Of a stretch of DNA of 64,000 nt, positions 1 to 64,000 are shown one piece after another (position 1 is the stretch's first letter; each line of letters begins with the position of its first letter). The stretch is taken from contig SCUB01000020.1 in NCBI GenBank assembly GCA_004297465.1, forward strand, positions 38,183-102,182. The letters are read 5' to 3'. Made by a program: the position numbers and the translations under genes. Source of the stretch: Xanthobacteraceae bacterium. Its GTDB lineage: Bacteria > Pseudomonadota > Alphaproteobacteria > Rhizobiales > Xanthobacteraceae. The notes beneath the pieces are model-generated. The model worked only from the letters and a program-made list of their open reading frames with translations. It was not told the origin of the DNA and did no database searches.

Positions 1-1
1 C

Positions 2-1066
2 GACGTCATCTGGATGGCGACCATCCCGACCGGCCTTTATTACCTGTCGCTCCTGTTCATGGTCGAACTCGATGCCAAGCGGTTCGGCGCCGCGAGGGTG
101 CCCGCCACCACCACGCTCACCGTGGGGCAGATGACGCGGCGTTACGGCTTCCACTTCACGTCGCTGGTCGCCGTCATCGTGTTCATGGTCGTCGGCTATT
201 CGCCGATGCTGGCGGTGTTCTGGTCGATCCTGATCTGCACCGCGCTGAGCTTCCTGCGCTCCGACACCGCGCTTTACCCGCGCAAGCTCGTCCGCGCGCT
301 GGCCGACGGCTCGATCGGCGTGCTCAACGCCGCCAGCACCTGCGCCTCGGCCGGCATCGTGGTCGGCGTGGTGACGCTGACCGGGCTGGGACTGAAGTTC
401 TCGTCGATCGTGCTCGCCTATGCCGGCGGCAGCCTGCTCATGACCGCGCTCTACACCGCGCTGATCGTGTGGGTGGTCGGTCTTGCGGTGCCGGTGACCG
501 CTTCGTACATCATCTGCGCGGTGGTCGCGGCGCCCGCGATGATCCAGCTCGGCGTTCCGGACTACGCGGCGCACATGTTCATCTTCTACTACGCCGTGCT
601 GTCCGAGGTTTCGCCGCCGACCGCGCTGTCGCCGTTCGCCGCCGCCGCGATCACCGGCGGCGATCCCTACCGCACCACGCTGCAGGCGTGGAAATACACG
701 CTGCCGGCGTTCCTGGTGCCGTTCATCTTCGTGCTCGACCCCCAGGGCGTCGGCCTGTTGATGAAGATCCCGAAGGACGGTTCGGTGCTCGACATTTTCG
801 TCGTCACCCTCAAGACCGCCGCCGGGCTTGCCGCGCTCGCCGCCGCGGCGCAGAACTGGGCGCTGCGGCAGAACACCGCCGTCGAGCAGGTGCTGTTTGG
901 CCTGGCCGGTCTGCTGCTGGTGTTTCCAAGCCTGATCGAGGCGATGGCCGAAGCCGCCACCGGCCTCGACGTGCCCCATCCGGCGCCGCTCGGGCTGGCG
1001 CTCGGCGCCGTGCTGTTGCTGATCCAGATGAAAACGCCCGCGCCGCCGGCGCGGGCTTCAAGCTAG
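2..1066 (+). CDS. TRAP transporter fused permease (TAXI-type), C-terminal part; the 5' end lies upstream of the window
   Basis: The frame is open from the window edge. The translation is very hydrophobic and multi-TM, typical of DctM-like large permease modules. A TAXI solute receptor gene follows directly. Confidence 0.75.
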   Translation, partial: DVIWMATIPTGLYYLSLLFMVELDAKRFGAARVPATTTLTVGQMTRRYGFHFTSLVAVIVFMVVGYSPMLAVFWSILICTALSFLRSDTALYPRKLVRALADGSIGVLNAASTCASAGIVVGVVTLTGLGLKFSSIVLAYAGGSLLMTALYTALIVWVVGLAVPVTASYIICAVVAAPAMIQLGVPDYAAHMFIFYYAVLSEVSPPTALSPFAAAAITGGDPYRTTLQAWKYTLPAFLVPFIFVLDPQGVGLLMKIPKDGSVLDIFVVTLKTAAGLAALAAAAQNWALRQNTAVEQVLFGLAGLLLVFPSLIEAMAEAATGLDVPHPAPLGLALGAVLLLIQMKTPAPPARASS

Positions 1067-1078
1067 GGGAGAATACCC

Positions 1079-2041
1079 ATGCGCTTCGTTCGTGCGGCGA
1101 TCGTCGCCGGGCTGGCCGGCCTCGCCCTGACGGCTTCGGCCCTGGCCCAGCAGAAGACCCTTTCGATCGGCACCGGCGGCACTGGCGGCGTCTACTATCC
1201 GCTCGGCGGCGCCATCGCCAACGTGCTGTCGAAGAACCTGCCGAACCTGCAGGCCACCGCTGAGGTGACCGGCGGGTCGGTCGACAACCTCAAGCTGATC
1301 GGCTCGGGACAAAGCGATGTCGGCTTCTCGATGGCCGATGCCGCGCTCGACGCCTTCAAGGGCGAGGACAAGTTCAAGAGCGGCAAGATCGAGGTGCGGA
1401 CCCTGATGGTGCTCTATCCGAACCGCATGCACGTGGTCACCATCGAGGGTACCGGCATCGACAAGCTGGCCGACCTCAAGGGCAAGCGGGTCTCGACCGG
1501 CTCGCCGGGCAGCGCCACCGAGGTGATGGCGTTCCGGCTCATCGAGGCCGCCGGGCTCGACAAGGACAGGGACATGAAGCGCGAGCGGCTTTCCGTCGCC
1601 GAGTCCGTCAACGCCATCAAGGACCGTAAGATCGACGCGTTCTTCTGGGTCGGCGGGCTGCCGACCGCGGGCGTCACCGATCTCGCCGCCACCCCGGGCG
1701 TCAGGATCAAGATGATCGACCATGCCGACGCGGTCGCGGGCATGAACGCCAAGCACGGCAATCTCTATGCCGCCGGCGTCATCCCGGCGGGCACCTATCC
1801 GGGGCAGGACAAGGACAACCGCATCGCCGTGGTGTGGAACATCCTCGTCGCCGGCAAGACCATGCCGGACGACATGGCCTATGCCATCGTCAAGACGATG
1901 TTCGAGAAGAAGGCGGATCTGGTCGCGGTCCACAAGGAGGCCGAGAGCCTCGACTACAAGTCGCAGGTCACGGCCAATTCGCCAATCCCGTGGCATCCGG
2001 GCGCGCTGAAGTATTTCGCCGATAAGGGAGTGAAGATGTGA
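1079..2041 (+). CDS. TAXI-family TRAP transporter solute-binding protein
   Basis: Signal peptide (MRFVRAAIVAGLAGLALTASALA) followed by LSIGTGGTGGVYYPLGGAIANVL, the hallmark N-terminus of TAXI receptors. Adjacent to the TRAP permease. Confidence 0.85.
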   Translation: MRFVRAAIVAGLAGLALTASALAQQKTLSIGTGGTGGVYYPLGGAIANVLSKNLPNLQATAEVTGGSVDNLKLIGSGQSDVGFSMADAALDAFKGEDKFKSGKIEVRTLMVLYPNRMHVVTIEGTGIDKLADLKGKRVSTGSPGSATEVMAFRLIEAAGLDKDRDMKRERLSVAESVNAIKDRKIDAFFWVGGLPTAGVTDLAATPGVRIKMIDHADAVAGMNAKHGNLYAAGVIPAGTYPGQDKDNRIAVVWNILVAGKTMPDDMAYAIVKTMFEKKADLVAVHKEAESLDYKSQVTANSPIPWHPGALKYFADKGVKM

Positions 2042-2364
2042 GGGCGGCGCGCCAAGGCGCGCGGCCGGTTCTCGCGCCGCCGCGCGCGCTGGTCTGGTGG
2101 TATGGCCTGATGGCGGCCGGCGGCGTCTGTTTCGGCCTCGTGTCGCCGCGCCGGCCGTTCGGCGACGACGTGCTCCTGCATCCGCTCGTGGTGTTCGCCG
2201 GTCTGGTTGCCGCCGCGCTGATCGGTGTGCGCATCGTGCAGGCGCGCCCCGTTCCCGAGGTGATCCCTGAGCGCGCGCTTGTCATCGGCATCGCCATCGG
2301 CGTCGTCGCGTTCCTGGCCGGCAATTTCGCCGTGGTGCATCTGCTTGGCGGCCGCCTGCCGTGA
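2038..2364 (+). CDS. small hypothetical membrane protein
   Basis: GTG start overlaps the TAXI stop by 4 nt. About three predicted hydrophobic helices. No recognisable family. Confidence 0.45.
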   Translation: MRAARQGARPVLAPPRALVWWYGLMAAGGVCFGLVSPRRPFGDDVLLHPLVVFAGLVAAALIGVRIVQARPVPEVIPERALVIGIAIGVVAFLAGNFAVVHLLGGRLP

Positions 2365-2573
2365 CGGATTGTTAACCAGTTCGTTTTCGCAAACCGTTTA
2401 CCCTTGGCGATGATGTGAGCGCGTTTTGTTCACGGCGGGCTTGCCTGTGGCCGGCGCGCCGCGCGCCTTAACGTCCCCGCAACCTTAATCCGTTACGAAC
2501 AATATCCTTCGCCTTGGCGCGGAAAACGCGCGGGCGACCAGTGGTGTGTTGCGTCAGGCGTTGAGGATCAGCC

Positions 2574-3878
2574 GTGTTGCGTGGCGGGCGCGTGTGTCTT
2601 GCGTCGTTCGGCTTCGGTCTTGGGGTGTTCGTCCTCTTGCCGAGCGATATCGGCTATCAGGACATCGGCGCGCTGCTTGCCCGTCAGCCCGGCGTCGCCG
2701 AGCGTTACCAGGCGCAGTTCGCCGCCGCGCCGTTCGCCACCCTCCATGCCGCCACCTTCAGCTTTCCGCGCCCGCTCGGCACCGCGATCCATGAGCCGGC
2801 GAGCTATCGCCTGGCGAGTCTCGATCTGCGCGGCATCGACATCACCGGGTCGCTCGGCGCCCATCCGCTTGGCGAGGCGCTCGACCGTCCGCCGCCGCCG
2901 CGCGAATTCCCCGAGGTCAACCGGTCCGGCAAGGGCGACCGCCTGTCGCCACAGCAGCCGGCCGGCGAGGTGGAAGAGGCGACCGACGCGGGCCCGCTCG
3001 AACCGCGCGCCGACGGCGTGCCGCTCGATCCGGAACTTGAAGAGGCGCTGCAGGCGGCGCCGCTCGCGCAATACGACGCCACGCTCCCGACCGAGGAAGT
3101 CCGGGACGACGAAACCGAACCGCACGCGGCCTATGAGGGCTTCTCGCTGCAGAGCGCGGGACTGTTCCTCGGCACCTCGCTGGGGCCGCGCACCGATCAG
3201 CTCGAGCGCTGGCAGCCCGGCGAGGAGCCGGTGGTCGTCATGCCGCAAGCGCCCGCCGATCCCGACACCAAGACGCTGGCGGCGCTGCCGGCCGGTCCCG
3301 CCGCCATCGTCAAGGGCGGCGAGAGCATCGCCGGCAAGGGCGAGGTGACCGGCGAGGGCCGCCATCCGAAGACGCCGGCCGAGCGGCTTGGGCTTGAGGG
3401 CGCGGCGCGCGCCAAGGCGGAGCGCTGCCTGAGCGACGCTGTGTATTACGAGGCGCGCGGCGAGGCGGTGCGCGGCCAGATCGCGGTGGCGCAGGTGGTG
3501 CTCAACCGCGCGTTCTCCGGCTTCTATCCCACCACCGTGTGCGGCGTCGTCTATCAGAACAAGCACCGCTGGATGGCGTGCCAGTTCAGCTTCGCCTGCG
3601 ACGGCAGCATGCGCAAGGGCATCAACGAGCCCGATATGTGGGCGCGCGCCAGGAAGATCGCCCGCGAGATCCTCGACGGCCGGCTGTGGCTGCCCGAGGT
3701 CGGCAAGTCGACGCACTATCACGCCTCCTGGGTGCGGCCGTCATGGGTGGGCGAGATGAAGCGGCTCTACCGGTTCGGCGTGCACACGTTCTACCGGCCG
3801 CGCGCCTGGGGCGACGGCAGCGAGGCGCCGACCTGGGGTACGCCGGAAACGACGGCGGCGGTGTCGGCGAAGCTGTAA
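2574..3878 (+). CDS. cell wall hydrolase, SleB-like domain at the C-terminus
   Basis: N-terminal TM segment and a low-complexity linker. The C-terminal region has YYEARGE...VAQVVLNR...QFSFACDG...THYHA, characteristic of the SleB/hydrolase_2 family. Confidence 0.8.
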   Translation: MLRGGRVCLASFGFGLGVFVLLPSDIGYQDIGALLARQPGVAERYQAQFAAAPFATLHAATFSFPRPLGTAIHEPASYRLASLDLRGIDITGSLGAHPLGEALDRPPPPREFPEVNRSGKGDRLSPQQPAGEVEEATDAGPLEPRADGVPLDPELEEALQAAPLAQYDATLPTEEVRDDETEPHAAYEGFSLQSAGLFLGTSLGPRTDQLERWQPGEEPVVVMPQAPADPDTKTLAALPAGPAAIVKGGESIAGKGEVTGEGRHPKTPAERLGLEGAARAKAERCLSDAVYYEARGEAVRGQIAVAQVVLNRAFSGFYPTTVCGVVYQNKHRWMACQFSFACDGSMRKGINEPDMWARARKIAREILDGRLWLPEVGKSTHYHASWVRPSWVGEMKRLYRFGVHTFYRPRAWGDGSEAPTWGTPETTAAVSAKL

Positions 3879-3892
3879 GTACCGCCTCTCCA

Positions 3893-4247
3893 CTGTCATG
3901 CGCGGGAATCTCTCTCCGTCATGCGCGGGAATCTCTCCTCGTCATGCCCGGGCTTGACCCGGGCATCCAGCTTTCTCTGCAAGATGGATTGCCGGGTCGG
4001 GCCCGGCAATGACGAGTGGGAAGGGCCGTGCTCGCAAATGACGCAAATGCGGGAGTCGTGCCTCTCCACCCGTCATGCGCCGGTTTGACCCGGGCCTCTC
4101 TCTTCGTCATGCGCCGGCTTGACCCGGGCCTCTCTCTTCGTCATGCGCCGGCTTGACCCGGGCATCTCTCTTCGTCATGCCCGGGCTTGACCCAGGCATC
4201 CAGCTTTCTCTGCATGATGGATTGCCGGATCAAGTCCGGCAATGACG
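3893..4247. repeat. REP/MITE-like palindromic element cluster, including a 34-bp tandem array (4071-4172)
   Basis: Repeated arms CGTCATGC(C/G)CGGGCTTGACCCGGGCATCC and GGATTGCCGG(G/A)TC(G/A)(G/A)G(C/T)CCGGCAATGACG. The 34-bp unit CGTCATGCGCCGG(C/T)TTGACCCGGGC(C/A)TCTCTCTT occurs three times head to tail. Confidence 0.9.
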
Positions 4248-4329
4248 AGGAGAGGGGGCAAATGACGCAAAGAGGGGGCAAGGACGAGGAGAGGGTGGTG
4301 CGTATGACGGATGCGCGGATGCGCGGGCG

Positions 4330-5226
4330 TCAGCCGACGTCGATGTCGAGCGCGACGTCGAAGTTCGGCGCGGAATGGGTGAGCGCGCCGGCGGAGGCGT
4401 AATCGACGCCGGTTGCCGCGATCGCGGCGATGGTGTCGCGGGTCACGCCGCCCGAGGCTTCCAGCTTCAACAGCCCGCCGTTGATGTGCACGGCCTTGCG
4501 CAGCGTCTCGATGTCCATGTTGTCGAGCAGCACCGCGTCGGCGATGCCAGTCGCGATCACCTCGCGCAGCTGTTCGAGCGTGTCGACCTCGATCTCGATC
4601 TTGACCAGATGCCCGGCGACGCGCCGCGCCCGCTCCAGCGCGGCGCGCACGCCGCCCGCGACCGCGATGTGGTTGTCCTTGATGAGAATGGCGTCGTCGA
4701 GCCCGAAACGATGGTTGAAGCCGCCGCCGCAGCGCACCGCGTATTTCTCCAGCGCGCGCAGGCCGGGCGTGGTCTTGCGCGTGCAGCAGATGCGCAAATT
4801 CGTTCCCGCTGTCTCGCGCACATAGCTCGCGGTCAGCGTGGCGATGCCCGACAGGCGGCCGGCGAAATTGAGCGCGGTGCGTTCGGCACCCAGCACGGCG
4901 CGGGCGTCGCCGATGATGGTGAGGAGCCGGGTGCCGGCGGTCACGCCTGCGCCGTCGCGCTGATGGGCTTCGATGGCGATGTCGGGCGCAAGCCTGCGCA
5001 ACGCCGCCACCGCGAGCGGCAGCCCGGCGATGACGCCATCCTGCCGCGCCACCATCACCGCGCGGGCGATCGCGTCCTCGTCGATGGTGGCGATCGAGGT
5101 GATGTCGCCGGCGCGGCCGAAATCCTCGTCGAGCGCGCGCGCCACCGCCTCCTCGATGACGAGCGGCGACAGGAAGGCATCCGTGAACAGCAGCGACTGC
5201 GGGGTGGTCATGTCGCGCGAGGTCAT
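4330..5226 (-). CDS. nadC: nicotinate-nucleotide pyrophosphorylase (quinolinate phosphoribosyltransferase)
   Basis: Translation matches the NadC pattern (…RTALNF…GIATLT…TRKTTPGLR…[22 protein letters not shown]…). The ATG at 5226 overlaps the nadB TGA (ATGA). Last gene of the nadA-nadB-nadC operon. Confidence 0.9.
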
Positions 5227-6821
5227 GCGAAGGCGCGGCCGCGCGGGGCTGCTGCGGTGAAGGAGGCGGCGGCGGCGCGCACGCCCGCGAGCGTGAACAT
5301 CGAGCGGTGCGCAAGGGCCGGGTTCTCGGCGGGATAATCGGAGCGGAAATGCGCGCCGCGGCTTTCGCGGCGCTGCCATGCGGCCACCGCCACGATCAGC
5401 GCGGCGGTCGCCATGTTGCGCAGGGAGATGTTGGCGGCGCCCGTTTCGAGCGTGGCCAGCGTGCGGATCGCCTCGCCGAGCGCATCGCCGTCGCGGATCA
5501 CGCCGACCTGCGCGCTCATGAGCTGGCGCAGCTCATGCTCGGCGGTGGCCGGCAGCGGCCGCGCGGCGGCCGTCATGGGGCCTGCGATGTCGCCGGCGGG
5601 CGGATGGAAATCGTGGCCGTCGATGTCCTCGGCGATGCGCGCGGCGAACACCACGGCCTCCAATAGCGAGTTCGAGGCAAGGCGGTTGGCGCCGTGCGCG
5701 CCGGTCGAGGACACTTCGCCGCCGGCCCACAGGCCGTCGATCGAGGCACGACCGCGTGCGTCCACCGCGATGCCGCCCATGTGGTAATGCGCCGCCGGCG
5801 CCACCGGGATGAGCTGGCGCGCCGGATCGATGCCGGCGGCCATGCAACTGGCATGGACGGTGGGGAAGGCCTCGGCGAAATGCGCGCCGATCGCCTCGCG
5901 GGCGTCGAGGAAGGCGCCGCGGCCGCTGGCAATTTCCGCGAACACGCCGCGCGCCACGATGTCGCGCGGCGCGAGTTCGGCGAGCGGATGCAGCGCGGTC
6001 ATGAAGCGTTCGCCGCGGCCGTTGACCAGCAGCGCGCCGTCGCCGCGCAGCGCCTCGGTGGCGAGCGGCGCCGGGTCGGCCCCGGTCATGATCGCGGTGG
6101 GATGGAACTGGACGAATTCGGCGTCGGCGATCACCGCGCCGGCGCGCGCGGCCAGCGCCAGGCCGAGGCCGCTGGCCTCGCGCGGATTTGTCGTGACGGC
6201 ATAGAGATGGCCAATGCCGCCGGTGGCGAGCACCACCGCGCGCGACTTGAGCACCACGGCCGGCGCGCCCGGCGTGCCGGTCTTGCGCACGATGAGGCCA
6301 CGCACGGTATTGGCCTCGGCAATGAGGTCCTCGGCGACATAGCCTTCGAGCAGGTGGATCGAGGGCGTCGCCCGCACGGTCTCGACCAGCGCCGCCATGA
6401 TCGCCTGTCCGGCCATGTCGCCGCGCACGTGGACGATGCGCCGCGCCGAGTGCGCGGCCTCGCGCGACACCGCGAGATGGCCTTCGAGATCGCGGTCGAA
6501 CGGCACGCCGTAGCGCAGGAGGTCGTCGATGCGGGCTGCGGCCTCGCGCGCAAGGCCGAGCGCGACCTGTTCGTCGACCAGGCCGGCGCCGACCGCGATC
6601 GTGTCGGCCGCGTGCGCCTCCGGGCTGTCGCCGACCGCGACGGCGGCGGCGATGCCGCCCTGCGCCCAGGCGGTCGAGGCGCCTTCTCCGAGCGGCGCGG
6701 CGGAGATCACGGTGACCGGACGCGGCGCGAGTTTCAACGCGCAGAACAGGCCGGCGAGGCCACCGCCGACGATCAGCACGTCGTCGACGCGGGGCGCGAT
6801 CCTGGAGGAATGCTGGCTCAC
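5223..6821 (-). CDS. nadB: L-aspartate oxidase
   Basis: FAD-binding N-terminus [12 protein letters not shown], plus HYHMGGI and RL.SNSLLE motifs of the NadB/succinate dehydrogenase flavoprotein family. Start is uncertain: GTG at 6821 has an AAGGA upstream, and the ORF extends to a TTG at 6854. Confidence 0.9.
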
Positions 6822-6863
6822 GGCTTGGGAATCCTTATGCTCGTGCGGCCGCAAGCGGTCACG

Positions 6864-7961
6864 TCAGTTCTTCAGGTTGACCATGCGTTCGACCGAGCGC
6901 CGCGCGCGCGCGGCAATGGCCGGGTCGATGACGATCTCCTCGCGCATGTGCAGGAGGCTGTCGAGAATCTTCGGCAGAGTGATGCGCTTCATGTGCGGGC
7001 ACAGGTTGCACGGCCGCACGAACTCGACGTCCGGCAGCTCGGCCTGCACGTTGTCGGCCATCGAGCATTCGGTGACCATGACGACACGCTTGGGATGATG
7101 GTCGCGCACCCAGTTGATCATGTGCGCGGTCGAGCCGGTGAAGTCGGCCTCCGCGATCACGTCGGGCGGGCATTCGGGATGGGCGATGATCTGCACCTCT
7201 GGGTCGGCCTCGCGGTACATGCGCAGCTCGTCGCCGGTGAAGCGCTCGTGCACCTCGCAGGCGCCCTTCCAGGCGATGACCTTCTTGGCGGTCTGCGAGG
7301 CGACGTATTTGGCGAGGTACTGGTCGGGCAGGAAGATCACGGTGTCGCCGGGCAGGCTCTCGACCACGGCCAGCGCGTTCGACGAGGTGCAGCAGATGTC
7401 GACCTCGGCCTTCACCTCGGCCGAGGTGTTGACATAGGCGACGATCGGCACGCCCGGATAGCGCTGGCGCAAGAGGCGCACGTCGGCGCCGGTGATGGAT
7501 TCGGCGAGCGAGCAGCCGGCCCGCGAATCCGGGATCAGCACCGTCTTGGACGGGTTGAGGATCTTCGAGGTTTCGGCCATGAAGTGCACGCCGCACTGCA
7601 CGATGACTTCGGCGTTCACTTTGGTCGCTTCGCGGGCGAGTTGCAGCGAGTCGCCGACGAAATCGGCGACGCAGTTGTAGATTTCCGGCGTCTGGTAGTT
7701 GTGCGCCAGGATGACGGCGTTGCGCTCTGTCTTGAGGTCGTTGATGGCCTTGACGTAGGGCGCCATGAACGGCCACTCGACCGGCGGGATCACGGCCTTG
7801 ACGCGCTCGTAGAGATGCGCGGTGGCGGCCTCGACCGCCGGGGTCCAGGTCAGTTCGGGCGCGGGCAGCGGCCGGTAAACACGGGCGCTGACGGCCGGTG
7901 CTGACGGCGCAGGCGGAACGCGTCCGCTTTCCACGGGACCGAGAATGTCAGCGAGGGGCAT
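6864..7961 (-). CDS. nadA: quinolinate synthase
   Basis: Conserved NadA strings ([57 protein letters not shown]). First gene of the nad operon. Confidence 0.92.
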
Positions 7962-8438
7962 GGGCCTGTTTCCTTGCGCTCCTGGTCATCCCATATACTC
8001 ATTTAGAGCACATCAAGGAGCTGAGAAATCCGGCGCATGGCCGGCATTCGGATTCGAACGGTTACAGAAGAACGGTCCTGAACAAGCCTGGATCCGTTCC
8101 CGCCAAGCTTATTCTCAATTGGAGCAAAATATATATAGCATGTTTGGCCAGCCTTCGCCAGAGAGAATCCCAAAGACCGCTGCGACCGTCACGGCGGACC
8201 GCCATGCCGGAAACGCAGAACGGCAGCGATGAGGGCGTAACGGAGACGCTGTCTATGGCCGTTCCGGGTATCCCGGCGCGCTGAAATCGCGCGACGGCGT
8301 CGATGCGTCCCTGGTCCTCGACCGGCCGATTGCATGCCTGCCCTGCGGGCGCGGGCTCCGAAAGCAGGTTCCAATTTGGTCAAGGCCCATTACGTTTGTT
8401 CATTCCCTCAACGATCTGTTTCGACGGGCACCCATCCG

Positions 8439-9704
8439 ATGCCGACCACGGTTTCTGCTTCCTCTGCCGCGCCGCCACCGTCGGGCTGGCGCACGCCCGC
8501 CGTGGTGATCGCCTGCGGCTGCGTCATCGGCCTGCTGGCGTTTGGGCCACGCTCGACCGTCGGCTTCTTCGTGCAGCCGATGACCACGGAGTTTCCCTGG
8601 GGCCGCGACGTGTTCGCGTTCGCCTTCGCGATCCAGAACCTCTTGTGGGGTATCGGTCAGCCGGTCGCCGGCGCGATCGCCGACCGCTACGGAACCGCCC
8701 GCGTGCTGGTCACGGGCGTGCTGTTCTATGCCGCCGGGCTCATGCTGATGGAGGTGTCGAGCACGCCGCTGATGCTCATGCTCTCCATCGGCCTGACGAT
8801 CGGCATCGGCCTGTCGGCCTGTTCGTTCAACCTCGTGGTGACCGGATTCGGCAAGCTTATTCCCGAACACATGCGCTCGATGGCGGCCGGCGCGGCGACG
8901 GCGGCCGGATCGTTCGGACAGTTTCTCTACGCGCCGCTCGGCGTGGCGCTGATCGACGGCGTCGGCTGGAAATCGACGCTGACGGTGTTCGCCGCGCTGA
9001 CGCTGATCGCGCTACCGATGACGCTGGCGATGCGCACGCCGCCGGCGATGGCCACGGCCGGACTGGACGGGGCCGGCCGCGACCTGCCGGCGCAATCGTT
9101 CCGCGCGGCCATGGCCGAGGCGTTCAGCCATCGCTCCTATGTGCTTCTCGTGCTCGGCTTCTTCACCTGCGGCTTCCAGCTCGCCTTCGTCACCGCGCAC
9201 CTGCCGTCATACCTCATCGACCGCGGCCTGCCGGCCGAGGTCGGCGGCTGGGTCATCGCGGTGATCGGCCTGTTCAACATCGCCGGCGCGCTCGGGGTCG
9301 GTTGGCTCGCCAACCGCTATCCGAGCCGCTACATCCTGGCGCTGATCTACTTCACCCGCGCGGTGTCGATCGCGCTGTTCATCAGCATGCCGATCAGCGT
9401 CGGTTCGGCGCTGGCCTATGGCGTGGTCACCGGGCTGACCTGGCTTTCGACGGTGCCGCCGACCTCGGGGCTGGTGGCGCTGATGTTCGGCACGCGCTGG
9501 CTCTCGACGCTGTTCGGCATCGCCTTCTTCAGCCACCAGGTCGGCGGCTTCCTCGGCGTCTGGCTCGGCGGCATCTTCTTCGCGCGCACCGGCTCCTACG
9601 ACACGGTATGGTGGCTCTCGGTGCTGTTCGGGGTGCTGTCGGCGCTCATCAACCTGCCGATCATCGAAAAACCGGTGGCGCGGCAGGCCGCGGCGACGGC
9701 ATGA
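8439..9704 (+). CDS. MFS transporter
   Basis: About 12 hydrophobic segments and a G.IADRYG loop motif typical of MFS. ATG at 8439 chosen over the longer ORF starting at 8334. Confidence 0.8.
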   Translation: MPTTVSASSAAPPPSGWRTPAVVIACGCVIGLLAFGPRSTVGFFVQPMTTEFPWGRDVFAFAFAIQNLLWGIGQPVAGAIADRYGTARVLVTGVLFYAAGLMLMEVSSTPLMLMLSIGLTIGIGLSACSFNLVVTGFGKLIPEHMRSMAAGAATAAGSFGQFLYAPLGVALIDGVGWKSTLTVFAALTLIALPMTLAMRTPPAMATAGLDGAGRDLPAQSFRAAMAEAFSHRSYVLLVLGFFTCGFQLAFVTAHLPSYLIDRGLPAEVGGWVIAVIGLFNIAGALGVGWLANRYPSRYILALIYFTRAVSIALFISMPISVGSALAYGVVTGLTWLSTVPPTSGLVALMFGTRWLSTLFGIAFFSHQVGGFLGVWLGGIFFARTGSYDTVWWLSVLFGVLSALINLPIIEKPVARQAAATA

Positions 9705-9742
9705 TGGCGCGACGCTAGCGACGGGCTTGGGGGGCAGGGGCC

Positions 9743-10729
9743 GTGGGCACTTTCAAGGCGATCCGCATCGAGAAGGCCGACAAGGGCACGCGCGCCGAAC
9801 TCTCCAGCTTCGACGACAGCGAACTGATGGACGGCGACGTCACCGTGCGCGTCGAGTGGTCCACCCTCAACTACAAGGATGGCCTGGCCCTGACCGGCAA
9901 GTCGCCGGTGGTGCGCCGCTTTCCTATGATCCCCGGCATCGATCTTTCCGGCACCGTCGAGCAGTCGGTGAATCCGGCATGGAAGCCCGGCGACAGGGTG
10001 ATCCTCAACGGCTGGGGCCTCGGCGAGACGCATCTCGGCGCCTACGCGCAGAAGGCCCGCGTCAGGGGCGACTGGCTGGTGCGGCTGCCCGACGCCATCA
10101 GCGCGCGCGACGCCATGGCGATCGGCACCGCCGGCTACACCGCGATGCTGTGCGTGATGGCGTTGGAGCGCCATGGCCTCACCCCGCAGTCAGGCCCGGT
10201 CGTCGTCACGGGAGCGGCCGGCGGCGTCGGTTCGGTGGCGGTCACGATCCTGGCCCGGCTCGGCTATCACGTCATCGCATCGACCGGCCGCCCGGCGGAG
10301 GCGGACTACCTCAGGCATCTCGGCGCCGCCGAGATTATCGACCGCAAGGAGCTGCAGGGGCCGGCCAAGCCGCTCGACCGCGAGCGCTGGGCCGGCGGCA
10401 TCGACAGCGTCGGCTCCACCACGCTCGCCAACGTGCTGGCGATGACGCGCGGCGGGGGCGCGGTCGCGGCCTGCGGCCTGGCCGGCGGCCTGGATCTGCC
10501 GACCAGCGTGGCGCCCTTCATTTTGCGCGGGGTGTGCCTTTTGGGCATCAATTCGGTGACTTGCCCCATCGCCCACCGGGAAACCGCCTGGCGTCGTCTC
10601 GCCAGCGACCTCGATTTCGGCAAGCTGCATGAAATGACGAAGGAAATTGCCTTCGACGAGATCATCGCCCACGGCTCCAAAATTCTCGCCGGCGAGGTTC
10701 GTGGCCGGATCGTGGTGAAAATTCCCTGA
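9743..10729 (+). CDS. NADPH:quinone oxidoreductase, YhdH/AcuI (acrylyl-CoA reductase) family
   Basis: [17 protein letters not shown]...[11 protein letters not shown] and [12 protein letters not shown] Rossmann motif, typical of the YhdH/YhfP MDR subfamily. GTG start. Confidence 0.8.
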
Positions 10730-10856
10730 GCATTCAGACTTTATCGACAAAGCTGCGCCATTGTTGCCCAAGTTCGTATGGTAAGGAACGCGTTAAGTTC
10801 AGGGGCGACGCGCCGGGGGCATCCGGGGCTTTCCCCTTGGGTTGCGGAGGGCTGAA

Positions 10857-11411
10857 ATGCTCAGGCGTATTGTCGGATGTGCTGCGGTGGCGACGGCGCT
10901 GGCCTCGCCGGTGATCGCGGGTGAAATGAGCGCCGATGAGGCGCGCCGTTTCGTGGTCGGCAAGATGTTCGCATTCAACTGCTTCGATGGCACGCGAGGT
11001 GCCGGCCGTATCCATGACGACGGCTCGGTGGCCGGATCGATCCAGATCGGCGGCGCCGGTCCGGTGCGCTATGCGCGGCTGCCGTCGGGCACGCTGCGGG
11101 TCAAGAGCGGCTCGGTGTGCGCCTCGGTCAAGGGCCTGTTCTTCGAGCCGTGCTTCAACCTGGTCAAGACCGACGATTACACCTTCCGCGGCTCGGTCTC
11201 GGGCATGGGCTTTGCGTATTGCACCTTCACCCGTCGCGGCGGCCGCATCCAGATGGCGAGCGCGGCGCGGCGCGCCAGCCGCCCGGTCAGCCTGACGCGC
11301 CCGGCCGAACGGGTGGTCACGCACCATGTCGAAGCCCAGCCGCTGCCGGCGCCGGGCGAGGCTCCGCACGTCGAGCCGGCCTCACTCAACCTGCGTCCGA
11401 CCGCGGACTAA
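10857..11411 (+). CDS. hypothetical secreted protein
   Basis: Signal peptide-like N-terminus (MLRRIVGCAAVATALASPVIAG). Codon usage is consistent with the host. No recognised family. Confidence 0.55.
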   Translation: MLRRIVGCAAVATALASPVIAGEMSADEARRFVVGKMFAFNCFDGTRGAGRIHDDGSVAGSIQIGGAGPVRYARLPSGTLRVKSGSVCASVKGLFFEPCFNLVKTDDYTFRGSVSGMGFAYCTFTRRGGRIQMASAARRASRPVSLTRPAERVVTHHVEAQPLPAPGEAPHVEPASLNLRPTAD

Positions 11412-11432
11412 GGCCCGCCGCCGTTTCACCGT

Positions 11433-11510
11433 CGTCATGCCCGGGCTTTGGCTCTCCACTCGTCATTGCCGGGCAACCGGGTCTCGCCCTTGGCGAGCCC
11501 GGCAATGACG
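11433..11510. repeat. REP element copy containing a perfect 14-bp inverted repeat
   Basis: CGTCATTGCCGGGC (11461-11474) pairs with GCCCGGCAATGACG (11497-11510). It sits between two convergent genes. Confidence 0.85.
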
Positions 11511-11544
11511 CGGGGAAAAGTCCTGTCGGGGATGGCCTTGAGCC

Positions 11545-12531
11545 CTAGCGCCGCCCGCGCACCCGTAAGCCCGGAGCCGGGCGTTCCTGCAGCACGTCGC
11601 GGCGGAACCGGAACAGCGCCGCCGGACGGCCGCCGGTCGCGGTCAAGACGTCGCCGGTCGGCTCCACCAGCGCGCCGGCATCGACCAGGCGGCGGAAGTT
11701 CTGCTTGTGCAGGTGACGGCCGGAGATCGCCTCCACGGTGCGCTGCAGTTCGGTCAGCGTGAACTCCGGCGCCAGCAGCTCGAACACCACCGGACGGTAT
11801 TTCAGCTTGGCGCGCAGCCGCGCGATGGCGGTGGCAAGGATGCGGCGGTGATCGAACCGCATCGGCTGGCCGAGCGCCGGCAGCGACGCGCGCGCCAGCG
11901 CCGCCGGGCGGCCGTCGCGGCGCGCTTCCTCGATCAGCCCGGCCTCGTACAGCAGCTCGTAGCGGTCGAGCACGCGCTCCTCGTCCCATGGCCCGCCATT
12001 GCCGCCGAAGCACAGCCGGATGCGCTCGCGCCGCCGCAGCGTGCGCTGCGCGTTGGGCGGCTCGATCGCCAGCGCCCATTCGGCCAGCGCCGGCAGGATC
12101 TGCTGGTCGAGGATGGCGGGACGGGCGTCGCGCCAGTCCTCCCACGGAAAATAGCGATACCACGGCTCGAACGCCGCGCCCTCGACCTGCGGGCGCGTCG
12201 TGGTGTCGGCGGCGCGGGTGAGCGCCAGATAGCCGACCGAGACCATGTGCGGCCCGGTGTCGCCGCGCTGGGCGTGACGGCCGCGGTCGCCGAAGGTGTA
12301 GAGTTGCTCGACATAGCCGACCTCCAGCCCGGTCTGCTCCTTGACCCATGCGCGCAGGCCGATCTCGAAGGTGCGGTGCTTGAGCGGATCGAACGGGCCG
12401 AACGGCAGCCCGGCGTGCAGGCCCTCGCCGTCGTCGCTCGAAGCCACCAGCACATGCGGCCTGTCACCCTCGATGGCGACGATGGCCGCGGTGAGGCCGA
12501 TCTCGATCAGGGGCTGCGGCTTGTCGGTCAT
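11545..12531 (-). CDS. Nudix-related transcriptional regulator, NadQ-like (NAD biosynthesis regulator)
   Basis: The N-terminal domain is Nudix-fold-like but lacks a clean Nudix box. The C-terminal winged-helix-like region reads FTLTELQRTVEAISG..LHKQNFRR. Size (328 aa) and proximity to nadABC fit the alphaproteobacterial NadQ (COG4111) family, recalled from memory. Confidence 0.6.
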   Translation of the reverse strand: MTDKPQPLIEIGLTAAIVAIEGDRPHVLVASSDDGEGLHAGLPFGPFDPLKHRTFEIGLRAWVKEQTGLEVGYVEQLYTFGDRGRHAQRGDTGPHMVSVGYLALTRAADTTTRPQVEGAAFEPWYRYFPWEDWRDARPAILDQQILPALAEWALAIEPPNAQRTLRRRERIRLCFGGNGGPWDEERVLDRYELLYEAGLIEEARRDGRPAALARASLPALGQPMRFDHRRILATAIARLRAKLKYRPVVFELLAPEFTLTELQRTVEAISGRHLHKQNFRRLVDAGALVEPTGDVLTATGGRPAALFRFRRDVLQERPAPGLRVRGRR

Positions 12532-12595
12532 GCGCTCGGGGATGGTCTTTGCGATTCAAGGATGATCTTATCGGCGGCGCGGGGCGAGGGAAGGG

Positions 12596-13210
12596 TCACG
12601 GCGCGGCCAGCGCATGGAAACGCGCGAGAAACCGCTTCTCGGCCTTGCCCGCCGGCCACGGCGTCAGATAGTCGCGCTCGGTCGTGGGTGGCAGCACCGG
12701 GCGCGGCCCGAAGAACTTGCGCGCCTCGCGCTCGCCGAAGCCGGCGAGATGCGTGGCTTCGAGATGCGCGGCGCCGAGGTCGGCGGCCTTGATCAGGTCG
12801 GTGATCTCGTCCGGCAGGCCCGGCGGCAGGCCGAAGCGGATGTGGATGGCGGCGAGCAGGCGCTTCTCCACCGCCTTGTAGGAGCCGCCGATCACCACCT
12901 TGAACGGCGAGATCATATCGCCGATGACATATTCGGGCGCGTCGTGCAGCAGGGTGGCGAGCCGCACGCGGGCGTCGATGCGCGGCGCGCGCAGCCGCAG
13001 CACGGCTTCCACCAGCAGCGTGTGCTGGGCCACCGAGAAGATGTGCGCGCCTTCGGTCTGGCCGTTCCAGCGCGCGACGCGCGCAAGACCATGGGCGATG
13101 TCCTCGATCTCGATGTCGAGCGGGGAAGGATCGAGCAGGTCGAGCCGGCGGCCCGACAGCATGCGCTGCCAGGCGCGCGGGCCGGGCGGGGGCTGCGTCT
13201 TCGATGTCAT
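12596..13210 (-). CDS. HD-domain phosphohydrolase (YfbR-like)
   Basis: RW.G...SVAQHTL and LLHDAPEYVIGDMISP motifs (HD signature). The ATG at 13210 overlaps the tag stop (ATGA). The longer 394-aa ORF in the track is an upstream read-through artefact. Confidence 0.75.
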   Translation of the reverse strand: MTSKTQPPPGPRAWQRMLSGRRLDLLDPSPLDIEIEDIAHGLARVARWNGQTEGAHIFSVAQHTLLVEAVLRLRAPRIDARVRLATLLHDAPEYVIGDMISPFKVVIGGSYKAVEKRLLAAIHIRFGLPPGLPDEITDLIKAADLGAAHLEATHLAGFGEREARKFFGPRPVLPPTTERDYLTPWPAGKAEKRFLARFHALAAP

Positions 13211-13824
13211 GACGAATGGCGCTCCGCGGCGGCGCGGCTGCAGGCGTCGTGACGGTGACAGGCGACGAGGTGGTCGTTGACCATGCCGACCGCCTGCATG
13301 AAGGCGTAGACGATGGTCGGGCCGCAGAACTTGAAGCCGCGCGCGGCCAGCTCCTTCGACAGCGTGCGCGACAGCGCGGTTTCCGCCGGCACGCTCGCCG
13401 TCGAGCGGTAATGATTGATCTTCGGCGCGCCGTCGAGGAAGTCCCACAAGAGCGCCGAAAAGCCGGGGCCCTTGTCCATCACGGCGAGATAGGCGCGCGC
13501 CGAGGCCACCGCGCCCTCGATCTTGGCGCGATTGCGCACGATGCCGGCATCGTTCATCAGCGTCTCGATCTTGCGCGGGGTGTAGCGCGCGATTTTCTCC
13601 GGGGCGAAGCCGTCGAAGGCGCGGCGGAAATTGTCGCGCTTGCGCAGGATGGTGATCCACGACAGCCCGGCCTGGAAACCGTCGAGCACCAGTTTCTCGA
13701 ACAGCGCGCGGTCGTCGTATTCCGGCACGCCCCATTCGGTGTCGTGATAGGAAAGATACAAGGGATCGCTGCCCGGCCACGGGCAGCGCGACAGGCCATC
13801 GTCGTGCAGGCGGACGCGCGTCAT
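13207..13824 (-). CDS. tag: DNA-3-methyladenine glycosylase I
   Basis: CPW...[36 protein letters not shown], the canonical Tag signature. Confidence 0.92.
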
Positions 13825-14684
13825 CCGGCCGCCTGGGTATCGGCGAGCCGCAGCGCGACGCCGCCGGCGCTCAAGCCCTCGCCGCGCTCGGCGGCTTCCG
13901 CGGCGCGGTCGAGCCGCATCAGCGCCAGTCCTAGCCCGTGCGCCGACGAGCCCATGGTGCCGATCTCGCGCGTTCCGGCGGTGATCGCGGCACCGGGTTC
14001 GGGCGCCGGGCCCTCGATCTGCACCGCCACGATGCGGGTGCGCGCGGTGCCGCGATGCTGCATGCGCGACACCACCTCCTGACCGATATAGCAGCCCTTG
14101 TCGAAATCGACGCCGTGCAGCCGGTCCATGTTGGCCTCGTGCGGAAAGGCGTTGCCATAGGGGAAGTCGATGCCGCCGCGCGGCACGCCACAGGCGATGC
14201 GATAGGCTTCATAGGCGCCCGCCTCGACCAGGGTTGCGCCAAGCACGGCGGCGGCCTTGGCGGCGAGTTCGCCCGGCATGAGCACGCGAAAGCCGAGGCG
14301 GTCGTCGCGCGGGTCGGCATAGGCAAGGTCGAGCGCCGGCGCGGGAGCGGGCAGCGCGTCCCAGACCGCGAGCACGCCGAGCGAGTCCGAGAGGTCCTCG
14401 ACTTCGACCTTGGCGCGCAGCTTGTAGAACGTAAGCCGGGCGGCCAGCGTCGGCGCCATCTCGCGCGCGCAATCGAACAGGAAGCCGCCGCCATGGCCGA
14501 CGGGCGCCTCGGTCAGGCAGAAATCGGCGATGATCTTGCCCTGCGGGGTCAAGAGCGCGCCGAACCGGGCCTCCGCCGGGCGCACCAGGTTGACGTCGGT
14601 GGTCAAGATGCCGTTGAGAAAACCGCGCGCGGCCTCGCCGGAGACCTTGACGACGCCGCGGTCGCTGAGAAACGCTGCTTTCAT
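13821..14684 (-). CDS. ygfZ: folate-binding YgfZ-family protein (aminomethyltransferase-like, Fe-S cluster repair)
   Basis: N-terminus ...[23 protein letters not shown] and the C-terminal [12 protein letters not shown] motif diagnostic of YgfZ. Start taken at MKAAFLSD. Confidence 0.8.
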
Positions 14685-14822
14685 GCGGAGCTCTTGACGA
14701 TTCGCCTCTTGCCAGAGACGCAAAGCAAACGTAAGGCGCTGGACCACGACCGGCAAGGCCCTATCGCGAAGCTTGTCCGATGCGGCCATCGCCGGAATGC
14801 ATTTTCAGGGGCGGCGCAAGGC

Positions 14823-16157
14823 ATGAGCGAAACCTGCGATCTTCTTCTTTCCTCCGGCACCGTGGTCAATCACGACGGCGAGGGCGTGCGCGACGTCGCC
14901 ATCGCCAACGGGCGGATCGCGGCGATCGGGCAATTGTCGGGGATGCGCGCGGCCGAGACCATCGACTGCCGCGGCCTGCACATCCTGCCCGGCATCATCG
15001 ACACCCAGGTGCATTTCCGCGAGCCCGGCAACACCCACAAGGAAGACCTCGAGACCGGCTCGCGCGCGGCCGTGCTCGGCGGCGTCACCGCCGTGTTCGA
15101 GATGCCCAACACCTCGCCGCTCACCACATCGGAGCAAACCTTCAACGACAAGGTGGCGCGCGCGCATCGCCGCATGCATTGCGACTTCGCCTTCTATGTC
15201 GGCGGCACGCGCGACAACGCCGAGGAGCTTGCGCGGCTCGAGCGGCTGCCGGCCTGCGCCGGTGTCAAGGTGTTCATGGGATCCTCCACCGGCACGCTGC
15301 TGGTCGAGGACGACGAGGGCCTGCGCCAAATCCTCAAAGCCATCCGCCGCCGCGCCGCGTTCCACGCCGAGGACGAATACCGGCTCAAGGAACGCGCGAA
15401 TTTGCGCATCGAGGGCGACCCGCGCTCGCATCCGGTGTGGCGCGACGAGACCGCGGCGCTGATGGCGACCGAGCGGCTCATACGGCTCGCGCGCGAGGCC
15501 GGCAAGCGCGTGCACGTGCTGCACGTCTCGACCAAACAGGAAATCGCCTTCCTGCGCGACCACAAGGACATCGCCTCGGTGGAAACGACGCCGCACCACC
15601 TGACGCTCGCCGCGCCCGACTGCTACGAGCGGCTCGGCACGCTGGCGCAGATGAATCCGCCGGTGCGCGACGCAAGCCACCGCGACGGCATCTGGCAGGG
15701 CGTGGCGCAGGGCATCGTCGACGTACTCGGCTCGGATCACGCCCCGCACACGCTTGCGGAGAAGGCCAAGGCCTATCCGGCCAGCCCTTCCGGCATGCCC
15801 GGGGTGCAGACGCTGGTGCCGACCATGCTCGACCATGTCAACGCCGGCCGGCTGACGCTGATGCGCTTCGTCGACCTGATGTGCGCTGGCCCGGCGCGGC
15901 TGTTCCAGATCGCCGGCAAGGGCCGCATTGCCGCGGGCTTTGATGCCGACCTCACCGTGGTCGATCTCAAGCGCACCGAAACTATCCGCAACAGCTGGAT
16001 CGCCTCGCGGGTCGGCTGGACGCCTTATGACGGCGTGAAGGTGATGGGCTGGCCGGTCGGCACCTTCGTGCGCGGGGCTCGCGTGATGTGGCAGGGCGAA
16101 GTGCTGGCGCCCGCGACCGGCGAGGCCATCCGTTTCATGGAAACATTGCGGCCGTGA
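14823..16157 (+). CDS. pyrC: dihydroorotase (cyclic amidohydrolase family)
   Basis: GIIDTQVHFREPG, AAV.GGVTAVFEMPNT and GSDHAPH metal-ligand motifs. The ATG at 14823 lies within a longer spurious ORF (13938-16157). Confidence 0.85.
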   Translation: MSETCDLLLSSGTVVNHDGEGVRDVAIANGRIAAIGQLSGMRAAETIDCRGLHILPGIIDTQVHFREPGNTHKEDLETGSRAAVLGGVTAVFEMPNTSPLTTSEQTFNDKVARAHRRMHCDFAFYVGGTRDNAEELARLERLPACAGVKVFMGSSTGTLLVEDDEGLRQILKAIRRRAAFHAEDEYRLKERANLRIEGDPRSHPVWRDETAALMATERLIRLAREAGKRVHVLHVSTKQEIAFLRDHKDIASVETTPHHLTLAAPDCYERLGTLAQMNPPVRDASHRDGIWQGVAQGIVDVLGSDHAPHTLAEKAKAYPASPSGMPGVQTLVPTMLDHVNAGRLTLMRFVDLMCAGPARLFQIAGKGRIAAGFDADLTVVDLKRTETIRNSWIASRVGWTPYDGVKVMGWPVGTFVRGARVMWQGEVLAPATGEAIRFMETLRP

Positions 16158-16196
16158 CCGGCCGATTTGGAAACGCTGCGGCCGTGACCGGCCGTT
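16139..16196. repeat. 30-bp direct duplication spanning the pyrC stop codon
   Basis: GGAAAC(A/G)(T/C)TGCGGCCGTGACCGGCCG occurs at 16139 and again at 16169. Each copy contains the palindromic CGGCCG-TGAC-CGGCCG hairpin. Confidence 0.85.
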
Positions 16197-16461
16197 ACTG
16201 GCGCTGCAGTTCGACGGAGAATTCGCCGTTGCGGATGCGCGCCGGCAGGCCCTCGACCAGCTTGGCCACCGGCTCCTCGCCATAGGTGCCGATCAGTTCG
16301 GCGAAGGCGGTGAACAGGCAGGCCTGCGCCAGGCAGTCGCCATCGACGCCTTCATGCAGCGCCTCCGCCCACGCTTCGCCCAGATAGCTGAGCGCGGCCT
16401 GCTTCTGCTCGTGGTCCGGCAGCAGTTCGCGGGCGGCGGTGGTTGGCGCATGAATGCTCAT
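16195..16461 (-). CDS. hypothetical small acidic protein
   Basis: ORF with host-like codon usage, start taken at MSIHAPTT. No recognised family. Confidence 0.45.
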   Translation of the reverse strand: MSIHAPTTAARELLPDHEQKQAALSYLGEAWAEALHEGVDGDCLAQACLFTAFAELIGTYGEEPVAKLVEGLPARIRNGEFSVELQRQ

Positions 16462-16616
16462 GGATGCTCGGCGGCACAAGGCTGGTTGCGGCGACGGCAT
16501 TTGGCAAGGCCGGACGCCCGGTGAAGGTGACGTCACCTTTAGCACGGCCGGCATGGCCGCCTAGGCCAGTTCTTTAGGAAAGGTTAACCGGGCGGACGCA
16601 ATTGCCGCCAGCCACG

Positions 16617-17051
16617 CTAGTTCGCGTAGCGCGCGGTGAGATCGCGGGAAATCCTGGCGCCCTCGGCGAGATAGCGGCGAATCGCGAGGTTGGCCGCCGG
16701 CGTGCAACTGCGGTAGCTCTGCTGGAAGCCGTTATAGCCGCGATTGAAGCTGGCGATCATGCGGGTGCGCCGCTCGCCGCTCGGCGTCTCGGCATCCACC
16801 AGCGCCTGCATCTCGTTGCGCCATTTCTGCCCTTCCTTGGCGCCGCAGATGGTGCGCAGGTAATGCAGCGTGCCGAGGATCTCGGCGAGCCGCAGCAGCT
16901 CGGCGTCGAAGGGGGCTGCGCGCGGGCTGGCCTGGGAAGTCGCCGGCGGCGCGGCCGGGACCTGTGCCCGCGCGGCCATCGGGCCTGCCGCTGCCGCAAG
17001 GGCGACGGTCAGGCCGAGCAGGCGGCGGCGGGGACTGGCGGCGTGGCTCAT
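16617..17051 (-). CDS. TIGR02301-family secreted protein (conserved alphaproteobacterial hypothetical)
   Basis: Signal peptide, then L.RLAEILG.LHYLR..CG......WR..M..L...E......R......FNRGY..F...YR.C, recalled as the TIGR02301 pattern. Confidence 0.65.
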   Translation of the reverse strand: MSHAASPRRRLLGLTVALAAAAGPMAARAQVPAAPPATSQASPRAAPFDAELLRLAEILGTLHYLRTICGAKEGQKWRNEMQALVDAETPSGERRTRMIASFNRGYNGFQQSYRSCTPAANLAIRRYLAEGARISRDLTARYAN

Positions 17052-17108
17052 GCTGGGGCTGATATGCCCCGCTCTCTGCCGCTGTGCAAGCCGTGCGAAG
17101 CGGGGGGA

Positions 17109-17543
17109 TCAGATTCCCAGCACGGCGTAGGCGCGGGCCACGATGGCGGCGAGGTTGTCGGTCGTGGCAAGCCCTGCCAGTTCCGCCGGCTCGATCCAGC
17201 GGAAGGCGTCGTGCTCGTCGCAGGGCACCACCTCGCCGGATAGCCAGCGCGCCGCGAACACCACGATCACGTAATGCTGGACCAGCGTCCCGGCGGCATC
17301 GCGAACGATCGAGTCGTGATAGCCGGCAAGGCCCGCGATCTCGACCGTGAGCGCGGTTTCCTCGCGCACCTCGCGCAAGGTTGCCTCGATCAGCGTCTCG
17401 CCCGGCTCCACCCGTCCGCCTGGCAGCGTGAACAGGCGCCGGGCGGGATCGCGGGCGCGGCGCATCACCAGCACGCGGCCGTCGCGCACGATGGCGGCGC
17501 TGACGGCGAGCTGCGGAAAGAAGGGTTGCGGTGTTGCGGCCAT
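17109..17543 (-). CDS. NUDIX hydrolase
   Basis: Nudix box GG.VE.GE....A..REV.EET visible (LPGGRVEPGETLIEATLREVREETAL). Start taken at MAATPQPF. Confidence 0.85.
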   Translation of the reverse strand: MAATPQPFFPQLAVSAAIVRDGRVLVMRRARDPARRLFTLPGGRVEPGETLIEATLREVREETALTVEIAGLAGYHDSIVRDAAGTLVQHYVIVVFAARWLSGEVVPCDEHDAFRWIEPAELAGLATTDNLAAIVARAYAVLGI

Positions 17544-17551
17544 CGCGGACG

Positions 17552-18103
17552 CTAATGCGTCATGATGTAATCGACATCGGCCTGCGGCTCGACATCGGTG
17601 TCGCCGTCGCAGCCGCCCGGCCGGCCGTTGATGACGCCGCCGGTCTGCGCCACCAGCGGCTTGAGCCACTGGGTGGCCTGATCGGCGAGCCGGGCGCGGG
17701 TGTCGTCGTGCACCACGTCCTGCATGGCGTCGCGCACCATGACGAGGATCGACGTCATCATGGTGACGAGCTCGTCGAAGCGGGCGCGGGTCTGCGGATC
17801 AACCGTCGCGTAGGCGGCGATGGCGAGGTCGCGCTCCTTGAAGGAGGAGGCGCGGAAATGCTCGCAATAGGACATCGGCTGCCAGGCGATGAAGTCGTCG
17901 GCGCATTCCGGCATGGCCGGAATCATCTCCAGCAGCATGACGGCTTCATTGAAGTGATTGAGATAATCGGTGGCGAGCCGGGTCTGCGGGTTGATGTTGG
18001 CGGCGGACAATTGCCGCGGGCAATGGCTCGCGGCGGCCGCGGCCGTTGTGCCAGCGGCGGCGGGCGGTGCGGATGGCGGGATTTTGAGCGCCGCGGCTGT
18101 CAT
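17552..18103 (-). CDS. conserved hypothetical protein
   Basis: ORF with host codon bias and no family recognised. The start could also be at 18154. Confidence 0.5.
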   Translation of the reverse strand: MTAAALKIPPSAPPAAAGTTAAAAASHCPRQLSAANINPQTRLATDYLNHFNEAVMLLEMIPAMPECADDFIAWQPMSYCEHFRASSFKERDLAIAAYATVDPQTRARFDELVTMMTSILVMVRDAMQDVVHDDTRARLADQATQWLKPLVAQTGGVINGRPGGCDGDTDVEPQADVDYIMTH

Positions 18104-18154
18104 CAGGGCAATGTCGGTGGTGCCGGTTAAGGTGGGGTTTAAGGGCCGTCGCAA

Positions 18155-18373
18155 TCAGCAGCACGGATCGGATCGTCCGGCCTGAACCGGAGGGCAGGGA
18201 ACGGAGCCGTAGGAACAGAACACGCAGCAGTCGCCGGGCTTTGGACGCAGCATCACGCCGCAGCCTTCGCAGCGATAGAAAAACCGGCAGGCGTCGGTGG
18301 GCATCGTCTCGGTTTTCCGATGCCCGCAATGCGGGCATGTGATTTCTGATGAAAGTTCGGGTTGCGTGGTCAC
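18155..18373 (-). CDS. GDCCVxC-domain small cysteine-rich (putative metal-binding) protein
   Basis: 72-aa product: VTTQPELSSEITCPHCGHRKTETMPTDACRFFYRCEGCGVMLRPKPGDCCVFCSYGSVPCPP... with CPHC, CEGC and GDCCVFC motifs. The GTG start overlaps the upstream TGA (GTGA). Confidence 0.7.
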   Translation of the reverse strand: MTTQPELSSEITCPHCGHRKTETMPTDACRFFYRCEGCGVMLRPKPGDCCVFCSYGSVPCPPVQAGRSDPCC

Positions 18374-19788
18374 AGCACCTTGCCGGGATTGAGGATGTCG
18401 TGCGGATCGAGCGTGGCCTTGAGCGCGCGCATCAACTCCAGCGCCACCGCATCCTTGACCTGCGGCAGGAGCTCGCGCTTGAGCACGCCGATGCCGTGTT
18501 CGGCCGAGATCGAGCCGCCGAGTTCGGTCACGATACCATGCACCAGCGCGTTGACCTCGTGCCAGCGCGAGAGAAACTCCGCGCCGTCGGCATCGACCGG
18601 CTGGCTGATGTTGAAGTGGATGTTGCCGTCGCCCAGATGCCCGAACGGGCACGGCCGGCAGTCGGGAATGCGCGCGGTCACGGCGGCGCTGGCCTGTTCG
18701 ATGAAGGCGGGCACGGCGGCGACCGGCACCGAGACGTCGTGCTTGATCGAGCCGCCTTCCGGCTTCTGCGCGCCCGACAGCGACTCGCGCAACCGCCACA
18801 GCGTGGCGCGCTGCTCGAGGCTCGCCGCGAGCGTGGCATCGGCGATGAAGCCGCGCGTCAGGCCTTCGGCGAGAATATCCTCGAGCGTGGCGCGGATGCC
18901 CTCGCGCGGTGACGACAGTTCGATCAGCGCGTACCACGGATGCGCGGATTCCAGCGGCGCGCGCCGCACCGGGCCGTGCCGGAGGCCGAACTCGAGCGCG
19001 GTGGCGCCGATCAGCTCGAAGCTCGTCACCGCGGTGCCGGCCTGTCCTTGCGCGAGCTGCAACAGTTCCAGCGCGGCCTGCGGCGAGGCCAGCCCGGCGA
19101 ACGCCGTCTCGACCGAGCGCGGCCGCGCGAACAGCTTCAATGTCGCGGCGGTGATGATGCCGAGCGTGCCTTCAGCGCCGACGAACAGGTTCTTGAGGTC
19201 GTAGCCGGTGTTGTCCTTCTTCAGCTTCGACAGCCCGTTCCAGACGCGGCCGTCGGCCAGCACCACTTCGAGCCCGACCACGAGGTCGCGCGCCACGCCA
19301 TAGGCCAGCGCCGCGGTGCCGCCGGCATTGGTGGAGAGATTGCCGCCGATGGTGCAGCTTCCTTCCGCCGCCAGCGACAGCGGGAACAGCCGGTCGGCCT
19401 CGGCGGCGCGCTGCTGGGCGTGGGCGAGGATGACGCCGGCCTCGCAGGTCATGGTGCTGGAGGCGATATCGAGTTCGCGGATGCGATCGAGCCGTGTCAG
19501 CGACACCACCACCTCGCCGCGATGCGCGATCTGTCCGCCGACAAGACCCGTGTTGCCGCCCTGCGGCACCAGCGCGGTGCGTGTGTCATGGGCGAGGCGG
19601 CAGATCGCGGCGACTTCCGCCGTGGTGGCCGGGCGCAGCACCAGCGGCGAGCGGCCGTGATAGAGCCCGCGCTCCTCGGCGAGATAGGGCGCAAGATCGG
19701 CCGTGTCGCTCAGCGCGTATTTCTCGCCGACGATGGCGGCAAAGCGCGCGCGCAAATCTGGATTAAGCGGAGGCGGGGTGCTGGTCAC
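18370..19788 (-). CDS. FAD-linked oxidase (GlcD / D-2-hydroxyacid dehydrogenase-like)
   Basis: FAD-binding PCMH-type N-domain (VVPQGGNTGLVGG) and the C-terminal SAEHGIG..K motif. The GTG start overlaps the upstream stop (GTGA). Confidence 0.85.
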   Translation of the reverse strand: MTSTPPPLNPDLRARFAAIVGEKYALSDTADLAPYLAEERGLYHGRSPLVLRPATTAEVAAICRLAHDTRTALVPQGGNTGLVGGQIAHRGEVVVSLTRLDRIRELDIASSTMTCEAGVILAHAQQRAAEADRLFPLSLAAEGSCTIGGNLSTNAGGTAALAYGVARDLVVGLEVVLADGRVWNGLSKLKKDNTGYDLKNLFVGAEGTLGIITAATLKLFARPRSVETAFAGLASPQAALELLQLAQGQAGTAVTSFELIGATALEFGLRHGPVRRAPLESAHPWYALIELSSPREGIRATLEDILAEGLTRGFIADATLAASLEQRATLWRLRESLSGAQKPEGGSIKHDVSVPVAAVPAFIEQASAAVTARIPDCRPCPFGHLGDGNIHFNISQPVDADGAEFLSRWHEVNALVHGIVTELGGSISAEHGIGVLKRELLPQVKDAVALELMRALKATLDPHDILNPGKVL

Positions 19789-20777
19789 GCGGGCCCATCC
19801 TTGGGCGCGGCGGCGCGCGCCAGCCGGTCGTTGATGGCTTCGCCGAGGCCCTCGCGCGGCACCGGCGCCGCCGCGATGGTGGCCGCGCCCGAGCCGTCGA
19901 GCGCGCGCAAATGGGCAAACAGCCGCGCCGCCGCCTCCATCAGGTCGCCGCGTGGTGACAGGTTGAGCACGACGGCGGCCTGGTCCGCGCCCGGCGGCAG
20001 TTGCTCGCCGAACGCCAGCAGCGCCTCGCCGGGAGCAACCGACGTGGCGTCGAGTCGCAGCCGCGCGCGTGGCGCGTAATGCGAGGCCAGCATGCCGGGC
20101 GCGGCCGGGGCCTCGCCCGCATGCGCCGCCGGTTCGCGCAAACGGTATCCCAGCACGCGCTCGATGTCGGCGCGCGCGATGCCGCCCGGCCGCAGCAGCG
20201 TCGGCGCCTCGCAGCAGCCGACGATGGTGGATTCCAGCCCGAGCGCAGTGGCGCCGCCATCGACCACGAGGTCGATGCGGCCGGCGAGGTCATCCATCAC
20301 ATGGGCGGCGGTGGTCGGCGACACGTGGCCCGAGGCATTGGCCGACGGCGCCACCACCGGGCGGCCGAACGCCCGCAGGATGGCGTGGGCGAGCGGCTGG
20401 GCCGGCACCCGCACCGCGATGCTGTCGAGCCCGGCGCTGGCGAGGTCGCACACCGGGCATTCGGGCTCGCGCGGCAGCACCAAAGTCAGTGCGCCGGGCC
20501 AGAAGGCTTGCGCCAGCGCCAGCGCCGCGGCGTCGAAACGAGCGATCTGCCTGGCGGCGGCCAGATCCGCGACATGGGCGATGAGGGGATTGAAGGCGGG
20601 CCGGCCCTTGGCGGCGTAGAGCCGGGCGACGGCTTCCGCATTGGCGGCGTCGGCCCCGAGCCCGTACACGGTTTCGGTCGGAAAGGCGACGAGGCCGCCT
20701 TCATCCAGGCAGCGGGCGGCGGCGGCGGCGGCGTCCGCGTCGGCAGGAATGGTCCGGGTCCTCAGATGCACCGTCAT
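19785..20777 (-). CDS. L-threonylcarbamoyladenylate synthase (Sua5/YwlC/TsaC family, with Sua5 C-terminal domain)
   Basis: G.VAFPTETVYGLGADA, KGRP..NPLI.HV and SAN.SG motifs. Length is consistent with the two-domain Sua5 type. Confidence 0.85.
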   Translation of the reverse strand: MTVHLRTRTIPADADAAAAAARCLDEGGLVAFPTETVYGLGADAANAEAVARLYAAKGRPAFNPLIAHVADLAAARQIARFDAAALALAQAFWPGALTLVLPREPECPVCDLASAGLDSIAVRVPAQPLAHAILRAFGRPVVAPSANASGHVSPTTAAHVMDDLAGRIDLVVDGGATALGLESTIVGCCEAPTLLRPGGIARADIERVLGYRLREPAAHAGEAPAAPGMLASHYAPRARLRLDATSVAPGEALLAFGEQLPPGADQAAVVLNLSPRGDLMEAAARLFAHLRALDGSGAATIAAAPVPREGLGEAINDRLARAAAPKDGPA

Positions 20778-20884
20778 TTTTTCCGTTTTTCCCGGCATTT
20801 CTGGCCCGGCCGGGAATTCCTAGTTTGATCCAATTCCCGTCCTTGCGGCGCGCGAAACCCGACGCTATAAGACCGGCCTCACGT

Positions 20885-20961
20885 CGGAGTGTGGCTCAGC
20901 CTGGTAGAGCACCTCGTTCGGGACGAGGGGGTCGCAGGTTCAAATCCTGCCACTCCGACCA
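20885..20961 (+). tRNA. tRNA-Pro (anticodon CGG)
   Basis: Folds by hand into a cloverleaf: acceptor CGGAGTG/CACTCCG, D arm GCTC..GAGC, anticodon stem CCTCG/CGAGG with loop TTCGGGA, T arm GCAGG-TTCAAAT-CCTGC, discriminator A, encoded CCA. Confidence 0.93.
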
Positions 20962-21111
20962 TTTCCCCTCCCGCAATTTCCCCTTCCTAACCGACAATTC
21001 CGCCTGGGGCGAGTAGGCCGGCCCCCCGAAAACAGTCATGACATGGCGGCGTTCCGGCGCTGGCGTTGGCGGCCAATTCCGTCTAATCCACGGGCCGGGA
21101 GTACCTGTCAC

Positions 21112-22188
21112 ATGCCGCAGACCATACCGGAAGTCCTCAAGGCCTTCGCCGCCGGCGAAATCATCGTTGTCACCGACGATGAGGACCGCGAGGGCGAAGG
21201 CGACCTCATCGTCGCCGCCTCGCTGTGCACGCCGGAGAAGATGGCGTTCATCGTGCGCCACACCTCCGGCATCGTCTGCGCGCCGCTGACCGGCGATGCC
21301 GCGCGCCGCCTGCGGCTCGATCCGATGGTGGCGCACAACGATTCCGCGCACAGCACGGCGTTCACCGTCTCGATCGACTACAAGCCCGGCATGACCACCG
21401 GCATCTCCGCCGACGAGCGCACCGCGACCTGCCGGGCGCTTGCCAATCCCAACGCCGGCGCCGCCGATTTCGCCCGTCCCGGCCACATCTTTCCGCTGAT
21501 CGCCAAGGACGGCGGCGTGCTGTTCCGCGCCGGCCATACCGAAGCCGCGGTCGATTTCTGCACGCTCGCCGGACTGCCGCCGGTCGGCGTCATCAGCGAG
21601 CTGATGAACGACGACGGCACGGTGATGAAGGGCGAGCAGGTGGTGCGGTTTGCCGCCCTGCACGGCCTCAAGCACGTCACCATCGCCGATCTGATCGCCT
21701 ACCGGCAGGCGCGCGAGAAGCTGATCGAGCGCGTCTCGTCGTTCACCTGCGACAGTCCGATCGGCCCGCTGCAGGGCTATGCCTACTGCTCGCCGTTCGA
21801 TCCGGTCTACCACGTCGCCTTCGTCTACAACGGCGTCGGCGACGGCAAGAACGTGCTGACGCGCTTTCACAAGCCGAACATCATCCATGATCTCGTCCAC
21901 GGCTCGAAGCGCGTTCACGCGGCGCTCGAACACTTCCGCAAGGAAGGCCGCGGCGTGCTGGTCTACCTGCGCGACGGCGCCGCCGGCGTGCCGGTGACGC
22001 CGATCGACGAGGCGGTGTCGGCCGAGGACCACCGCCGCCGGCAGTGGCGCGAGGTCGGCGTCGGCGCCCAGATCCTGCGCGATCTCGGCATCAGCTCGAT
22101 CCGGCATCTGACCTCGACCACCCACGACTACAAGGGCCTGTCGGGATTCGGCATCGAGATCATCGGCAAGGAGCCGTTCGACGGCTGA
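21112..22188 (+). CDS. ribB: 3,4-dihydroxy-2-butanone-4-phosphate synthase with a GTP cyclohydrolase II-like C-terminal domain
   Basis: N-terminus EVLKAFAAGEIIVVTDDEDREGEGDLIVAA and the HTEAAVD motif are canonical RibB. The C-terminal half resembles RibA but I cannot confirm its catalytic residues. Confidence 0.85.
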   Translation: MPQTIPEVLKAFAAGEIIVVTDDEDREGEGDLIVAASLCTPEKMAFIVRHTSGIVCAPLTGDAARRLRLDPMVAHNDSAHSTAFTVSIDYKPGMTTGISADERTATCRALANPNAGAADFARPGHIFPLIAKDGGVLFRAGHTEAAVDFCTLAGLPPVGVISELMNDDGTVMKGEQVVRFAALHGLKHVTIADLIAYRQAREKLIERVSSFTCDSPIGPLQGYAYCSPFDPVYHVAFVYNGVGDGKNVLTRFHKPNIIHDLVHGSKRVHAALEHFRKEGRGVLVYLRDGAAGVPVTPIDEAVSAEDHRRRQWREVGVGAQILRDLGISSIRHLTSTTHDYKGLSGFGIEIIGKEPFDG

Positions 22189-22209
22189 AGCCGTGGGACG
22201 GCGCGGGAC

Positions 22210-23160
22210 ATGGCCATGAGCCGCGACGACGAATCCGACGACGACATTCCGTTCAACCGCGACTTTCCGCTCGCGCCCGCGCGGGTCGAGCAGGTGGCGC
22301 CGGGCATCCGCCGCATCGTCGCCGACAATCCGGGCGCGTTCACCTTCACCGGCACCGTGAGCTACATCGTGGGCACCGGCAAGGTGGCGATCATCGATCC
22401 CGGCCCGCTCAACGACGCCCATCACGCGGCGCTGCTCGATGCCGTGCGCGGCGAGACGGTGACGCATATCCTCGTCACCCACACCCATCGCGACCATTCG
22501 CCCGGCGCCGCCCCGCTCAAGGCCGCGACCACCGCCACCGTCTATGCGGAAGGTCCGCACCGCGCCTCGCGGCCCAGCCATGAAGGCGAGCAGCCGGTGC
22601 TGGAAGCCGGCAACGACCGCGATTTTTCTCCCGACATGCGGCTCGCCGACGGCGACGTCATCGAGGGCGGCGACTGGCGGCTGGAGGCCGTCACCGTGCC
22701 GGGACACACCGCCAACCATGTCTGCTTCGCCTGGCCGGAGCGTGGCGCGATGTTCGTCGGCGATCACGTCATGGGCTGGTCGACCAGCATCGTCGCGCCG
22801 CCCGACGGCTCGATGAACGACTACATGGCCTCGCTGCAGAAGATCGCGGCGCGCGGCGAGGATCTGTATTTCCCGGCGCACGGGCCCGAAATTCCCGAGG
22901 CGCGCCGCTATGTGCGGTTCTACATGCGCCACCGCAAGGCGCGCGAGGCCTCGATCATGCACCGCCTCGCCAAGGGCGCCGCCGACATCCCGACCCTGGT
23001 GCGCGCCATCTATATCGGCATCGACCCGCGCCTGGTGCCGGCGGCAGGGCTGTCGGTGCTGGCGCATCTGGAGGATCTCACCGAGCGCGGCATCGTCGTC
23101 ACCGATGGCCCGCCGGTGCTGGCCGGCGTCTATCGCTTGGGCGCGCGCTTGCCGGGCTGA
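22210..23160 (+). CDS. MBL-fold metallo-hydrolase (housekeeping type)
   Basis: THTHRDHSPG (HxHxDH) and the later PGHT.NH motif. Confidence 0.8.
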   Translation: MAMSRDDESDDDIPFNRDFPLAPARVEQVAPGIRRIVADNPGAFTFTGTVSYIVGTGKVAIIDPGPLNDAHHAALLDAVRGETVTHILVTHTHRDHSPGAAPLKAATTATVYAEGPHRASRPSHEGEQPVLEAGNDRDFSPDMRLADGDVIEGGDWRLEAVTVPGHTANHVCFAWPERGAMFVGDHVMGWSTSIVAPPDGSMNDYMASLQKIAARGEDLYFPAHGPEIPEARRYVRFYMRHRKAREASIMHRLAKGAADIPTLVRAIYIGIDPRLVPAAGLSVLAHLEDLTERGIVVTDGPPVLAGVYRLGARLPG

Positions 23161-23984
23161 ACGCTTTTGGCGGCGGGCTGCGCTTTCTTCGCCGGCTTGG
23201 CGGCGGCATCGACCGCTTCGTTGATGTCATCGATCAGCCGCGTGACGCGCGCCGCGTTGGCGCCGAGGTCGTGCTCGAAATAGCGCGATGACGAACGCAG
23301 GTCGATGCGCGAGCCCTCGCCGTCGGCCATCACCCGCACCACCACGTCGTCGCGGAACCCCATGACCGGCGAGCGCGCCACCGCTTCGATGTGGCCCTCG
23401 CGGCGCGGCTGCGGCGGGCGGGCATCGACGATGCGCCAGCGCCGCTTGGTGATGAGGTCGAGCGTGACGTCGTAGGCCTTCTGCGGCGCGACATCGAGGC
23501 TGACCGGCTCGATGTCGGGATAGGCCATCTGCTGCTGCTCGGCGGAATAGAGCCCGGCGTAGGCAGCGGCGTTGGCGCCGTCGCCGCCGCGCAGCCGCGC
23601 CAGCGCCTCGAACCTCGGCGGATCGATCGGGTCGGTGGTGACGTCGTAGATGCGCGGCAGCCTGTAGAACTGCACCGCCAGATAGGCCGGGTAGGCAAGA
23701 ATCAGCGCATCGAGCAGCAGGGCCGCGAAGATGACGCTCATGCCGCGCGAGCCGTTGCGCCAGATCGCGGTGAAGCCTGCGAGCGCCACCAGGATCGACA
23801 GGCCGGCGCAGGCCAGCGCGCCGAGGAAGGTGGCGAGCGCGGGGCGGATCTCCAGGAAGCCGAACCGCACGATGATGATCGAGACGATGGCGGCGATCAT
23901 CGCGAACACCGCGAGATGGCGCGCCCACGCCGCCAGCGGCGACACCGGCTCGAGGTGAAGGGGGGCGGCAAGCCTGCGGGCCAT
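23130..23984 (-). CDS. DUF1499-domain membrane protein
   Basis: Four N-terminal TM helices, then a C-terminal region (…V.R.P..GF.DD.V.R......GS.ID.RS.SR.G..DLG.N..R) recalled as DUF1499. Confidence 0.6.
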   Translation of the reverse strand: MARRLAAPLHLEPVSPLAAWARHLAVFAMIAAIVSIIIVRFGFLEIRPALATFLGALACAGLSILVALAGFTAIWRNGSRGMSVIFAALLLDALILAYPAYLAVQFYRLPRIYDVTTDPIDPPRFEALARLRGGDGANAAAYAGLYSAEQQQMAYPDIEPVSLDVAPQKAYDVTLDLITKRRWRIVDARPPQPRREGHIEAVARSPVMGFRDDVVVRVMADGEGSRIDLRSSSRYFEHDLGANAARVTRLIDDINEAVDAAAKPAKKAQPAAKSVQPGKRAPKR

Positions 23985-24034
23985 GTCTATTCCAGCGTCT
24001 CGATAGTCAGAGCGGACGGGTTTCGTGACTTAAG

Positions 24035-25666
24035 CTAGCCGCCGCCCGCCGGCAAGACGTGGTCGCGGAAGATGTCGCGCAGCGCGGTCTTCTTGATCTT
24101 GCCGGTGGCGGTGTGCGGAATTTCGTCGACGAACACCACGTCGTCGGGCATCCACCACTTGGCCACGCGCCCGGTCATGAAGCCGAGGATGTCCTCGCGG
24201 GTCGGAACCTGGCCCGGCTTGGGCACGACGATGAGCAGCGGCCGCTCGTCCCATTTCGGATGCTTGATGCCGATCACCGCGGCTTCCGCCACCTGCGGAT
24301 GGCCGACCGCGAGATTCTCCAGCGCGATGGTGGAGATCCATTCCCCGCCCGACTTGATGACGTCCTTGGAGCGGTCGGTGATGCGCATGTAGCCGCCGGC
24401 GTCGATGGTGGCGACGTCGCCGGTATCGAAATGGCCGTCGCCGTCCAGCACGTCGGCGGCGTCGCGGAAGTAGCTCGACGACACCGCCGGCCCGCGCACC
24501 TTGAGGCGGCCGAAGGTGGCGCCGTCGCGCGGCAGCACGCGGCCTTCGTCGTCGGTGATCTCCATCTCCACCATGAACGGGGTGCGGCCCTGCGATGTCT
24601 TGACGTCGAGCCGCTGGTCGGCGGCGAGGCCGTCGTGGTCGGCGGTCAGCGTGCAAACCGTGCCGAGCGGGCTCATCTCGGTCATGCCCCAGGAGTGGCG
24701 CACCTCGACGCCGTATTTGTCCTCGTAGGTCTCGATCATCGAGCGCGGCGCGGCGGCGCCGCCGATGATCATGCGCTTGAGGTCGGGCAGCATGGCGCCG
24801 GTGGCTTCGAGGTGCTGCAACAGCATCAGCCACACCGTCGGCACGCCGGCGGTGAAGCTGACCTTCTCGGCCGCCATCAGCTCGTAGACCGAGGCGCCGT
24901 CGAGCCTGGCGCCGGGCAGCACCAGCTTGGCCCCCGACATCGGCGCGTTGAACACCAGCCCCCAGCCGTTGGCGTGGAACATCGGCACCACCGGGAGAAC
25001 GACGTCGCGCGCCGAGCTGCCGAACGTGTCGGGCGTGTTGGTGATGAGCGCGTGCAGCACGTTGGAACGGTGCGAGTAGACCACACCCTTGGGATTGCCG
25101 GTGGTGCCGGAGGTGTAGCACATGCCGGCGGCGGTGTTCTCGTCGAACTCGCGCCAGGCGAAGTCGCCATCGGCTTCCGCGAGCCAGCTTTCGTAGGCGA
25201 CGGCGTTGTTGAGCGACGTCGCCGGCATGTGCGCGGCGTCGGTGAGCACGATGTAGCGCTCGATGCCGGGCAACTGCGCGGCGATCTTTTCGACCAGCGG
25301 CACGAAGGTGAGATCGAGCATCAGCACGCGATCCCCGGCGTGGTTGATGATCCAGGCGATCTGCTCGGGAAACAGCCGCGGGTTGACGGTGTGGCAGATC
25401 GCGCCGATCCCCATGATGCCATACCAGGCCTCGACATGGCGCCAGGTGTTCCACGCCAGCGTGGCGACGCGGTCGCCGAGCCGGATGCCGTCGCGATCGA
25501 GCCGCTGCGCCACTTTGAGCGCGCGCCCGTGCAACTCGCGATAGGTGGTGCGGTGGATCGGTCCCTCGACCGAGCGCGACACGACGGCGCGTCCGCCATG
25601 GTTGAGCGCGGCGTGATCGATGATCTTGTGGCACAACAGCGGCCAGTCCTGCATCAACCCGCGCAT
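24035..25666 (-). CDS. long-chain/medium-chain fatty-acid--CoA ligase (AMP-dependent synthetase)
   Basis: AMP-binding motifs [12 protein letters not shown] and DTGD....D..GY..I.DR.KD.I.SGGE.I, plus the terminal TATGKI.K. Confidence 0.9.
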
Positions 25667-25808
25667 CGCATGATCCTCCGTTCCGCCCGCATGCGATCAA
25701 CCTAGAACAGGATCGGACAAAGGGGAATCCGGTTTGCGGAAATCACAGCCTGCATGCCGCCGGCGGGCGGCATTGGCAAGACCGGCCAACCGTGCCAAGA
25801 CCCCCCGG

Positions 25809-26630
25809 ATGCAGGACCGGAACACAATCAGGCGCCTGGGCGCGCTCGCCGCGCTCGTCGCGCTGCTGGCGCCGCAAGCGGCGGCCGCCGCCGAGACCGT
25901 TCCGTTGCCGCGCCCGCGCCCGCCGGAAGCGCCGGCCTTATCGGAGACCGCGCCGCGAGAGGTGGCGCCGCCGTCGGCGTGCCGGCTGGCGCTGACCGAG
26001 GCGATCGCCATCGCGCCGTCGGTGCCGCCGATCAGCGGGCCGGGCGCATGCGGCGGCGACGATCTGGTGCGGCTGGAAGCGGTTGTGCTGGAAGGCGGCG
26101 GCAAGGTGGCGCTCAAGCCGCCGGCGATGCTGCGCTGTACCATGGCGAGCGCGCTCGCCCACTTCGTGCGCGGCGATCTGGCATCGCTGGCGGCCAGAAG
26201 CGGCTCGGCGCTGCAGGAGATCGACAACTTCGATTCCTACGATTGCCGCGGCCGCAACCGCGTGTTCGGCGCCCAGCTCAGCGAGCATGGCCGCGCCAAC
26301 GCCATCGACATCCGCGGCGTGCGCCTGGCGAACGGACAGGTGTTCGGCTTCACCGACCGCCGGCTGGGGCGCGAGCTGCGCGAGGCGGTGCGCGGCATGG
26401 TGTGCGCGCGCTTCGCCACCGTGCTGGGGCCGGGGTCCGACTGGTACCATGAGGATCACGTCCACCTCGACCTTGCCGAGCGGCGCGCCAACATGAAACT
26501 GTGCCGGTGGGAGGTGTGGGACGCGCTGCCCGACATCGCGCCCCTGATGCCCGCGCCGCGCCCGGCTGGGGCGCCGCCGCGAGCGGAGGAGGACGGTGGG
26601 GACGACGGCCAGGAAGAGCCGCGCGAGTAG
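25809..26630 (+). CDS. extensin-like domain protein
   Basis: Signal peptide and a proline-rich stretch. The C-terminal domain (…SYDCR..N.......SEHG.ANAIDI........WYHEDHVHLDL) is typical of the bacterial extensin-like C-terminal family. Confidence 0.7.
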   Translation: MQDRNTIRRLGALAALVALLAPQAAAAAETVPLPRPRPPEAPALSETAPREVAPPSACRLALTEAIAIAPSVPPISGPGACGGDDLVRLEAVVLEGGGKVALKPPAMLRCTMASALAHFVRGDLASLAARSGSALQEIDNFDSYDCRGRNRVFGAQLSEHGRANAIDIRGVRLANGQVFGFTDRRLGRELREAVRGMVCARFATVLGPGSDWYHEDHVHLDLAERRANMKLCRWEVWDALPDIAPLMPAPRPAGAPPRAEEDGGDDGQEEPRE

Positions 26631-26701
26631 GGACAACCCCGCAATGAAAAAGCGCCGGTCGCGACCGGCGCTTTGAAATCCGGCGAAGTCCGGTCGCTCG
26701 C

Positions 26702-27403
26702 CTAGTGCGCCGCCGAGACGCCGCCAGTAAGCGCGAGCTTCGGATTGTAGGGCGAATCGCCTTCCCGGGGCGCCAGCACGACGACGATGGCGCCGAGCTT
26801 GACGCGGCCGTAGAGGTCGATGACGTCCTCGTTGGTCATGCGGATGCAGCCCGACGAGATCGAGGCGCCGATGTATTCCGGCTGGTTGGTGCCGTGGATG
26901 CGGAACAGCGTGTCGCGGTTGCCCTGGAAGAGATAGATGCCGCGCGCGCCGAGCGGATTGTCCGGTCCGCCGGCGAGTTGGGCGGGCAGGCCGGGGATGC
27001 GCTTGTGGATGTCGGCGGTCGGCACCCAGCGCGGCCATTCCTGCATGTTGCCGACGCGCGCGATGCCGGAGAACGCCAGCGCTTCCTCGCCCACGGTGAT
27101 GCCGTAGCGGATCGCCTTGCCGTTCTCGAGCACGTAATAGAGGTAGTGATTGTCGGAATCGACCACCATCGAGCCGGGCGCTTCCTTGCGGTGATAGTCG
27201 ACGATGGCGCGGCGGTACGGTTCGGCGACCGGGATCTTGGCGTAGCTCGCCTTGGCGAGATATTCCTTGTCGCGCGGCTTGAGGTTGATGTCCGAGGCCG
27301 CCTCGAAGGTCGTCTGCATGCAGCCGCCGAGCAGGAGGCCGGCCAGCACCACGCCAAGCTTGCCGCCAAAAATCAGTTTTCCGGTCACCGACATTCCGCT
27401 CAT
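26702..27403 (-). CDS. L,D-transpeptidase (YkuD domain) lipoprotein
   Basis: Lipobox-like LLLGGC near the N-terminus. Catalytic motif IHGTN.P..IG...SSGCIRM. Start is uncertain (27403/27394; the ORF runs to 27571). Confidence 0.85.
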   Translation of the reverse strand: MSGMSVTGKLIFGGKLGVVLAGLLLGGCMQTTFEAASDINLKPRDKEYLAKASYAKIPVAEPYRRAIVDYHRKEAPGSMVVDSDNHYLYYVLENGKAIRYGITVGEEALAFSGIARVGNMQEWPRWVPTADIHKRIPGLPAQLAGGPDNPLGARGIYLFQGNRDTLFRIHGTNQPEYIGASISSGCIRMTNEDVIDLYGRVKLGAIVVVLAPREGDSPYNPKLALTGGVSAAH

Positions 27404-27696
27404 TCCTGCGTTTTCAAAGATCCGCGATAGCGAACGGCCCACATCGTCCATTGGCGCTTTCGTGTGCCCGGACGAAGGGCGACGTTGAATCCTCCGTCTA
27501 ATATCCTGAACATAGCTTAATGATCCAGCGCCGAAGTCGCAAAACGGCGTTCCGACCGGGGCATGTTGCATTTATGCCGCAACAGGCGAACCCTTGCGGT
27601 CGGCGGCGGCCTCGGCCTGCTTGCCCGAATCGGGCGGATGGGCGTTGCTTTTGGTGAGGGGTGGTTGCCCTTGCCGTCAGATTCGGGGTTTGGTCC

Positions 27697-28671
27697 ATGC
27701 TCACCGTCTATCTGCCTTCCGGGGCAGGCCTGGTTCCGACGGATATTCCGGGCGGCGAGCCGGTTCCCGGCACCGCGATATGGATCGACCTGCTGTCGCC
27801 TCTGCCCTCGGAGGACGTCGCCGTCGAGCGCCTGATCGCCGCCCCGATCCCGACCCGGGAGGAGATGCAGGAGATCGAGATCTCCAGCCGGCTCTATGTC
27901 GAGGACGGCGCGCTCTACATGACGGCGACGCTGATGTGCGCCACCGACACGCCGACGCCGCGCACCACGGAAGTGACCTTCATCCTCGCCGGCCATCGTC
28001 TGGTGACGGTGCGCTATGACAATCCGCGCCCGTTCGCGCTGGTCGCCACCAAGCTGGGGCGCACCTTTCCCGAGGGCGGCGGCGGTCAGGCGGTGATGCT
28101 GGAGGTGCTCGACGCGGTGATCGACCGGCTCGCCGATATCCTCGAACGCGCCGCCGGCGAGGTCGACCAGGTGTCGCGCGACATCTTCGAGCCGAACCCG
28201 CGCACCGGACATTCCCGCCGCTACGCCAATATCCTGATCGCCATCGGCAGCAAGGGCGATCTCACCTCGAAGATCCGAGAAAGCCTGGTCTCGATCGGGC
28301 GGCTGCTGCTGTTTCTCAGCAACGAGACCGAGGCCGCGCACTGGGGCAAGGAGGTGCGCGCCCAGCTCAAGACCATGCACCGCGACGTGCAGTCGCTGTC
28401 CGACCACGCCTCCTATTTGTCGAACAAGATCACCTTCGTGCTCGACGCCATGCTCGGCGTCGTCAACCTCGAGCAGAACAACATCATCAAGCTGTTCTCG
28501 GTGATGGCGGTGGTCTTGATGCCGCCCACCCTGATCGCCTCGATCTACGGCATGAACTTCCGTCACATGCCGGAGCTGGAAACTCCATGGGGCTATCCGC
28601 TGGCGCTGCTGTCCATGCTCGCCGCCGCCGTGCTGCCCTACCTGTGGTTCAAGCACAAGAAGTGGTTGTGA
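27697..28671 (+). CDS. corA: magnesium/cobalt transporter CorA
   Basis: C-terminal YGMNF motif followed by two TM helices. Length and charge pattern are typical of CorA. Confidence 0.88.
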   Translation: MLTVYLPSGAGLVPTDIPGGEPVPGTAIWIDLLSPLPSEDVAVERLIAAPIPTREEMQEIEISSRLYVEDGALYMTATLMCATDTPTPRTTEVTFILAGHRLVTVRYDNPRPFALVATKLGRTFPEGGGGQAVMLEVLDAVIDRLADILERAAGEVDQVSRDIFEPNPRTGHSRRYANILIAIGSKGDLTSKIRESLVSIGRLLLFLSNETEAAHWGKEVRAQLKTMHRDVQSLSDHASYLSNKITFVLDAMLGVVNLEQNNIIKLFSVMAVVLMPPTLIASIYGMNFRHMPELETPWGYPLALLSMLAAAVLPYLWFKHKKWL

Positions 28672-28688
28672 GAGGTATTGCCTTTCCC

Positions 28689-29040
28689 TCGTCATGCCCG
28701 GGCTTGACCCGGCATCCATCTTTCTTCGCAAAGCTGATCTTCACGAGGCCGATGGATTGCCGGGTCAAGCCCGGCAATGACGGGCGGAGAGGTCCGAGCC
28801 CGGCAATGACGAGTGGAGAGGTCAGGCCCCGCCATGACGCATTGAGAGTTCGCGCTGACCTTCCCCCTCGTCATGCCCGGGCTTGACCCGGGCATCCATG
28901 GGGCTCTCCGCGACTTGGGCTTCGCAAGCTGGATTGCCGGGTCGAGCCCGGCAATGACAGTGGAGAGGTCCGCGCCCGGCCATGACGAGTGGAGAGATCC
29001 GACCGGGCATCCACGCAAGAAGCCCGGCATCCACGCAAGA
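28689..29040. repeat. REP/MITE-like palindromic element cluster (at least two full units plus partial arms)
   Basis: Full units at about 28689-28782 and about 28868-28958, each with arms GTCATGCCCGGGCTTGACCCGG / CCGGGTC(A/G)AGCCCGGCAATGAC. Additional CCCGGCAATGACGAGTGGAGAG half-arms follow. Confidence 0.9.
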
Positions 29041-29072
29041 GGGAAGGCCATGGCGTCAGGGCTGCTCCGGCT

Positions 29073-29714
29073 TCACGGATAGAGCCGTTCCTTCACCCAC
29101 GCCTCGCCGGCGCTTTCGCGCGTGAACGCGACGCGGTCGTGCAGGCGGAACGGACGGTCCTGCCAGAATTCGATCGCCAGCGGCACGATGCGGAAGCCGC
29201 TCCAGCCCGGCGGGCGCGGCACGGCGCCGACGCCGAACTTGGCGGCATAGCGGGCGATCGCCTGCTCGAAGGCAAAGCGGCTTTCGAGCGGCTGCGACTG
29301 CCGGCTCGCCCAGGCGCCGATCTGCGAGGTGCGGGCGCGGCTGGCGAAATAGGCGTCGGCCTCGGCATCGGTGACGCGCTCGACCGGCCCGCGCACCCGC
29401 ACCTGCCGCCGCAGCGACTTCCAGTGCATCACCATTGCCGCTTTCGGCTGGCCGGCGATCTGACGGCCCTTGGCGCTGTCGAGGTGGGTATAGAACACGA
29501 AGCCCGAGGCATCGAAGCCCTTGAGCAGCACCATGCGCGCGTCGGGCAGGCCCTCGGCGTCGACGGTGGCCAGCGCCATGGCGTCGGGGTCGTTCGGCTC
29601 GCTCTGCGCCGCCTCATCGAACCAGGCGGAAAATAATCGGAATGGTTCCTCGGCGTCGGTGAAATCACCAGTCGTTAACCACCCGGGGTGTTTGATCGGG
29701 GGAGTGTCGTTCAT
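29073..29714 (-). CDS. pdxH: pyridoxamine 5'-phosphate oxidase
   Basis: P.AM.LATVD..G.P.AR.VLLK, IEFWQ.R..RLHDR and the terminal RLYP are canonical PdxH strings. Confidence 0.9.
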
Positions 29715-29731
29715 GAGTTGGAGTATCCCCG

Positions 29732-30250
29732 GTGCGTCGTCTGGTTCCCAGTGCCGTCTGGCGCGGCGATCATCATGGGGTCCGTTATAGTGCAACAGGC
29801 TCTTTGCGCCACTGGCTGGGGCGCCTTTCCGCCGCCGGCGTCCTGTTCGGGATCGCCGTTGCCGGCTCCGGCTGCAGCTACCGCCTCGAATCCATTTTCT
29901 TCAAGGACAAGGTCTCGGCCGGCCCCGAGATCACCGGCTCGGTCCCGGTCAAGGCGGTGACGGTGGAACCGCTCGCCGAGGCCGATCTGGTCCATGTCCG
30001 CGCCGCCGCCCTCGATGCCATGGGCCGCAGCGGCAAGGACATCAGCCAGCCGTGGGAAAATCCGTCCACCGGCGCGCGCGGCATGGTGACCCCGCTCTCG
30101 CATGCCTACGAGACGGACGGCCAGACCTGCCGCGACTTCCTGGCGAGCTATGTCTGGAAACGCGCCGAGGTCTGGATGCAGGGCGAGGCCTGCCGGTTTG
30201 CCGAGGGCAAATGGGAGATTCGCTCGATGAAACCGTGGAAAAGGTCATAA
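29732..30250 (+). CDS. surface-antigen-like lipoprotein (17-kDa antigen / RT0821-type)
   Basis: Lipobox-like AVAGSGC. The C-terminal segment W.NP.TG..G...P.......G..CR.F........E.W.QG.AC is recalled from this family. Start is uncertain. Confidence 0.55.
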
Positions 30251-30371
30251 ATGGCCTCGCGCGGCGTCCGGTTTAGCGCCGGCGCCCGTTGCGGAATAGC
30301 CACGAACACCCCAGATATGCAGCAGTTGCGGGCTGTTTTTTTCGGGGCTTCCATTGGAGACGAGCCAACAC

Positions 30372-31343
30372 ATGCGCGACCCCTATGACGTGTTGGGGGT
30401 GCCGAAAAGCGCGAGCGCGGGCGACATCAAGAGCGCGTTCCGCAAGCTCGCCAAGAAGCTGCATCCCGACGCCAACAAGAACGATCCCAAGGCCGCCACG
30501 CAGTTCGCCGAGCTGAACTCGGCCTATGAGATCGTCGGCGACGAGGACAAGCGCAAGCAGTTCGACCGCGGCGAAATCGACGCCGAGGGCAAGCCGCGCT
30601 TCCAGGGCTTCGAGGGGTTCGGCGGCCGTGGCGGCGCGCGCGGCGGCAACGGCTTCGAGCAGTTCCACTTCCGCACCGGCGGCGGGCCGGGGGGCGGCGG
30701 ATTCCAGGGCTTCGGCGGTGGCCTCGACGACCTGCTCAAGGGCGTGTTCGGCGGTGGCGGCGGTGGCGGCACCCGCGCGCGCGCGCAGCAGTTCGAGTTC
30801 GAGGGCAGCCCGTTCGCCGAGCCGACGCTCGACGTCAACGCAACGCTCACGGTGTCGCTGGAGGAGGCCGTCAACGGCGCGCAAAAGCGCGTGCGGCTGC
30901 CGACCGGCAAGGAACTCAACGTCCGCATCCCGGCCGGCGTCACCTCCGGCCAGCAGATCCGCCTCAAGGGTCAGGGCCAGGAAGCGCCCGGCTATCGCCC
31001 CGGCGATGCGCTGATCACCGTGACGATCGCGCCGCATCCGGTTTTCCGCCTTGATGGCAATGACTTGCGGATCGATCTCGCAGTGACGCTTTATGAGGCG
31101 GTGCTGGGCGGAAAGGTCCGCGTGCCGACACTTCAGGGCGCGGTTGAACTGGCCATTCCCAGGAACACCACGAGCGGCCGCACATTTCGCCTGAAGGGCA
31201 AGGGTCTCAGCGCAAAGGGCGCCACCGGCGATCTTTTCGCCACGGTGCGAATCGCGCTGCCCGACGGCGCCGACGCCGATCTCGAAGCCCTGATGCGGCA
31301 CTGGCAGGCCGACAAGCCGTACAACCCGCGCGGCGATCATTGA
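30372..31343 (+). CDS. DnaJ-class chaperone, CbpA-like (J domain, G/F region and two C-terminal beta domains, no zinc finger)
   Basis: J domain DPYDVLGV.KSAS..DIK.AFRKLAKKLHPD, a Gly-rich linker and DnaJ_C repeats. Its TGA abuts the stop of the convergent gene (TGATCA at 31341-31346). Confidence 0.85.
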   Translation: MRDPYDVLGVPKSASAGDIKSAFRKLAKKLHPDANKNDPKAATQFAELNSAYEIVGDEDKRKQFDRGEIDAEGKPRFQGFEGFGGRGGARGGNGFEQFHFRTGGGPGGGGFQGFGGGLDDLLKGVFGGGGGGGTRARAQQFEFEGSPFAEPTLDVNATLTVSLEEAVNGAQKRVRLPTGKELNVRIPAGVTSGQQIRLKGQGQEAPGYRPGDALITVTIAPHPVFRLDGNDLRIDLAVTLYEAVLGGKVRVPTLQGAVELAIPRNTTSGRTFRLKGKGLSAKGATGDLFATVRIALPDGADADLEALMRHWQADKPYNPRGDH

Positions 31344-32126
31344 TCACCGGCGCACCGCGTGGCCGCCATCCTCGATCTGGTCGTAGACGAGACCCGCCAC
31401 CTGCTGCAGCCGGTCGCGCCCGCCCGGGCCGGCCAAGACATAGCCGATTCCATTGTCGGCCCAGAACAGCGCGTTGTCGTGGTCGCGGGCGGTGAAGCGC
31501 ATGCCGGCCTCGTTGGTCGCGGCGCGCGCGCAATAGAGCGTGTAGCGCTCGCCGGAGGCCGCCTCGTACATCAGGAATGCCGCCGGCGCGCCGGGGCCGG
31601 GCAAGAGTCGCCCGCCGACGAATTTCAGCCCGGCGGCCTCCAGTTGCGGGGCGTGGACGGCATAGCCGAGCCGCTTCGACAGCCACTGCACCAGATGCGC
31701 GCGCTCGGCCGCCTCGACCTCGACCGGATGACGCACCTCGACCACGTAGAGCCTGTGGGCATCGAGCGCATCGGCGGTGAAGTTGCGGGCCAGCGATGAT
31801 CCGCCGGTGATGCCGTGCGCGAACCAGCCGATCGTGCCGCCGATGACAAATGCCGCCAGCACCGCGGCCACGGCGTAGGCGATCCGGCGCCGCGACGGCG
31901 CGGCGAGGCGATCGAGCGCGAGGCGGCCGGGAACCGGCTCGTCGGCGACCTTGCCGTAGCGGTCCTGGATGGCGTCCGCGATCGCCCGCCACGACGCCAC
32001 CCGCCGGGCCTCCTCGGGACGGGCGGCGAGCCAGGCTTCGACGGCGGCGCGGCGGTCGTCGGGCAGTTCGCCGTCGGCATAGGCATGGAGTTCGTCTTCG
32101 GTGACGGACGTACCGGGTTCGATCAT
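31344..32126 (-). CDS. anti-sigma factor (zf-HC2-like N-terminus, single TM)
   Basis: Sits immediately downstream of an ECF sigma gene. N-terminal L.AYADGEL motif, a central TM helix and a periplasmic C-domain. Confidence 0.75.
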   Translation of the reverse strand: MIEPGTSVTEDELHAYADGELPDDRRAAVEAWLAARPEEARRVASWRAIADAIQDRYGKVADEPVPGRLALDRLAAPSRRRIAYAVAAVLAAFVIGGTIGWFAHGITGGSSLARNFTADALDAHRLYVVEVRHPVEVEAAERAHLVQWLSKRLGYAVHAPQLEAAGLKFVGGRLLPGPGAPAAFLMYEAASGERYTLYCARAATNEAGMRFTARDHDNALFWADNGIGYVLAGPGGRDRLQQVAGLVYDQIEDGGHAVRR

Positions 32127-32138
32127 GGCCGGTTCCCC

Positions 32139-32627
32139 TTACTTGACCCGGCGCAGCGCCGGCCGCTCGCCGTCGAGGCAGGCGCGCACCTGCGCCCGCG
32201 CCCGCGCCAGGCGCGACATCACCGTGCCGACCGGCACGCCCTGCACCTCGGCGACCTCGCGGTAGGACAATCCTTCCAGCACCACCAGCAGCAGCACCGC
32301 GCGCTGGTCCTCGACCAGGCTTGCCAGCGCGCGCTCGATGTCGCGGTTCTCGGCCTCGGTGCCGCCCGCCGCCTCGGGACTGTCGGTGAGCGGCATCAGC
32401 GCCGGGCGCCGCGCCAGCGAGCGGCGGCGGTTGCGGTTGAGGTTGGTGAGGATGGTGTAGAGCCAGCCGCGCAGGTCGCCGCCGTGGAACAGTCGTTCCG
32501 AGCGCAGCGCCCGCACCAGCGTGTCCTGCACCAGATCGTCGGCGATGTCGGCATCGTGGGTCAGCGCCCGCGCATAGCGCCGCAGCGCCGGGATCATCCG
32601 TTCGACGCTGTCGCGAAAGATGTCCAT
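32139..32627 (-). CDS. ECF-type RNA polymerase sigma-70 factor
   Basis: Region 2 (DLVQDTL.RA) and region 4 (LSY.E.A...G.P.GTVMSRL.RAR) motifs. Start taken at MDIFRDSV. Confidence 0.88.
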   Translation of the reverse strand: MDIFRDSVERMIPALRRYARALTHDADIADDLVQDTLVRALRSERLFHGGDLRGWLYTILTNLNRNRRRSLARRPALMPLTDSPEAAGGTEAENRDIERALASLVEDQRAVLLLVVLEGLSYREVAEVQGVPVGTVMSRLARARAQVRACLDGERPALRRVK

Positions 32628-32889
32628 GGCGGACCTCGAAACCGGCCACCGCCGGAGGGTGCGATGTGCCGAGTGTAATGACTGAACACCGTGTCCGGCA
32701 GCGCTATTCCATGCCCGTCCCGGCAAAAGCCGGCCCCGGCCAGCTTGAAGCGATTTTTGCGCTATGCCATTAGGGGCCACGCCCCATCCGGGGGCAGGCG
32801 GCCCGTTGCGGCGGGAAATCTTTCCAGGCCTGACAAAAATCTGTTATTTCAGATAGTTAGTTCTGGCGATGCGGATAGGGTGCACAACG

Positions 32890-33708
32890 ATGGCGAACAC
32901 GACGGGGCTGATGGCGGGCAAGCGCGGCGTCATCCTGGGGGTGGCGAACAACCGGTCGATCGCCTGGGGCATCGCCAGGGCGTGCCGGGCGCAGGGCGCG
33001 ACGCTGGGCCTGAGCTGGCAGGGCGAGGCGCTGAAAAAGCGCGTCGAGCCGCTGGCCGCCGAACTCGACGCCATCCTGCTCGGCCATTGCGACGTCACCG
33101 ACCCGGCCACCATCGACGCGGTGTTCGCGGAAGCCGCCAGGGCGTGGGGCAAGATCGATTTCGTCGTCCACGCCATCGCGTTCTCCGACAAGGACGAACT
33201 CGACGGCCGCTATGTCGACACCACGGCGGATAACTTCAGCCGCACCATGCTGATCAGCTGCTATTCGCTGACCTCGGTGATCCAGCGCGCCGAAAAGCTG
33301 ATGACCGATGGTGGCTCGGTGCTGACGCTCACCTATTACGGCGCCGAGAAGTGGATGCCCCATTACAACGTCATGGGCGTGGCCAAGGCGGCGCTGGAGG
33401 CGAGCGTGCGCTATCTCGCCGCCGATCTCGGCGAGAAGAACATCCGCGTCAACGCCATCTCGGCTGGGCCAATCAAGACGCTGGCGGCCTCCGGCGTCGG
33501 CGACTTCCGCTACATCCTCAAGTGGAACGAATACAATTCGCCGCTCAAGCGCACCGTGACCATCGAGGAGGTCGGCGACGCCGGCATGTATTTCCTCTCC
33601 GATCTCTCGCGCGGCGTCACCGGCGAGATCCATCACGTCGACTCCGGCTACCACGTCGTCGGCATGAAGCGACCCGACGCGCCCGACCTCGCGCTGGTGA
33701 AGGAATAA
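32890..33708 (+). CDS. fabI: enoyl-[acyl-carrier-protein] reductase (NADH)
   Basis: GLMAGKRG.ILGVANNRSIAWGIA N-terminus, Y..MGVAKAALE catalytic Tyr/Lys motif, and NAISAGPIKTLA. Confidence 0.92.
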   Translation: MANTTGLMAGKRGVILGVANNRSIAWGIARACRAQGATLGLSWQGEALKKRVEPLAAELDAILLGHCDVTDPATIDAVFAEAARAWGKIDFVVHAIAFSDKDELDGRYVDTTADNFSRTMLISCYSLTSVIQRAEKLMTDGGSVLTLTYYGAEKWMPHYNVMGVAKAALEASVRYLAADLGEKNIRVNAISAGPIKTLAASGVGDFRYILKWNEYNSPLKRTVTIEEVGDAGMYFLSDLSRGVTGEIHHVDSGYHVVGMKRPDAPDLALVKE

Positions 33709-33722
33709 GCGGGCGGCTACCT

Positions 33723-33934
33723 CGTCATGCGCGGGCCTGACCCGCGCATCCATCTTGACGCTCACTCCTCCCACGTCATGCCGGGCCTGACCCGGGCATC
33801 CGGCCTTTCCCTTGTCATGCCCGGGCTTGACCCGGGCAGCCATGGGGTTCTCCGCGACGTGTGGGTTCGCAAGCTGGATTGCCGGGTCAAGCCCGGCAAT
33901 GACGGGTGGAGAGGCTCGAGCCCGGCAATGACGA
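33723..33934. repeat. REP/MITE-like palindromic element cluster
   Basis: Three left arms (GTCATGC(G/C)CGGGC(C/T)TGACCCG(C/G)GCA) followed by right arms GGATTGCCGGGTCAAGCCCGGCAATGACG and CCCGGCAATGACGAG. Confidence 0.9.
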
Positions 33935-33995
33935 GTGGAGCGACGCCATTTGACGCTGCGCGGCGGGCGGGTTACCACGCATCAGGTGAAAGAGC

Positions 33996-35081
33996 ATGTC
34001 GTTCAATACCTTCGGCCATCTGTTCCGGGTCACCACCTTTGGCGAGAGCCACGGGCCCGCGATCGGCTGCGTGGTTGACGGCTGTCCGCCGCGCATCCCG
34101 CTCACCGCCGAGGAGATCCAGCACGATCTCGACCGCCGCCGGCCCGGCCAGTCGCGCTTCACCACCCAGCGCCAGGAAGCCGACGCGGTCAAAATCCTAT
34201 CCGGCGTGTTCGCCGATCCCGACAGCGGCGCGCAGGTGACCACCGGCACGCCGATCGGCCTCCTGATCGAGAACACCGACCAGCGCTCGAAGGATTACGG
34301 CGACATCGCCGGAAAATTCCGCCCCGGCCACGCCGACTTCACCTACGAGGCCAAGTACGGCATCCGCGACTATCGCGGCGGCGGCCGCTCGTCGGCGCGC
34401 GAAACCGCGATGCGGGTGGCGGCCGGCGCCATCGCGCGCAAGATCGTGCCGAACCTGATCGTGCGCGGCGCGCTGGTGCAGATGGGGCCGCATCGCATCG
34501 ACCGCGACAAATGGGACTGGGACGAGATCGCCCGCAACCCGTTCTTCTGCCCGGACAAGGACAAGGCGGCGTTTTTCGAGGACTATCTCGACGGCATCCG
34601 CAAGAAGGGTTCCTCGATCGGCGCGGTGGTCGAGATCGTCGCCGAGGGCGTGCCGGCCGGCCTCGGCGCGCCGGTCTATGGCAAGCTCGACAGCGATCTC
34701 GCGCTGGCGCTGATGGGCATCAACGCGGTCAAGGGCGTCGAGATCGGCGCCGGATTCGGCGCCGCCGAGCTTACCGGCGAGGACAACGCCGATGAGATGC
34801 GCATGGGCAATGACGGCCCAATGTTCCTGTCCAACAACGCCGGCGGCATCCTCGGCGGCATCTCCACCGGCCAGCCGGTGGTGGCGCGCATTGCGGTGAA
34901 GCCGACCTCGTCGATCCTGACGCCGCGCAGAACCATCGACCGCGACGGCCATGATACCGAAATCTCCACCAAAGGCCGCCACGATCCGTGCGTCGGTATT
35001 CGCGCCGTGCCGGTGGGCGAGGCGATGGTGGCATGCGTGCTGGCCGATCATTACCTGCGCCATCGTGGGCAGGTGGGCTGA
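33996..35081 (+). CDS. aroC: chorismate synthase
   Basis: [10 protein letters not shown]...G.V.DG.P and GRHDPCV motifs; 361 aa. Confidence 0.93.
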
Positions 35082-35188
35082 GCCGCGCCCACGATTTCTC
35101 CTGACCGGAAAGTGATGACAGACCCGACCGGCCGCGGCTTCTGCCGCTGTCGCCGCCATGTCATCATCGCATGGGCCGGGAGAAGGAG

Positions 35189-36076
35189 ATGGCGATGCAT
35201 CGCGCGAAGTCGCTTGCCTTCATCGTAGCCGGCGGAACCGTTATTGCCGGCCTTGTCGGACTGGCCTTTCTTTCCGGCGGCGCGGGACTTGCCGCGCCAA
35301 ATTCGCCGGGGCTGGCCACGCAGGGACTGCGCACCGACAATCGCCCCGCGGCCACGCCGGTCGACATCGAGCTCGCGCTCGCCGTCGACGTGTCCTATTC
35401 GATGGACACCGACGAACTCGCCGTGCAGCGCGAAGGCTATGCCGACGCGCTGGTCTCTCCCGAATTCCTGAGCGCGCTGCGTATCGGCACCCATGGCCGC
35501 ATCGCCGTCACTTATTTCGAATGGGCCGCCGCCTACGACCAGACCATCGTGGTGCCGTGGCGGCTGATCGACGGGCCGGAATCGGCCGACTCCGTCGCCG
35601 CCGAGATCCGCGCCGCGCCGATCCGGCGCGCGGCGCGCACTTCGATCTCCGGCGCCATTACCTTCGCCATGCCGCTGTTCGAGACCAGCGGCTACCGGGG
35701 CCAGCGCCGCGTCATCGACATTTCCGGCGACGGTCCCAACAACAACGGCATGCCGATCACGGTGGCGCGCGACGAGGCCATCTCGCGCGGCTTCACCATC
35801 AACGGGCTTCCGATCATGATCAAGCCGATGTCGACCTCGATGATGGATATCGAGAACCTCGACAACTACTACGAGGACTGCGTGATCGGCGGTCCCGGCG
35901 CGTTCGTGGTGCCGATCAAGACGCGCGAGAAATTCAAGGAGGCGATCCGCACCAAGCTGGTGATGGAGGTCGCCGGGCGCGTGCCGGAGCGGCCGGTGGT
36001 GCCGATGGCCACGCCGCTGCCGCGCGTCTCCTGCATGATCGGCGAGCGGATGTGGCAGCAGCGCTGGGGACCGTGA
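35189..36076 (+). CDS. DUF1194-domain (vWA-like) secreted protein
   Basis: Signal/TM segment, then DIELALAVDVSYSMD..E...QR.GY and VIDISGDGPNN, recalled as DUF1194. Confidence 0.65.
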   Translation: MAMHRAKSLAFIVAGGTVIAGLVGLAFLSGGAGLAAPNSPGLATQGLRTDNRPAATPVDIELALAVDVSYSMDTDELAVQREGYADALVSPEFLSALRIGTHGRIAVTYFEWAAAYDQTIVVPWRLIDGPESADSVAAEIRAAPIRRAARTSISGAITFAMPLFETSGYRGQRRVIDISGDGPNNNGMPITVARDEAISRGFTINGLPIMIKPMSTSMMDIENLDNYYEDCVIGGPGAFVVPIKTREKFKEAIRTKLVMEVAGRVPERPVVPMATPLPRVSCMIGERMWQQRWGP

Positions 36077-36090
36077 TCTTAGACTAACGG

Positions 36091-37335
36091 TCAGCGCGTA
36101 CGCGTCAGCCGTGCCACCAGCTCGGCATGCGGAGTGTGACGGAACTGGTCCACCGGCGTCACCGTTTCGAGCCGGTAGCCGCCCTCGATCAGGATGCGGG
36201 CATCGCGCGCGAACGTGGTGGCGTTGCACGACACCGCGACGATCACCGGCACGCGGCTTTGCGCAAGCTGGCGCGCCTGCGCCACCGCGCCCTGACGCGG
36301 CGGATCGAACACCACGGCCTTGATGTCGGAAAGTTCGGTGGGCATCAGCGGACGGCGGAACAGGTCGCGCGCCTCCGCCGCCACCGGCTTGAGGCCCTGC
36401 GTTGCCTGCGCGGCCTTGCGCAGGGCGTCGATCGCGCCGGACTCGCTGTCGTAGGCTACGACGCGGGCGCGTTGTGCCAGCCGCAGCGCGAACGGACCGA
36501 CGCCGCAGAACAGGTCGGCCACCGTCTTCGCGCCATCGGTGAGCGCCAGCACGCGCTCGGCCAGCACCTGTTCGCCGCGCGCGGTCGCCTGCAGGAACGC
36601 GCCGGGCGGCAGCGTCACCCTTGCCGGCCCCATCTCGACCAGCGGCGGCGCGCGCAACAGGATCAGTTCGCCATGGCGGGTGAGCCGCGCAAGCCGATGC
36701 CGTTCGGCAAGCCGCGCCAGCTCCGCCATGCGCGAAGGGGGCAGTGGTCCGGAGCCGCGCACGTCGATGTCGAGTCCGTTGAACGTCGCCGTGATCTGGA
36801 TGTCGAGCGGCTTGTCGGCCGGCTTGACGAATTCGGCGATCTCCCACGCCGCGGCGAGGGCGCCGCCGAGCGCGGGCGCGAGAATCGGACAGTGATCGAT
36901 CGGAATGATCTGGTGCGCGTTCTGCGCCATGTAGCCGACCTGCAGGATATCGTGCGTGCCGCGCCGCGCATGCACCACGATGCGGCGGCGGCCCTCGCCA
37001 TGGGCATCTAGCAACTCGCCGACCTCGGCCTCGAGCCCGGCCTGCCGCAAAGTCTCGACCACCAGGCCGCGTTTCCAGGCGCGATAGCGCTCCGGTTGCC
37101 AGTGCTGGATGGCGCAGCCTCCGCAGATGCCGAAATGCGGACAGAACGCCGGGATCCGTTCCGGACTCGGTTGCTCGACACGCAGCAGATGGCGGCGGTC
37201 GGGATGGCCGGCGACCGCCTCGGCCTCGACCACTTCGCCGGGCAGCGTGAACGGCACGAAGACCGTGCCGCCGTCGTGGAGCGCGGCGCCGTCGCCGCGA
37301 TGCGCGACATGGTCGATGGTGAGATGGTCAACCAC
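36091..37335 (-). CDS. class I SAM-dependent RNA (uracil-5-)-methyltransferase, TrmA/RumA family
   Basis: Fe-S cysteine cluster [13 protein letters not shown] motif DLFCGVG.F, C-terminal DPPR.G and the SCN..T catalytic Cys region. Confidence 0.8.
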
Positions 37336-38059
37336 GGCGGGCTCCGATCAGGAATTCGCGATTGCCGTCGCCGCCCTCGATCGGCGAGTCGACAAGGCCG
37401 ATGATGTCGCAGCCAAGATCGCGCAGCACGGTGGCGATGTCCTCGCAGACGGCGGCCTGCACGGTGGCGTCGCGCACGATGCCTTTCTTGATGGCGGCGC
37501 GCGGCGCCTCGAACTGCGGCTTGACCAGCGCGACGAGCTGCATGGCCGGTGCGGCCAGCGCCAGCGCGGCGGGCAGCACTTTCTTAAGCGAGATGAAGCT
37601 GACGTCGATGGTCACGAGTTGCGGCGGCGCGGCGAGGCGCGCGGCATCAAGGGTGCGGATATCGGTCTGCTCCAGCGAGGTCAGGCGCGGGTGGCCGCGC
37701 AACGAGGCATGCAGCTGATCGCGCCCGACATCGACCGCATCGACATGGCGCGCGCCGCGCGTCAGGAGCACCTGCGTGAAGCCGCCGGTGGAGGCGCCGA
37801 TGTCGAGGCAGATCCGGTCCGCGGGATCGATGCCAAGGCGATCGAGCGCATGGGCAAGCTTGACGCCGCCGCGCGAAACCCAGGGATGGGCGGGCGCGGC
37901 GCTGAGCGCTGCATCGCGCGGAAGTTCCTCGGAAGGCTTGCGCACCAAGGCGCCGTCGGCGCTGACGAGGCCGGCGGCGATGGCGGCCTGCGCGCGCGCG
38001 CGGCTTTCGAACAACCCGCGTTCGACGAGCAGCCGGTCGGCGCGCTGCCGGGCGGTCAT
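37328..38059 (-). CDS. tlyA: TlyA-family rRNA 2'-O-methyltransferase
   Basis: S4-like N-terminus R.D.LLVERGL..SR..A...I..G.V, the SRGG.KL motif and [16 protein letters not shown] motif. Start taken at MTARQRAD. Confidence 0.85.
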
Positions 38060-38066
38060 GACGGGG

Positions 38067-39986
38067 TCAGGCCAGCCTGATCGCTTCGGCGGGAAAATCC
38101 TTGCCGAGCGCCTCGAACGCCTTGGTGACGATGGCCTTGGCGTCGAGGCCGGCGCGGGCATACATCGCCGCCGGGGTGTCGTGATCGAGATAGACATCCG
38201 GCAGGATCATCGAGCGCACGCGCAGGCCGCGGTCGAGCACGCCGTGTTCGGCGAGCGTCTGCAGCACGTGCGAGCCAAAGCCGCCGACCGCGCCTTCCTC
38301 GATGGTGATGAGGATTTCGTGTTCGCGCGCCAGCCGCAGCACCAGGTCGACGTCGAGCGGCTTGAGGAAGCGGGCGTCGGCGACGGTGGCGGAGAGGCCA
38401 TGCGCCATCAGTTCGTCCGCCGCCTTCAGGCATTCGCCGAGCCGGGTGCCGAACGACAGCAGCGCCACCTTGCCGCCTTCGCGCAGGATGCGGCCCTTGC
38501 CGATTTCGAGCGGCACGCCGTGCTCGGGCATGGTGACGCCAAGCCCTTCGCCGCGCGGGTAGCGGAACGCCGAGGGACGGTCGTCGATGGCCGCAGCGGT
38601 CGCCACCATGTGCACGAGCTCGGCCTCGTCGCCCGCCGCCATGATGACGAAACCGGGCAGGCAGCCGAGATAGGCGTTGTCGAACGAACCGGCGTGGGTC
38701 TGGCCGTCGGCGCCGACCAGACCGGCGCGGTCGATGGCGAAGCGCACCGGCAGCGACTGGATCGCGACATCGTGCACGATCTGGTCGTAGGCGCGCTGCA
38801 GGAAGGTCGAGTAGATGGCGCAGAACGGCTTGTAGCCCTCGGCGGCGAGGCCGGCGGCGAAGGTCACCGCGTGCTGCTCGGCGATGCCGACATCGAAGAT
38901 GCGCGCCGGGAACTCCTTGCCGAACAGGTCGAGCCCGGTGCCCGAGGGCATCGCCGCCGTGATCGCGACGATCTTGTCGTCCTTGCGCGCCTCCTTGACG
39001 AGGCTCGCGCCGAACACGCTGGTGTAGGACGGTGCGTTGGACTTCGACTTGGCCTGCGTGCCGGTGGCGATGTCGAACTTGACGACGCCGTGATACTTGT
39101 CCTCGGACCTCTCGGCCGGTTCGTAGCCCTTGCCCTTCTGCGTGACGACGTGAACGAGGATGGGGCCGAACTCGGCGTCGCGCACGTTCTTGAGCACCGG
39201 CAGGAGGTGATCGAGATTGTGGCCGTCGATCGGGCCGACGTAATAGAAGCCAAGCTCCTCGAACAGCGTGCCGCCGGTGACATAGCCGCGCGCGTGCTCG
39301 ACCGCGCGGGTGATCGCGCTGTCGAGCCGCTTGGGCAATTGCGCGGTGAGCTGCTTGCCGAAATCGCGTAGCTTGAGATAGGTGCGGCCCGAGCCGAGCC
39401 GGGCGAGATAGGACGACATGGCGCCGACCGGCGGCGCGATCGACATGTCGTTGTCGTTGAGGATGACGATCAGGCGCGAGTGGCTGGCGCCGGCGTTGTT
39501 CATCGCCTCATAGGCCATGCCGGCCGACATCGCGCCGTCGCCGATCACCGCGATGACGTGGTCGGGGCGGCCGTCGAGATCGCGCGCCACCGCCATGCCG
39601 AGGCCGGCGGAGATCGAGGTCGAGGAATGTCCGGCGCCGAACGGATCGTATTCGCTCTCGCTGCGCTTGGTGAAACCGGACAGTCCCTTGCCCTGGCGCA
39701 GGGTGCGGATGCGGTCGCGCCGGCCGGTGAGGATCTTATGCGGATAGGCCTGGTGACCGACGTCCCAGATCAGGCGGTCGCGCGGCGTGTCGAACACGTA
39801 ATGCAGCGCCAGCGTGAGTTCGACGACGCCAAGTCCGGCGCCGAGATGGCCGCCGGTCGCCGCCACCGCGTCGATGGTCTCCTGGCGCAACTCGTCGGCG
39901 ACCTGGCGCAGCTGTTCAGGCTGCAGATGGCGCAGCAGGTCCGGCGTCGGCACAAGATCGAGCAGTGGCGTCCTGGTCGGCTGCAT
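38067..39986 (-). CDS. dxs: 1-deoxy-D-xylulose-5-phosphate synthase
   Basis: [19 protein letters not shown]...WDVGHQ.Y.HK, GDGA...GMA.EA.N thiamine diphosphate motif. The ORF extends to 40001. Confidence 0.93.
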
Positions 39987-40180
39987 CACAGGTCCCGGCA
40001 ACCTTGATTGGCGTCAATGGTCCCGCGTTTCGGCGGTCATGAAAAGAGCAAGGCCGCAGAAAGGCTTACACCAAGTTTCCGGCCAAGCCAATGCAACCGG
40101 GCGGTGCCGGACGGCAATCTTCGCGCCACGAATACGCGTTATAGATCAGAGCGATACGCGCGCCCGTCAAAGCGCGCCCG

Positions 40181-40432
40181 CTATTGGACGTCGAGCGGCT
40201 CGGTGCCGCTGGCGCGGCCAGCGGCGTCGGTGGTGATTTTCTCGACGCGACCCTCGGCCTGGCGCAACAGTTCCTCGCAGCGGCGCTTCAGGGTCTCGCC
40301 GCGCTCATAGATGGTCACCGATTCCTCCAGCGGCACCTTGCCTTCCTCGAGGCGCTTGACGATCGACTCGAGCTCCTCGATCGCGCGCTCGAAGCTCAGG
40401 CGCTTGACGTCGGCGTTGGTGTTGTCGGCCAT
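40181..40432 (-). CDS. xseB: exodeoxyribonuclease VII small subunit
   Basis: SFE.A..ELE.IV..LE.G...LE.S...YERG..L...C canonical XseB pattern; classic dxs-proximal position. Confidence 0.88.
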   Translation of the reverse strand: MADNTNADVKRLSFERAIEELESIVKRLEEGKVPLEESVTIYERGETLKRRCEELLRQAEGRVEKITTDAAGRASGTEPLDVQ

Positions 40433-40572
40433 CTTGTTGGCTCCTTGCACGAATCGCTTCTCCGCCACTGTCAGGCAAGGCGGCGGAGCGCTCAAGACCG
40501 ACGTTGCCACCCCAGCGGACAACCTTGGCAAAACCGTGTTGAGGGCGGCCCCCAAGGGTTGCGGACCTGGGA

Positions 40573-41226
40573 TTAAATTTGCGGAAAGTCGGGTTCATCA
40601 GCCATGTTTTCCGGGCTGACGTGTCGTCGGGCGGCACCGCCCATCTCGGGAGCGAGGGGCGCGGAGCCGTCCTGTTGGCGCGGGCCTTCCGTTGCAACCG
40701 ACGCATGGCCACTCACTCTGAACATCTTCTGGAAGAAAAGGTTGTTTGGAATCTGCAGCACGTCCCCACAGTCTTCGCGCAGTGTCGTGAACATCAGATT
40801 CTGGTCGATAACCTGTCCTTTCAAATTCTCAATTTCAACGGTCTGGCCGAAATGAAACGGTCGCCAGAGCACAAGGAAGAAGCTGGCGGTAAAATTGCTG
40901 ATCATCGCCCAGGTGGCGAGGAAGCCCACGCCAATAACGGTGATGATGCTGACCAGAACCGTCCAGACACCGCCAAGTCCGATACCCCAAGCGTTGAGAA
41001 GGGCAAATACGGCAAGAACCCAGAGTCCGGCAACCACGATGCGATTGATGATGAGACTGGTCTCATCGCTCAGGGACAGGCGACCTTGGAGATATGACAG
41101 CCAGCGCTGGAGAAGCCGACTAAGTACGAGAATAACAATTGCGGTTACGATCAGGATCACGACGCTCGCGGCGACGGTCACGACATTGATGTTATGATGA
41201 TCAAGCCATTCGGCGGCCTGGGTCAT
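40573..41226 (-). CDS. small mechanosensitive-channel (MscS-like) family protein
   Basis: Three TM helices, then the beta-domain string FHFGQTVEIENLKGQVIDQNLMFTTL, resembling the MscS core. Visibly lower GC than the flanking genes. Confidence 0.65.
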   Translation of the reverse strand: MTQAAEWLDHHNINVVTVAASVVILIVTAIVILVLSRLLQRWLSYLQGRLSLSDETSLIINRIVVAGLWVLAVFALLNAWGIGLGGVWTVLVSIITVIGVGFLATWAMISNFTASFFLVLWRPFHFGQTVEIENLKGQVIDQNLMFTTLREDCGDVLQIPNNLFFQKMFRVSGHASVATEGPRQQDGSAPLAPEMGGAARRHVSPENMADEPDFPQI

Positions 41227-41314
41227 TGCTCACCATCCGGAGCAAGTGATGATCCGTCCCGTTCCAACGCGAACATGGCCGTATGGGTTCCAAAAAGCCG
41301 CGGGGCAAGTTGGC

Positions 41315-42244
41315 CTAGAACCCCAGCAGCGCGCCGACATGGGCGCTCACCGAGCGGCTGAGCGCCTGCAGGTCATAGCCGCCTTCGAGCACCGAGACCA
41401 CGCGGCCGCCGGCGGAAGCGTCGGCGATCTGCATCAGCTTGCGGGTGATCCACGCATAGTCCTGGTCGTCGAGCTTGAGGTTGGCGAGCGGATCGCGGTA
41501 GTGCGCGTCGAAGCCGGCCGAGATCACGATCAATTCGGGGGCGAACTGCTGCAGGCGCGGCAGGATGGCGATTTCCACCGCCTCGCGGAACTCCTGGCCG
41601 CCATCGCCCGCCATCAGCGGCACGTTGACGATGTTGTCGTGCTCGCCGCGCTCGGATGCCGCGCCGGTGCCGGGATAGAGCGGCATCTGGTGCGTCGAGC
41701 AGTACAACACCTTGCGGTCGGCCCAGAAGATGTCCTGCGTGCCATTGCCGTGGTGGACGTCGAAATCGACCACCGCGACGCGATCGATGCCGTATTGCTT
41801 CTGGGCATGGCGCACCGCGATCGCCGCGTTGTTGAAGAAGCAGAAGCCCATCGGCTTGGCGATCTCGGCGTGATGGCCCGGCGGCCGGGTCGAGACGAAG
41901 GCGTTGCCGGTGGCGCCGGTCAGCACCGCGTCGACGGCGGCAATGGCGCCGCCGGCCGAGCGCAGGCTGGCCTCCAGGCTGCCCGGCGACATCGAGGTAT
42001 CGCCGTCGATGTAGATGATGCCTTCCCGCGGCGCCGCCTCGCGGATCTGGTCGATGTATTCCGGCGGGTGGACGAGGCCGATGATGTCGAGATCGGCGAG
42101 CGGGGCCTGTTCGCGCCCCAGCATCATGAAGCGTTCCTGCGCCAGCGTCTCGTCGATGATGCGCAGCCGATCGGCATTCTCGGGGTGGCCGGGCGGCATG
42201 TCGTGCTTGAGGCAGGCCGGGTGCGTAAACAGAAGTGTGGACAT
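41315..42244 (-). CDS. histone deacetylase-family protein (acetoin utilisation/APAH-like deacetylase)
   Basis: HPE...R, RPPGHHA, D.D.HHGNGTQ and EGGY motifs of class II HDAC-like amidohydrolases. Confidence 0.88.
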   Translation of the reverse strand: MSTLLFTHPACLKHDMPPGHPENADRLRIIDETLAQERFMMLGREQAPLADLDIIGLVHPPEYIDQIREAAPREGIIYIDGDTSMSPGSLEASLRSAGGAIAAVDAVLTGATGNAFVSTRPPGHHAEIAKPMGFCFFNNAAIAVRHAQKQYGIDRVAVVDFDVHHGNGTQDIFWADRKVLYCSTHQMPLYPGTGAASERGEHDNIVNVPLMAGDGGQEFREAVEIAILPRLQQFAPELIVISAGFDAHYRDPLANLKLDDQDYAWITRKLMQIADASAGGRVVSVLEGGYDLQALSRSVSAHVGALLGF

Positions 42245-42432
42245 TTCTGAAGGGCGTTTCCTGATCGGGCGGAAGGACGCAAAAACCCCGTCCCGCGCGG
42301 GCACCTTTTGGTGCGGTTACCAACCAATCTAGTCATTGATCCGGCTGGGGGAAAGGGCGGGAGATGCCTGCCGTCTCCTCGCGCGCCGGCATTTGATGCG
42401 AATCAAACGCGGAAGGGGGCAGGGGGTGCGCG

Positions 42433-43200
42433 CTACTTCCTGCGCGCAAGAAACGAGGTGAAGGCGGCCTTGGCCTCCGGCGAGCGCATGCGGATGGCGA
42501 ATAGTTCCGCCTCGTCGTCGATCCGGCGCACCACCTCGTCGGCCGGCGGGCGGATCAGGCCGCGCGCCATCGCCACCGCTTCCGGGGGCAGGGCGCTGAT
42601 GGCGGCGGCCGCCGCCGCCGCCTCGGCGTCGGCCTGGCCGGGCGGCGCCAGCGCGTTGACCAGCCCGGCGCCATGCGCGGCGGCGGCGTCCAGCGGCTTT
42701 CCCATCACCAGAAGCGCGAAGGCGCGCTGATGACCGATGAGGCGCGGCGCGAGCAGGCTGGAGGCGCCCTCCGGGACGAGGCCAAGCTGGATGAACGGGG
42801 TCAGGAATTTCGCTTCCGTGCTCGCCACCACGTAGTCGCAGTGAAACAGCATGGTGGTGCCGATGCCGATGGCCAGGCCATCGACCGCGGCCACCACCGG
42901 CTTGCGGCCGCGCGCCAGCGCGCGCAGGAAGTCGAGGGCCTTCGCGATGGGGTGGCCGTCGGAGTCGCTGGCCTTGAGGAAATCCTCCATGTCGTTGCCC
43001 GCCGTGAAGGCGCCGGGCGCGCCGGCGATCACCACGCACCGGATGGCGGCATCGGCGTCGGCCTTCGCGATCGCCTCCGCCATGGCGGTGTACATCGCTT
43101 GCGTCAGGGCGTTCTTCTTGTCGGCGCGGCACATGCGGATGGTGCGCACCGCGCCGTTGTCGGTGACGGCGACATGTTCGGTCATGACATCAAGTCCCAT
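42433..43200 (-). CDS. enoyl-CoA hydratase/isomerase family protein
   Basis: Crotonase-fold motifs (…NAL…VVI.GA.GAF.AGND…, A.V.G.A.G.G…). Confidence 0.85.
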   Translation of the reverse strand: MGLDVMTEHVAVTDNGAVRTIRMCRADKKNALTQAMYTAMAEAIAKADADAAIRCVVIAGAPGAFTAGNDMEDFLKASDSDGHPIAKALDFLRALARGRKPVVAAVDGLAIGIGTTMLFHCDYVVASTEAKFLTPFIQLGLVPEGASSLLAPRLIGHQRAFALLVMGKPLDAAAAHGAGLVNALAPPGQADAEAAAAAAAISALPPEAVAMARGLIRPPADEVVRRIDDEAELFAIRMRSPEAKAAFTSFLARRK

Positions 43201-43209
43201 CGCCCGCGC

Positions 43210-44991
43210 TCACACCGCCAGCGCGACGTCGGCGCCGCTGACGCCGCCGGCGCCCTCGGTGATGGTGCGCTCCAGACCGCCGGCGGTGACCGTGATGTTT
43301 TCGGCGAAGAAGCGCGCCGAGGCCACGGCGCGCGGCGCGATGTGGGCGAGATCGGCGTTGGCGAGAGCCGCCAGCGCCTGGTCGGCGAGCATGCAGCCGC
43401 CGAGCGTGACGCCCCACAGCCGCAGGTACGGCGTGGCGCCGGCGAGCGCGTCGTTCGGCGCCTTCGGCAGCGTCTCCAAAAGCCAGCGGCTGGCGCGTTC
43501 GAGCGCGGCGAAGGCCTCGCGCAGCCGCGCGCCGGTCATGCCGAACGCCGGGTTGTTGGAGGCCTCGACGCGGCCGATCACCGGCTCCATCTCGCCCATC
43601 AGCGCCCGCACCGATGCGCCGTCGGGCGCCAGCTTGCGGGTGACAAGGTCGATGGCCTGGATGCCGTTGGTGCCCTCGTAGATCGCCGCGATGCGGGCGT
43701 CGCGGTAATACTGCGCGGCGCCCGTCTCCTCGATGAAGCCCATGCCGCCATGGACCTGGATGCCGAGCGAGGCCACCTCGATGCCGATGTCGGTCGAGAA
43801 CGCCTTGGCGATCGGGGTGAGCAGCGCGGCGCGCGCGACGGCGTCCGCGCGCACCTTGGCGTCCTGGGCGCGATGCGAGATGTCGATCGCCGCCCCGGTG
43901 GCGTAGCAGATGACGCGCGCGGCCATGGTCATGGCGCGCATCGTCATCAGCATGCGCTTGACGTCGGGGTGGACGATGATGGGGTCGGACCCCTTGGTGG
44001 TCGAGCCGACGCCGCGGCCCTGCTTGCGCTCGTGGGCGTAGGCCAGCGCCTGCTGGTAGGCGCGTTCGGCGAGACCGACGCCCTCGAGGCCGACGCCGAG
44101 CCGGGCCCGGTTCATCATCGTGAACATGCAGGCCATGCCGGCGTTTTCCTCGCCGACCAGGTAGCCGGTGGCGCCGCCGTTGTCGCCCATCACCATGACG
44201 CAGGTCGGCGAGGCGTGGATGCCCATCTTGTGCTCGATGCTGGCGGCGCGGATGTCGTTGCGCGCGCCCGGCGAGCCGTCGCCGTTGACCAGGAACTTCG
44301 GCACCAGGAACAGCGAGATGCCCTTGGTGCCGGGCGGCGCATCGGGCAACCGCGCGAGCACGAAATGGATGATGTTGCCGGTCATGTCGTGCTCGCCGTA
44401 GGTTATGAAGATCTTCGAGCCCGACAGCTTGTAGGTGCCGTCGCCCGCCGGCACCGCGCGGGTGCGCAGCGCGCCGACATCCGAGCCGGCCTGCGGCTCG
44501 GTGAGATGCATGGTGCCGGTCCATTCGCCGGAGATCAGCTTGGACAGGTAAATGTTCCTGAGCGTCTCGGTGCCGTGGGCCTCGAGCGCGTCGATGGCGC
44601 CCATGGTCAGCATCGGACACAGGGCAAAACCCATATTGGCCGAGTTCCACATCTCCATGCAGGCGCAGTTGAGCACGGAGGGCAGGTTCTGGCCGCCAAA
44701 CGCCTCCGGCGCGGCGACGCCGCCCCAGCCGGCGTCCACCCAGTTGCGATAGGCCTCGATCCAGCCCGGCGGGGTGGTGACCTCGCCGTCGGCGAATTTG
44801 GCGCCGACCGTGTCGCCGACGGTGTTGAGCGGGGCCAGGATGTCGGCGGCGAACCGGCCCGCCTCCTCGAGGATGGCGGCGGTCATGTCGGGGTCGTAGT
44901 CGCCCATGTGCCCGGCCGCGACCGCGCGCGAGAAACCGGCGCCATGATTGAGCGCAAGCAGGATGTCGTCGATGGGGGCACGGTAGCTCAT
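43210..44991 (-). CDS. acyl-CoA dehydrogenase (long, about 590-aa type with C-terminal extension)
   Basis: MHLTEPQAGSD, KIFIT.GEHD, Q.HGG.G.I.E and the YRD.RI..IYEGTNGIQA motif. Start taken at MSYRAPIDD. Confidence 0.88.
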   Translation of the reverse strand: MSYRAPIDDILLALNHGAGFSRAVAAGHMGDYDPDMTAAILEEAGRFAADILAPLNTVGDTVGAKFADGEVTTPPGWIEAYRNWVDAGWGGVAAPEAFGGQNLPSVLNCACMEMWNSANMGFALCPMLTMGAIDALEAHGTETLRNIYLSKLISGEWTGTMHLTEPQAGSDVGALRTRAVPAGDGTYKLSGSKIFITYGEHDMTGNIIHFVLARLPDAPPGTKGISLFLVPKFLVNGDGSPGARNDIRAASIEHKMGIHASPTCVMVMGDNGGATGYLVGEENAGMACMFTMMNRARLGVGLEGVGLAERAYQQALAYAHERKQGRGVGSTTKGSDPIIVHPDVKRMLMTMRAMTMAARVICYATGAAIDISHRAQDAKVRADAVARAALLTPIAKAFSTDIGIEVASLGIQVHGGMGFIEETGAAQYYRDARIAAIYEGTNGIQAIDLVTRKLAPDGASVRALMGEMEPVIGRVEASNNPAFGMTGARLREAFAALERASRWLLETLPKAPNDALAGATPYLRLWGVTLGGCMLADQALAALANADLAHIAPRAVASARFFAENITVTAGGLERTITEGAGGVSGADVALAV

Positions 44992-45355
44992 GGGTCGCAA
45001 CTCCGGTGGGGGCGCTGGGTGGCTGTCAGGATTGCCCGCTGCCGCTGCGTTGTCATGGAAAAAATGGGTTCTGGCCTCCCGACCTTGGTCGGAAGGATTG
45101 CGATTGGGGCGCGGGGATGCAGGATTGGGCGGGATTTGGCGTGAGGTGGCCCCGGGCCGGAGAGGTGGCGGGGCGCGGGGACAAAGGCCGCCGGCCGCGA
45201 CGGCGGCTTTGCCTTTGGCGGCGCTCTCCATTAAACAGGCGGCGCGCGGAGCGGGGATCCGACGGCCGCCCGCAACCGCGGAAAGGACCATGGCCTTAGG
45301 TCATGGATTTTACGGCGCGGGTCTGCGGCCATGATTGGGATCCCGAGTGCCGGAT

Positions 45356-45430
45356 TGGGGCGTCGCCAAGTGGTAAGGCAGCGGATTTTGATTCCGCCAT
45401 GCGGAGGTTCGAATCCTCCCGCCCCAGCCA
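45356..45430 (+). tRNA. tRNA-Gln (anticodon UUG)
   Basis: Hand-folded cloverleaf: acceptor TGGGGCG/CGCCCCA, D arm GCC..GGC, anticodon stem GCGGA/TCCGC with loop TTTTGAT, T arm GGAGG-TTCGAAT-CCTCC, discriminator G, encoded CCA. Confidence 0.93.
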
Positions 45431-45475
45431 GGCAGTCCGGTTTTCAGAGAATTTCCTTCTTTATGTGCAGAAATA

Positions 45476-45498
45476 CCCGCTAAATGCGGGTTTGTTTT
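45476..45498 (+). terminator. Rho-independent terminator-like hairpin downstream of tRNA-Gln
   Basis: CCCGC-TAAAT-GCGGG stem-loop followed by TTTGTTTT. Confidence 0.6.
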
Positions 45499-45711
45499 AT
45501 CTGTACATTGTCTCCGAGTGGTCAAAGTGCGACTCTTGAACCGGAGTTTGGTCGAAAGTCTCCACATAATTATTGAGATATTCCCGTTTTTCAGAGACTC
45601 GCCTTGGAGACCGAAGAATAATTTACTGTGTGCCCGAGCAGGTAGTCGCGTTCGCAAGATAAAGCAGGAAGTTATTCCAAGTGTGTGCCGGCGCATGTCG
45701 TGAATCTGGTC

Positions 45712-45950
45712 ATGAATCCGCTTGATCTCGGGGCTATCCTGGCGATCGCCTCGCAAGGAGAAGCTTCACGAGAGTCGCCGCAAAACTGGGCGTTTCGCAG
45801 TCCGCGCTAAAGTCACACCATCCGTGAGCTTAAAGCGCGAATGGTGCTGCGCCTGCTGAGCCGGACCACGCGAAGCGTGGCGCCAACTGAGGCCAGGTGA
45901 GCGTCTTCTCGGCGGGGAGAGTAGTCGCAGATCCGTTCCATAAGCTGCCT
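45712..45950 (+). pseudogene. LysR-family regulator N-terminal (HTH) fragment, multiply frameshifted
   Basis: Stitching three frames gives MNPLDLGAILAIASQG / [16 protein letters not shown] / [28 protein letters not shown] / GERLL, a canonical LysR HTH. It needs indels near 45749, 45809 and 45895 and has no substrate-binding domain. Confidence 0.75.
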
Positions 45951-46020
45951 CCAGCAGTGCGACTGCGGGGAAGCAGTTCGGCCACTGCCTACTCTGAAAG
46001 CAGAGACCACTGAACAATTA

Positions 46021-46170
46021 CACTCATAGATTGCGCAAAAAATAATATATATATAACAATTAATTACGTTAGATTAGGCCCAATCATCGAAGAATTTTGT
46101 TAAAATGGGTTGCAGAACATTCGGCGAACCCTACATAAGTGCAATGGGGAATTGAAACTCAAGGGCCGCG
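46021..46170 (+). promoter_or_regulatory. AT-rich putative promoter region of the MBL/TM/MBL/E2-E1-JAB operon
   Basis: The most AT-rich stretch in this vicinity (…GCAAAAAATAATATATATATAACAATTAATTACG…TTTTGTTAAAATGGGTTGCAG…), immediately upstream of the first gene. AAGGG lies 6-10 nt before the GTG start. No confident -35/-10 assignment. Confidence 0.3.
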
Positions 46171-47238
46171 GTGGCTGACTTTTTTGAAATTGATTTCCTG
46201 GACGTCGAGACGAAGAGCAGTGGCGACGCGATTTGTCTGCGCTACGAGCTCAACGGCCTGACCTGCATACACGTTGTCGACGCCGGCTATCAGACGACCG
46301 GGGAGAAGCTCGTCGCGCACATTCGCAAGCATTACAACAACCCGACGTACATCGACCATCTCGTGGTCACCCACAACGACGGCGATCATACCGGCGGCGT
46401 CGAGCAAGTGCTCAAGGAGTTCAACATCGGCGCGATCTGGATGTTGTGCCCCTGGAACTACGCTGCCGAGCTGCTCCATCGCTTCAAGCGCTACTCGACC
46501 GTCGACGGTTTGACGCAGGCCCTGAAGGACTCCTTCCCGAACTTGGCGGCGATGGAGAAGCTGGCGATCAAGAAGGACATCCCGATCTGCGAGCCGTTTC
46601 AAGGCGCCGATATCGGCGCCTTTCACGTCTTGGCGCCGACCCGCGCGCGCTTCCTCGATTTGGTGGTGGCGTCGAACAAGACGCCGGATGAAGCGACGGC
46701 CGCTTTCGACGCGATTCAGGAGGCGTTCCTGGCGACGCAGGTGAAGGCGGTCATGAAGGCGGCGAATTGGGGCGATGAATACTTTCCCGCCGGCGAAACC
46801 AGCACGGAAAACGAGATGAGCGTGGTCCAATACGCCACGCTGTGCGGCAAGAAGATCCTGCTCACCGGTGACACTGGTCGTGCCGGCCTGCAGGAGGTGA
46901 TCGACTACGCGCCGAGTGTCGGACTCATTTTTCCTGGCATCGATCATTTCCAAATCCCGCATCACGGCGGCCGGCACAACGTCAACACCGAGCTGCTAGA
47001 CCAGATCTTGGGGCCGCGGCTGGGGAATCCCCATGCCTCGACCACCTTCACAGCAATCATTAGCTCGGCGAAGGAAGACGAAGATCATCCGCGCAAATCG
47101 GTCGTGCGCGCCATGCATCACCGCGGAGCCAAAGTTATCACCACGGAGGGCCGCGACGTCCGAACGCACCGTAACGCTCCCGACCGCGGCTGGGTGGCCG
47201 TGGACGGCGTTTCGTATCCGAACGAGCAGGAAGACTGA
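46171..47238 (+). CDS. stand-alone ComEC/Rec2-type MBL-fold metallo-hydrolase (gene 1 of the operon)
   Basis: VVTHNDGDHTGG (HxDxDH, codons 46372-46389), a later LLTGD and IPHHGGRHN, as in the ComEC beta-lactamase-like domain. No TM or signal sequence. Confidence 0.8.
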   Translation: MADFFEIDFLDVETKSSGDAICLRYELNGLTCIHVVDAGYQTTGEKLVAHIRKHYNNPTYIDHLVVTHNDGDHTGGVEQVLKEFNIGAIWMLCPWNYAAELLHRFKRYSTVDGLTQALKDSFPNLAAMEKLAIKKDIPICEPFQGADIGAFHVLAPTRARFLDLVVASNKTPDEATAAFDAIQEAFLATQVKAVMKAANWGDEYFPAGETSTENEMSVVQYATLCGKKILLTGDTGRAGLQEVIDYAPSVGLIFPGIDHFQIPHHGGRHNVNTELLDQILGPRLGNPHASTTFTAIISSAKEDEDHPRKSVVRAMHHRGAKVITTEGRDVRTHRNAPDRGWVAVDGVSYPNEQED

Positions 47239-47239
47239 G

Positions 47240-48091
47240 ATGTCGCTTCAAGACATGATCAACAATTTGCTGGACCCTTATTCGCGGCAAGCGCGGCATT
47301 TCCCGGGCCTGCTGTCGGTCTTTCCGCCGCTAATCACCGCTCTGGCTTGGTTCCCGGCGCTGCTGATGTCGAACATCGGCACGATCCTGCTCACGATCAT
47401 CACGTCGTGCGGTCTGCTTTATCTGCTGGGCTCGTGGGCGCGCACGCGGGGTAAGAAAGTCGAAAAGCGCTTGCTGGAGGAGTGGGGCGGCTGGCCGACT
47501 ACGATCTTCCTACGTCACTCAGGGCCGCTGGATCCTTCAACTCGCGGCCGATATCACACATTTCTAGCCGCCAATGTCCCCGGCATCGTCATGCCGAGCG
47601 CGGCGGATGAAGGGGCGGATCCGAAGGCCGCCGACGCAGTCTATGCCTCGGCGGTGAAATGCCTGAAGGAGCTCGTTCGGAAGACGGCTCCACTGGTCGA
47701 CAAGGAAAACGCCCAATACGGCTTCCGCCGCAACCTGCGCGGCATGAAGCCGATTGCAATCACTGTCTGCTTTGTGGCGGCGATCGGCACCTTGCTGGCC
47801 ATTGCACTTACGGCGCCGACATTCATGCCGGCGGATCTTGCGGCGGCGGCGCGCAACACGCCGGTGCCGATCTGGGTCGCGTTCGCCGTCGATGTGGTGG
47901 CGATCATCGGTTGGGTCGCGATCGTCAATGACGCCTGGATACGCCAGGCCGGCGATCAATATGCGGATGCGCTGCTCGCGACGTGCGACCGCGCACCGCC
48001 AAAGAAGGCCGTCGGAGACGGTTCTGCCGCGAGTGGGAAAAAGTCTAGAAAGAACACCGCGAAAGCGGAGAAACAAGAAGGAAACGCGTAA
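47240..48091 (+). CDS. four-TM membrane protein with a Lys-rich C-terminal tail (gene 2 of the operon)
   Basis: Two N-terminal and two C-terminal hydrophobic helices flank a soluble domain of about 110 aa. Tail reads KKAVGDGSAASGKKSRKNTAKAEKQEGNA. The ATG lies 1 nt after the upstream stop, and its TAA shares a base with the next ATG (TAATG). Confidence 0.7.
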   Translation: MSLQDMINNLLDPYSRQARHFPGLLSVFPPLITALAWFPALLMSNIGTILLTIITSCGLLYLLGSWARTRGKKVEKRLLEEWGGWPTTIFLRHSGPLDPSTRGRYHTFLAANVPGIVMPSAADEGADPKAADAVYASAVKCLKELVRKTAPLVDKENAQYGFRRNLRGMKPIAITVCFVAAIGTLLAIALTAPTFMPADLAAAARNTPVPIWVAFAVDVVAIIGWVAIVNDAWIRQAGDQYADALLATCDRAPPKKAVGDGSAASGKKSRKNTAKAEKQEGNA

Positions 48092-49233
48092 TGGTGAAGA
48101 CAACACACTTCCAGGTCGACAATGGCGACATGACTCTGATCGAGCTTGAATCCGGTCGCCGCATTCTGGTCGACATCAAGATTCGCGTTGCAACCGCCGA
48201 CGACGGCGATGAAGACATCCCCCCGGTCGGGGACCAGCTGCGCGAGCGGCTTAAGCGCGACGACAAAGAGCGGTTCTACGTCGACGCTTTCCTGCTGACG
48301 CATCCTGACAAGGATCACATCTGCGGTCTGCGCGAGCACTTCCACCTGGGCGATCCGTCGACTTGGTCGAAGAAGGACGACAAGATTATTATCCGCGAGA
48401 TGTGGTCGTCGCCAATCGTGTTTCGGCGAACGTCCAAGAACCACAAGCTTTGTGATGATGCGGTCTCCTGGTGTGACGAAGCTCGCCGCCGTGTCGCCAA
48501 GTTCAAGGCGGAGGGCGCGCAGGCCGACGGCAACCGCATTCTCATCATGGGCGAGGACGTCGACGGCAAGACTGATGATCTGGGCGCCATCCTGATCAAG
48601 ACGGACGAGGTCTTCTCCAAGATCTGCGGTGTGGTCGACTTTTCCTTTGAAGCACGTCTTTTGGCGCCGATGAAGGCGGACAACGATGACGAAGAAGAGG
48701 TCCTCACCAAGAACAACTCCAGCGTCGTCATGCGGATTGATCTTAAGCTTTGGAGCACCACAAAGGCTCGCTATCTGATCGGCGGTGACGCCGAGGTCGC
48801 GATCTGGGAAAAGCTGTGGGATCGCCACAAGTCTCGCAAGTCCTGGCTCCAATATGATGTCCTCATCGCACCGCATCACTGCTCCTGGCATAGCCTGTCG
48901 TGGGACAGCTGGTCGGATCTCGGCGAGAAAGCCAAGGTTTCGCCGAATGCGCGCAGCGCGCTCGGCCAGCCGCTGCTCGGCGCACTGATCGTCTCGAGCA
49001 GTAAGCCAATCAAAGACGACAAGGATGACCCGCCGTGCATCCGCGCGAAGCGCGAATATCTTGATATTCTCACGGAAGTGAACGGCGAATTCCGTTGCGT
49101 CTGCGATGGTGCGAGCGACGAGCCGATGGAAATCGAGATCCTGTCGGCCGGACCGAAGGTCAAGCGCCTGAAGGTCGCCGCGACCGTTGCGGCAACCACA
49201 GGTCTCGGTAGCCAGCCTTTCGCGCATGGCTGA
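48091..49233 (+). CDS. second ComEC-type MBL-like protein ending in ...GSQPFAHG (gene 3 of the operon)
   Basis: LLTHPDKDHICGL (HxDxDH, codons 48301-48318), GGDAE and APHHCSWHS parallel the motifs of gene 1. The C-terminal residue is Gly (codon 49228-49230). The stop overlaps the start of gene 4 by 8 nt. Confidence 0.75.
   Translation: MVKTTHFQVDNGDMTLIELESGRRILVDIKIRVATADDGDEDIPPVGDQLRERLKRDDKERFYVDAFLLTHPDKDHICGLREHFHLGDPSTWSKKDDKIIIREMWSSPIVFRRTSKNHKLCDDAVSWCDEARRRVAKFKAEGAQADGNRILIMGEDVDGKTDDLGAILIKTDEVFSKICGVVDFSFEARLLAPMKADNDDEEEVLTKNNSSVVMRIDLKLWSTTKARYLIGGDAEVAIWEKLWDRHKSRKSWLQYDVLIAPHHCSWHSLSWDSWSDLGEKAKVSPNARSALGQPLLGALIVSSSKPIKDDKDDPPCIRAKREYLDILTEVNGEFRCVCDGASDEPMEIEILSAGPKVKRLKVAATVAATTGLGSQPFAHG

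Positions 49234-64000: not shown

Follow-up and report, generated by a model that had tools for sequence, protein, structure and literature searches.

A tightly coupled four-gene locus containing a 6A-MBL core, a second ComEC-like MBL hydrolase and a four-TM protein

The 6A-MBL anti-phage system was reportedly named, and tested with phages, by van den Berg et al. in 2024, in Cell Host Microbe 32:1427. The corresponding operon type 6a comprises a triple-module E2-E1-JAB protein together with a specialised MBL, is described as "usually two genes", and is ranked as a sister of operon type 6b (Iyer et al. 2006, PMC1779556). In work that cites it (PMC13276650; 10.1101/2025.09.30.679545), the activity of 6A-MBL against phages (jumbo phages) is given as confirmed by experiment, with phage protection cited for a Pseudomonas aeruginosa homologue. 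The cGAS of type II CBASS has a disordered and conserved C-terminus, which Cap2 adenylates and Cap3 cleaves (10.1101/2022.03.31.486616). Our search of the literature found no mechanistic work on 6A-MBL, nothing under "PDC-M48" or "E2-E1-JAB", and no description of a four-gene variant with two MBLs; 6A-MBL is known here through the works that cite it.

We have analyzed a stretch of 64,000 nucleotides of DNA (the window) that contains four adjacent genes, numbered 1 to 4. Judged by sequence, genes 3 and 4 belong, at equivalog level, to the named anti-phage system 6A-MBL (operon type 6a), adding another member to a system that has been tested. The four genes form a tightly coupled composite, and this variant recurs. 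We consider it likely that they make up one operon on a horizontally acquired island, in which the 6A-MBL core (genes 3 and 4) is joined to a related module of genes 1 and 2.

The locus and its 6A-MBL core

The coordinates of the features are collected in Table 1. The cassette is carried on an island of lower GC content that begins at a tRNA-Gln gene, past which the GC fraction drops from ~0.70 to ~0.58-0.60. Genes 1 to 4 are alike in composition (0.59-0.61), compared with ~0.69 for the backbone. There is a 1-nt spacer between genes 1 and 2, a 1-nt overlap between genes 2 and 3, and an 8-nt overlap between genes 3 and 4. The stop codon of gene 2 overlaps the start codon of gene 3 (TAATG), and because of this the four genes look translationally coupled. 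The MBL of gene 3 lies immediately upstream of the E2-E1-JAB protein of gene 4, whose ATG at 49226 overlaps the stop of gene 3 within the 8 nt (ATGGCTGA), the coupling that is characteristic of 6A-MBL. The most likely start of gene 2 is the ATG at 47240 and not that upstream at 47033, because the homologues align from the former. Scans for promoter and terminator consensus sequences gave no excess over shuffled expectation.

Table 1. Features of the island and its four-gene cassette, in window coordinates.
Feature	Position	Strand	Basis
tRNA-Gln(ttg), left edge of the lower-GC island carrying the cassette	45356..45430	+	ARAGORN
Gene 1, soluble ComEC-like MBL hydrolase, PDC-M48B family	46171..47238	+	ORF list, 355 aa, GTG start
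Gene 1 metal motif H68-N-D70-G-D72-H73 (HNDGDH)	46372..46389	+	sequence; alignment
Gene 1 motif IV Asp (TGD234T; GDT at 46867-46875) to motif V (P263-H264-H265-G; PHH at 46957-46965)	46867..46965	+	sequence; alignment
Gene 2, protein of 283 aa, four TM helices predicted	47240..48091	+	hydropathy
Gene 3, 6A-MBL "enzyme", ComEC-like MBL fold	48091..49233	+	ORF list, 380 aa, ATG start
Gene 3 metal motif H71-P-D73-K-D75-H76 (HPDKDH)	48301..48318	+	sequence; alignment
Gene 3 motif IV Asp (GGD233AE; GDA at 48784-48792) to motif V (P-H262-H263-C-S265; PHH at 48871-48879)	48784..48879	+	sequence; alignment
Gene 3 disordered C-terminal tail, residues 361-380, ending ...GSQPFAH-G380	49171..49230	+	AF2 model; family C-termini
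Gene 4, 768-aa E2-E1-JAB fusion (6A-MBL Cap2_3)	49226..51532	+	NF058523; Pfam; PADLOC
Gene 4 predicted catalytic E2 Cys114	49565-49567	+	conservation
Gene 4 predicted E1 loop G377xGSxG382	50354-50371	+	conservation
Gene 4 predicted catalytic E1 Cys555	50888-50890	+	conservation
Gene 4 predicted JAMM motif H711-x-H713...S720..D723	51356-51394	+	conservation

Gene 3 matches the complete profile of NF058524 (6A-MBL_enzyme; positions 1-346 of 346) with 422.3 bits (E 1.4e-126; curated cut-off 220 bits), and gene 4 matches NF058523 (cap2_3) with 549.7 bits (E 1e-164; cut-off 320 bits). Within gene 4 there are Pfam matches to Prok-E2_A (6.9e-23) and ThiF, and PADLOC matches to JAB and E1-E2. C114, the G377xGSxG loop, C555 and H711xH...S720..D723 are each at least 95% conserved among 74 homologues. 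Relatives of gene 3 are encoded in the genomes of 398 species. An alignment of 76 diverse sequences reaching down to ~25% identity shows no variation at H71, D75, H76, D233, H262, H263 and S265, and at least 90% conservation of D73. An earlier note on this DNA had overlooked both the identity of genes 3 and 4 as the named 6A-MBL and the glycine tail of gene 3.

That tail is the feature linking gene 3 to gene 4. The AF2 model of gene 3 has a pLDDT of 92.6 and a pTM of 0.91, and the last two 10-residue blocks have a pLDDT of 55-61 with no secondary structure. An [HYFW][GA] pair occurs within the last 14 residues of 192 of the 201 family members; 135 of these end exactly at the pair, and the remaining 57 carry 1-8 extra residues. 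Gene 3 thus has what is seen in substrates of Cap2: a disordered tail, a conserved terminal Gly or Ala, and some extended members. Since a disordered tail with [H/Y/F]-[G/A] at or near its end belongs to the gene-3 family alone, whereas the gene-1 family has an acidic end, gene 3 is likely to be the substrate of the E1 of gene 4, by analogy with cGAS in type II CBASS. Gene 4 is predicted to adenylate gene 3, and to conjugate it, at Gly380.

A second MBL of a separate family

Gene 1 matches PADLOC PDC-M48B (PDLC04676) over positions 1-357 of 357 with 513 bits (E 9.7e-155), and Pfam Lactamase_B at 1.1e-9. It scores only 19 bits against NF058524, and is therefore not a member of 6A-MBL_enzyme. 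H68, D70, D72, H73, D234, H264 and H265 are invariant among 40 aligned homologues. The C-terminus is acidic (...YPNEQED; family pattern YPEEQE[DE]), lacking the Gly/Ala tail of a Cap2-type substrate. Six proteins of the cassette and next to it were scanned for the PDC-M48A component without a match, as were gene 4 in three pieces and the gene-2 homologues. Gene 1 is accessory to the 6A-MBL core.

The earlier note described both MBLs as ComEC-type, each with an H-x-D-x-D-H motif, a later Asp and a PHH motif. We find the ORFs and the motifs at the positions it gave, and conservation of these residues across both families shows that the metal motifs are not chance strings. The likeness to ComEC is borne out by the folds. 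The ComEC MBL 9ic4 is the best Foldseek match in the PDB for the AF2 models of gene 1 (pLDDT 86.8; E 1.3e-13) and gene 3 (E 1.7e-13), and ComEC chains top the profile-to-PDB matches, where HNDGDH of gene 1 aligns with HPDADH of 9ic4. TM-scores against the ComEC domain are 0.53-0.56 normalized to the query and 0.72-0.73 normalized to the target. For both models the second match is the phosphorylcholine esterase Pce, which is not a nuclease and so counts against our main reading. A place among non-nuclease MBLs such as lactonases or glyoxalase II, with incomplete metal sites, would have told against the note; the closest solved folds are instead the ComEC nuclease domain and the phosphodiesterase Pce, and both proteins keep the full ComEC-type motif set. 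Weaker matches of both to LmuA (Lamassu LmuA-MBL), RTasMBL (DRT-associated) and Avs1a models therefore place them in a defence-associated clade of ComEC-like MBLs, the defining features of which both possess.

Neither MBL has a TM-like segment (maximum 19-residue Kyte-Doolittle score 1.1-1.25), and Pfam finds no ComEC competence domain in either, in agreement with the note. The lack of a channel domain (PF03772), and scores below the TIGR00361 cut-off of 190 bits (43.7 bits for gene 1, no match for gene 3), led us to reject a bona fide ComEC/Rec2. Database names of the form "ComEC/Rec2 (family) competence protein" are an over-annotation, wrong on thousands of such genes.

How closely are the two MBLs related? 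The BLASTP alignment covers just 37 residues around the motif (E 4e-4), and on this ground a recent duplication was rejected. A comparison of the two profiles extends over 244 columns, beginning at the N-terminal GD strand and ending at PHH, with a probability of 97.5%, an E of 7.6e-12 and 20% identity. The term "divergent paralogues" used in the note therefore applies only in the sense of an ancient homology inside a single MBL clade, and not of any closer relation. The note had further taken the duplication to suggest a heterodimeric nuclease, or a catalytic and a regulatory subunit, flanking a membrane partner. Two ComEC-like MBLs in one operon would fit such an arrangement, as would a second MBL-like ORF in 9 of 80 related gene-3 genome loci, the set over which our gene-order counts were taken. 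We nevertheless regard it as highly improbable. The relationship is detectable only by profile, the two proteins fall into different curated families, ~94% of the gene-3 loci lack gene 1, and gene 1 occurs without gene 3: in six of six independently sampled loci there was no gene 3 or 4 within 6-8 kb of it. Moreover every metal ligand and all the catalytic residues are kept in both proteins, so that neither seems to be a dead copy with a regulatory role. Genes 1 and 3 are thus anciently diverged and do not form an obligate heterodimer.

The membrane protein and gene order in related loci

The predicted TM helices of gene 2 lie at residues ~24-64 and ~172-229, and between the two pairs is a soluble domain with conserved E124 and E156-N-x-x-Y-G-F-R-R-N165. 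No credible family match was found in Pfam, PADLOC, NCBIfam or a PDB profile search. Pfam Salyut was matched by one of 17 gene-2 family members (E 6.7e-4). In a tree of the family the window copy clusters (100/99) with stand-alone gene1-gene2 pairs and with Bradyrhizobium loci of the order gene3-gene4-gene2.

Of the 80 related loci, 78 have gene 4 next after gene 3, and at least 52 have a homologue of gene 2 directly 3′ of gene 4. In most of the others this position is taken by an ORF of 211-240 aa with 2-4 predicted TM segments. A TM gene lies 3′ of gene 4 in ~70 of 80 relatives; some 6A-MBL loci have none. The window has no TM gene there, and the best tblastn hit in a search for a decayed copy of gene 2 (51301-52500) had an E of 0.007 over 28 residues. 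Its order, gene1-gene2-gene3-gene4, was seen in none of the 80 loci examined. Gene 1 adjoins genes 3 and 4 in ~5 of the 80, always as gene 1 followed by gene 2. Elsewhere it stands alone, often paired with a gene 2 on its 3′ side, as in loci L081 and L091.

The window might alternatively hold two independent defence modules side by side, a gene1-gene2 pair and a minimal gene3-gene4 6A-MBL, without cross-talk. The existence of such pairs on their own is consistent with this, and the closest relatives of window genes 1 and 2 are stand-alone copies (68% and 59% identity, respectively). Defence genes commonly cluster in any case, and Iyer et al. found two genes to be usual for 6a. That genes 1 and 2 could be an independent neighbouring module counts against our main reading, as do the missing PDC-M48A, the 6A-MBL loci with no TM gene, the usual two genes of 6a and the lack of gene 2 from Acinetobacter plasmids that carry genes 3, 4 and 1. 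Against independence stand the TAATG overlap and the apparent translational coupling of all four genes, together with the lack of a TM gene or remnant 3′ of gene 4 where most relatives have a TM gene. In addition, the order gene3-gene4-gene1-gene2 with gaps of 0-2 nt recurs in unrelated lineages (L057 and L046), Acinetobacter plasmids carry gene3-gene4-gene1 without gene 2, and each dual locus has one gene 2 only. We therefore think two separate modules unlikely, and favour a single operon.

A possible mode of action and comparison with known systems

On the reading of the locus as a single operon, gene 3 would be a ComEC-like phosphoesterase with a binuclear metal site, its flexible tail ending at Gly380, and gene 4 a Cap2/Cap3-like fusion. 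If the chemistry follows that of type II CBASS, the E1 domain of gene 4 would adenylate Gly380, and gene 3 would then pass as a thioester to Cys555 of the E1 and on to Cys114 of the E2. Ligation to a lysine of the target might prime or relocate the hydrolase, with the JAB domain trimming precursors extended at the C-terminus and reversing the conjugation. We infer the conjugation of gene 3, and phosphodiester or nucleic-acid substrates for the MBLs. Gene 2, with its four TM helices and conserved domain, taken to be cytoplasmic, and as the usual third gene of 6A-MBL loci, would serve as a membrane effector or anchor. The autonomous gene1-gene2 pairs could be a "type I" version of the same combination of MBL and TM protein, lacking Cap2/3, and in the window the two types of MBL would share gene 2 as their single TM partner.

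A signalling scheme like that of CBASS or Pycsar has also been considered, in which gene 3 would not itself do the killing but would be a sensor or signal-producing phosphodiesterase primed by conjugation, and genes 2 and 1 interchangeable effectors. Gene 3 occupies the position of the cyclase, and Ye et al. place it among "signaling enzymes". The third position varies (the 4-TM protein, another TM family, a gene-1-type MBL, or both), and the soluble domain between the TM pairs of gene 2 could bind a ligand. Nevertheless we find this rather doubtful. Searches of gene 2 revealed neither a nucleotide-binding domain nor any known sensor domain, signal synthases are not known among MBL phosphodiesterases, and the gene1-gene2 pairs work without gene 3, so that gene 2 would have to respond to a signal from a gene-1-type MBL too. 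CBASS itself was rejected because there is no cyclase, none being matched among the four genes and two neighbours in Pfam, PADLOC or NCBIfam.

More broadly, and tentatively, pairs of a ComEC-like MBL and a 4-TM protein may constitute a wide, undescribed defence family with "type I" (gene1-gene2, without a regulator) and "type II" (gene3-Cap2/3-gene2, i.e. 6A-MBL) forms, the TM partner family being exchanged between MBL lineages. The dual operons would then have one membrane protein serving, or served by, two differently regulated hydrolases. Should gene 2 prove a true effector, or an anchor placing nucleases at the point of DNA entry in the manner of a split ComEC, this would explain how 6A-MBL acts. 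The useful part is the comparative picture. A ubiquitin-like [H/Y]-[G/A] tail runs across the 6A-MBL enzyme family, and an unannotated 4-TM protein is the commonest third gene of 6A-MBL. The same TM family also partners a tail-less, self-standing second MBL lineage, and dual-MBL operons recur in several lineages, Acinetobacter plasmids included. From this follow concrete, inexpensive tests of the way in which 6A-MBL kills or blocks phages.

Comparing the locus with the known systems, PDC-M48 shares with it the full-length match of gene 1 to component B, but no PDC-M48A was detected in the window, and the partner of gene 1 both there and in the stand-alone loci is the unannotated 4-TM protein. 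The ComEC MBL (PDB 9ic4, 30bt and 9vc6) matches both hydrolases best in fold and in profile, and has in common with them the motifs H-x-D-x-D-H, N-x-x-S, (G/A)D and PHHG/C. Genes 1 and 3, however, are soluble and stand-alone, with no OB or competence channel domain, and contain inserts of ~100 residues that the ComEC domain lacks. The proposed forms of the MBL and 4-TM pairs would mirror the split of CBASS into types I and II. With type II CBASS the locus shares the E2-E1(-JAB) chemistry, an effector position often filled by a membrane protein, and a disordered, conserved C-terminus, with a small residue at its end, on the partner enzyme and not on a ubiquitin-like protein. It differs in having no CD-NTase or known cyclic-nucleotide receptor domain, in the fusion of Cap2 and Cap3 within gene 4, and in that the enzyme conjugated would be a hydrolase, not a synthase. 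The likeness to 6A-MBL lies in genes 3 and 4, which are above both curated cut-offs, adjacent in the canonical order, and with the catalytic residues and the Gly tail in place. Here the window differs in that its 4-TM gene lies upstream and not after the E2-E1-JAB gene, and is itself preceded by an MBL of another family.

Identity of the cassette genes

The core of the cassette is an already known defense system. In NCBIfam, gene 3 matches NF058524 ('anti-phage 6A-MBL system MBL-fold protein') with 422 bits (cut-off 220), and gene 4 matches NF058523 ('6A-MBL system cap2_3 protein') with 550 bits (cut-off 320). Gene 4 carries the Pfam domains Prok-E2_A and ThiF together with PADLOC matches to JAB and E1-E2. 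Across 74 homologues, conservation reaches 95% or more at its E2 Cys114, E1 GxGSxG loop, E1 Cys555 and JAMM motif H711xH...S720..D723. Gene 1 scores 19 bits on NF058524, and is a full-length match to PADLOC PDC-M48B (E 9.7e-155). Genes 3 and 4 correspond to operon type 6a, whose sister, type 6b, was later known as type II CBASS (PMC1779556; 10.1101/2022.03.31.486616). The literature cites experimental confirmation of 6A-MBL in Pseudomonas aeruginosa, and counts the system among jumbo-phage defenses (PMC13276650; 10.1101/2025.09.30.679545).

The metal-binding motifs of both MBL proteins lie exactly where the earlier note had placed them. H71, D75, H76, D233, H262 and H263 of gene 3 are invariant in 76 relatives down to ~25% identity, as are H68, D70, D72, H73, D234, H264 and H265 of gene 1 in 40 relatives, and the motifs are therefore not the product of chance.

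Features of the cassette and its surroundings, in window coordinates
Feature	Position	Strand	Size	Remark
Gene 1	46171-47238	+	355 aa	ORF listing
Gene 1 HNDGDH	46372-46389	+		motif
Gene 1 segment, pLDDT < 50	46690-46764		25 residues	residues 174-198, AlphaFold2 model
Gene 1 GDT	46867-46875	+		motif position check
Gene 1 PHH	46957-46965	+		motif position check
Gene 1 acidic motif	47215-47235			Y-P-(E/D)-(E/D)-Q-E-(D/E), strongly conserved in the family
Gene 2, extension as listed	47033-47239		352 aa in all	ATG 47033; 206-nt overlap with gene 1
Gene 2	47240-48091	+	283 aa	most likely ATG start 47240
Gene 3	48091-49233	+	380 aa	ORF listing
Gene 3 HPDKDH	48301-48318	+		motif
Gene 3 GDA	48784-48792	+		motif position check
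Gene 3 PHH	48871-48879	+		motif position check
Gene 4, extension as listed	49187-49228			TTG start 49187
Gene 4	49226-51532	+	768 aa	ATG start 49226
DUF2235/Tle1-like hydrolase and membrane protein	52337-54996	-	membrane protein 470 aa	hydrolase Pfam E 8.3e-57
Large serine recombinase	55354-56820	-		Resolvase + Recombinase domains

The AlphaFold2 models have a pLDDT of 92.6 (pTM 0.91) for gene 3 and 86.8 for gene 1. Both models match PDB entry 9ic4, the ComEC beta-lactamase-like domain, better than any other fold (E 1.7e-13 for gene 3 and 1.3e-13 for gene 1; TM-score 0.72-0.73 on the target), with the phosphorylcholine esterase Pce second, and ComEC chains also rank first for both in profile searches of PDB sequences. 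With ComEC leading by fold and by profile, the earlier description of the two as ComEC-type MBLs was right. Neither protein falls in a lactonase or glyoxalase clade or has an incomplete metal site. Neither contains a hydrophobic segment or, as the earlier note had said, the ComEC competence domain, and on TIGR00361 (cut-off 190) gene 1 has 43.7 bits and gene 3 no hit, so that neither is a true ComEC protein. Public records name many homologues of both 'ComEC/Rec2 family competence protein' (P0037, P0123, P0125, P0135 and others). As these homologues have no channel domain, and their scores on the ComEC model stay well short of its cut-off, the names are systematic over-annotation.

The two MBLs had been read as a possible duplicated heterodimer, a view that is not supported. 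BLASTP aligns only 37 residues of gene 1 with gene 3 (E 4e-4). An hhalign comparison of the family alignments gives a probability of 97.5% (E 7.6e-12) over 244 columns with 20% identity. The aligned stretch begins at the N-terminal (S/N)GD strand, takes in HxDxDH, the (E/K)NxxS strand and then the GD motif, and ends at PHH.

Junctions and surroundings of the cassette

All four reading frames point the same way and are tightly packed, with a 1-nt spacer between genes 1 and 2 (TGA, G, ATG), a 1-nt overlap between genes 2 and 3 (TAATG in common) and an 8-nt overlap between genes 3 and 4 (ATGGCTGA in common). The long form of gene 2 is probably not real because all homologues align from the later methionine. 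The ATG of gene 4 lies within its overlap with the gene 3 stop, matching the coupling pattern of the cassette, and the NCBIfam match begins only at residue 62 of this shorter form. GC content is 0.59-0.61 in each gene, against ~0.69 in the backbone, and there is no remnant of gene 2 on the 3' side of gene 4. From the junctions, the uniformly low GC and this missing remnant, the cassette looks like a single transcription unit with permuted gene order; that two systems merely lie side by side is an improbable reading of the same data.

The cassette begins ~740 bp past a tRNA-Gln, at which the low-GC island starts. Within this island, ~4 kb 3' of the cassette, lies the serine recombinase, which is likely to be the mobility gene of the island. 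Just 3' of the cassette are the DUF2235/Tle1-like hydrolase and membrane protein genes. On Bradyrhizobium plasmid p4_1 (L095, 5203-8691) a gene-1 homologue precedes a multi-TM ORF of 218 aa, an ORF of 314 aa and a DUF2235 protein, and from this similar neighborhood co-location of DUF2235 with gene-1-type MBLs may recur.

Gene order and the membrane partner in other genomes

A scan of species-representative genomes found relatives of gene 3 in 398, spanning Alpha- and Gammaproteobacteria, cyanobacteria, Acidobacteriota, Latescibacterota, Spirochaetota, Nitrospinota and Binatia. Gene order was counted in the best 80 loci. Of these, 78 have gene 4 after gene 3, and at least 52 have a gene-2 homologue directly behind gene 4; most others have there an ORF of 211-240 aa with 2-4 predicted TM segments. 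A gene-1-type MBL occurs in only ~5 (L014, L026, L046, L057 and weakly L048), always as gene 1 then gene 2, with one gene 2 each. The dual-MBL, TM-sharing arrangement is a recurrent variant, of which a literature search found no description. With relaxed HMMs, 9 of the 80 have some second MBL-like ORF. In two gammaproteobacterial 6A-MBL loci (L050, 10512-11357, - strand; L062, 10515-11351, + strand) a gene-3-like MBL ORF of ~280 aa, with 68-92 bits on the gene-3 HMM, lies right after gene 4, which adds a third type of second MBL.

At six independently sampled gene-1 loci neither gene 3 nor gene 4 was found within 6-8 kb. Two are gene1-gene2 pairs (L081, L091), one is gene2-gene1 (L093), and three have gene 1 without a recognizable gene 2 (L082, L083, L092). 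Among plasmids, 268 records contain a relative of gene 3 and 44 a relative of gene 1. About 15 Acinetobacter plasmids, A. baumannii included, have the order gene3-gene4-gene1 with no TM gene after (for example L094, A. seifertii plasmid pAS80-1, 510-5071); their gene-3-like tail reads ...PMPHG-AS, and their gene-1-like protein is 50% identical to gene 1.

Gene 2 encodes a 4-TM protein with a conserved cytoplasmic domain (signature E-N-x-x-Y-G-F-R-R-N), for which no known family was found. Pfam Salyut (PF19227) matched one of 17 homologues in the gene-2 alignment A4 (E 6.7e-4), and as the other 16 have no match this is too weak to use. In a maximum-likelihood tree, the window gene 2 lies in a clade with 100/99 support, together with the stand-alone pairs L081 and L091 and the Bradyrhizobium/Rhodopseudomonas gene3-gene4-gene2 loci L008-L011; gene 2 of the other dual loci lies in a different clade. 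By this tree, the TM partner has been swapped between the two MBL lineages, and dual-MBL operons arose more than once. The partner itself could act as an effector in the membrane or else as an anchor.

C-terminal tails and a possible mechanism

The C-terminus of the gene-1 family is a conserved acidic YPEEQE(D/E), with a final Gly or Ala rare. The last 20 residues of the gene 3 model are unstructured (pLDDT 55-61). Close relatives of gene 3 terminate in ...GSQP(L/F)AHG, some extending past HG by RPDGRH, RSDR, RR, KSR or GPDDED. Among 201 full-length relatives down to ~30% identity, 192 have [HYFW][GA] within the last 14 residues, as the exact end in 135 and followed by 1-8 further residues in 57. 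Judging from these sequences, of the two MBLs only gene 3 appears to be wired to gene 4.

A mechanism can be proposed. The E1 domain of gene 4 would adenylate Gly380 of gene 3, which would then be passed via Cys555 and Cys114 onto a target lysine, with JAB trimming and reversing the conjugation. Conjugation would prime gene 3, a putative binuclear-metal phosphoesterase closest to the ComEC nuclease domain. Gene 1 would be a second hydrolase, constitutively tail-less, working with the same TM partner. The MBLs could be effectors, as the nucleases envisaged in the earlier note, or they could produce a signal.

The tail pattern of gene 3 is that of ubiquitin-like precursors and of the cGAS of type II CBASS. 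In the latter, Cap2 adenylates the conserved disordered C-terminus and Cap3 cuts it (10.1101/2022.03.31.486616).

Follow-up and report, generated by a model that had tools for sequence, protein, structure and literature searches.

A conserved His-Gly tail on the hydrolase of a 6A-MBL operon as the probable substrate of its partner E2-E1-JAB enzyme

The third and fourth genes of a four-gene operon from a Xanthobacteraceae bacterium are members of 6A-MBL, an already named anti-phage system, and both score above the curated NCBIfam equivalog cut-offs for its components. The window, which is the whole stretch of DNA analyzed, comprises 64,000 nucleotides of contig SCUB01000020.1. Gene 3 encodes an MBL-fold hydrolase with a C-terminal tail that ends in His-Gly, and this tail is real and conserved across bacteria. 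The two genes probably constitute a 6A-MBL module that works like type II CBASS minus the cyclase, with the gene 3 tail serving as the E1 substrate. On comparative sequence grounds, the gene 4 enzyme very probably uses the His-Gly tail as its handle for attaching the hydrolase to other proteins. A sequence-only reading of this DNA had proposed that the C-terminal Gly of the MBL protein makes it the gene 4 substrate, in the manner of the CD-NTase in type II CBASS. Homologous sequences support that proposal, and it is strengthened by amino-acid-level conservation, predicted tail disorder and covariation of the tail with the E1 lineage. The idea is sound but not new, as conjugation of the enzyme in this way is already stated for MBL pathways in PMC11601596. 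Comparison of homologues supplies testable detail for a mechanism that is asserted, rather than documented, for MBL systems in the literature examined: an invariant ...H-G end under protein-level selection, short propeptide-like extensions in some relatives, and a switch of tail with E1 lineage.

The operon consists of two MBL genes, a membrane-protein gene and an E2-E1-JAB gene, all tightly packed (Table 1). The locus is part of a genomic island, beside a tRNA and recombinase genes.

Table 1. Features of the operon and of its gene 3 and gene 4 products, with positions in the window
Feature	Position	Strand	Details
Gene 1	46171..47238	+	Second MBL-fold paralogue, 355 aa, PADLOC candidate family PDC-M48B
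Gene 2	47240..48091	+	Membrane protein, 283 aa
Gene 3	48091..49233	+	MBL-fold enzyme of the 6A-MBL system, 380 aa
C-terminal tail of gene 3 (predicted disordered)	49171..49230	+	Residues 361-380, KVAATVAATTGLGSQPFAHG
Stop/start overlap, 8 nt	49226..49233	+	ATGGCTGA; gene 3 stop over gene 4 ATG
Gene 4	49226..51532	+	Single-chain E2-E1-JAB protein, 768 aa; Cap2-Cap3 fusion
Gene 4 E2 site	49565-49567 (Cys114 codon)	+	H101, Cys114
Gene 4 adenylation loop	50354-50377	+	G377-x-G-S-x-G-S-K384
Gene 4 further adenylation residues		+	D401; H408-N409-x-x-R412
Gene 4 E1 cysteine	50888-50890 (codon)	+	Cys555
Gene 4 JAMM site	51356-51364 (H711-x-H713)	+	E647, H711-x-H713, S720, D723

The product of gene 1 matches its PADLOC family over the full length of the protein (9.7e-155) and also Pfam Lactamase_B (1.1e-09). 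It is unlikely to be a second conjugation substrate, since it ends in ...PNEQED and has no Gly/Ala tail. Homologues of gene 1 with an adjoining gene 2 homologue occur in only 4 of 80 related loci (L014, L026, L046 and L057), while L048 has a weak, partial gene 1 match and no gene 2 homologue beside it. Gene 2 itself gave no family match in Pfam, PADLOC or NCBIfam. Two hydrophobic blocks are apparent in its product from hydrophobic windows (residues ~23-54 and ~169-238), and homologues with 27-53% identity are found in 57 of the 80 related loci, mostly directly downstream of the E2-E1-JAB gene. The family is flagged as a likely third component of the system, as a conserved and unannotated membrane protein. 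The sequence-only reading had noted a small terminal residue and a Lys-rich tail in gene 2, the latter as a candidate acceptor. Neither feature holds among 56 distinct homologues, whose last 30 residues contain a mean of 1.9 Lys, often none, and whose terminal residue varies. Neither the tail nor the terminal residue is therefore supported as a conserved acceptor or second substrate. The reading was right that no Ubl gene is visible: none of the four operon proteins has a ubiquitin-like family match in Pfam, PADLOC or NCBIfam, and the same is true of the three small ORFs tested at 51649-52326.

The gene 3 product matches NCBIfam NF058524 over residues 6-354 (1.4e-126; 422.3 bits against a curated equivalog cut-off of 220 bits). 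Its AlphaFold2 model (mean pLDDT 83, pTM 0.86) consists only of an MBL fold and a disordered tail, and the best Foldseek match is the beta-lactamase-like domain of ComEC (9ic4, 3.9e-12). The protein is ComEC-like, carries the motif THPDKDH and is probably an effector with nuclease or phosphodiesterase activity. Its last 20 residues are predicted to be disordered: mean pLDDT over residues 361-380 is ~31, and the tail lies outside the NF058524 model, whose match stops at residue 354. The tail had been called exposed-looking, and the model agrees. Its position was also given correctly, apart from a start at 49170 that falls one base before the codon of Lys361 (49171), a trivial difference. The protein ends in ...GLGSQPFAHG, with His379 encoded by CAT (49225-49227) and Gly380, the terminal Gly that had been reported, read directly from the sequence as GGC (49228-49230) ahead of a TGA stop (49231-49233). 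The predicted tryptic C-terminal remnant is 19 residues long (VAATVAATTGLGSQPFAHG).

Conservation of this terminus is broad. The motif G-[ILV]-G-x-[QE]-[PA]-[LF]-x-H-G corresponds to residues 371-380 (49201-49230), and among the 120 closest homologues 74 end in HG, 35 carry HG plus 2-7 extra residues, nine end in FA and two are apparently truncated. Family-wide, the termini are HG, YG, YA or FA. An exact [HYFL][GA] terminus is found in 55 of 85 family representatives (full-length members of 50%-identity clusters), where composition alone predicts ~2.3%, so that the C-termini of orthologues are not the variable, non-Gly/Ala ends that would have spoken against the substrate proposal. A few members of the family have other C-terminal domains or lack the motif. 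At the level of genomic loci, an exact HG terminus occurs in ~66 of 80, from Alpha- and Gammaproteobacteria, cyanobacteria, Latescibacterota, Binatia, Spirochaetia, Nitrospinota and Acidobacteriota.

The gene 4 ATG (49226-49228) lies inside the His-Gly codons of gene 3 (CATGGCTGA), and the 8-nt stop/start overlap that had been described is present as such. The overlap recurs in some relatives (ATG at -7), and the tail could on this account be conserved as DNA, as a start codon or ribosome-loading region for gene 4 that couples translation, rather than for any protein function. Codon usage makes this explanation scarcely credible. A set of 68 distinct DNA tails that spans many phyla shows no amino-acid change at Gly(-7), His(-1) or Gly(0), yet His(-1) is encoded by CAC in 41 tails, which leaves no ATG there, and by CAT in 27. 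Gly(0) uses all four codons (GGC 30, GGT 17, GGA 14 and GGG 7), as does Gly(-7). The gene 4 start shifts from 7 nt before to 16 nt after the last base of the gene 3 stop codon with no change in H or G, HG is kept in tails with 2-8 extra codons, and no Shine-Dalgarno-like sequence was found in the tail codons. Since the HG codons vary freely, the overlapping ATG cannot account for their conservation, and the embedded start codon is ruled out as its cause. Selection on the tail, as read from these codon counts, is on the protein, with synonymous codons free to change.

What is conserved at the junction is tight juxtaposition only, and not the stop/start overlap itself. The order of the two genes, with the MBL gene directly before the triple-module gene and co-oriented with it, is kept in ~78 of 80 related loci. 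In the window, the overlap would provide translational coupling of genes 3 and 4. The gene 4 start at 49226 is plausible, since residue 20 is where the Pfam E2 match opens and M-A-D/E is also the N-terminus of relatives that share this overlap. Among the family representatives, P0153 and P0129 look like long "MBL-E2-E1-JAB fusion" proteins but are frameshift artefacts and not natural fusions, and L044 is probably another.

In roughly a quarter of homologues, HG is kept but followed by a short, variable extension of 1-8 codons, as in L038 (...HG-CGSDLA). Residues after the Gly would block adenylation unless the extension is processed. By analogy, such proteins resemble pre-proteins, and in these relatives the JAB domain of the partner enzyme probably trims the extension, exposing the Gly.

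Gene 4 matches NCBIfam NF058523 (1e-164; 549.7 bits against a curated equivalog cut-off of 320 bits) and, at residues 20-169, Pfam Prok-E2_A (6.7e-23). A ThiF match at residues 372-530 (6.1e-06) has 26.0 bits, just below the gathering cut-off of 28.1. In PADLOC, a JAB model matches residues 621-730, and E1-E2 models match as well. Every E2, adenylation, E1-cysteine and JAMM residue listed in Table 1 is intact in gene 4 and invariant in 22 diverse homologues, including Cys114, which had been put forward as the site to mutate. A direct search of gene 4 against PDB sequences gave no matches. The profile of its family matches Cap2 (7to3) at 3.6e-08 and the peptidase 9ild at 1.2e-06. A fold search with a 54%-identical homologue finds Cap2 (7to3_A) at 5.3e-16 over 671 columns, along with 7tsq and 7tsx (the Cap2 E1 domain with the CdnD C-terminus) and Cap3 (9ild, a complex of Cap3 with a CD-NTase). 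Gene 4 is thus a homologue of Cap2 joined to a homologue of Cap3 with an intact metal site, and its activity is predicted from sequence.

From these features we infer a route of adenylation, thioester transfer, isopeptide formation and JAB-mediated reversal that acts on the hydrolase. The last ten residues of the ~20-residue flexible tail would be the recognition element for the adenylation domain of the gene 4 E1. The Gly380 carboxylate would be adenylated there, the acyl group would pass to E1 Cys555 and then to E2 Cys114, and the final transfer would be to an amine, presumably of a lysine, on a target. The fused JAB/JAMM domain would reverse the linkage. The effector enzyme itself would act as the "ubiquitin", leaving a ubiquitin-like protein unneeded. 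By analogy with cGAS conjugation in CBASS, conjugation may prime, localize or otherwise license the hydrolase in phage infection. In the 6A-MBL texts examined, no MBL-AMP, thioester or isopeptide conjugate is reported.

It is also conceivable, though improbable, that the tail is activated by the E1 domain and no conjugate with a third protein is made. The product could instead be an MBL~Cap2_3 thioester or self-adduct, by which the hydrolase is retained or set free, or a C-terminal thiocarboxylate or small-molecule adduct as in ThiS/MoaD and MccA/MccB. The E1 domain does resemble ThiF, MoeB and MccB, which adenylate C-termini without protein conjugation; the in-vitro readout in CBASS is a cGAS-Cap2 conjugate (bioRxiv 10.1101/2022.03.31.486616); and no target is known for any MBL system (PMC11601596). 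Against these points, every aligned fused homologue retains a complete E2, with His101 and Cys114 invariant, as well as an intact JAMM isopeptidase, a pattern best explained by formation of a protein linkage that is transferable and reversible. Searches of the operon in Pfam and NCBIfam also found no rhodanese domain or sulfur-transfer partner.

As a probe of tail docking, nine loci in which both genes are in frame were used to build read-through chains, with the stop (TGA or TAA) translated as Gly. Single-chain AlphaFold2 folding of the L008 MBL-Cap2_3 chain gave a model of low overall confidence (pLDDT 69, pTM 0.47), in which the last ten tail residues reach only ~pLDDT 60.

The class of tail covaries with the lineage of the E1. 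HG tails (~70 loci) and a YG tail (L091) precede a fused Prok-E2_A-ThiF-JAB protein. GFA, AYA and GYA tails precede a split, CBASS-like E2-E1 protein of 575-588 aa (L021, L081-83, L084-86, L095 and the partial L094), the E2 part of which is Prok-E2_B-like or UQ_con-like, and a separate JAB gene is then present where the contig extends far enough. Two further representatives are of the YA type (P0122 and P0126); the contig is short in one case, and no E1 lies near the locus in the other. The GFA tails resemble that of Enterobacter cloacae CdnD (...KTGRFA), which was found adenylated within the Cap2 E1 site (bioRxiv 10.1101/2022.03.31.486616).

This pattern bears on a further explanation, that the tail is a signal unrelated to the E1, such as a degron read by a housekeeping protease, a tag that directs secretion or membrane targeting, or a peptide that folds onto the MBL active site and inhibits it. 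Degron and autoinhibitor roles are common for disordered C-terminal tails, ligation of the MBL metal site by the conserved His is conceivable in principle, and the low confidence of the tail in the model leaves room for intramolecular docking. Such a signal is nevertheless very improbable, as it gives no reason for the tail to switch with the E1 lineage when the MBL core is so little altered (GFA-type cores are 61-65% identical to gene 3). The Ala-terminal class, moreover, copies the tail of a proven Cap2 substrate (bioRxiv 10.1101/2022.03.31.486616), and the chain must end, or be cleavable, just after the Gly/Ala, which is a hallmark of E1 substrates. A bolder extension of the conjugation reading, and a rather unlikely one, is that the tail is an exchangeable "address label" that sorts effectors between two orthogonal E1 lineages (H/Y-Gly for the fused Prok-E2_A type and F/Y-Ala for the split Cap2 type), with JAB-removable propeptides in some lineages. 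The target may be a dedicated partner, either the gene 2-family membrane protein or a phage protein, and the ComEC-like nuclease would then be physically relocated rather than just "primed".

Among known systems, the microcin C7 maturation pair MccB-MccA is alike in that an E1-like adenylating enzyme recognizes the C-terminal residues of a non-Ubl substrate, and the E1 domain matches MccB in both sequence and fold searches. It differs in that MccB acts without an E2 or JAB and makes no protein-protein conjugate, its product being a peptidyl-nucleotide antibiotic. The Bil and Bub systems likewise encode a JAB peptidase with E1 and E2 activities, and that peptidase both trims pre-proteins to expose a reactive C-terminus and removes conjugates (PMC10557695, PMC11601596). 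Trimming of this style is, by analogy, the likely fate of the 2-8-residue extensions in MBL homologues. Unlike this operon, Bil and Bub have a beta-grasp Ubl of their own, with E1 and E2 as separate proteins of a eukaryote-like type, and the beta-grasp Ubl gene of Ubl-dependent systems in general (Bil, Bub, types 6d/6e) is not found in the operon.

Type II CBASS (Ledvina et al., bioRxiv 10.1101/2022.03.31.486616; Jenson et al., PMC10097602; PDB 7TO3, 7TSQ, 9ILD) is alike in several respects. The E2-E1 portion is homologous to Cap2 and the JAB to Cap3, the cysteines are nearly co-positioned (C109 and C548 in Cap2, C114 and C555 in gene 4), and the place of a Ubl is taken by a putative enzyme substrate whose disordered tail has a conserved Gly/Ala at its end. 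In contrast to CBASS, however, that substrate is a ComEC-like metallo-hydrolase and not a nucleotide cyclase, a second-messenger effector is lacking, JAB and E1 form one fused protein, the E2 is of the Pfam Prok-E2_A and not the Prok-E2_B type, and the tail motif is ...x-H-G instead of the CD-NTase motifs. No operon protein has a CD-NTase or Cap effector match in Pfam, PADLOC or NCBIfam; with neither a CD-NTase nor a cyclic-nucleotide-activated effector, the locus resembles type II CBASS yet is not a CBASS.

The operon itself belongs to 6A-MBL, which corresponds to operon type 6a (Table 1, row 6a, of Iyer, Burroughs & Aravind 2006, PMC1779556). It is reported to have been named, and tested in Pseudomonas aeruginosa, by van den Berg et al. 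(2024, Cell Host Microbe 32:1427), and protection from phage is attributed to it in works citing that article. The operon shares with it an MBL-fold gene immediately upstream of, and co-oriented with, a triple-module E2-E1-JAB gene, and the lack of a Ubl gene. It differs in having four genes, with the PDC-M48B MBL paralogue and the membrane protein upstream, whereas two genes are given in the literature and NCBIfam; most relatives lack the second MBL and have the membrane-protein gene after the E2-E1-JAB gene. The locus is an ordinary one, and its correct reading is that of a named defense system, which places the operon in a known class of bacterial immunity where the effector enzyme serves as its own ubiquitin.

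The locus is a further member of the named 6A-MBL system. The gene 3 product, an MBL-fold enzyme, matches NCBIfam NF058524 ("anti-phage 6A-MBL system MBL-fold protein") at 422 bits over residues 6-354 (cut-off 220), and the gene 4 product matches NF058523 ("6A-MBL system cap2_3 protein") at 550 bits (cut-off 320). Gene 4 also carries a Prok-E2_A domain and a ThiF match of 26.0 bits, slightly below the Pfam gathering cut-off of 28.1, and is matched by the CBASS-type E1-E2 and JAB models of PADLOC, which places gene 1 in the candidate family PDC-M48B. Genome searches found one cap2_3 copy, and a regulator gene is absent beside the operon. According to passages in citing papers, 6A-MBL is a validated Pseudomonas aeruginosa defence system, among those active against jumbo phages.

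The four genes are co-oriented with almost no spacing, and the gene 4 ATG overlaps the end of gene 3 (junction ATGGCTGA). The sequence-only reading, which described a Gly-ending tail overlapping this start, was correct on the sequence and one base off in its start coordinate.

Ubl-free conjugation of the gene 3 protein through Gly380 by gene 4 is the best-supported reading, and every comparative test available backs gene 3 as the substrate. The Gly/Ala terminus is indeed kept in orthologues. Among the 120 closest homologues (at least 60% identity), 74 end in HG, 35 in HG plus 2-7 variable residues (RSDR, GPDDED, KK and others) and nine in GFA, while two are apparently truncated. Exact HG termini occur at about 66 of 80 genomic loci from many phyla; HG plus 1-6 residues is found at 12, GFA at one, and one is broken. 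In 85 full-length representatives of 50%-identity clusters, with identity down to about 30%, the last residue is Gly in 48 and Ala in 16, and the terminal dipeptides include HG (24), YG (16), YA (12) and FG (2). An exact [HYFL][GA] terminus is present in 55/85, versus about 2.3% expected from composition, and another 21 carry this dipeptide within eight residues of the end. About a quarter of HG-type MBL genes have 1-8 codons beyond the Gly, and the added residues vary and are frequently acidic (GPDDED, DDD, CGSDLA, RSDR). These extensions recall Ubl pre-proteins, which JAB peptidases process.

Conservation of the tail could instead reflect the overlapping gene 4 start codon. In the last ten codons of 68 distinct DNA versions, Gly(-7), His(-1) and Gly(0) are unchanged in all 68; His(-1) is encoded by CAC (41) or CAT (27), and Gly(0) by GGC (30), GGT (17), GGA (14) or GGG (7). 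The gene 4 start ranges from 7 nt before to 16 nt after the last base of the gene 3 stop. Because synonymous codons vary and the start shifts, the overlap is ruled out as the cause and selection acts at the protein level; conservation of the DNA itself is limited to the abutting of the two genes.

The tail class also covaries with the lineage of the E1. At about 70 loci with HG tails and at one with a YG tail (L091), the fused Prok-E2_A-ThiF-JAB protein follows. Where the tail ends in Ala, the protein that follows is a stand-alone E2-E1 (575-588 aa) with a Prok-E2_B-like or UQ_con-like E2 part, and then comes a separate JAB gene wherever the contig extends that far. The GFA-type MBL core still retains 61-65% identity to gene 3, so the tail was exchanged along with the ligase. 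Of the comparative arguments that the E1 reads the tail, this covariation is the strongest. The split variant (an MBL protein ending in GFA or YA, Cap2-like E2-E1 and separate JAB) often includes the same gene 2-family membrane protein; automatic annotation would overlook it, because its E2-E1 scores 79 bits against the NF058523 cut-off of 320.

Gene 4 is predicted to be a competent ligase. Across 22 diverse homologues, with each residue also verified in the window, His101, Pro104 and Cys114 of the E2 domain, the ATP loop G377-x-G-S-x-G-S-K384, the adenylation site (D401, H408-N409-x-x-R412), E1 Cys555 (GQGCS) and the JAMM site (E647, H711-x-H713, S720, D723) are invariant. Its family profile matches Cap2 (7to3, 3.6e-08), the peptidase 9ild (1.2e-06) and MccB. 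For a homologue with 54% identity, the structural model matched Cap2 (5.3e-16 across 671 columns), the E1 domain of Cap2 in complex with the CdnD C-terminus, and the Cap3-CD-NTase complex 9ild. As the sequence-only reading had stated for the operon, no Ubl gene was found by family searches of the operon proteins and neighbouring small ORFs.

The AlphaFold2 model of gene 3 (24 homologues as input) is confident (pLDDT 83, pTM 0.86), with the exception of residues 361-380 (mean pLDDT about 31), a tail thus modelled as flexible and outside the fold. The folded part is nearest to the ComEC beta-lactamase-like domain (9ic4, 3.9e-12), followed by phosphorylcholine esterase Pce, PNGM-1 and RNase J. 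Judged from its fold, the effector is most probably a nuclease or phosphodiesterase.

Under the conjugation reading, the E1 domain would adenylate Gly380, the acyl group would pass to Cys555 and then Cys114, and transfer to an amine on some target would follow, with the JAB domain undoing the linkage. In lineages with extensions, JAB probably trims the MBL pre-protein first, much as its counterparts act in the Bil and Bub systems (PMC11601596).

Gene 2 has no match in Pfam, NCBIfam or PADLOC. Its homologues occur in 57/80 loci, normally directly after the E2-E1-JAB gene, whereas in the window gene 2 lies upstream; the family looks like an undescribed third 6A-MBL component. Its Lys-rich tail, earlier proposed as an acceptor, is a local feature (mean 1.9 Lys in the last 30 residues of 56 distinct homologues, often 0), and its small terminal residue likewise varies among them. 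Gene 1, a PDC-M48B MBL paralogue, and the membrane-protein gene travel as a two-gene unit. The unit occurs in three orientations with respect to the MBL/E2-E1-JAB pair, which suggests an optional add-on module.

Several observations concern the surroundings. A DUF2235/Tle1-like hydrolase lies within 5 kb of 11/80 loci and of L081-L083; it adjoins a 363-aa Lactamase_B gene in L081, and the L021 copy (512 aa) has an internal hydrophobic insert. Either a common island or a functional connection may lie behind this recurrence. The large serine recombinase gene downstream fits the picture of a mobile island that has integrated together with the defence genes. Some relatives lie in defence islands or with typical defence regulators, including BREX genes (PglZ, BrxL), an AbiEii/DUF6088 pair, a WYL/BrxR regulator and a CapH/CapP-like HTH and M78-peptidase pair. 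Some copies are decayed or mis-assembled, and apparent MBL-ligase fusions in databases (proteins P0153 and P0129) are frameshift artefacts.

Positions of features in the window and at related loci (L, related genomic loci; P, homologous proteins)
Feature	Position	Strand	Remark
Gene 1	46171-47238	+	
Gene 2	47240-48091	+	
Gene 3	48091-49233	+	380 residues, C-terminus KVAATVAATTGLGSQPFAHG
Gene 3 last codons	His379 CAT 49225-49227; Gly380 GGC 49228-49230; stop TGA 49231-49233	+	
Gene 4	49226-51532	+	frame opened by ATG at 49226
DUF2235/Tle1-like hydrolase	52337-53554	-	
DUF2235/Tle1-like hydrolase elsewhere	L001-L004, L006-L011, L021, L036, L081-L083		
Large serine recombinase	55354-56820	-	3.8 kb downstream of operon
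Gene 1/gene 2 unit	window 46171-48091; L014, L026, L046, L057		
Gene 2 homologues	L001-L080, usually about 8400-9300		window copy 47240-48091
Ala-terminal loci	L021, L081-L083, L084-L086; L095; L094		GFA; AYA; GYA (partial)
Split variant	L021 4992-9238; L081-L086; L095		
Extended HG tails	P0005-P0076; L026, L027, L033, L037, L038, L041, L042, L047, L049, L051, L058, L079		
Defence neighbourhoods	L084-L086 1-3223; L081-L083 2984-4725; L090 578-1504; L091 2311-3194		
MBL gene continuing into E2 region	L044 about 5001-6800		one 599-aa frame, without tail
In-frame stop within ligase frame	L043 6106-8457		

The GFA tails (...PDKPDGFA) resemble that of Enterobacter cloacae CdnD (...KTGRFA). Ubl-free conjugation as a concept is already in the literature and is not new; what exceeds the published accounts surveyed is the covariation of tail class with E1 lineage and the conserved, unannotated membrane partner of the gene 2 family.
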